From the human T2T-CHM13v2.0 reference genome, Homo sapiens: 64,000 bases of DNA. The notes under the pieces are model-generated. The model was given only the letters and a program-made list of their open reading frames with translations. It ran no database searches and was not told the origin of the DNA. Position 1 is the first letter of the stretch; every line of letters begins with the position of its first letter. The DNA lies in NCBI RefSeq assembly GCF_009914755.1, contig NC_060936.1; one strand, given 5' to 3'. This document shows positions 1-64,000 of this stretch, piece by piece. Position numbers and translations under genes: made by a program.

Positions 1-930
1 GAGAGGACTCCAGTTTCTCCATGTCCTTGCCAATATTTGTTATTGTCTGTCTTCTTGATTGTAGCCATCCCAGCCATCTTAAAGGGTGTGAAGTAGTTTC
101 TCAGTGTGGTGTTTTTTTTGTTTGTTTGTTTTAAACGGGGTCTTGTTCTGTCACCCAGCCTGGAGTGCAGTGCAGTGGAGTGCAGAGGCAGCTCACTGCA
201 GCCTCAAACTCCTGGGCTCAAGTGATCCTCCCACCTCAGCCTCTTGAGTAGCTAGGATTACAGGCACACACCACCACACTCAGCTAATTTTTGTTTTTCA
301 CTACACTACGTGATGTGGTTTTTTGTTTTGTTTTGTTTTGTTTTTGTTTTTTGAAGAGCTGGGGTTTCACCATATTTCCCAGGCTGGTCTCGAACACCTG
401 GATTCAAGCAGTCCTCTCACCTCAGCCTCCCAAAATGCTGGGATTACAGGTGTGAGCTACCGGGTTTAGCCTCAGTGTGGTTTTGATATGCATTTCCCCA
501 ATGGAAAATGGTGTTGAGCATCTTTTCATCTGCCTAATAGCCATTTCTTATTCTTTTGATACATTATTTTTGAGTAGCCTTCCAGAAAGGTCATACGCAT
601 ATATCTTCTTGTCACCAGTGGTGCCAGCACTGGGTATTATTTTAAAAACCTTTGCCACCTTCTGGATGAAAAGTGGTTATCTTATCCTAAGTGTGACCAT
701 TTCTCTTTGTTAAAAGTTGAGATATGATTCATATACCATAAAATTCACTTGTTTAAATTGTACAATGCATTGGCTTTTAGTATATTTAAACAATTGTGCA
801 ATGATCACCACTATCTAATCCAGAACATTTCTATCACCCTAGAAAAAAACCTTGGAGCAGTCAGTCCCCAAACTCCCTGCCTCCAGCCCGTGGCAACCAC
901 TGATCTTTCTGTCCCCGTGGATTTCGACTG
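1..930 (-). mobile_element. Old L1 (L1M-type) 3' fragments interrupted by an Alu (~112-470)
   Basis: L1-like phrases (gttttgatatgcattt, gagcatcttttcat, cataaaattcac); Alu bounded by TSD ctcagtgtggt at 100-110 and 471-481. Confidence 0.75.
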
Positions 931-1459
931 TTTCTCTTCTGTTCCTTGGTCATACACATTTCTTGTGATTTATCAGGCTATTTACTCAGCATGTTTGTCT
1001 CCTGCACTGCTTGCCTTTTTCTTGATTTGTGAACACTACACGGCACGGATATTAGCTCTGTCCCATGTTGCAAATATTTCCCTGGTTTCCGATTTGACTT
1101 TTCAATTTTGTTCCTGCATTTCTTGACCTATGGGGGTTTGCAAGTTCCAGGCAGTAAAATCCAGTGATCTTCGCCTTTATGGTTTTATTCTTTGCTTTTT
1201 TACCTTAGAAAGGCCTTTCCCCACCCAGGATCAGATAAATAATTATTTAGGTTTTATTCTAGTTCTGTCTTGGTTTCCTTTTTCACTTTTAATTATTTAA
1301 TCCAGCTGGCTTTTGTTATGGGTGGCTGGTGTGATTTCCTGTTGTTTTGTGATGTCAGTGAGAGGCTGTGTGTCAAGGCCTGTGACATGGTAAACGTTCA
1401 GTAAACAGGAGCTAAAATGATAGTAATGAGAGTCCGTGCCGGGTGGAGCTCAGAAGGAC

Positions 1460-1585
1460 ATGGGATTCCCGGTGCTGTGCCGTGGCTGGAGGAGGACCTG
1501 GCCTGGCTGTGCCAGTTGGCTGGGAGCCCCTCCACCCCAGAAGCCCTTGCTCTCACCTCTTCTTCTGAATCATCGTTCTTCGAAG
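1460..1585 (+). CDS. SH2B3: Probable alternative first coding exon of SH2B3 (short isoform; 42 aa MGFPVLC...NHRSSK), GC-type donor
   Basis: ATG at 1460; 42 codons end at AAG|GCAGGC in phase 0, matching the phase-0 acceptor of exon 3. 42+331 aa = 373 aa, matching my recollection of a short SH2B3 isoform (to be verified). Confidence 0.6.
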
Positions 1586-1924
1586 GCAGGCAGTAGCTAC
1601 CGTTGTCTGGGGCTTTGGGGATCTTGGTGGTGATGAGTCCCCTCTCCTCTGGTGCACTCTCCCCACCCGAGACGGGCGACAGAGGTTTTTTGTTGTTTCT
1701 TAACCACATCTTTTTCCACCCACACCCGGTGCAGAGCAGATGCTTGGCCGGGGCTTCCCCGAGCTGGTCCTGGCTTTGTGGCAGGGGGATGGGCCGTCGG
1801 TGCCCCATTCAAGCCTGGGGACCTGGCCCCACTGGTGTGTGCTACAGTAGACCCAGCCCTGGGGCCCCATGATACCCTCGGTGATCGTCACAGATGCGGG
1901 GCCTGGCTACAGTCCTCACTGGTG

Positions 1925-2215
<291 letters not shown>

Positions 2216-3629
2216 CAGGGAGCCAGGCTTGCCCCCTCCCTGCCAAGGGAGCTGCTTGCTCTCCCTTCTGTCTGGAGGCCAGCACAGCCTGGCACTCGTG
2301 GTTTGGGGCGTCCATGGCCTTGTGGTGGCGAGGCGCAGAAGGCGTCACCTGAAAAAGGTGTGGCCAAGGGCAGGGGTGCTGGGCTTAGCCAGGCTGGCCA
2401 CAGTGGGGGCAGGAAGGATTCCTATGGGGACAGCTGGGAGCAGGATGTGGTCGTGCGAGGCGTGGGCTGACGGCAGCTGGCATGCAGCAGGGGAGGTGTG
2501 CTGGGACCAGGCCTGGAGTGGGGTCTGGTGGCCCTGCCGTGTATGGAGCTGAGTGCCGCCCAGAGATGCCATCTTGTCCTCAGAAGTGGCTCAGGCCTGC
2601 TGGGGACAGGGCAGGTGGATGGAAGCTGCTGCATGCCCTGTGCCATGTGCTGGTCCGCTGGCTGTCACTGCAGCGCAGCTCCCGGTGCCTGACAGTTGTT
2701 TGTCCTTATTTGGCACTTGAGAGCCCAGCGGTTTGGCCAGAATGGTGCCCTGTGCGGAGGGCACAGCTTGAGTGAAGGTGTGGAGGGAAAAGGCCCTGGG
2801 GGTGTGGCTCCCCTCCTTCCATCCTGCTCCTTGCAAGGCCCATCCCAGGACATTCCTCCTAGCCAGGTGGGCTGGATGGGGCCTGGACTTCCTGTCCATG
2901 TTTTGGGATGAGAGCGCTGGGGAAGGTGCCCACTGCGGGGTAGGGAGTGTAGGGCTTTCCAGGCATCATCCCTCATAAGCCACTGTCCCCAGGCCTTGCG
3001 CATAGCCCCACCATAGCCGACTCGAGAGTAGAAGCGTCCCACCATCCTCACAGCAGGCTGCAGGGGCCATGTGTAACTGGCCCCTCCACCCTTGGCCACC
3101 TGGTGGAGTCGGCACCCATATCTGAGGAGGGGACCATGTTGCTGCTGGGGACTCTGGGCTGGTCTGGAAGCAGGTGTGGTGGGGGCTGTCTTTCCCTGTG
3201 TGAAGGTCTTCCTCTGGGTGTCTGTCGCTGTAGGGAGGCCACTCTAGCATCTGAAAGGGGCTCTGTGTCCTTGCCATCATGATTCTGTCTTGGGGGTGGT
3301 TGCTGTCTCTCTGAGAGGGGGCTTTGTGTCTGTGTCCCTGTGATTCTCTGACATGCAGGAGGACCATGATGGGAACTGAGGGGAATTCACTCTGGGTGGG
3401 GTTTTAGACAGGTCCCCAAGTCCTGTCTGTCCCAGCATCTCTGGCTAATCACTTCCCCCGCCCCCCTCCCGCCACACACATACACGGGAAAAGCAGGCTG
3501 GTGTGTGTCCTGTTGCCCACACCACACTCAGTCACTCAGTGTGAGCTGGGGTGCCACCTGCCTGGAGGGGGGATCTGACTCTGAACAGGGATTCTGTATT
3601 TGGGGGTGTCACACTCACCATGTCTGTCT

Positions 3630-4548
3630 CTGCCTCTACCATCTGACTGGGAGAATTCCTCTCAGGGTTGGGGTGGGCACCAAGCCTTGCTCCCAGTAGG
3701 GGCCCAGCCCTGGGTTGGGCCCAGAGGAGGTGCTTGGAGGGTTTACTGGGTGACGGATGGATGAGCACTTGGGTAGGGGCCTGGGACCCCCAAAGCCCTC
3801 AGATGTCTGGGAAATAGGGGGATGTTCTGGCTGGGGAGGTTTCTGTTTCTGGCATTGGGGGGCTCTTGCCAGGAAAGGGCTTTTCTGGCAGCCATGTGGC
3901 TTTTCTGGAAGCTTCTCCCTTCTCTTTCCTCCTCCCCTGTGGGGAAAGGGCACCTGAGGCAGCAGGGTGCAGACCAAGGGGGGATCTGGCCCATAATGAA
4001 CAGGGTGGTGGGGGTCTAGGAGCCGCTGCCCTGTGGACTGGGCCCACTGGGCATTCAGGGCAGCAGGCAGGCTCACTTGCAGAAGTCCAAGGAGTGGGTT
4101 CCATTATCATCCCCATTTTACAGGTGAGGAAACTGAAGCACAGCAGGCCAAAGTAATTTGCTCAGGGCCCTGCATTTGAAGGGTCTGTGAAGGAGGGGCC
4201 AGGCTTGGGGTCCTGGTGGGGGGCATAGCAGAGAAGCGCCCTGTGGCCTGTAGTTCCCACACTGATTCAGTCGCTGGAACTGGCTCATTGCCTTCAGTTT
4301 GCCCCCCAAGGAGCTTGGGAAAAGGGGGCTGAGATCACCCATCACACCCCATACCTCCCTCTGCTTCCCAGGCACTTGAGAGCTTGGGGGTCCCAGGTAC
4401 CTACCCAAGTGCTCATCCATCCATCCACCCGGCAAACCCTCCAAGTACCTCCTCTGGGCCTGCCCCAGGGCTGGGCCTCAGCTGGCAGCAAGGTTTGGTG
4501 CCCACCCCAACCCCAAGAGGAACTCTCCCAGTCAGATGGTGGAGGCAG
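3630..4548. repeat. Non-Alu inverted repeat (arms ~3630-3822 and ~4352-4548) with a MIR fragment in the spacer
   Basis: Hand alignment of arm 1 to the reverse complement of arm 2, roughly 80-85% identity by eye. Confidence 0.9.
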
Positions 4549-5504
4549 TTGCGTCATCAGGAAACCATGGCCGGTTCGATAAGCTCAGTGCTGAGGGAGA
4601 GGCACAGGAATTGCACTAATCATGACTCAGTGGTCAGAGAAGGCTCCCTGGAGGAGAGGAGGTTTTCTCTGCTGGGACATGCAGTTTGGGTCAGGCAGGG
4701 CATCACAAATGCAGGGGCTGGGTGGCAGGGGAAGGTGTGGGCGGGAAGGCGGCTGGAGGGAGACCAGGTGTTGGGGGTGCTGGGGCTGGGGGTGGGCAGA
4801 TGAGGATTGGAGCCCTGGCTCAACTTCGCTATTCCCCATGGCTGGGGCACTGTGTGATTTTGCCTCCCAGAGTCTGTAGCATGGGGGCTCCTGATGGTGC
4901 CCTTGCGGGGAGGTCAGGGGGCTGACACACCTGAGCCTGCCTTTCAGCCTGCCCTCTTCCCTGGCCAGCTGGAGGGGCCTTGGGAGGCCCACCCCAGCCC
5001 TGAGAGCACTGGCTTGTAGCATCCCTATCACTCATGGTCTTCACTGGGGTGGGGGATGGCAGTAGGGGCAATCATCCCCTATGCCCCCCGTTACCCAGCA
5101 CAAAGGATGCTTAGCCAGCAAAAGGCTTATGATGAATGTTGAGCACCCACCACCTAGCAGGCACTGGCTCGCGGCCAAGGACACCACGTGAGCAAAGCCA
5201 AGTCACGGCAGAGACCTGCATCAAGGAATGCGCAAGACCAGCTCATAGGACAACAGGCAGGGAAGGAAGTGAAGGGGCTTTGCGGCTCAGGATTTAGATA
5301 CTGTGGTCAGGGAGGGCCTCCCTGAGGAGATGACACTTTGAAAAGCAGTCGTATTTGTGAAGCTGTGGGGGGAGCTGCCTCTCTGAGGGCACAGGCCCCG
5401 AGTGCACCTGGCACACTGAAGAAGAGTGGAGGCCAGTGTGGCTGGATCAGAGCGAGGGAGGGAGGCCCAAGAGGCTGAGGAGGTAACAAGGGTCTCTCAG
5501 ATGA

Positions 5505-6250
<746 letters not shown>

Positions 6251-7572
6251 CAGGGGAGTTTTGAGCAGAGGAGGGTAGGCTGGAGCAGCATCGTGGGGGT
6301 GGAAATAGCTAATTCTGGACAGACTTGGGCGTAGTCTGATGGGACAGATGGCAGTTTTTGATGCTGCCCAACTCCCAGAGGGCCCAGGTGTCACACTGTT
6401 TTCCAGCCTGGCTCCTCTCTCCTCACTGGGGGCTCCTTGTGAATACCCCTTTCCCCCAGCAGTTGTCTGGGACTGGAATCCTGGCTGCTCAGCTCCCAGC
6501 ATCCACCACTTTCTGCCTTTGAGGGATGGGCCGTGCCTCCCCTCCTGCACATCTTCTGTGGCTCCCTGGCATCTGGGGGGAAGATGGGGGACAGAGGCCT
6601 CCCTGCCCAGCTCTCTTGACCTCCCTCAGACCCCAGCCAGCTCAGACGCCGGTGGGTTTCAGATCCACCCAGGTCCCATGTTAAAATGCAGATTCCAAAC
6701 TCCCTTCCAGATGTCCTGTGCCAGAAGGTCATAGAAGCACCCTGTGCTGTGTTCCCTCCCCCTTGGAGGTCTCTTGAGCCTTCTCATCTGTGAAGTAGGT
6801 GAAGGCACAGGAGGGCCACGTGAGGCTCACACACACTGCTCCTTGCACGGAGCTGGCCCGGGGCAGGGTGGTGAGGCTTCTCCTTCATAAATCTCACTGT
6901 CCATGATGCCCAGGATTGTCCTTTGCTCTGGAACCATGACGTCCTACTTGGTTTCGTCGTGTCCTTGATGGTGTGACGCCCATTTCTGTGACTTCCTCTT
7001 GGAAAACTTTTTGAAAAATGTTGCCGGCCTGTGAATTCCACAATCTGGAAACTGCTGGTGGGCCACCCAGGCTCCAATGCCTGGCACACAGCAGATGCTC
7101 ACTAAAGGGTGGTGTGGGGTCTGTGAGCGTCATTTCCAGCCACAGTCAAGCCCCTGTTGTCTTCTAGCCTGGGGCTGTGCCTTCTGCCCTCTGGGTGTTG
7201 GCTCTTGCTATTCCCTTAACCTCCAGTGCCTTTTTCTCCACCATCCCCACTTCGGAGAATATTCAGCAAACGCTACTGCTCCTTTCTCTGTGCTGGGCCA
7301 AGACCGAAAGATGGAAAAGGAAGAGGGAGGCCTTCTTGAGCCTCTGGTGCATGGGAGCAGGGGAGTGACAACTCAGGAGGGCTGCCCAGGGAGGGGCCTT
7401 CTTGCTCCCAAGTCTCTCTTAAGGCTGAGCTCCTAAGGCCCTGTGCTCCTCCCTGCCTTACCATTCCCCTGAGATCCTTCCATACCCTCTGGGAGCTCTG
7501 TTGCACACACTATGCTCATATTCTCAGGGAAGGGTAGTGGCATTATTATCCCACCTTAGAAAATGCAGACTC

Positions 7573-7937
7573 TTGCTTGAGCCCAGGAGGTCAAGGCTGC
7601 AGTGAGCTAGTTTATACTCTATCCTGGGCAACAGAGAGGGACCCTGCCTCAAAAACAAAATACACACATACACACACGTGGAGACTCATTTTGGGAGGCC
7701 GAGGCAGAAGGATCACTTGAGCCAGGAGTTTGAGACCAGCCTGGACAACATAGCGAGATCCTATCTCTATCTCTACAAAAAAATAATCAGCCACATGTGG
7801 TGGCATGTGTCTGTAATCCCAGCTACCTGGGAGGCCAAGGCAGGAGGCTCACTTGAGCCCCCAGGAGTTTGAGGCTGCAGTGAGCCAGCCTGGGCCACAG
7901 AGCAAGACCCTATCTCTTAAAAAAAAAAAAAAAAAAT
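7573..7937 (+). mobile_element. Old Alu pieces inserted in a MIR
   Basis: Alu arms with A tail; MIR core resumes at gaaactgaggct. Confidence 0.85.
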
Positions 7938-8385
7938 TGGAAACTGAGGCTAGGAGAGGTGAGTCACTTACCTATGGAAGAGAAGGCAGAGTTGGGACTC
8001 AAGCACAGGACTAAGTGTCCCAAACCTCAGGGTGGTGGAGTTGCTGCATGGTTCTGTAGCCCTGAGGGATTTCTGGGCAGGATACTGGATGGCTTTTAGC
8101 AACTAGGCTCAGTCTTGATGCTGCCCACCCCAGAGAATGGCTGAGACGCACCACGTTTAAGGAGAGTTTGCGAGGTGAGGACCTTCCTCACCTCAATCCC
8201 ATATTACCTTGGGATGGTAATAAGGTCTATGAAATAGGTCAAAGTCTGGGTAATGCATGGGTTTAATAGGTTTCTCTGCTGCAGGACTTCTCAGAGTCTT
8301 TAATGGAGCTAAGCAGCAGCATTCTCTTTCCACAAATGACTGTCCTCTCTCGGAGAATCCTTTGCATTGGCTGCCAGGAAGCTGA

Positions 8386-8622
<237 letters not shown>

Positions 8623-10438
8623 TAACTTTTTGATACTAGACAGTAAGCTTGGATTAAGTATTTTCCATAATAATGCTCATTCATCCATCCCGGCAGCATC
8701 CACTTCAGGTTCTGGGCTGGGGTGAGGGATCAGCCATCCAGGACAGGATCTGGAATTTGCTCTGCGCCTTTTCAGACCCCCTCCCTCTCCTCCTCCAGTA
8801 AGAAGGTCAACAGGACCTGCTTACGGGCCCCCTATTACTGAAAGCAAACTGAACCTCCAGTTAGTGTCCTGCCCAAGGTTTCAAAGGTAAGTAAGTGGTA
8901 GAGCTAGGGCTCTTCTAACCACCTGCAGAGCTAGGCCCAGGCTGCCAGATGCCTCCTTGAGGGCATAGGTGTGGCAGAGGCGTGGCTGGTGCTGGAGGGT
9001 CGACTGAGGCCTGTCCCACTGCTGCTGTACACCGATGAATGTGGGCTCAAAGGCTCTGGGGAAGGTAAGACCACCAGGGAGCTAGTGTGGCCTGGGGGTT
9101 CCCGGGGGTGGGCGGTCTCTCCCCAAGGCTGGTCTGGGCCAAGCCCTTGCTGCTGGGGTGTGTCAGATGCTGCCCTGTGTCCTGCCCTCCAGCGTCCCAG
9201 GAGGAGGGGGACAGCCAGCAGGCCTGCTCCTGTTAAGAGCTTCCCCACCTTAGAAAAAGCTCAAGCTGATTCCCACAGCCTTGAAGCCCCATGGTGGCTT
9301 CTGGGGGCTGCTGTGGCAGGCTCACCTGTGCCTCTTCCTGCTCTCTCACCAGGGGAGGCCATGCCATCAGCCTTGCTCTCCACGTAGGTGTGGTCACGCC
9401 ACCAGAGCTCTGGCCTTTGACTGGTGTGTCCAGCCCTGCCCTGCCCCGACTTGCCTGTCTCTGCTGGATGCCTGAGGGCAAAGCCAGTAACAGACCCCAC
9501 TCAAGCTGGTTATGAGGACCTGGCAGGGTGGGGTGTGGCCCAGTACCTCGGAAGACTCTAGAAGGACCATCCTGGCCCTATAAATGTTTGTGCCAAGACA
9601 GGTCCCCTGTCCCTCAGCACACAGAAGGGGCAGTAGGTAGCAAGACAGTTTCCAGGTAACAGCATGAGGGCAAGTGAGGCCTAGAGAGGAAGGGTCTGTT
9701 GCCTCCAGCCCGTCACATTCCCTCCAGGCGGGCTGAACAGCCAGGTGGGATAAAGAGGGATCCTCAGGTAGGCGGGAGTCAGGGAGAGCTGCGTGACCCC
9801 ACGAGGCTGGTGTTTCATCTTCACTTCTCAGATGACGGGACTGTGGCTCAGAGACCTTTGCAGGGGGACTGATCACAGCACAGGGCCATTTGAAGGGAGC
9901 CTGGAACTGCATTTCCATGTGGACCCTGGGTGGATCTGGAACCAGGCTGGCTTTCCTAGCTCCCCCGCCCTTTGGCTCCCTTATGTTCTTAGCCTTCTTT
10001 TCACAACAAACTCAGAAGCAGCCAAGTAGTTGGTTGTGTTGTCTACAGTTGCACTGAAGCACGTTTTATTTCGGCTAAGTGACAGTCCTTTGTTGTCCCT
10101 GTCTTGTAATTAGTTAGGGTAGTATGTTGGTTATATTACGTGGAATTTATTGCAGGATGGTAAGGGAGCATGTGACAAAATGGGGCAATAGTTCTGTAAG
10201 GCTGAGAGAAGCTGGGGGTGTACCCAGTGGCTAGGCTACTCAGAGGGGACTGTCATGCTGTCAGTAGTGTAGTGGGAGCCAAGCAGGCTTTACTCACCGG
10301 CCTGTTAACAGCTGTGCGAGTCATGCCTTTCGCTTGTGTTAGCTCACCTTGTGAAAAAATGAGCTGAATTACAGATGACAACTAAGGCATGGAGAGCCGA
10401 ACCCTTTGTCCAGGGTTGTATAGGAAGTGGCAGGGTCA

Positions 10439-10868
<430 letters not shown>

Positions 10869-13310
10869 CTACGTCTTTGACTTTGAGATTCCTAGCAGCC
10901 AGAGCAAAGAAAGAAATAGATTATTCCCACTGGAGCCACAGTGGCCATAACAAACAGAAGCCATCTGTTTAGATGCTGGGAATGGAGAAGACTTGCTCCC
11001 CAGAAATAGACGCTGCAGGATGTGGTGGGTGACAGTCTACTGTTCAAACCACAAATACCTGAAATGATCTGGCCACTTTGATCACCCAACCACAGTAGAG
11101 CCTAAGCAGGTCCAGGGAGCAGCTGTTGCTGGCCTGGCTTGACTTTTGAGGGAGGTGGAATAGCGGGCATGTGAGAGGAGGGAACCTAAAGCCCCCACAG
11201 CTGCTGACACAGCCCCCAGGTTTGAGCTTGTCTCCCCTCTCACCCATCCCCCCATATAGCTTAATCTGATGGGCATCTGGTGGTCCTTCCCTGCAGTGGC
11301 CAGAGCCTGAGCTGTCCAGGCTGAGGTTTCGACTGAAGCAGGGGTTGTCCTGCGCCCATGTGCCCACACGCTGCAACCTGGCTGGAGCCTCTGGCATAGG
11401 ACACCCATACCACCAGGTAGCTGTGGCGGACCCCGGCTCTGATACTTGGCAGGCTTGGGTTGAGATTGTGGCTCTAGGCCTGGGCGGCTCTCAAGGGCTG
11501 CTGTGGGGAGTTGGGGAAGAACCCCTGGGTTGTGCTCAGCCAGCAGGCAGGTGGCAGCCAGGCTGGCTGTGGGTGAGGAGGGGAATCCTCTTTTCACCAC
11601 TGCCTGCCTGCTCAGCAGTTCTTCAGCTGCTGGGGGTGGAGCTGGCTTGCAGGGGCCAGAGTCAGAGTGAAACCGGCAGCTCTGCTGGTTAATCTCAGCA
11701 CTGACACTGGGGACTAGGCCTGGAGCGGAACTGAAAGGGAGACTAGGCCCGTTCCCCTCCAGGCCTGGCCTATATCCTCCCAGTGATCCTTAAGGCCTGC
11801 AGCTAGGGGGAAGGGTGGGGGCCAGGCAGGGCCAACTGGAAAAGTAGCAGAAGGAAGTGGCCACTCGCACCTTACCCATCTTGCAGACAGGAAATGAAGG
11901 CTCTGCAGGGCTGGCTGGCTGTAAAAATGGGCAAGAGCGCAGAGGCCCCACTCCCTGCACACTGCGCTGTGTCCAGTGCCCGTGTGGATGCCATGTGAGG
12001 CCTCACTCTGCCTGCCTCATCCTGGCTGCTGGACCTCTGGGAGTAGGAGGTGAAAATGCCCTGGCTGGTGCTGGTCACTTCAGGCTGGAATTTTCTAGTC
12101 ATGCAGCTTTCTAGTGAGAGGCCGCAGTGAGCTGTGGCCAGTGTTGGTCATTCCTGCAGTCATTACTCTCCCCCAGCCTGTTGTGTCCGCCAACCAGAGC
12201 AGGCCCGGGAGCTCCCAGGAGACCTGCTGGAAGGGCCCAGGTGGCCATCCTGCTCCTGCCAGGCTGCCCTCTTACCTCACTGTTCATTGACTCTCCTGCA
12301 GGTGGGGAAGGGGGATAAAGGAGGTGGCCAGGCCACTGGGTCATGATCCTTCCGACAGAGGTACCTGGCAGCTCTGTGTGTAAAGCAAGGTTAAGCATCT
12401 GGTTTTGGGGGTCAATTCAACAGCACTAGCAGCTCCAGTCCAAGGTATGCCCTTTTGGGCTGAGGTGGAGGTCAGATCACCTGAAGCCACAGTTGCTAGA
12501 ACATCCTTTGGGCTGCCTCTGCTTTCCATCCCCCTGCTCCCAGTTTGTTAGGGGTTGTAGTATTTTCCAGGAACACCTGAATGGAGGGGGCCCAGTGGGG
12601 CCACTTCTGTCCATTCCTTATCTCATCTCTTTCTCCCCTTTTCTTCTTTCGGCCATCTTTTCAGTCTTATCACAAGAGGAAGGGGAGGGGCAAACCCCCT
12701 CCTGAGCAGATTCCCAACCGGAAGCAGCTGGCTCCTTGGCTGCAGAGTGCCCCAGCACAGGAAGCATCTGCAGGGTCAGTTGAGACCTGGGAGCAGGTTT
12801 CCTGCTGGCAAAGGAACAGTGGCTAACTCCTATCCACCCTGCAGCCCTATGTGCCGGGTGTCCTGGGAAGGTCCAGGGCCAAGATTTTGTGGTTTTACAG
12901 TGGCTATAACTTAGGCTAGCCATGCTAGGCTCTGCCCCTTTGGGCTTGGTGTGATGAGACCGTCAGCAGCTGCTATCACCTGGCTGGGCAGGGAGCTGTT
13001 TGCTCACCAGTGGGAAGAGAAACGGATGTCAGACACATGGCAGAGTGGGAATGTCTCCAAGTCCAGGTCCAATGGGCTGGGAGGGCTGGCCTTCTGCCAG
13101 CACATGCTTCTTGGGATCTCAGTGTGAATGGTGTTCAGGAGGCTAGGGGAAGGCACCCTGGACCTCACTACAGGCTCAGAGCCTGCCCAGCAACACCATG
13201 GATACTCTCTCTAAAAGGGGGACTCCTGGGGAGACTATAGACAAACTCAGGCCTGGCTGGAAGAAAGAGCATCAGGAACAAGCCTTGAGTACCCCAACTT
13301 GGTCTCGTAG

Positions 13311-13412
13311 AGTTCAAGGCCCAAGCTACAAGCAGCTTGCTCCAGCATCCAGGAGGTCCGGCGGTGCACACGGCTTGAGATGCCTGACAACCTTTACACC
13401 TTTGTGCTGAAG
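13311..13412 (+). CDS. SH2B3: SH2B3 exon 3 (PH domain; [34 protein letters not shown])
   Basis: cgtag| acceptor, |gtgagt donor, 102 nt; recognisable LNK sequence, codon 262 at 13362-13364. Confidence 0.97.
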
Positions 13413-13499
13413 GTGAGTGACAAGGCTTTTCACACCCTGGGGCAATACAAATACATACACATACAGCAGACCCAACCCTGTTCCCTTCCTCCCTGCCAG

Positions 13500-13591
13500 G
13501 TGAAGGACCGGACAGACATCATCTTTGAGGTGGGAGACGAGCAGCAGCTGAATTCATGGATGGCTGAGCTCTCGGAGTGCACAGGCCGAGG
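13500..13591 (+). CDS. SH2B3: SH2B3 exon 4 ([31 protein letters not shown])
   Basis: ccag| ... GG|gtgagg, 92 nt; PH C-terminal helix with conserved Trp. Confidence 0.97.
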
Positions 13592-13644
13592 GTGAGGTCC
13601 TGGGCCCTCGTCCCTGGCACCACCTTTGCTGCTACCACCCCTGA

Positions 13645-13782
<138 letters not shown>

Positions 13783-13887
13783 TAAACCAATAGCTAGGCC
13801 ATTGTCTTCTGGGTACGCTGGAACCCAGACTCAGCCCAGGACATAAGGTAGCCCCCTGCGACCACCATCACCCATCTTATCTAACAG

Positions 13888-14102
13888 GTGCTTCTCCTGG
13901 GGGGCTGCTGGACCCGGCCTGCCAGAAGACGGACCATTTCCTGTCCTGCTACCCCTGGTTCCACGGCCCCATCTCCAGAGTGAAAGCAGCTCAGCTGGTT
14001 CAGCTGCAGGGCCCTGATGCTCATGGAGTGTTCCTGGTGCGGCAGAGCGAGACGCGGCGTGGGGAATACGTGCTCACTTTCAACTTTCAGGGGATAGCCA
14101 AG
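13888..14102 (+). CDS. SH2B3: SH2B3 exon 6 (SH2 N-half: [10 protein letters not shown]...GVFLVRQSE)
   Basis: ctaacag| ... AAG|gtatgg, 215 nt; WFHG and FLVR SH2 signatures. Confidence 0.98.
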
Positions 14103-14105
14103 GTA

Positions 14106-14130
14106 TGGGGTGGGGTGGGGTGGGGTGGGG
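14106..14130 (+). repeat. (TGGGG)5 G-quadruplex-forming repeat at the start of SH2B3 intron 6
   Basis: Five GGGG runs with 1-nt loops starting at intron position +4. Confidence 0.9.
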
Positions 14131-14213
14131 CAGGCAGGACCGTGCCACCCCTCTCCACTGGAGTTCAGGGTCCTAGAGGGACAGCCCGAGCCCACCATCC
14201 TCTCCTCCCACAG

Positions 14214-14385
14214 CACCTGCGCCTGTCGCTGACAGAGCGGGGCCAGTGCCGTGTGCAGCACCTCCACTTTCCCTCGGTCGTGGACATGCTCCACCACTTC
14301 CAGCGCTCGCCCATCCCACTCGAGTGCGGCGCCGCCTGTGATGTCCGGCTCTCCAGCTACGTGGTAGTCGTCTCCCAACCACCAG
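14214..14385 (+). CDS. SH2B3: SH2B3 exon 7 (SH2 C-half: [19 protein letters not shown]...)
   Basis: cacag| ... CAG|gtctga, 172 nt. Confidence 0.97.
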
Positions 14386-14509
14386 GTCTGACCCTACTGC
14401 CCTTTGCTGAAGGGGGTGGCTGACACTGGGTAGAGGGTAGAGGCTTGCTGCAGACCCAGGGGTACAGGTATCTTGTTCTGTGTCCTGTCAGCACTTGCCT
14501 CAAGACTGA

Positions 14510-14860
<351 letters not shown>

Positions 14861-16146
14861 CCAGTGAGGAATTCCAGGCCTCAACAGCTGCCCTTGAGGA
14901 GCACAGGCAGAAGTGTGAACTTGTGAATGTAATTGATCTTTCCTTCCTTCCAGAGAAAGATTTAAGGGACACTGTTAACTGCTCGTGCCAGTTTGGAAGT
15001 GACCCTTCTATTAGGCCTGTTGAAGGGCCCTCCTGTAGGTTTCATCTATCCACCTGGCTTTCTCCTTATTGTTTACAGATGTAGTTCTTGTTAGAGGATG
15101 CCGCTAGCTCCTGCCCGGGGTCCCTATGCCCAGTCCCCGTTACTCTTAGAGAAAGGAGTTGGGGTGAGGGCCAGAGCTGGCAGTGGAAACTTGTTCTCTT
15201 TTTCACTGACACTGTCACAGCGGATGACAGACTTTCTACGGGGAGGAGGGGGGGATCATCAGGAAGCCCAGAACACTAACAAGCGGTTCTCCCATCTACC
15301 GTCAGTCCACATGGCAGGTCTGCTGTGTCCACACCACAGATGACCACATCTAATCCTGCTTCTACTCTCAGCTTTAGGACAAAAGCTCTGTCAGAGGCAC
15401 AAGCTGAAGGTCAAAAATGATTTAAAACATTTTACCTCAGACTAATTTCTTTAAAGGATTCAGGTTCAAAACTTAACCACTGCTTATTTCAGTGCACTGT
15501 TTCAACTAACACCCATGCTATTTTTGTAGTCAGAAACAGCTATGCAAACCCTACCTAATTTACAGTCTGAGCCAGCATGCTGGCTTGTCTACTGCATCCT
15601 CGGGACAGTCACCTGCCACTGAGTGGCCACTGTCCTTCCTAAATGTCAAGAAGTGAAGTATGTCACCCTTTCAGGGAAATTCAGGCAATTACTGAAATAG
15701 GAGGGTGGCAAGAACAGTTCTATCCTGGTGCCTTACGAATAAAAAACTGGATTCTGGTTTACAGCAGCTTTACAGTGATAGTTAAATTAACTGGGGCTAG
15801 GGGAAGAGCAAGCAAAAAGGGAAGAAGGACTCCTAGGCCCTTTCTAGTAAATCCTTCAGCAACAAGGCTGGCTTGGTGCCCTCCAAGCATCTAATGGCTT
15901 ATTAAATTATCCCACAAGTGGGTTTTAGGCTCCTTTTTTGAGCCAAAATGGAAGCTGGGAATCTGGTGCCATAACTAATGAGAAACTCCTTTAATAGCCC
16001 ACAATCAGTGTTCTGTTCTAGCTGGCTACTGCTTCACTGGATTGAGAATCTATCTATCTCCTTGCACACATGGGCACACACAATCTCCACCATCCAGGGA
16101 GGTCCTGAAGTCAAATCTCTATCTATACAAGTGATACAATTCATAG

Positions 16147-16928
<782 letters not shown>

Positions 16929-18157
16929 TAGTGTGAACCAAAAGAGTAAGTAAGAGTCTGAAGTTTTTTTAAAGGAGAAAGCTTATTATGGAAAGTCACT
17001 GGTCCTCCCCTCCGCACAGGAAAGGTACCCAGTAGATAATGAACCAAATTAAGTTCCCTCCCTCCAGCCAGAAGTTAAACATCTGGGATATGACGTCTTC
17101 ATGCCAGGGGCACTCATTTCTTAGCAGCCTCTCTACATACATCTCTCAGGTGGTGCCAAGAGGCACACCAGGTAGAGCAAACTTAGCAGCTCTGACTAAC
17201 AGGCTGCAAAGTGCAAGTTCAGATTCTGTGGCAGAGATTTGGAAGGCACCCACCTCCAGACTGCTTCCCGTCCAAGTTACCAGGACAGCTCAAAAACATG
17301 CTGACAGAAAACTCCCATGGCTCTAGGAAGAAGTGACACTAAGCCAACACCTTTCTTTATGTGGGAGCAGAATCAGCTGATGAAGGGGTGGGCAGCAGTG
17401 TGGGGCAGGCACCCCACTGGCTGCAGCTAGCCCACCATAGGCACAGCACATCCCACCACTCTCCTTCCAGTCCTGACCAGGCCCCAGCCGGCAACTTCTA
17501 CCGAGAGCCATGGCTCAACACCAAACTGGACAGTAGACATCATGATCCCTCCAGTTAGCTCTAATTACAGACCCCACCAGTACAGCTTGACAGCTCCCGG
17601 CACCATCCCTTCCTTCATCTGACTTATTGAACTTTTACAAACTAACAGTCACCAGCACCAAAGAATTAAGTCAACTAACCTGCCTTGAATTTTAGACCAG
17701 CAATCCATATGGCTTTATCTGGTATAAATCTTCTGCCTTTGATCATTTCTGGACCGTAGGAAAAAGGAATAGCAATCATTAAAATCTTGGGCCAGAGAAC
17801 ACTATTTTTACATAACAGTTTCTTAACCTAAAGTCAAGGCCTTGGACTCTTCCCTGAGGGTTGCCTGAGATTCCTTCATGCTTTCTATTCAGGACTAAGT
17901 CCCTTACTGCAAATGTGTTAGCTCTAACATCTCCCACAAGCTAGAGGAACTTGCGAGTATATTAACAAGGACACATCTGACATCCTGTGTTTGGTTAGAA
18001 TATACAGCACATTGTGATAACATAAAGTGGATTCATCTTGTATCATTATAGGCAGAAGGTATTTGGCAAATTTTTATGTATTGTTTTATGTACTGTACAA
18101 GTAACTTATTCTTGAATAATGCAAATTTTGCTATAATGTACAAATTGCTATATGTGA

Positions 18158-18163
18158 ATTAAA
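18158..18163 (+). terminator. SH2B3 polyadenylation signal (ATTAAA variant)
   Basis: ATTAAA preceded by several TGTA motifs (18077-18141) and followed by U/GU-rich sequence. Confidence 0.75.
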
Positions 18164-18771
18164 AAGTTTTCAGAATCTTGATTTGCTGTCATAATATTTA
18201 AAGGCTCTATTAAGACCATGGTGTCTCTACAAAATCCTTGCCCTGCCCAAATACTCGCTCTTCCCTTTGTCCTCCCCGTTGCAATCTGGGAATACTAACA
18301 AATGCTTATGAGTCCATCCATGTCAATAAGCAGCTTTGTACATCTTTGTATCTTTTCAGCCTTCATGCCCTCTGGATTTCTTTATTGCAATTTTTTTCTG
18401 AGTGTCTCCTGCCCCCTACTGGTAAAGTAGAAAAATGCCCGAATTGGGAACTTCCAGCTAATGACACTCATTTTGGTTCAGGAGATATTAAAAAGGAAGC
18501 TTACAGAATCGGTGTCAGCCCGAGGATGTGGAATTTCAGTGCTGCCCAACTCTGGCCAACCTTCCTCCTCCTGAAGCAGATCTCTAATCCACCAAAGAGA
18601 ATAGCTCAGTCTTGTCTTTTTCTAGAGATACCTTGAACCAGAACTAAGGGTGAAGAAGAAAAATCATTTCACAGCTACCTTCCGGGATATTCAAAATGCA
18701 CCCTTAGCACACCTGCTTTGATATTAAGTATCCTACAAAGAAGTAGCTTATACAGACACACACTAACTTGA

Positions 18772-19369
18772 TCAGTTTTTAAAACTTTTTTTATTTTTTA
18801 AATTTTTTTTAAGTTTTTATTTTATATTATCTACAAAGTAAAAGTTTTTCCCTTAACTTAAAAGTTGAACCACTGTAGACAGTGATCACCTCATCAAACT
18901 TGATTTATAAATAATAATCCGTCAGTTTGACGGTAAGAATTTACTGAAACTTTGTCAAGTTTAGTAAAAGGGCGTTCCAAGTCTTGATTTTTTTTTTTTT
19001 TTTTTTTTAGCAGTAATAGCAGCAAGAATCACTCTTGTTACTTCTTTTGCTAGCTGATGTGTTCATGACTTTCAAGGGTTATTAAAAAATAAATAACTTC
19101 CAGTTTCGGCAAGCAGAGCTGGGGTACCTGCGGGACTCTGAAACAGCATATGGAATTATGGAATAGCCCCCAAGTTCCTAAATGCCTCTACTCGGTCCAA
19201 GTATCTTCCACTGCAAGTGAACTGTTAGCATTCCTATTGGATGTTACAAGAAATCAACATATATATTTTAAAAACAAAATAAATGAAATTCTAGTTTTCT
19301 GTGCTTCCAGTTGGTAGAAGCAGTAGAAGGGAGGAGGGAATTTGGCCTTTCGGTTCCTCCAGGGCAGCC
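18772..19369 (-). other. ATXN2: ATXN2 3'UTR (~0.6 kb)
   Basis: Lies between the TAA stop (19370-19372) and the poly(A) signals; end approximate. Confidence 0.85.
18790..18821 (-). terminator. ATXN2 polyadenylation signals (two AATAAA)
   Basis: tttatt at 18790-18795 and 18816-18821; GU-rich downstream element on the - strand (tgtgtgtctgt). Confidence 0.8.
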
Positions 19370-19398
19370 TTACAACTGCTGTTGGTGGTGGGCTTGTA
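19370..19398 (-). CDS. ATXN2: ATXN2 terminal exon 25 coding part ((V)QAHHQQQL*)
   Basis: ttttacag| acceptor, phase 1; known ataxin-2 C-terminus. Confidence 0.95.
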
Positions 19399-20234
19399 CT
19401 GTAAAAAGAAAAGCGAACATTGAAACAGAAAACTGGCAACACCACACATCAGCCTAGTGTCTCTGCAGCACATGATTGTAAACTATCCTCGTGCTAGCTG
19501 AACAAAACTCAAAATTGAATTCGCTTTTCCCCCTCCCATCTGCACCAAAGTGGGGAGGGTTGGGTGGGTGGGTAGAAACAAACCAGTCAGACGTAAAACC
19601 ACTTCAGATAAAACTCCCAGAAGACTTGTTCATGGGGTAGAAAAAAAGGCCTTAACAAACCCCCTCCCCAAATATTAGCCAAGCACCAGTATTGCTTTCA
19701 GAATAACAGGTCAGACTGTGAAGTATCGCCATGGCAGCCATCAAGTAGTAGAGCACAATCACAGGGCGCTCTCCCCTGTTCAGGGGCTGGGGCTAACGCT
19801 ACACTCAAAGCCAGTCCATCCACAGCGCTTTCTCAGCAGTATCTTCTCCAGAGCTACAATCAAACTCTGCCATGGTAATAACCCCCCACATGTCAGACTT
19901 TTGGGACTCAGGAAGGAAAACACTGCCCTGTCCAGCCTGTCATAACAAGGAAGGCCAACTGAGTCCTAGGCATGCATCAGGCTGCTGTTGCTGCTGCTGC
20001 TGCTTCTCATCAAGCCAAATCCTGTATACCATCAGAACACACACAGACTCGGCTCCCGGAAGCCTCAGGCCCTGATGCTGAACTGATCGTCACAGTCCCT
20101 CCTGTGCACACTCCTGGACGGGTCTTGCTAGTTCTCAAATGCGGGGCTTGAAGCACTGGCCCTGCCTGCCATTCCACCTGTGCGAGCAGAATGCTTTGGG
20201 GTGCCCCGGCGGCCCCTGCACACACACGCCTCAC

Positions 20235-20403
20235 CTGAAGGGTGCGTCATATAGGGGAAATGCGCTGTTGTCGAGACTGGAATGGGCTGTAGTGCACTTT
20301 GAGCGAGGGCGGCCTGGGGACCGCCGGGTGGCTGTGTCGTCATTAGCATCATTGGCGCATGGGCAGTTGGATGAGAAGGAACCATTCCTGACTGTACATG
20401 AGC
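20235..20403 (-). CDS. ATXN2: ATXN2 exon 24 (AHVQSGMVPSHP...FPYMTHPS)
   Basis: tttcag| ... CAG|gtgagg, 169 nt. Confidence 0.96.
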
Positions 20404-21602
20404 CTGAAACAGAGAGCTCTTTTACGCATACAGGCAACATCTCCGGCTTCAACAACATGTCAACTGTGTTCCTTTCACTGGGCTGGGACTCTCAGGAAAG
20501 GGCAACGGTGGGCCTCAGGGCCCAGTTCTGTTCTCTGGGGACAATCTCTAGTAGATTATCTATTGACCTGAAGACGCGCTTCACCTTTGGGCAGATCCTG
20601 CAAGGGTCAGGGAGCAGGCAACAAGTGAGCCTGGGTAGAAGTCAGGGCTGTGCTGTCCTAACCCTTGACATTTCTGATCATTGTATTCTATGTATGGGGT
20701 AAGATCTTCACAAAGATTAGACACTGGATCCAAGGGCAGCTTTCTCAACTTAATATCATACAAGATTCAATGATGCTTCAGAATCAGGCTGCCATGTGGG
20801 GCCTGAGGTAGTTTTGCAGATAACATCCCTTTCAAATAGGAAAACAGATTACATTAATAAGCAGAGACTGTCACAGTCAAGTATGTGAATTACTTGGACC
20901 TCTGTTCATTTGCCTCTCTCCCTCTGCTTCTGGTCTGCTCACCAGGCAGTGAAAAGAGACTCTTAGGCCCCCGTGACTCTCTCAGAGATATGCTGATGGA
21001 GCAGGAGGAGGAGGAGGAGTTGGAGTTTTTAATGGCTCCAGTGAGATGGAAAGGAGTAACCTGAAGTCATCTGGGCCAGCCCAGCGTCTCTGTACCAAGT
21101 TCAACCTGGTCTCACTCACTGTCAAGTTGGAAAGGTGATTTTAGTCAGCCCAAACAGCTGGATTCCAGCTCTGCAGGGGGTTGGCAGGGCCAGGAAGAGC
21201 CCTTGTTTCCTTTTTCCCACACTGTGCACTGTTCTAGACTACGATAAGCCTTGGATGAAATGCCGTTTTTACTCTCACATATTCAAACGGGCACATGGCA
21301 AATTTGAGCTTCCCTGTGTTAACCTTTTTGCCCTTTCAGCACAAAAACAGAGTGAGGTTTTAGGGATCCCTGACTTACATGTAAGTTCACATGCCTACTT
21401 AGCCACCAGCCTCTGGTAGACACCTACAGGACCCCAGCTCTTATGAAGCTGACTCCACCAAACCACGCTGGCCCACACGGACCAAACCGGCTTCCCTCCC
21501 CACTATCAAAAAGCAAATCAACTGCAGTGCGCTACACCACAGAACCTAAACTTTGCAGGGTGAGGACGCCCAAACTTCCCAGAGCTGTGGAACTCTACTT
21601 AC

Positions 21603-21677
21603 AAGGTAGCCTTCTGAGAGATAGATCCAACTGAGTCGCATCTCTAGCCCACACCTTGCCAGAGCCTCACTGGCGCA
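21603..21677 (-). CDS. ATXN2: Alternative in-frame cassette exon in ATXN2 intron 23 (CASEALARCGLEMRLSWIYLSEGYL)
   Basis: ttaaatag| ... CTT|gtaagt, 75 nt, stop-free, phase 0-0 like the host intron. Confidence 0.6.
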
Positions 21678-22586
21678 CTATTTAACAGGAAATGGAATTC
21701 ATTGTGGCAGGTCTCACTTAGACCCGCCTCAGAGAGTTCTGTTATGAAAGTAGCAGAGACATCTAATACAGCCAATTCACCCGTAACAGCCCCAGGGAGG
21801 GCCTCAAGGCCAGCGTTAGAGCCCAACTTCAGTGCAGCTCCTTCTCCTCATTAAGACAATCCCCTGGGCCCTGGAGTGCAGGGACCTTTGTCAGCAGCTG
21901 ATGCAGACAGCAACCACTGAGATGGCAAGCACACCTTTCACCTGTAGCAGCTTACACTGGAGGTGAGCTCCAAAGTGCTTCCAGGGCTGCTCTTAAAGAA
22001 AAATGGGACCACCTGGGTGCTTCCAGCTTCTAGTTACACTGCACCAATGTCCAAGGCCAAGCCCTCTCAAGAGTACAACTTATGGTCAAAGCAGATATAT
22101 GGATAACCAGGGAAAACAATTGGAGAGATGTGTCTGGAACTCATGTGAGTAACAATCAAGTTGACAGGCCCCGGTAGTCACTTCGGAGAGCTGAGACTCT
22201 GTGAAGGCCATCATCCCTGCCTGGCTTCCAAGGTAAGTGTGTAGGGGAATATATATGTACACATATATATAGTAGTGAGGCTATATAGACATAGCAAAGC
22301 AGACACAGAAAGGAAAGAAGGACTGGGTTGCATTCCAGAGTCAAAGATATTTTTAAGGTCTCAGTTGGAAAACTAAAGGACTGACCAATCAGCACCTTCA
22401 CTGATCCCATGACAAAACCACACAAACATTCCCTTAGGGCCAGATCACGTGTATTTGAGAGGGAAAGGGAGACAGGCAAATGGCATGACACACAGGGTTT
22501 CCTAGCTGGGAGAGCCTCTAGCTGCTTACTGATAACCTTCACATTCTACTTGGCCTTCACAGAAAGTTGGCTAAAGCTGGTATTAC

Positions 22587-22814
22587 CTGAGGTACGTGGG
22601 CCATGTGGGGTGGGTTGGTATACGCCGGCTGAACGTGAGAAGGATGGATCGTAAAGACAGTCTGTTGTGCTGCTGGGAAACTATTCTGTGGCGACTGCGT
22701 GTTGGAGGCAGGTGTCATGGAGGGTGGAGTTGGCGCAAGCCCCGCGTGGTAAATGGCTGACTGCTGCTGTGGACTGGCCAGATGGAGAGCCTGGGCGGCC
22801 TGGTGCTGATGGTG
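22587..22814 (-). CDS. ATXN2: ATXN2 exon 23 (HHQHQAAQAL...MAHVPQ)
   Basis: tttgcag| ... CAG|gtaata, 228 nt. Confidence 0.96.
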
Positions 22815-23303
22815 CTGCAAAGCGACAGGAAAGAATTGAGAGGAAAACTTCTTTAATGAAAAGCAGCCAAGGGATACCCACAAAGCTAAGCTTTGCACAC
22901 TTGGGCCTATGATGAGGGTCACTGGAAAGTACAGGAGAATGTACAGGGTGGTAAGAGCAAGGCTGGAGGTGCCTCCCATCTGGACAACTCCTTTCTAGGG
23001 TACAGAAGCCTGATTCTCAGTCTGGCAGTTAGAAACTTCTGAGCATACATACTAAAGTCAAAAAAGACTACTGCCCCAGGGAACTGATAGATATCAAAGA
23101 CATCTTTAACTGCCTCCATTAGCAAACATAATTCAAGAAGCTCATAGGAAAATAACCTCATCACATAAACCTTAGAAATTAAAAAGTCCCAAGCAAATAG
23201 GAATTTGCCTTATGAACTTTATGTTAAATTTGATTTTTCATTACTGCAAGTTTCCAGAGCTTATCCAATCACCTTATTATCAACATGTATCTTAAATGTG
23301 ATT

Positions 23304-23606
<303 letters not shown>

Positions 23607-23771
23607 TTAAATGTGATTCTTAAAACCACCACCCCAGGGGCACAGCTGTATCCATCTTCACGAGGGTGGACATGCCATGTGTTCTGACGATGCGATACCT
23701 GGCACCTGAAGAAAGCACTCAGATACTAGGATAAAGAAGCCACTCCATGCAGACCTCTGAGTTGCCCTTAC

Positions 23772-23917
23772 CTGAACAGGACTGGGTGCAGGATGACTTC
23801 CACCATGTTGGCTTTGCTGCTGTCCAGTGGGGGTAGCTGAAGGCTGAGGGTGTGGAGTATGTGGGTGCAGGGTAGCGTTAGGGTGCGCATACTGCTGAGC
23901 AAGGGAGCCCGTGGAAA
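23772..23917 (-). CDS. ATXN2: ATXN2 exon 22 ((I/V)STGSLAQQY...PSPVQ)
   Basis: ctttag| ... CAG|gtaagg, 146 nt. Confidence 0.96.
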
Positions 23918-26013
23918 CTAAAGTGAAAGAAAAAGGAGCATGTACACAACCGATGTCTGACAACCTCCATCGCTCCTCTACACTTCATCAACTGAACTTT
24001 CTTGATGGTTACAATGCATAACTCACGCCACTACCAATTTCTATAGATGACTCCATTTAAACCATCCATTGTCTTGAAAAAATAAGTGTAGCTATTGCTT
24101 AACAGACTAGCATTTGGTTCATATAATACAGCTCTACATATGATATTAAAATCAAATTAGTTTGCATTTACTCTTAACGGTCACTAGGTTTTCCCAAAAA
24201 GGCAACTTGAAGGCATAGGCAGAAACTACTCAAACAAGTGCATTTTAGGTGCACACTCTTTAGCTCAAGGCCATCATCAGGCTAACCTCACCATGCTACT
24301 GCCCTGGAGCAATGTCCTGAGGGCACAGACTATATTGGGTGTGGTGGGGGATGGGGGTGCGGGCACTGTGTATGGTATGTGGCAAGGCCAGGGATCTATC
24401 ATCAGGGCCGAAGGACCACAGTCTCTCTCAGCTAATCACAGGAGCCCTTCTGCCACTCAGTTTACTTTCCCAAGCCCTAATGGAGGATCTCCCATCTTTG
24501 CTTTATGAAATAAATATAGAAAAGTAAACTCCCTTCTGAGTGCCCCAGCCCTTTGGAAAGAAATTTACTAGACTAACTTCAAAGGACAACATGATGGGCC
24601 AGTTTAAATCAAAATAAAGATAAGAACTGAAAGCCAGTTCTTTGTGAATCTCAGCGTGGGCCAAACCTTGGTACAAAAACCATTTCTTCATGTCTTTCAG
24701 TTTTTTGTTTTTTGTTTTTTTTTGAGATATAAGTCTCACTCACTCTGTTGCCCAGGCTCACTGCAACCTCTGCCTCCCAGGTTCAAGCAATTCTCCTGCC
24801 TCAGCCTCCCGAGTAGCTGAGATTACAGGCATGTGCCACCACGCCCAGCTAATTTTTGTATTTTTAGTAGAGATGGGGTTTCGCCATGCTGGCCAGGCTG
24901 ATCTCAAACTCCTGACCTCAAATGATCCGCCCACTTCAGCCTCCCAAAGTGCTGGGATTACAGACGTGAGCCACCGTGCCTGGCCTGTTCATGTGCTTCA
25001 AAAACAGTAAGTTGAGAATCAGAAGCAGAGTAGGATGTGTTCACTGCTTCCAGTGACTATGGACAGCACACCGATGATAAAAAACTAACCTCCACGAGGC
25101 AATGAGCTGAGAATAGAGCGTTCTCAAGACAACTCTAGCAAGGTATAGTTCCCAGCCCTCTCTTGAGAAACAAATCCTAAAATCCCTCAAGATAATAAGC
25201 CCATACACAGAAATGATTCCAAAATAGTTCCCCACATTCTTCATATAACGTGTTAGCAAACACAGACATATGCAGGACTGATTGGTGAGAGAAGCAAGCA
25301 CAGCTTTGGGAAGAGGCACCCTAGTTCCAGCAGTCTGGTAGGCAAGGCTGCCGAGTCACCAGCATAGACGGCTCTGGGTATATTCCACGTAAATGGTGTG
25401 CAGAGGGTTAGGCTAGGCACATGGAGCAGTTCTATAATCCTAGGTGTTGTAGGGCTAAGGGCCACCAACTCTCCAGCCCTAACAGTTACGTCTCCAGCTG
25501 CAAAGCTATCTCTTAGCAGGGGAAAGGGCAAGGCAAAGAGCCAGTTCTAGGATCACCTGTGCATCCACTGCCAATGCCACAGCTGGCATTAATATTCCTT
25601 CATATCCAGTTTAGACTGGATACAGCAGCTTTGTTTATACACTGGGAAAATTTTCCAGACTGTAGGAATTAACATATGCCAGAATATTTTAACAAGAAAA
25701 CTGTGGCAACATAGTCTCTGAATGTTTTTAAGAGTAGTGAACGTCTTCTGGGAGCTAGAACAAATGATGTACAAACGATGAAGCCTTCCTGAGCTTCACA
25801 GTCCCATAAGTCTATAAGACAGTCCTTTTTTTCTAACTTGGTGGCTTATTAACAGGCCCTCCATCATCATCATACTCATTAAGTTTACTTCCAGCTCCTC
25901 CAAGTTGTATAGGCACTGACTTGGTCTAAAAGATTTGATGTAAATTTCGAACCTGAGTTTGTTGTACTTGTAAAAATCTTACGTTCATTTTAAAAATGTA
26001 TTTATTTGTTTAA

Positions 26014-26511
<498 letters not shown>

Positions 26512-26625
26512 TGATCCGTCCATCTCGGCCTCCCAAAGTGTTGGGATTACAGGTGTGAGCAACTGCACCCGGCCTAAAAATTTATTTTTGAATAATAAAA
26601 AAGCCACATGTAGCTAAGTAGCTAA

Positions 26626-26763
<138 letters not shown>

Positions 26764-27529
26764 TGAGTAGCTAGGACTACAGGCGCGCCTGGCTAACTTT
26801 TTTGTATTTTTAGTAGAGACAGGGTTTCACCATGTTGGTCTGGCTGGTCTTGAACTCCTGACCTCAGGTGATCCACTTGTCTTGGCCTCCCAAAGTGCTG
26901 GGACTACAGGCGTGAGCCACCGCGCCCAGCCACAAAATGTTCTACTGGATAGTGATGTCTACAGTTGTCCATGGTCCCCTACTGTTAAACCATTAGCACT
27001 AACCCCTACCGCCACCCCAGCCTCTTAAAAATGTCATTTGTAACAATCTAAATCTGTCTAAGGAAAAGCAATTCCCAAATCCCAAATTCTGTTCATGGAG
27101 GTTCATAAAGATACAGTACGGAATCTCAGAGGTTTTTGTTTTTTTTTTGTAACTTTATTTATTCAAGAAATTTTGTACTAAAAAGTTTGAAATTTCACTT
27201 TTAAATACCTTCTAAGCAAAGTATTAAGAATATTAAAAAGTAACAATAAATATAGAAAATAATTATGCCCATGAAATCTCATAATTTAAGTTATTCATCA
27301 ACTGGAAAAATGTAAAAATCTTAAAATCATTTGAAGAGAAAAGTAAAGATGAAATATTTTTACTATGCATTTTTAAAAGGCATCTCTGCAATTTAAGTTT
27401 ACCAGTATTTAAAGACTATAATACGGTTTTCTAATCTATAGCTAATTTGCATGCATAGCACAAATACCCAAGCTGAGTGAATGTACATAGGCTTTGTTTA
27501 AAAAAACAAAAACAAAATCCTTTCCCTAC

Positions 27530-27544
27530 CTAAATACCGGTAAA
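27530..27544 (-). CDS. ATXN2: Candidate 15-nt neural-type microexon of ATXN2 ((I/V)YRYL)
   Basis: TGCctTGCaag|TTTACCGGTATTTAG|gtaggg; phase 1-1; ~108-nt AG-free zone; downstream TGCATG. Confidence 0.6.
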   Translation of the reverse strand, partial: FTGI

Positions 27545-29284
27545 CTTGCAAGGCATTGATTAAAAACAAGACGAACAAAAACCACAAAGGATGTGTAAAA
27601 TATGTATCATACGTTGTAAACAAAATTTAAAAAGAGTTAATTAGAAATATTTCCCTTTGTTTTTTTGTTCTAGCTCAAAAGATCTGAAAGAAGTACCTTA
27701 ATCAGGAATTCTTTTCCTCCTTGAATTTGAAATTGGGAGAAATGGAGCCGGGCACGGTGGCTCACGCTTGTAATCCCAGCATTTTGGGAGGCCGAGGCGG
27801 GCGGATCACCTGAGGTTAGGAGTTCGAGACCAGCTTGGCCAACACGGCGAAACCCTGTCTCTACTAAAAATACAAAAATTAGCTGGGCGTGGTGGCAGGC
27901 ACCTGTAATCACAGCTACTAGGGAGAGTGGGGAAGGAGAATAGCTTGAACCCGGGAGGTGGAGGTTGCAGTGAACCGACATCACACCATTGCACTCCAGC
28001 TTGGGCAACAAGAGCGAAACTCCGTCTCAAAAAATAAAATAAACAAATAAATAAATAAATAATAATAATAAATTGGGAGAAATGTGAAACTTATACTTTA
28101 AATCAATACTAGTAACAAAAATACAGTTCGGTTCCTTGATAGGCCAGTTAAGTGACAGTGACACAAAGCAGGGTAGGAAGAAAATTTAAAAGCCAAGGAA
28201 AAAAATAGCTTGGAAGACAAGAGAGACAAAAAAGGAACCAGGGGCCGAGGTAGGTGATCACGAGGTCAGGAGTTCAAGACCAGCCTGGCCAAGATGGTGA
28301 AACCCTGTCTCTACTAAAAATACAAAAAAAATTAGCTGGGTGTGGCAGCAGGCGCCTGTAATCCCAGCTACTCTGGAAGCTGAGGCAGAGAATTGCTTGA
28401 ACCTAGGAGGCGGAGGTTGCAGTGAGCCGAGATCGCACCACTGCACTCCAGCCTGGACGACAGAGTGAGACTCCATCTCAAAAGAAAAAAAAAAAAAAAG
28501 GAACCAAGATAAGGTAAAGAAGGAAAAAACACAGGAGAATCAGGGAAAAGGAGAGTGGAGTGGGAAGGGCAGTGGGTTCTGACCCACACATATTATTTCA
28601 CTGCTTTTGTTATATATGCTCATTCTGGCTAAAGATCCCAGAGAGGTTAAAAATAAAGTTAATTTTATTTGTAATACTGATTTATTCATCAGTTAAACTT
28701 CTATTTATAAAACTTTAGTCTTCATAAAATCTTTTAGATTAAAGATAATCAAAGACATATGCTTCTTTGGTCCAGACCTAGTCCAGAAGTTTCCCACTCA
28801 GTGTTCCTTGACATAAATATTTAAGATTCTAAACATATGATCAGTCAAAAATCCTTAATAACACTAACCACATTCCAGAACTAGTTTCCTCAGCTGTGAT
28901 CTCACTGAAGCAAATTAAGTACAGAAAGCTGTGTGTTTAATTTGTAACTAGGTTTTGTCATTTTGACTTTGGATGCACAAGTCATAAGAGATCACCAGCA
29001 TTGCAAAACTTATAAAACAAAACAAAATCTTCCAACTTGTAAATCTGATGTTAAATTCAGAAAAAGGGAAGTGAAGGAAAGTTGAAAACTCTAAAAGGGG
29101 AATAAAAGGCAACTTGACCAAACCATCATAAAATGGCTTAGAACAGGGGGAAATGAAGCAGCAGATTAAATTAGCAGCCCAACTGTTAGTTTCTTTTAAA
29201 AAGTACTGATACTCCCTTTTAGGGGAAGTTGTGCTAAGGCAATTAAGGCTTAGGTGTTAATGATTAAGGACCTTAGCTACTTAC

Positions 29285-29305
29285 CAGGAAAACAACACCA
29301 AACTA
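29285..29305 (-). CDS. ATXN2: Candidate 18/21-nt microexon of ATXN2 ((V)WCCFP)
   Basis: ctctgttag|tag|TTTGGTGTTGTTTTCCTG|gtaagt; both lengths frame-preserving. Confidence 0.3.
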
Positions 29306-29506
29306 CTAACAGAGACAGTAAGATGGTGAGGATAACTACATTTGAGACCTCAAATTGAGTACATAATAAAATCACCTACTATCTTTTACACACTACAATC
29401 ACAGACATAGTTTCCCCTTTAATAGTATATACATACAGCAAGACTCCTTTTTAAAGAGCATCTATTAAAGGATTAAATTTAACATTTCCTAGCACCAAAT
29501 AAATTA

Positions 29507-29521
29507 TATATACACACATAC

Positions 29522-29560
<39 letters not shown>

Positions 29561-29582
29561 TATATGTATGTATGTATGTATC
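29507..29582. repeat. Compound (TA)n(CA)12(TATG)n microsatellite
   Basis: Read directly. Confidence 0.9.
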
Positions 29583-29811
29583 AGCTTATTTTTGGATACC
29601 AAGTCATGGCATAATTAACAAAGATTTAAGGTCAAATGCATTTTAAATGCTAATATGGCATTTAGTAGAGTCAGACATTGAGTCACCCCAAAATAACTCA
29701 AAATGTGCCTAACATAAAATTTGAATCCTTAATATCCTCTAGAACACAACATTTCATACAAGGTGACAATATTAATGGCACAAATTTCTAAAGGATTTCT
29801 ACAAATATTAG

Positions 29812-30291
<480 letters not shown>

Positions 30292-30332
30292 TGAGAGGTC
30301 ATGATCTCTTGCTTAAGCTCAAGATATCCTGA

Positions 30333-30564
<232 letters not shown>

Positions 30565-30762
30565 TGAACTGCTGACCTCAGATGATCCACCCGCCTCAGC
30601 CTCCCAAAGCACTGGGATTACAGGTGTGAGCCACCGTGCCTGGCCCTTCCTGAGTATTTTAAACCTTTAGCCATGCACAGGACTGAAAAGTTTTTCCCTT
30701 AGTATTTCATCAATCCTATTCAATTAAAAATCCTGGTAGGCATAAATTTCATCTTATCAGAA

Positions 30763-30803
30763 TATAAATAAACATTTTAAGTTTATACCAAGCTTGTGGC
30801 TTG

Positions 30804-30844
<41 letters not shown>

Positions 30845-30886
30845 AATAAACATTTTAAATTTATACCAAGCTTGTGGCTTGGGTGT

Positions 30887-30931
<45 letters not shown>

Positions 30932-30933
30932 AA
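30763..30933. repeat. Two-copy tandem duplication of a ~44-bp unique unit plus (TG)n
   Basis: Units 30763-30840 and 30841-30927 share tataaataaacattttaa.tttataccaagcttgtggcttggg. Confidence 0.95.
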
Positions 30934-31219
30934 GCTGTTTAGGAAGTTTCTCTAACAAGGAAAATATTAGGCATTTCCCAGTCACATTTGCTTGGTATGC
31001 AAAAATTGATTTCTGAAACAACTCCATTTTTCATTAACTCCAGCCTTCTTAAATTGGGTATTTCCATTTTAAAAACTGAATTATTTATATATATAAGTAC
31101 TTTCAATAATTTGACTGGCACAAGGAAAATATTGTTCAACAAGTCTACTCCCTTAACATGTATCCTTTAAAAAGTGTTTTACTGTACAATTAAAAATTAG
31201 TATAAAAAACCCAACTCAC

Positions 31220-31273
31220 TGGCAAAGTAGAAAGAAGGGCTTGTCTCCTTGTTGTATGGTAATTTGGGACATG
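31220..31273 (-). CDS. ATXN2: ATXN2 exon 21, 54-nt cassette exon (ACPKLPYNKETSPSFYFA)
   Basis: aattcag| ... CCA|gtgagt; symmetric phase 1-1; known alternatively spliced segment. Confidence 0.93.
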
Positions 31274-32047
31274 CTGAATTTGGGAAATAGAAAGGTAAAT
31301 TAGCCTTTTGAGGTGTGCATTTTCCAAATTTTCTGGAAAGGTTGACATATTAGTAATTTCTTTTTGTATTCATGCATAATTCATTTTCATAAGAGATGAC
31401 AAGCACTTTAAACACTGCTACAGAATTTTAAAAGAAAGGACTAAACCGGAAGACACTGTTCTTCTGTACTTAGGTGTCAAGTTGTCATGCTGACTTGCTT
31501 AAAAGTAAAAGGAATAAAATCATTATCTAATAAAAACACCAACATGGCATTCTACTGAACAACCTTGATATAAATCATGTACCAAAATAAAACTATTTTA
31601 CAAGTTTAATTCAATAGACACACAATTTTGCAAAAACATTACTAATGGAAATGTCATTATCCTGAAAGATTATCTAGTAATGGATCCAAAAATTTAGGAT
31701 CATAGCAAGAATATAAACATGAATATTATTTCTTATTAAAACATGTCTACATAAAGGGGTAGGGTATTTGAGTGTATTTAAATACACCTGGAAGGATACA
31801 CATCAAAATGTTAAAAGGCAGTTGTCAGGTGGAGGGATTATGGATGCTTTTCATTTTTTTTTTTTTTAACTTAACTATATTTTCTTACTTATCTGCATTA
31901 AACTACCAAAAACAAATCAAAAAAGGATTCTGGATCTAATTCTTCCTAATGGCTCTAGTTAGTCGGAAAAGTTGTATTATTACTGTTTCTGAAAGGTAAA
32001 AGCATCACCATAAAACAAAATTAGATGGATTAGAAGAGTAGATGTGA

Positions 32048-35557
<3,510 letters not shown>

Positions 35558-36666
35558 TATAAATTCTTAAATAACTCAATTTTGCCTAAACATACTCGTT
35601 CAGGACATCTAAACTTAAAAAATAAAAATTTTATATTCTTAGTATTTCAAAAAGTTCAAAGAGGCTTTAAAAATGAAATGCCCATGTAGTTACATGTAAC
35701 CATAATCTCATTCTCATAGCAGTACACTTTTCAACTGTATGAATAAACCAAAATTATCCCCTACTCCAAACAACCAAAAACGCAAATAGGAAAACTAAAC
35801 GACACTACGGTAGTTCTCAGAAATATTCAGAACAAAACATCTTAATGAAATCAGTACTATTTAAAAACATATTCTGAAAAACATTTGAAGCAATCCATTA
35901 ATTCTGTATCATAAGATATACAAATGGACATTTTATTTTAAATTATCAACAGTGAAAAATCTATTATTTTGGTACTTTAGACAGCTGCTAAGTTGATCTA
36001 CACAAATTTCTCTGTTTAGTCACAAAACGAAGATGGGTTTTTTTGCTTATTATTCTCACATATAAATACTGCTTAGTTTTACATAAAATACTTCTCATTT
36101 TCATTTCAGCATTCTGTTCACATTGGTTATATTTAAAGTGTGACTCATGTCTAAAATATATCTAATATGACATAATATTCAACCACTTAAAATACAGCAT
36201 GATGTAGAAACATAGTATTATCATTATAACAAACAGCAAAAAAAATATGTAATGCCAGTGACCCTCAGATCAAGTAGTGAAGCAAAATGTTTTCATGCTG
36301 GAGAACACCTTTATGCTTTTATTATTATAAAATTCTCTTGCATGTCGTAGGCAGGATATACCAAAGCATAATATTGATGAGGAAGAGGAGAAAGGTACCT
36401 TTCTCCACAAAGATGCTTTGCCATTATATACATCATTACATTTTAGTTAAAGCAGGAAAGAGATCTGAAGACCAGGTACAGAAGTAGAAACTATTTGCCA
36501 AAAGTTATAAAGCAAGTCAGGCAAAGAAATGGGTTCATCTTTTCCTTCAGATTCTTGACCCTCAATGTCATAAAAGGTCAGGTTATTCTTAGATAGAGTA
36601 TGTTTTCAGAAACTTAAATTAAGAAGAGTCACACACACTGGAAGAGACAAACAAAGTGCTTCCTAC

Positions 36667-36799
36667 CATACATCGCATGCGTCTGCTCATGAGCCCCGTA
36701 CTGAGTTGCTGAAGAAGATACTAAACCAGGCTGGGCGTGTGTTGGTGGTGCCATCATTCTAGCATTACCCTGTATTACAGGACTATAGACATGAGGATG
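36667..36799 (-). CDS. ATXN2: ATXN2 exon 20 (HPHVYSPVIQGNARMM...THAMY)
   Basis: acag| ... G|gtagga, 133 nt. Confidence 0.96.
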
Positions 36800-37116
36800 C
36801 TGTGTTCAAACAAAAAATAAAGAAAGCACATTAACACTGCAAATAGAGCCAAGCAGACTTTAGTTAAGATTTTTAACTCCATGGTTTCCAGATTTCCAGA
36901 AACAGCTGTAAACTCTCAAATCTTTCTTGGCTGTTTCCTCTGAACCTCTTACAATCATCAGTAACCTTCGAATATATATTGAAAAGGGTCCCCAAGTCCT
37001 TAGCTATCTACCCTACCATCACACAAAAGCAAAAATTATAAAGGAAAATCCCTTTACCATATTAAAAGTTTTTTTATATGGTACAAAAATTAAGAGTTAG
37101 GCCTTACCAGCCTTAC

Positions 37117-37301
37117 CTGAGACTGATAATGTGGCACATGCTGAACAAGGGGCTGATTTGGGAACTGCTGAGGACTGTAGGCAACATATTGCGTGGAGTA
37201 AGCTGGTGGGGTGGCTGCAATCGGTGGGCCCGCTGCTGACGCTGGGTGCATCATGGCACTCTGATGATGCTGGTCTTGCCGCTGTTGGGGCATATTTGGT
37301 A
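37117..37301 (-). CDS. ATXN2: ATXN2 exon 19 ((V)PNMPQQRQDQ...HYQSQ)
   Basis: tctgcag| ... CAG|gtaagg, 185 nt. Confidence 0.96.
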
Positions 37302-38540
37302 CTGCAGAAAAAAAAGCAGACTGCCTATTAAACAGTATCTCCACAGCATAATACATGTGTTCACATGGTCTAGGAGGCTCTGAATGATTTGACCCTGAAT
37401 CTGCGTCTCTGATGCCATCTCATACCACTCCCACTTCTGCCACTCTGGGTTATTTTCCTATCATGCATGCTAGTCCTCAGCCTCAAACACCAGTTCCCAA
37501 ATCCCAGCTGGGATAATTCTGCTTCATCCTTCAGGTGTCAGCTTGAAAGCAACTTCCTCAGAGGGACTTTCTCTCATGGCCCTCAGACTTGATCAAGTCC
37601 CTGTAACAGACTCTCACAGCATTATGAAATCGCTTCTCATATGGTATTTTCTGGGACGGGCACTGCATTCATTTTGAGAAAAACAAAGGCATGACCAAAG
37701 AGCCAAAACAGATCCAACACTAACTTTCTATCTTCCTTAATTTCCAACCACTGAATCCTTGTAACACTTCCCATTCTTTCTCAAACCCAGTATAACACAG
37801 CACCATGTAGCATATACCAGGTTTCTAAATAATAGTTCTTTTAAAAGATTACTTTATGTCTTATCTTAATCCACACAGGTGGTCTGCATGTAAGGGCCTC
37901 GCCCTGTTACAACTCTAGTTAAGAATTCAGCTCAACTGTCATCTCCCATGTGAGGTTTTTTTCCAGTTCCTCCAGCACGAGCTAGCTACTTCCCATGTGC
38001 CTCTTTCCTCACACATTTCTTACAGCACTATTGTCTGTGACCTGTTTCTGGTGTGGCATTAACCAAGCCACTTCAGGAAAATAATTGTGGAATGACTGCT
38101 TACAACTAGGTATAAGGCACAAAGAATATAGAACTTGTTCATAAAATCCTAAGAACTGATTATATAATTAACTGCAAATTTGTGGCTAAACATTCACTAA
38201 CTGTTGCTGAAATTTGGGAGAGCTAGTTACATATTATTTTATCTATGTAGGAAAGCAAACCTGAACATTTTTTTATATTTTATCTTGGATGCACGTATTT
38301 AAAAACCACCTCCTTCTGGTAAACAAAAAAGCCACTGAAAACTACTTATCACTTTTATCAAATGAAAGTTTGCCCGATTATGCTAACTGAGCTTAAACTA
38401 TTCACTATTATTACTTTGTTACTTATTACCTTCCTGTATATTTAAAAAATAATTAAAAAGCTAGTCAAGTATACTATGGTGCTATTATTTAGATATCATG
38501 TGTTTGTCTCCACTAATTCTCATGTTAAAACATGATCCCC

Positions 38541-51588
<13,048 letters not shown>

Positions 51589-51829
51589 CAATTACTCTTT
51601 TTGAAGAGGATACTATATAATCACAACTGATGGGCATTTTTTCTCCCCTGTTTTTCTTCATAAAATCCATGTGAATATCTATGTAATGTTGTTCATCAAA
51701 AGCCAATGCATAGCCTCATCAAAAAGTCAGAGCTAAACTACAACTATTTATTCATTATAAACTTAGTTACTCAATTCATGCAGCATGCAAACTACAAGCA
51801 AACACAGGCAGGATTATTCTCACCTTTAC

Positions 51830-51890
51830 CTGCTCTATATGTCTTGGCTTGATTCACTGGCATGGGCGTCATAGGTATTGGGTATAAAGG
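51830..51890 (-). CDS. ATXN2: ATXN2 exon 18 (PLYPIPMTPMPVNQAKTYRA; +GK when the donor at 51824 is used)
   Basis: ctctcaag| ... CAG|gtaaag|gtgaga, 61/67 nt. Confidence 0.95.
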
Positions 51891-52271
51891 CTTGAGAGAA
51901 TTAAAAAAAAAATTAACATTAGGCACCTATGATAATAACAAGGTATTCTGTCACTCTTAGTTTTATATTGCTAGAGAGCTAGGCATGAGAAGGTTTCCTG
52001 ATTCTCCATTAGTCATTAAAAAATTAGATCATACCCACAGCTAAAAGGAACAAACCCCAAACTACAGTAAATCTAAACCATCTTTTTCACAGAAAACATT
52101 CTCAGATTTAGGTCCTCATACTTAACAACACACTGAATCTCTGCATGCCTGTCTGTTTCAAATGCATATGCATAACCATCACACCCTCAAGTCACTGAAA
52201 ACCTAAAGAGTGCTTGGTGTCAGATACAAACAATTGGGGAGGCTAAGTGAACATCAAATTCTATGACTTAC

Positions 52272-52424
52272 TTGCACGCCTGGGCTCACTGGGACTGGAT
52301 ACATCATATTTGGTGCAAAACAAACAGGCTGAGTATAAACTGGAGTTGGCTGTTGATGACCCACCATAGATGGGCTAGGTTGTGCTTGAGGCCGAGGTGA
52401 AGTTGGGGTAGTAGAAGGCTTTGG
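52272..52424 (-). CDS. ATXN2: ATXN2 exon 17 (PKPSTTPTSPRP...SPGVQ)
   Basis: ttgtag| ... CAA|gtaagt, 153 nt. Confidence 0.96.
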
Positions 52425-52736
52425 CTACAAAAACAACAATAAATTCAATTATCTCAAGGTAACAGATGAACTATTATTGCAATTTAAAGACGGATTTTCC
52501 CAGTCTTTCTAATTTTACTTGCTTTAACTATGTCCCTTTTATTGAAAACAAAAACACAGCACATAAATTTTCACATTTCAATAAAAGAAAAAATGTTTCA
52601 GTAGGAACTTAAAACTTTGTCAATTAAAAAATATTAAAAACAGTGGCAGCTATTTTTAAGAAACTGATGGAAGTGTTTTTAAAAATTAAAAATAAATATA
52701 TCTTCTTATGATCTCAGTCGAATAATAACAATAGTA

Positions 52737-53047
52737 CAGTCATCTCTTAGTATCTGTGGGGGATTGGTTACAGTACCCTGTGAAGATACCAAAGTCTTGG
52801 AATGCTCAAGTCCCTTACATAAAATCATGTAGTATTCGCATACAACCTATGCATATCCTCCTATATACTTTACATCATCTCTAGATTATTTATAATACCT
52901 AAAACAAGGTAAATGCTTTACTGTATTGTTTTGGAATAATGACAAGGAAACGTCTGCATGTGTTCAGTATAGATTATCCTAACTATGTTTTTGATCCATG
53001 GTTGGTTGAATCCAGTGATGCAAAACCCTCAGGTGCAGAGGACGTAT
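52737..53047 (+). mobile_element. MER2 (Tigger-family MITE)
   Basis: TA|cagtc...gggggattggtt...gctcaagtccctt...catctctagatta matches the MER2 consensus as I recall it. Confidence 0.8.
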
Positions 53048-53319
53048 CTATAAACCTGACAGCCTAGCTAGCCAACCATCGTCAAATTCTGGGTCAGAGA
53101 AATTCAAAGATTTGCCCAAGATCACATCTAATTGATGACAAAACAAAGACCTTTTTTTAATGTTTAAAAAGTATTCATTAATGGCCATGTAAAAAAAAGA
53201 AAGAAGGTTGGTTCAGCACACTAAAACAAAATTCAGATGGCAGGTATGGAAGAAGGACTATTACTAATAATTTTTCTTTTTTTGGGACTAGATAACCTCA
53301 AAGAAAGTAATAAACCTAC

Positions 53320-53383
53320 CTGAGAGAAGGAACGTGGGTTGAACTCCTTTGCATTGGGATTCAATGTTGATTTCCTAACTTGC
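53320..53383 (-). CDS. ATXN2: ATXN2 exon 16, PAM2 (PABP-binding) motif QVRKSTLNPNAKEFNPRSFSQ
   Basis: tttttag| ... CAG|gtaggt, 64 nt; LNPNAKEF PAM2 consensus. Confidence 0.97.
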
Positions 53384-53642
53384 CTAAAAAAAATATAAAG
53401 GCCAGTGAAATCTACATGGACTTTACGTTGCTCTAAAATCTTCCATACCTGACAATTTAAAAAAAATTGCTAAATATAGATTTAAACTGTTCTCACTAGA
53501 AGATCACTAATCGTTTTTATTGAAACATATACACTTATATTGCCCATTCCTTAATCCCTTAAAGAATACAGCCATAAAAGAACAATTTTTTAAAAATCTG
53601 AGTAATATACAACCGTTCCTCTCAAAGGCAATCAAAAAATAC

Positions 53643-56800
<3,158 letters not shown>

Positions 56801-57089
56801 CTACGTTTAGGACTTTGGCTTTTAATTCTCAGGGCAAATGGGCAGTCTATACGGAATTTTAAGTAGGGTAGAGTACTGGGCAGATTTATAGTTCAGAAAG
56901 GTGAACACAGCAGCTTTGTGTGAAATGAACTGGAGGGAGGCTAATTAGGATGTGGAGGGACCGTCATGGAGGCTGGACTAAGCGCTGGGCCTAGTCAGCT
57001 TGGAAGGTCATTAAGTAGGTGAATTCAGAATGAGACCTGACTGTACATATTGGTCAGTTAGACATTCTAAACCCCTAAGTAAAAAAAGG

Positions 57090-64000
<6,911 letters not shown>

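What the first reader, a model, noticed from the sequence alone, without database searches (positions are those of the whole stretch)
27450..27655. 15-nt microexon candidate with an SRRM4/RBFOX-type signature
On the - strand: a 108-nt AG-free, U-rich zone (27654-27547), TGC motifs at -11..-9 and -6..-4, then AAG|TTTACCGGTATTTAG|GTAGGG, and TGCATG ~75 nt downstream (27450-27455). Inclusion adds (I/V)YRYL in frame. UGC just upstream of the 3' splice site plus downstream UGCAUG is the established architecture of SRRM3/4-dependent neural microexons. Neuron-specific use is inference.
Basis: partly seen in the sequence, partly recalled or inferred. Interest (0 to 1): 0.8.

Follow-up and report, generated by a model that had tools for sequence, protein, structure and literature searches.

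The report
Unsupported microexon look-alike in ATXN2
A 15-base stretch in an intron of the human ataxin-2 gene has the sequence marks of a brain-specific mini-exon, but no check I could run shows it is ever used, and it is predicted to be locked in an RNA hairpin, so it is most likely an unused look-alike.

Summary
On the minus strand, in ATXN2 intron 21, AAG|TTTACCGGTATTTAG|GTAGGG (27544..27530) follows a 108-nt AG-free zone. UGC lies at -11..-9 and -6..-4, and UGCAUG at +75. Inclusion keeps the frame and adds five residues.

The combination is rare. It is the only such site in 264 kb read on both strands, and 0.00-0.05 are expected per 45 kb in shuffles. My thresholds were set after seeing the site.

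Nothing shows the exon is used:
- It is not in the RefSeq table.
- 0 of 192 vertebrate ataxin-2 proteins carry an insertion at this junction.
- Its coordinates are absent from all 18 supplementary files of an SRRM4/microexon study that lists other ATXN2 exons.
- Seven full-text searches found no mention of it.
- The paralogue ATXN2L has no counterpart.

New here: the 3' AG, the whole exon and the first base of the donor form one arm of an inverted repeat, predicted as a 19-bp stem of -22.6 kcal/mol with pairing probability 0.95 or more.

DNA conservation and RNA-seq junctions could not be tested. Best reading: an unused or trace-level pseudo-microexon (about 0.6). A genuine neural microexon is about 0.15.

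The parts
27530..27544 (-). Candidate 15-nt exon TTTACCGGTATTTAG. It is in frame and adds five residues (Tyr-Arg-Tyr-Leu-Val after the junction Ile or Val).
   Evidence: sequence, length and phase (572 nt from exon 22 start to the stop, remainder 2).
27545..27546 (-). Candidate 3' splice-site AG, in the context AAG.
   Evidence: Among the 11 annotated internal ATXN2 exons tabulated from the window, an A at -3 is seen only for exon 51824-51890.
27548..27555 (-). Two UGC motifs, at -11..-9 and -6..-4.
   Evidence: Only 1.5% of 18,881 AGs on this strand have at least two TGC within 15 nt.
27547..27654 (-). 108-nt AG-free zone, 48% U. The part from -45 to -21 is 76% pyrimidine.
   Evidence: Annotated ATXN2 exons in the window have AG-free zones of 11-37 nt.
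27640..27644 (-). CUAAU branch-point-like motif at -100..-96. CUCU follows at -92.
   Evidence: The motif definition CUAAY comes from PMC8797185.
27524..27529 (-). Candidate 5' splice site, TAG|GTAGGG.
   Evidence: 7.3 bits on a donor matrix recalled from memory. Annotated ATXN2 donors in the window score 5.3-11.5.
27450..27455 (-). UGCAUG (RBFOX-type hexamer) 75 nt downstream of the candidate donor.
   Evidence: The hexamer occurs 0.23 times per kb on this strand.
27529..27547 (-). 5' arm of an inverted repeat. It covers the AAG of the acceptor, the whole exon and the first G of the donor.
   Evidence: pair I1; 16 of 17 identical; score 29 against a shuffle maximum of 26; 18-19 bp stem, -22.6 kcal/mol, mean pairing probability 0.98.
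27395..27413 (-). 3' arm of the inverted repeat, 117-119 nt downstream. The single difference from the other arm gives a G-U pair in the sense RNA.

Best explanation
This is a pseudo-microexon. It is a single-copy intronic sequence in ATXN2 intron 21 that carries by coincidence the marks of an SRRM4/RBFOX-type microexon, yet is not spliced into ATXN2 mRNA, or only at trace level.

The exon-like 15-mer is not a free-standing element. It is one arm of a short inverted repeat. In the pre-mRNA that repeat is predicted to pair the acceptor AG, the whole 15-mer and the first donor base with a segment about 120 nt downstream. Hiding splice sites in a stem is an established way of lowering their use. 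This is recalled knowledge of cases such as MAPT exon 10 and was not tested here.

Shown: the sequence marks, their rarity, the inverted repeat, the absence from annotation and from the protein models I saw.

Inferred: that the site is not used, and that the stem forms in vivo.
For: 1. The hub's RefSeq table lists no exon at 27530-27544 among the 5 ATXN2 transcripts.

2. 0 of 192 ataxin-2 cluster representatives have any insertion before the exon 22 peptide. They cover mammals, platypus, birds, reptiles and amphibians, and include many NCBI predicted isoforms, for example sheep X13-X44, red fox X26-X38, rabbit X4-X18, red colobus X3-X13, pig X25-X33, rat X5, X6 and X20, and mouse X16. The junctions are: 97 join exon 20, 87 join exon 21, 7 are read-through ORFs from genomic contigs, and 1 human partial record uses a different 33-nt exon. 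That last record shows that small non-RefSeq human exons do reach this database.

3. Head et al. 2021 list ATXN2 exon 21 and exon 24 as vast-tools events. None of the candidate's hg38 or hg19 coordinates occurs in any of their 18 supplementary files.

4. [quoted passage not shown] An Ensembl-based isoform survey names only exon-lacking types (PMC12275423, passages).

5. Full-text searches returned no paper whose read passages (6 papers) or listed titles and abstracts point to an ATXN2 microexon: ATXN2+microexon (14 papers, passages read in 5), ATXN2+micro-exon (1, listing only), ATXN2+SRRM4 (15, listing only), and the coordinates (0 papers). Li et al. 2015 has 0 occurrences of ATXN2 in its main text.

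6. The stem is predicted at 19 bp and -22.6 kcal/mol. Pairing probabilities are 0.975 and 0.999 for the AG and 0.98 on average for the exon. 0.95 of the pairing is with the specific downstream arm in a 401-nt context. The stem is kept in both the MFE and the centroid structure.

7. Weak points in the splice signals:
- the acceptor is AAG;
- only 65% pyrimidines lie between -20 and -4, the second lowest of 12 sites;
- the only UCUC/CUCU within 155 nt upstream is at -92;
- the donor is middling.

8. In ATXN2L the homologous exons appear separated by only about 90 nt, as read from one tblastn alignment that runs through the gap. There is no exon 21 counterpart.
Against: - The combined signature is rare. 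It is the only such site in 528 kb of real sequence scanned, and about 0.00-0.05 are expected per 45 kb in shuffles.
- It keeps the frame without a stop.
- It falls in the disordered C-terminal part of ataxin-2. Li et al. 2015 report that alternative micro-exons favour disordered regions.
- The region is single copy in the T2T genome.
- Its CpG observed/expected ratio of 0.61 is in the top 3.6% of 1,063 non-repeated AT-rich windows. This rests on only 3 CpGs.
- The protein evidence is weak as a negative. The database is clustered at 90% identity, with clusters of 924, 457 and 1,649 members, so isoforms that differ by 5 residues can be hidden. The third search gave no new proteins.
- A 15-nt size difference could be missed on the 2% agarose gels of PMC7650068.
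- No RNA-seq junction data, VastDB, GENCODE or vertebrate alignment could be consulted.
- The overall fold is only marginally better than shuffles: z = -1.83, with 7 of 200 shuffles folding as well.
Confidence: 0.6

Rival explanations
1. It is a genuine SRRM3/4-dependent, RBFOX-enhanced neural microexon of ATXN2 that RefSeq does not annotate. SRRM4 would bind the UGC pair next to a weak acceptor, a distal branch point near -100 would use the first AG downstream, and RBFOX at +75 would help. Neurons would then make ataxin-2 with five extra residues between the exon 21 and exon 22 peptides.
For: - It shows four marks of the published eMIC code plus the downstream TGCATG.
- The site is unique in 264 kb on both strands.
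- It is in frame with no stop.
- It lies in single-copy sequence.
- CpG observed/expected is raised.
Against: - It is absent from the RefSeq table.
- 0 of 192 vertebrate ataxin-2 representatives carry it.
- It is absent from the 18 files of Head et al. 2021 and from the literature searched.
- Neural microexons are described as highly conserved (abstracts of PMC7935315 and PMC12626424 in the listing), yet none of the tetrapod representatives seen carries it.
- The exon is predicted to be buried in a stem.
- There is no UCUC near the acceptor and the donor is only moderate.
Confidence: 0.15
2. It is a latent (cryptic) exon. It is competent for SRRM4-type activation but normally silenced by the stem and/or by repressors bound to the U-rich tract. 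It would be included only at trace level or after a perturbation. The reported SRRM4-dependent in-frame cryptic exon of G3BP1, seen after TDP-43 loss, is the analogy.
For: - The signature is present while annotation is absent.
- The stem covers the acceptor and the exon.
- A UCUU motif lies at -27.
- The G3BP1 preprint proposes transcripts regulated by both TDP-43 and SRRM4 (10.1101/2025.09.17.676845, passages).
Against: - There is no (UG)n run near the site: 0 GUGUG or UGUGU within 155 nt upstream.
- The title and abstract listing of the ATXN2 + cryptic exon search (141 papers, 20 listed) pointed to no cryptic ATXN2 exon; no text was read for this.
- This reading is entirely inferential.
Confidence: 0.15
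3. The primary object is the inverted repeat itself. It would be either the remnant of a small palindromic mobile element or a structured intronic RNA with a role of its own, for example in the choice of the neighbouring cassette exon 21. The splice-site-like ends would then be incidental.
For: - The arms are 16 of 17 identical, extending to 23 of 30.
- The single difference is a CpG-type transition that keeps a G-U pair in the sense RNA.
- Of 30 non-low-complexity inverted repeats of this quality in 264 kb, only about 3 are not Alu pairs. I judged that by eye from Alu motifs I recall. An overlap with the candidate by chance is therefore unlikely.
Against: - No other copy exists in the human genome even at E up to 10, so no repeat family is shown.
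- No target-site duplication was identified (by eye).
- No Rfam family matches inside 27350-27660; all 14 hits in 26500-28500 are Alu-type SRP or miRNA look-alikes elsewhere.
- Conservation or covariation of the stem could not be tested.
Confidence: 0.1

Closest known systems
SRRM3/SRRM4 (eMIC)-dependent neural microexons
   Same: - Length of 3-27 nt and a multiple of three.
- Long AG exclusion zone.
- UGC next to the acceptor.
- U-rich upstream tract.
- CUAAY-type branch-point motif.

The code is as stated in PMC8797185. The features were measured.
   Different: - There is no evidence of inclusion, of neural specificity or of conservation.
- No UCUC lies near the acceptor.
- The donor is only moderate.
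- The exon lies inside a predicted 19-bp stem.
RBFOX/PTBP1-regulated alternative micro-exons (Li et al. 2015, PMC4317164)
   Same: - TGCATG in the downstream flank.
- A pyrimidine-rich upstream flank.
- A position in a disordered protein region (passages).
   Different: - Those exons were defined by RNA-seq reads and have intronic flanks conserved over more than 75 bp. Neither could be shown here.
Known ATXN2 cassette exons (10, 12, 21, 24)
   Same: It is the same gene, and the neighbouring 54-nt exon 21 is a documented cassette exon (PMC7650068; PMC12275423).
   Different: All described variants lack an annotated exon. None adds a new one between exons 21 and 22.
SRRM4-dependent in-frame cryptic exon of G3BP1 (bioRxiv 10.1101/2025.09.17.676845)
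   Same: It would be a short in-frame insertion in a stress-granule protein that depends on SRRM4 and is normally silent (passages).
   Different: The G3BP1 exon is supported by RNA and protein data and by TDP-43 binding sites. Here there are neither data nor UG repeats.
Intronic pseudo-exons (splice-site pairs that are never used)
   Same: It has an AG and a GT at exon-like spacing inside a long intron, with no transcript support. The concept is recalled, not taken from a call.
   Different: Ordinary pseudo-exons do not carry the full microexon enhancer layout. This one does, which is why it stood out.

Membership tests
SRRM3/4 (eMIC)-dependent neural microexon | Exon of 3-27 nt with canonical AG/GT, usually keeping the frame. 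| tested here: met
   15 nt, AG and GT present, phase-1 intron, five residues added, no stop. The length definition comes from the abstract of PMC7935315 in the listing.
SRRM3/4 (eMIC)-dependent neural microexon | UGC motif(s) close to the 3' splice site. | tested here: met
   UGC at -11..-9 and -6..-4. At least two within 15 nt occurs at 1.5% of AGs.
SRRM3/4 (eMIC)-dependent neural microexon | Long AG exclusion zone with a strong branch-point sequence. | tested here: met
   108 nt AG-free, against 11-37 nt for annotated ATXN2 exons. CUAAU at -100. Branch-point use itself was not tested.
SRRM3/4 (eMIC)-dependent neural microexon | Long polypyrimidine tract enriched in UCUC/CUCU. | tested here: inconclusive
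   The -45..-21 segment is 76% pyrimidine but interrupted by G. The only CUCU is at -92, and UCUU is at -27.
SRRM3/4 (eMIC)-dependent neural microexon | High conservation of the exon and its flanks across vertebrates. | tested here: not met
Tested by protein proxy only. 0 of 192 tetrapod ataxin-2 representatives have the insertion, and ATXN2L has no counterpart. Clustering at 90% identity weakens this negative.
SRRM3/4 (eMIC)-dependent neural microexon | Neural-specific inclusion and response to SRRM3/4. | not testable with these tools
   No RNA-seq was available. The coordinates are absent from the 18 supplementary files of Head et al. 2021.
RBFOX-enhanced alternative exon | (U)GCAUG in the downstream intron, conserved and bound by RBFOX. 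| tested here: inconclusive
   One UGCAUG at +75, with a chance of about 2% per 100 nt. Conservation and binding were not testable.
Annotated ATXN2 exon | Present in a transcript or protein record. | tested here: not met
   It is not in the hub's RefSeq table and not in the 192 proteins fetched, which include two human partial records. GENCODE/Ensembl was not available.

The most novel reading that the evidence does not exclude
This would be a real, unannotated neural microexon of ATXN2 whose use is gated by RNA structure. SRRM4 at the UGC pair and RBFOX at +75 would have to compete with a 19-bp stem that hides the acceptor, the exon and the first donor base. Inclusion would put Tyr-Arg-Tyr-Leu-Val into the disordered C-terminal region of ataxin-2. 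Tyr and Arg are 'sticker' residues for condensates (recalled knowledge). The insertion could therefore tune granule behaviour in neurons, in a protein that causes SCA2 and modifies ALS risk.
Probability: 0.12. Interest if true: 0.7.

Novelty: not a real feature. Interest (0 to 1): 0.25.

Why it matters
ATXN2 causes SCA2, modifies ALS risk and is a target of knock-down therapies. A neuron-only protein isoform would therefore matter for biology and for the design of oligonucleotides and assays.

As it stands, the site is a lesson in the limits of motif reading. A near-textbook microexon layout can occur without any sign of use, and here it coincides with a hairpin that would hide it.

The question is cheap to settle. 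A look-up of two junctions in public RNA-seq junction resources, VastDB or GENCODE, plus a vertebrate alignment, would decide it.

Tried and rejected
- **Supplementary tables.**
  - Only Head et al. 2021 could be searched. One search covered 12 of 18 files for 'ATXN2'. One search covered all 18 for the coordinates and found 0.
As a result I did not see the human microexon list of PMC8627023, the VastDB paper tables, Li et al. 2015 Supplemental File 1 or the MicroExonator tables. Any of them could hold this exon.
- **Irimia et al. 2014 (PMC4390143).** The paper is not held.
- **Protein route to isoforms.**
  - Three searches gave 192 distinct proteins. The third added none.
  - An attempt to shift the length filter with a long DNA reference failed on stop codons.
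  - The isoforms inside the large 90% clusters cannot be listed.
- **Real-DNA null.** 200 kb next to the window was fetched.
- **Host contamination as a source of orthologous DNA.** One exact 21-mer hit turned up in a marine bacterium contig. Its flanks are unrelated, so it is a chance match.
- **Repeat family.** No second copy exists in the human genome at E up to 10 and none within 264 kb.
- **Rfam.** Nothing matches at the site.
- **ORFs.** Nothing longer than 42 residues, stop to stop, crosses the site on either strand.
- **Recursive splicing.** Rejected, because the acceptor AG is followed by TTT, not GT.
- **UG-repeat (TDP-43-type) element.** None lies upstream.
- **Outer inverted-repeat pair I2.** It is not collinear with I1 (the sums of its arm coordinates differ by 62). 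I treated it as an AT-rich chance match.
Full report
**What is there**

The window is human chr12 (T2T-CHM13), and the site lies on the minus strand in ATXN2. By the hub's exon table it sits in intron 21 of NM_001372574.1, between exon 21 (31220-31273) and exon 22 (23772-23917). It is 3,675 nt from exon 21 and 3,612 nt from exon 22.

Reading the strand confirms every detail of the finding:
- The previous AG is at 27656/27655.
- A 108-nt AG-free zone follows (27654-27547; T 52 of 108, pyrimidines 68 of 108).
- The sequence then reads ...AATGCCTTGCAAG|TTTACCGGTATTTAG|GTAGGG.
- TGC lies at -11..-9 and -6..-4.
- TGCATG lies at +75 (27455-27450).

From the first base of exon 22 to the end of the stop codon there are 572 nt, which leaves 2 modulo 3. 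The intron therefore interrupts a codon after its first base. The 15-mer reads A|TT TAC CGG TAT TTA G|TT, so five residues are added and there is no stop.

**Is it more than chance?**

The candidate scores 7.3 bits. The 11 annotated or alternative ATXN2 donors in the window score 5.3-11.5, and their acceptors have AG-free zones of only 11-37 nt.

In the 45-kb ATXN2 part of the window:
- The candidate is the only AG..GT pair of length 3n (3-27 nt) with a donor of at least 7 bits and an AG-free zone of at least 50 nt.
- 100 dinucleotide-preserving shuffles gave means of 0.87 sites (AG-free at least 50), 0.05 (at least 100), 0.01 (plus TGC within 15 nt) and 0.00 (plus TGCATG within 100 nt).

I then added 200 kb of real flanking DNA. 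In 264 kb read on both strands:
- The candidate is again the only site with an AG-free zone of at least 80 nt plus TGC within 15 nt.
- The relaxed version (AG-free at least 50) finds 2 sites. By its sequence, the other looks like part of an Alu.

Background rates on the same strand:
- At least one TGC within 15 nt upstream occurs at 20.0% of 18,881 AGs.
- At least two occur at 1.5% of AGs.
- TGCATG occurs 0.23 times per kb.

The thresholds were set after seeing the site. Scaling the shuffle rates by my rough, recalled figure for total intron length suggests some tens of chance sites of this kind genome-wide. The signature is therefore striking in one window, but it is not proof.

**How well does it fit the published code?**

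Torres-Mendez et al. 2022 (PMC8797185, passages) describe eMIC-dependent exons as having:
- long AG exclusion zones;
- UGC close to the acceptor;
- long polypyrimidine tracts enriched in UCUC;
- strong CUAAY branch-point sequences.

They say these features also hold for mammalian targets.

Li et al. 2015 (PMC4317164, passages) report for alternative micro-exons:
- TGCATG is over-represented downstream;
- the intronic flanks are conserved over more than 75 bp;
- the exons are biased towards disordered protein regions.

The candidate compares as follows:

| Feature | Candidate |
|---|---|
| AG exclusion zone | present, 108 nt |
| UGC near the acceptor | two copies |
| Branch-point motif | CUAAU at -100, with no AG before the acceptor |
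| Upstream tract | -45..-21 is 76% pyrimidine |
| Downstream TGCATG | one copy at +75 |
| UCUC/CUCU | nearest at -92 |
| Pyrimidines at -20..-4 | 65%, second lowest of 12 sites |
| Acceptor | AAG |
| Donor | middling |

**Is it used?**

No RNA-seq, GENCODE, VastDB or vertebrate genome alignment is available here, so I used proxies.

*Annotation.* The RefSeq table lists no exon at this position.

*Protein models.* The exon 22 peptide recovers vertebrate ataxin-2 proteins, including many NCBI predicted isoforms and ORFs from assembled contigs. A third search with the mouse version gave no new proteins. The junction before exon 22 in the 192 distinct representatives is as follows:

| Junction before exon 22 | Count |
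|---|---|
| joins exon 20 | 97 |
| joins exon 21 | 87 |
| read-through ORF from a genomic contig | 7 |
| human partial record, exon 18 to a 33-nt exon at 45661-45629 to exon 22 | 1 |
| any insertion at the candidate's position | 0 |

The human partial record was checked.

This negative is only moderate. The database is clustered at 90% identity, with clusters of up to 1,649 members, so isoforms that differ by five residues may be hidden.

*A microexon study.* The supplementary tables of Head et al. 2021 list ATXN2 exon 21 (HsaEX0007260) and exon 24 (HsaEX0007263) with hg38 coordinates. That gave me the conversion hg38 = window + 111,433,442. The candidate's hg38 coordinates, and its hg19 coordinates by a recalled offset, occur in none of the 18 files.

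*Literature.*
- ATXN2+microexon: 14 papers. I read passages in five, and all are irrelevant.
- ATXN2+micro-exon: 1 review, seen in the listing only.
- ATXN2+SRRM4: 15 papers, listing only.
- Ataxin-2 splice variants: 2 papers.
- ATXN2+cryptic exon or intron 21: 141 papers, 20 listed, plus one passage.
- The coordinates themselves: 0 papers.
- Lastres-Becker et al. 2019 (abstract and Results read) and PMC12275423 (passages) describe only variants that lack exons 10, 12, 21 or 24.

*Paralogue.* In ATXN2L the homologues of exons 20 and 22 appear separated by about 90 nt, as read from one tblastn alignment that runs through the gap. There is no exon 21 counterpart. The candidate therefore cannot be an old feature shared by the two genes.

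The candidate is one arm of an inverted repeat.
- The repeat finder reports arms 27382-27411 and 27531-27560 (30 nt, 77% complementary).
- A strict local alignment keeps a 17-nt core, 27395-27411 against 27531-27547, with 16 of 17 matches. Its score is 29, against a shuffle mean of 19.3, SD 2.1 and maximum 26 in 200 shuffles.
- The one difference is a CpG-type transition that leaves a G-U pair in the sense RNA.

Folding results:
- A 196-nt fold pairs AAGUUUACCGGUAUUUAG with the downstream arm in both the MFE (-46.1 kcal/mol) and the centroid structure. The whole-sequence z-score is only -1.83, and 7 of 200 shuffles fold as well.
- The isolated duplex is 19 bp at -22.6 kcal/mol.
- In a 401-nt context, pairing probabilities are 0.975 and 0.999 for the AG and 0.98 on average for the exon. 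0.95 of the pairing is with that specific arm.
- The rest of the donor (0.30-0.50) and the UGCAUG (0.21-0.54) lie in the loop.

In 264 kb there are 30 non-low-complexity inverted repeats of this quality with loops up to about 200 nt. About 27 of them are Alu pairs, judged by eye from Alu motifs I recall. The overlap with the candidate is therefore unlikely to be chance.

No other copy of the region exists in the human genome. No Rfam family matches it. No ORF longer than 42 residues crosses it. Whether the repeat is a remnant of a mobile element or a selected structure cannot be told here.

**Verdict**

Every proxy for use or conservation that I could run is negative, and the exon is predicted to be sequestered in a stem.

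My estimates:
- Unused or trace-level pseudo-microexon: about 0.6.
- Genuine neural microexon: about 0.15.
- Latent exon that needs a perturbation: about 0.15.
- Inverted repeat as the functional or historical object in its own right: about 0.1.

Two junction look-ups and a vertebrate alignment would settle it.

Noticed in passing
window 45629-45661 (minus strand): A 33-nt in-frame exon (tttcttttag|TTAAATACC...GGTATG|gtaagt) is used in a database record named 'ataxin 2, partial [Homo sapiens]' (P0005). The record joins exon 18 to this exon and then directly to exon 22. The exon is not in the hub's RefSeq table.
   Followed up: partly
outside the window: chr12:111509926-111509940 of CHM13, minus strand (L005): This is another microexon-like site inside ATXN2: ttttttctctctatacctgtag|TTCCTTCAGAAACAG|gtaaca. 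It has an 81-nt AG-free zone and a UCUCUC tract. Its frame and use were not examined.
   Followed up: no
window 26500-26930, 27742-28077, 28333-28500: Alu elements flank the site on both sides. Rfam reports them as sub-threshold SRP RNA and mir-1268/mir-3135 look-alikes. A 15-nt direct repeat, AAATTGGGAGAAATG, brackets the Alu at 27730-27744 and 28070-28084 and looks like its target-site duplication.
   Followed up: partly
L022 (G000:C16:29113401-29116400), about 2239-2577: In ATXN2L the homologues of ATXN2 exons 20 and 22 appear to lie about 90 nt apart, read from one tblastn alignment that runs through the gap. There is no counterpart of the alternative exon 21.
   Followed up: partly
G000:C7:16713671-16714264 (minus strand): This stretch is 46% identical to residues 201-435 of the ataxin-2 C-terminal fragment and has one TAG inside. 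It could be an old retrocopy or only a composition-driven match. It was not examined.
   Followed up: no
L023 (Litorilituus lipolyticus contig, 301-321): There is an exact 21-base match to the candidate exon with its splice junctions in a marine bacterium. The flanks are unrelated, so it is a chance match in a very large collection.
   Followed up: yes
window 27450-27655: The CpG observed/expected ratio is 0.61 (3 CpGs). That is in the top 3.6% of 1,063 non-repeated AT-rich 206-nt windows in 264 kb. It is a weak hint of constraint or low methylation, not more.
   Followed up: partly
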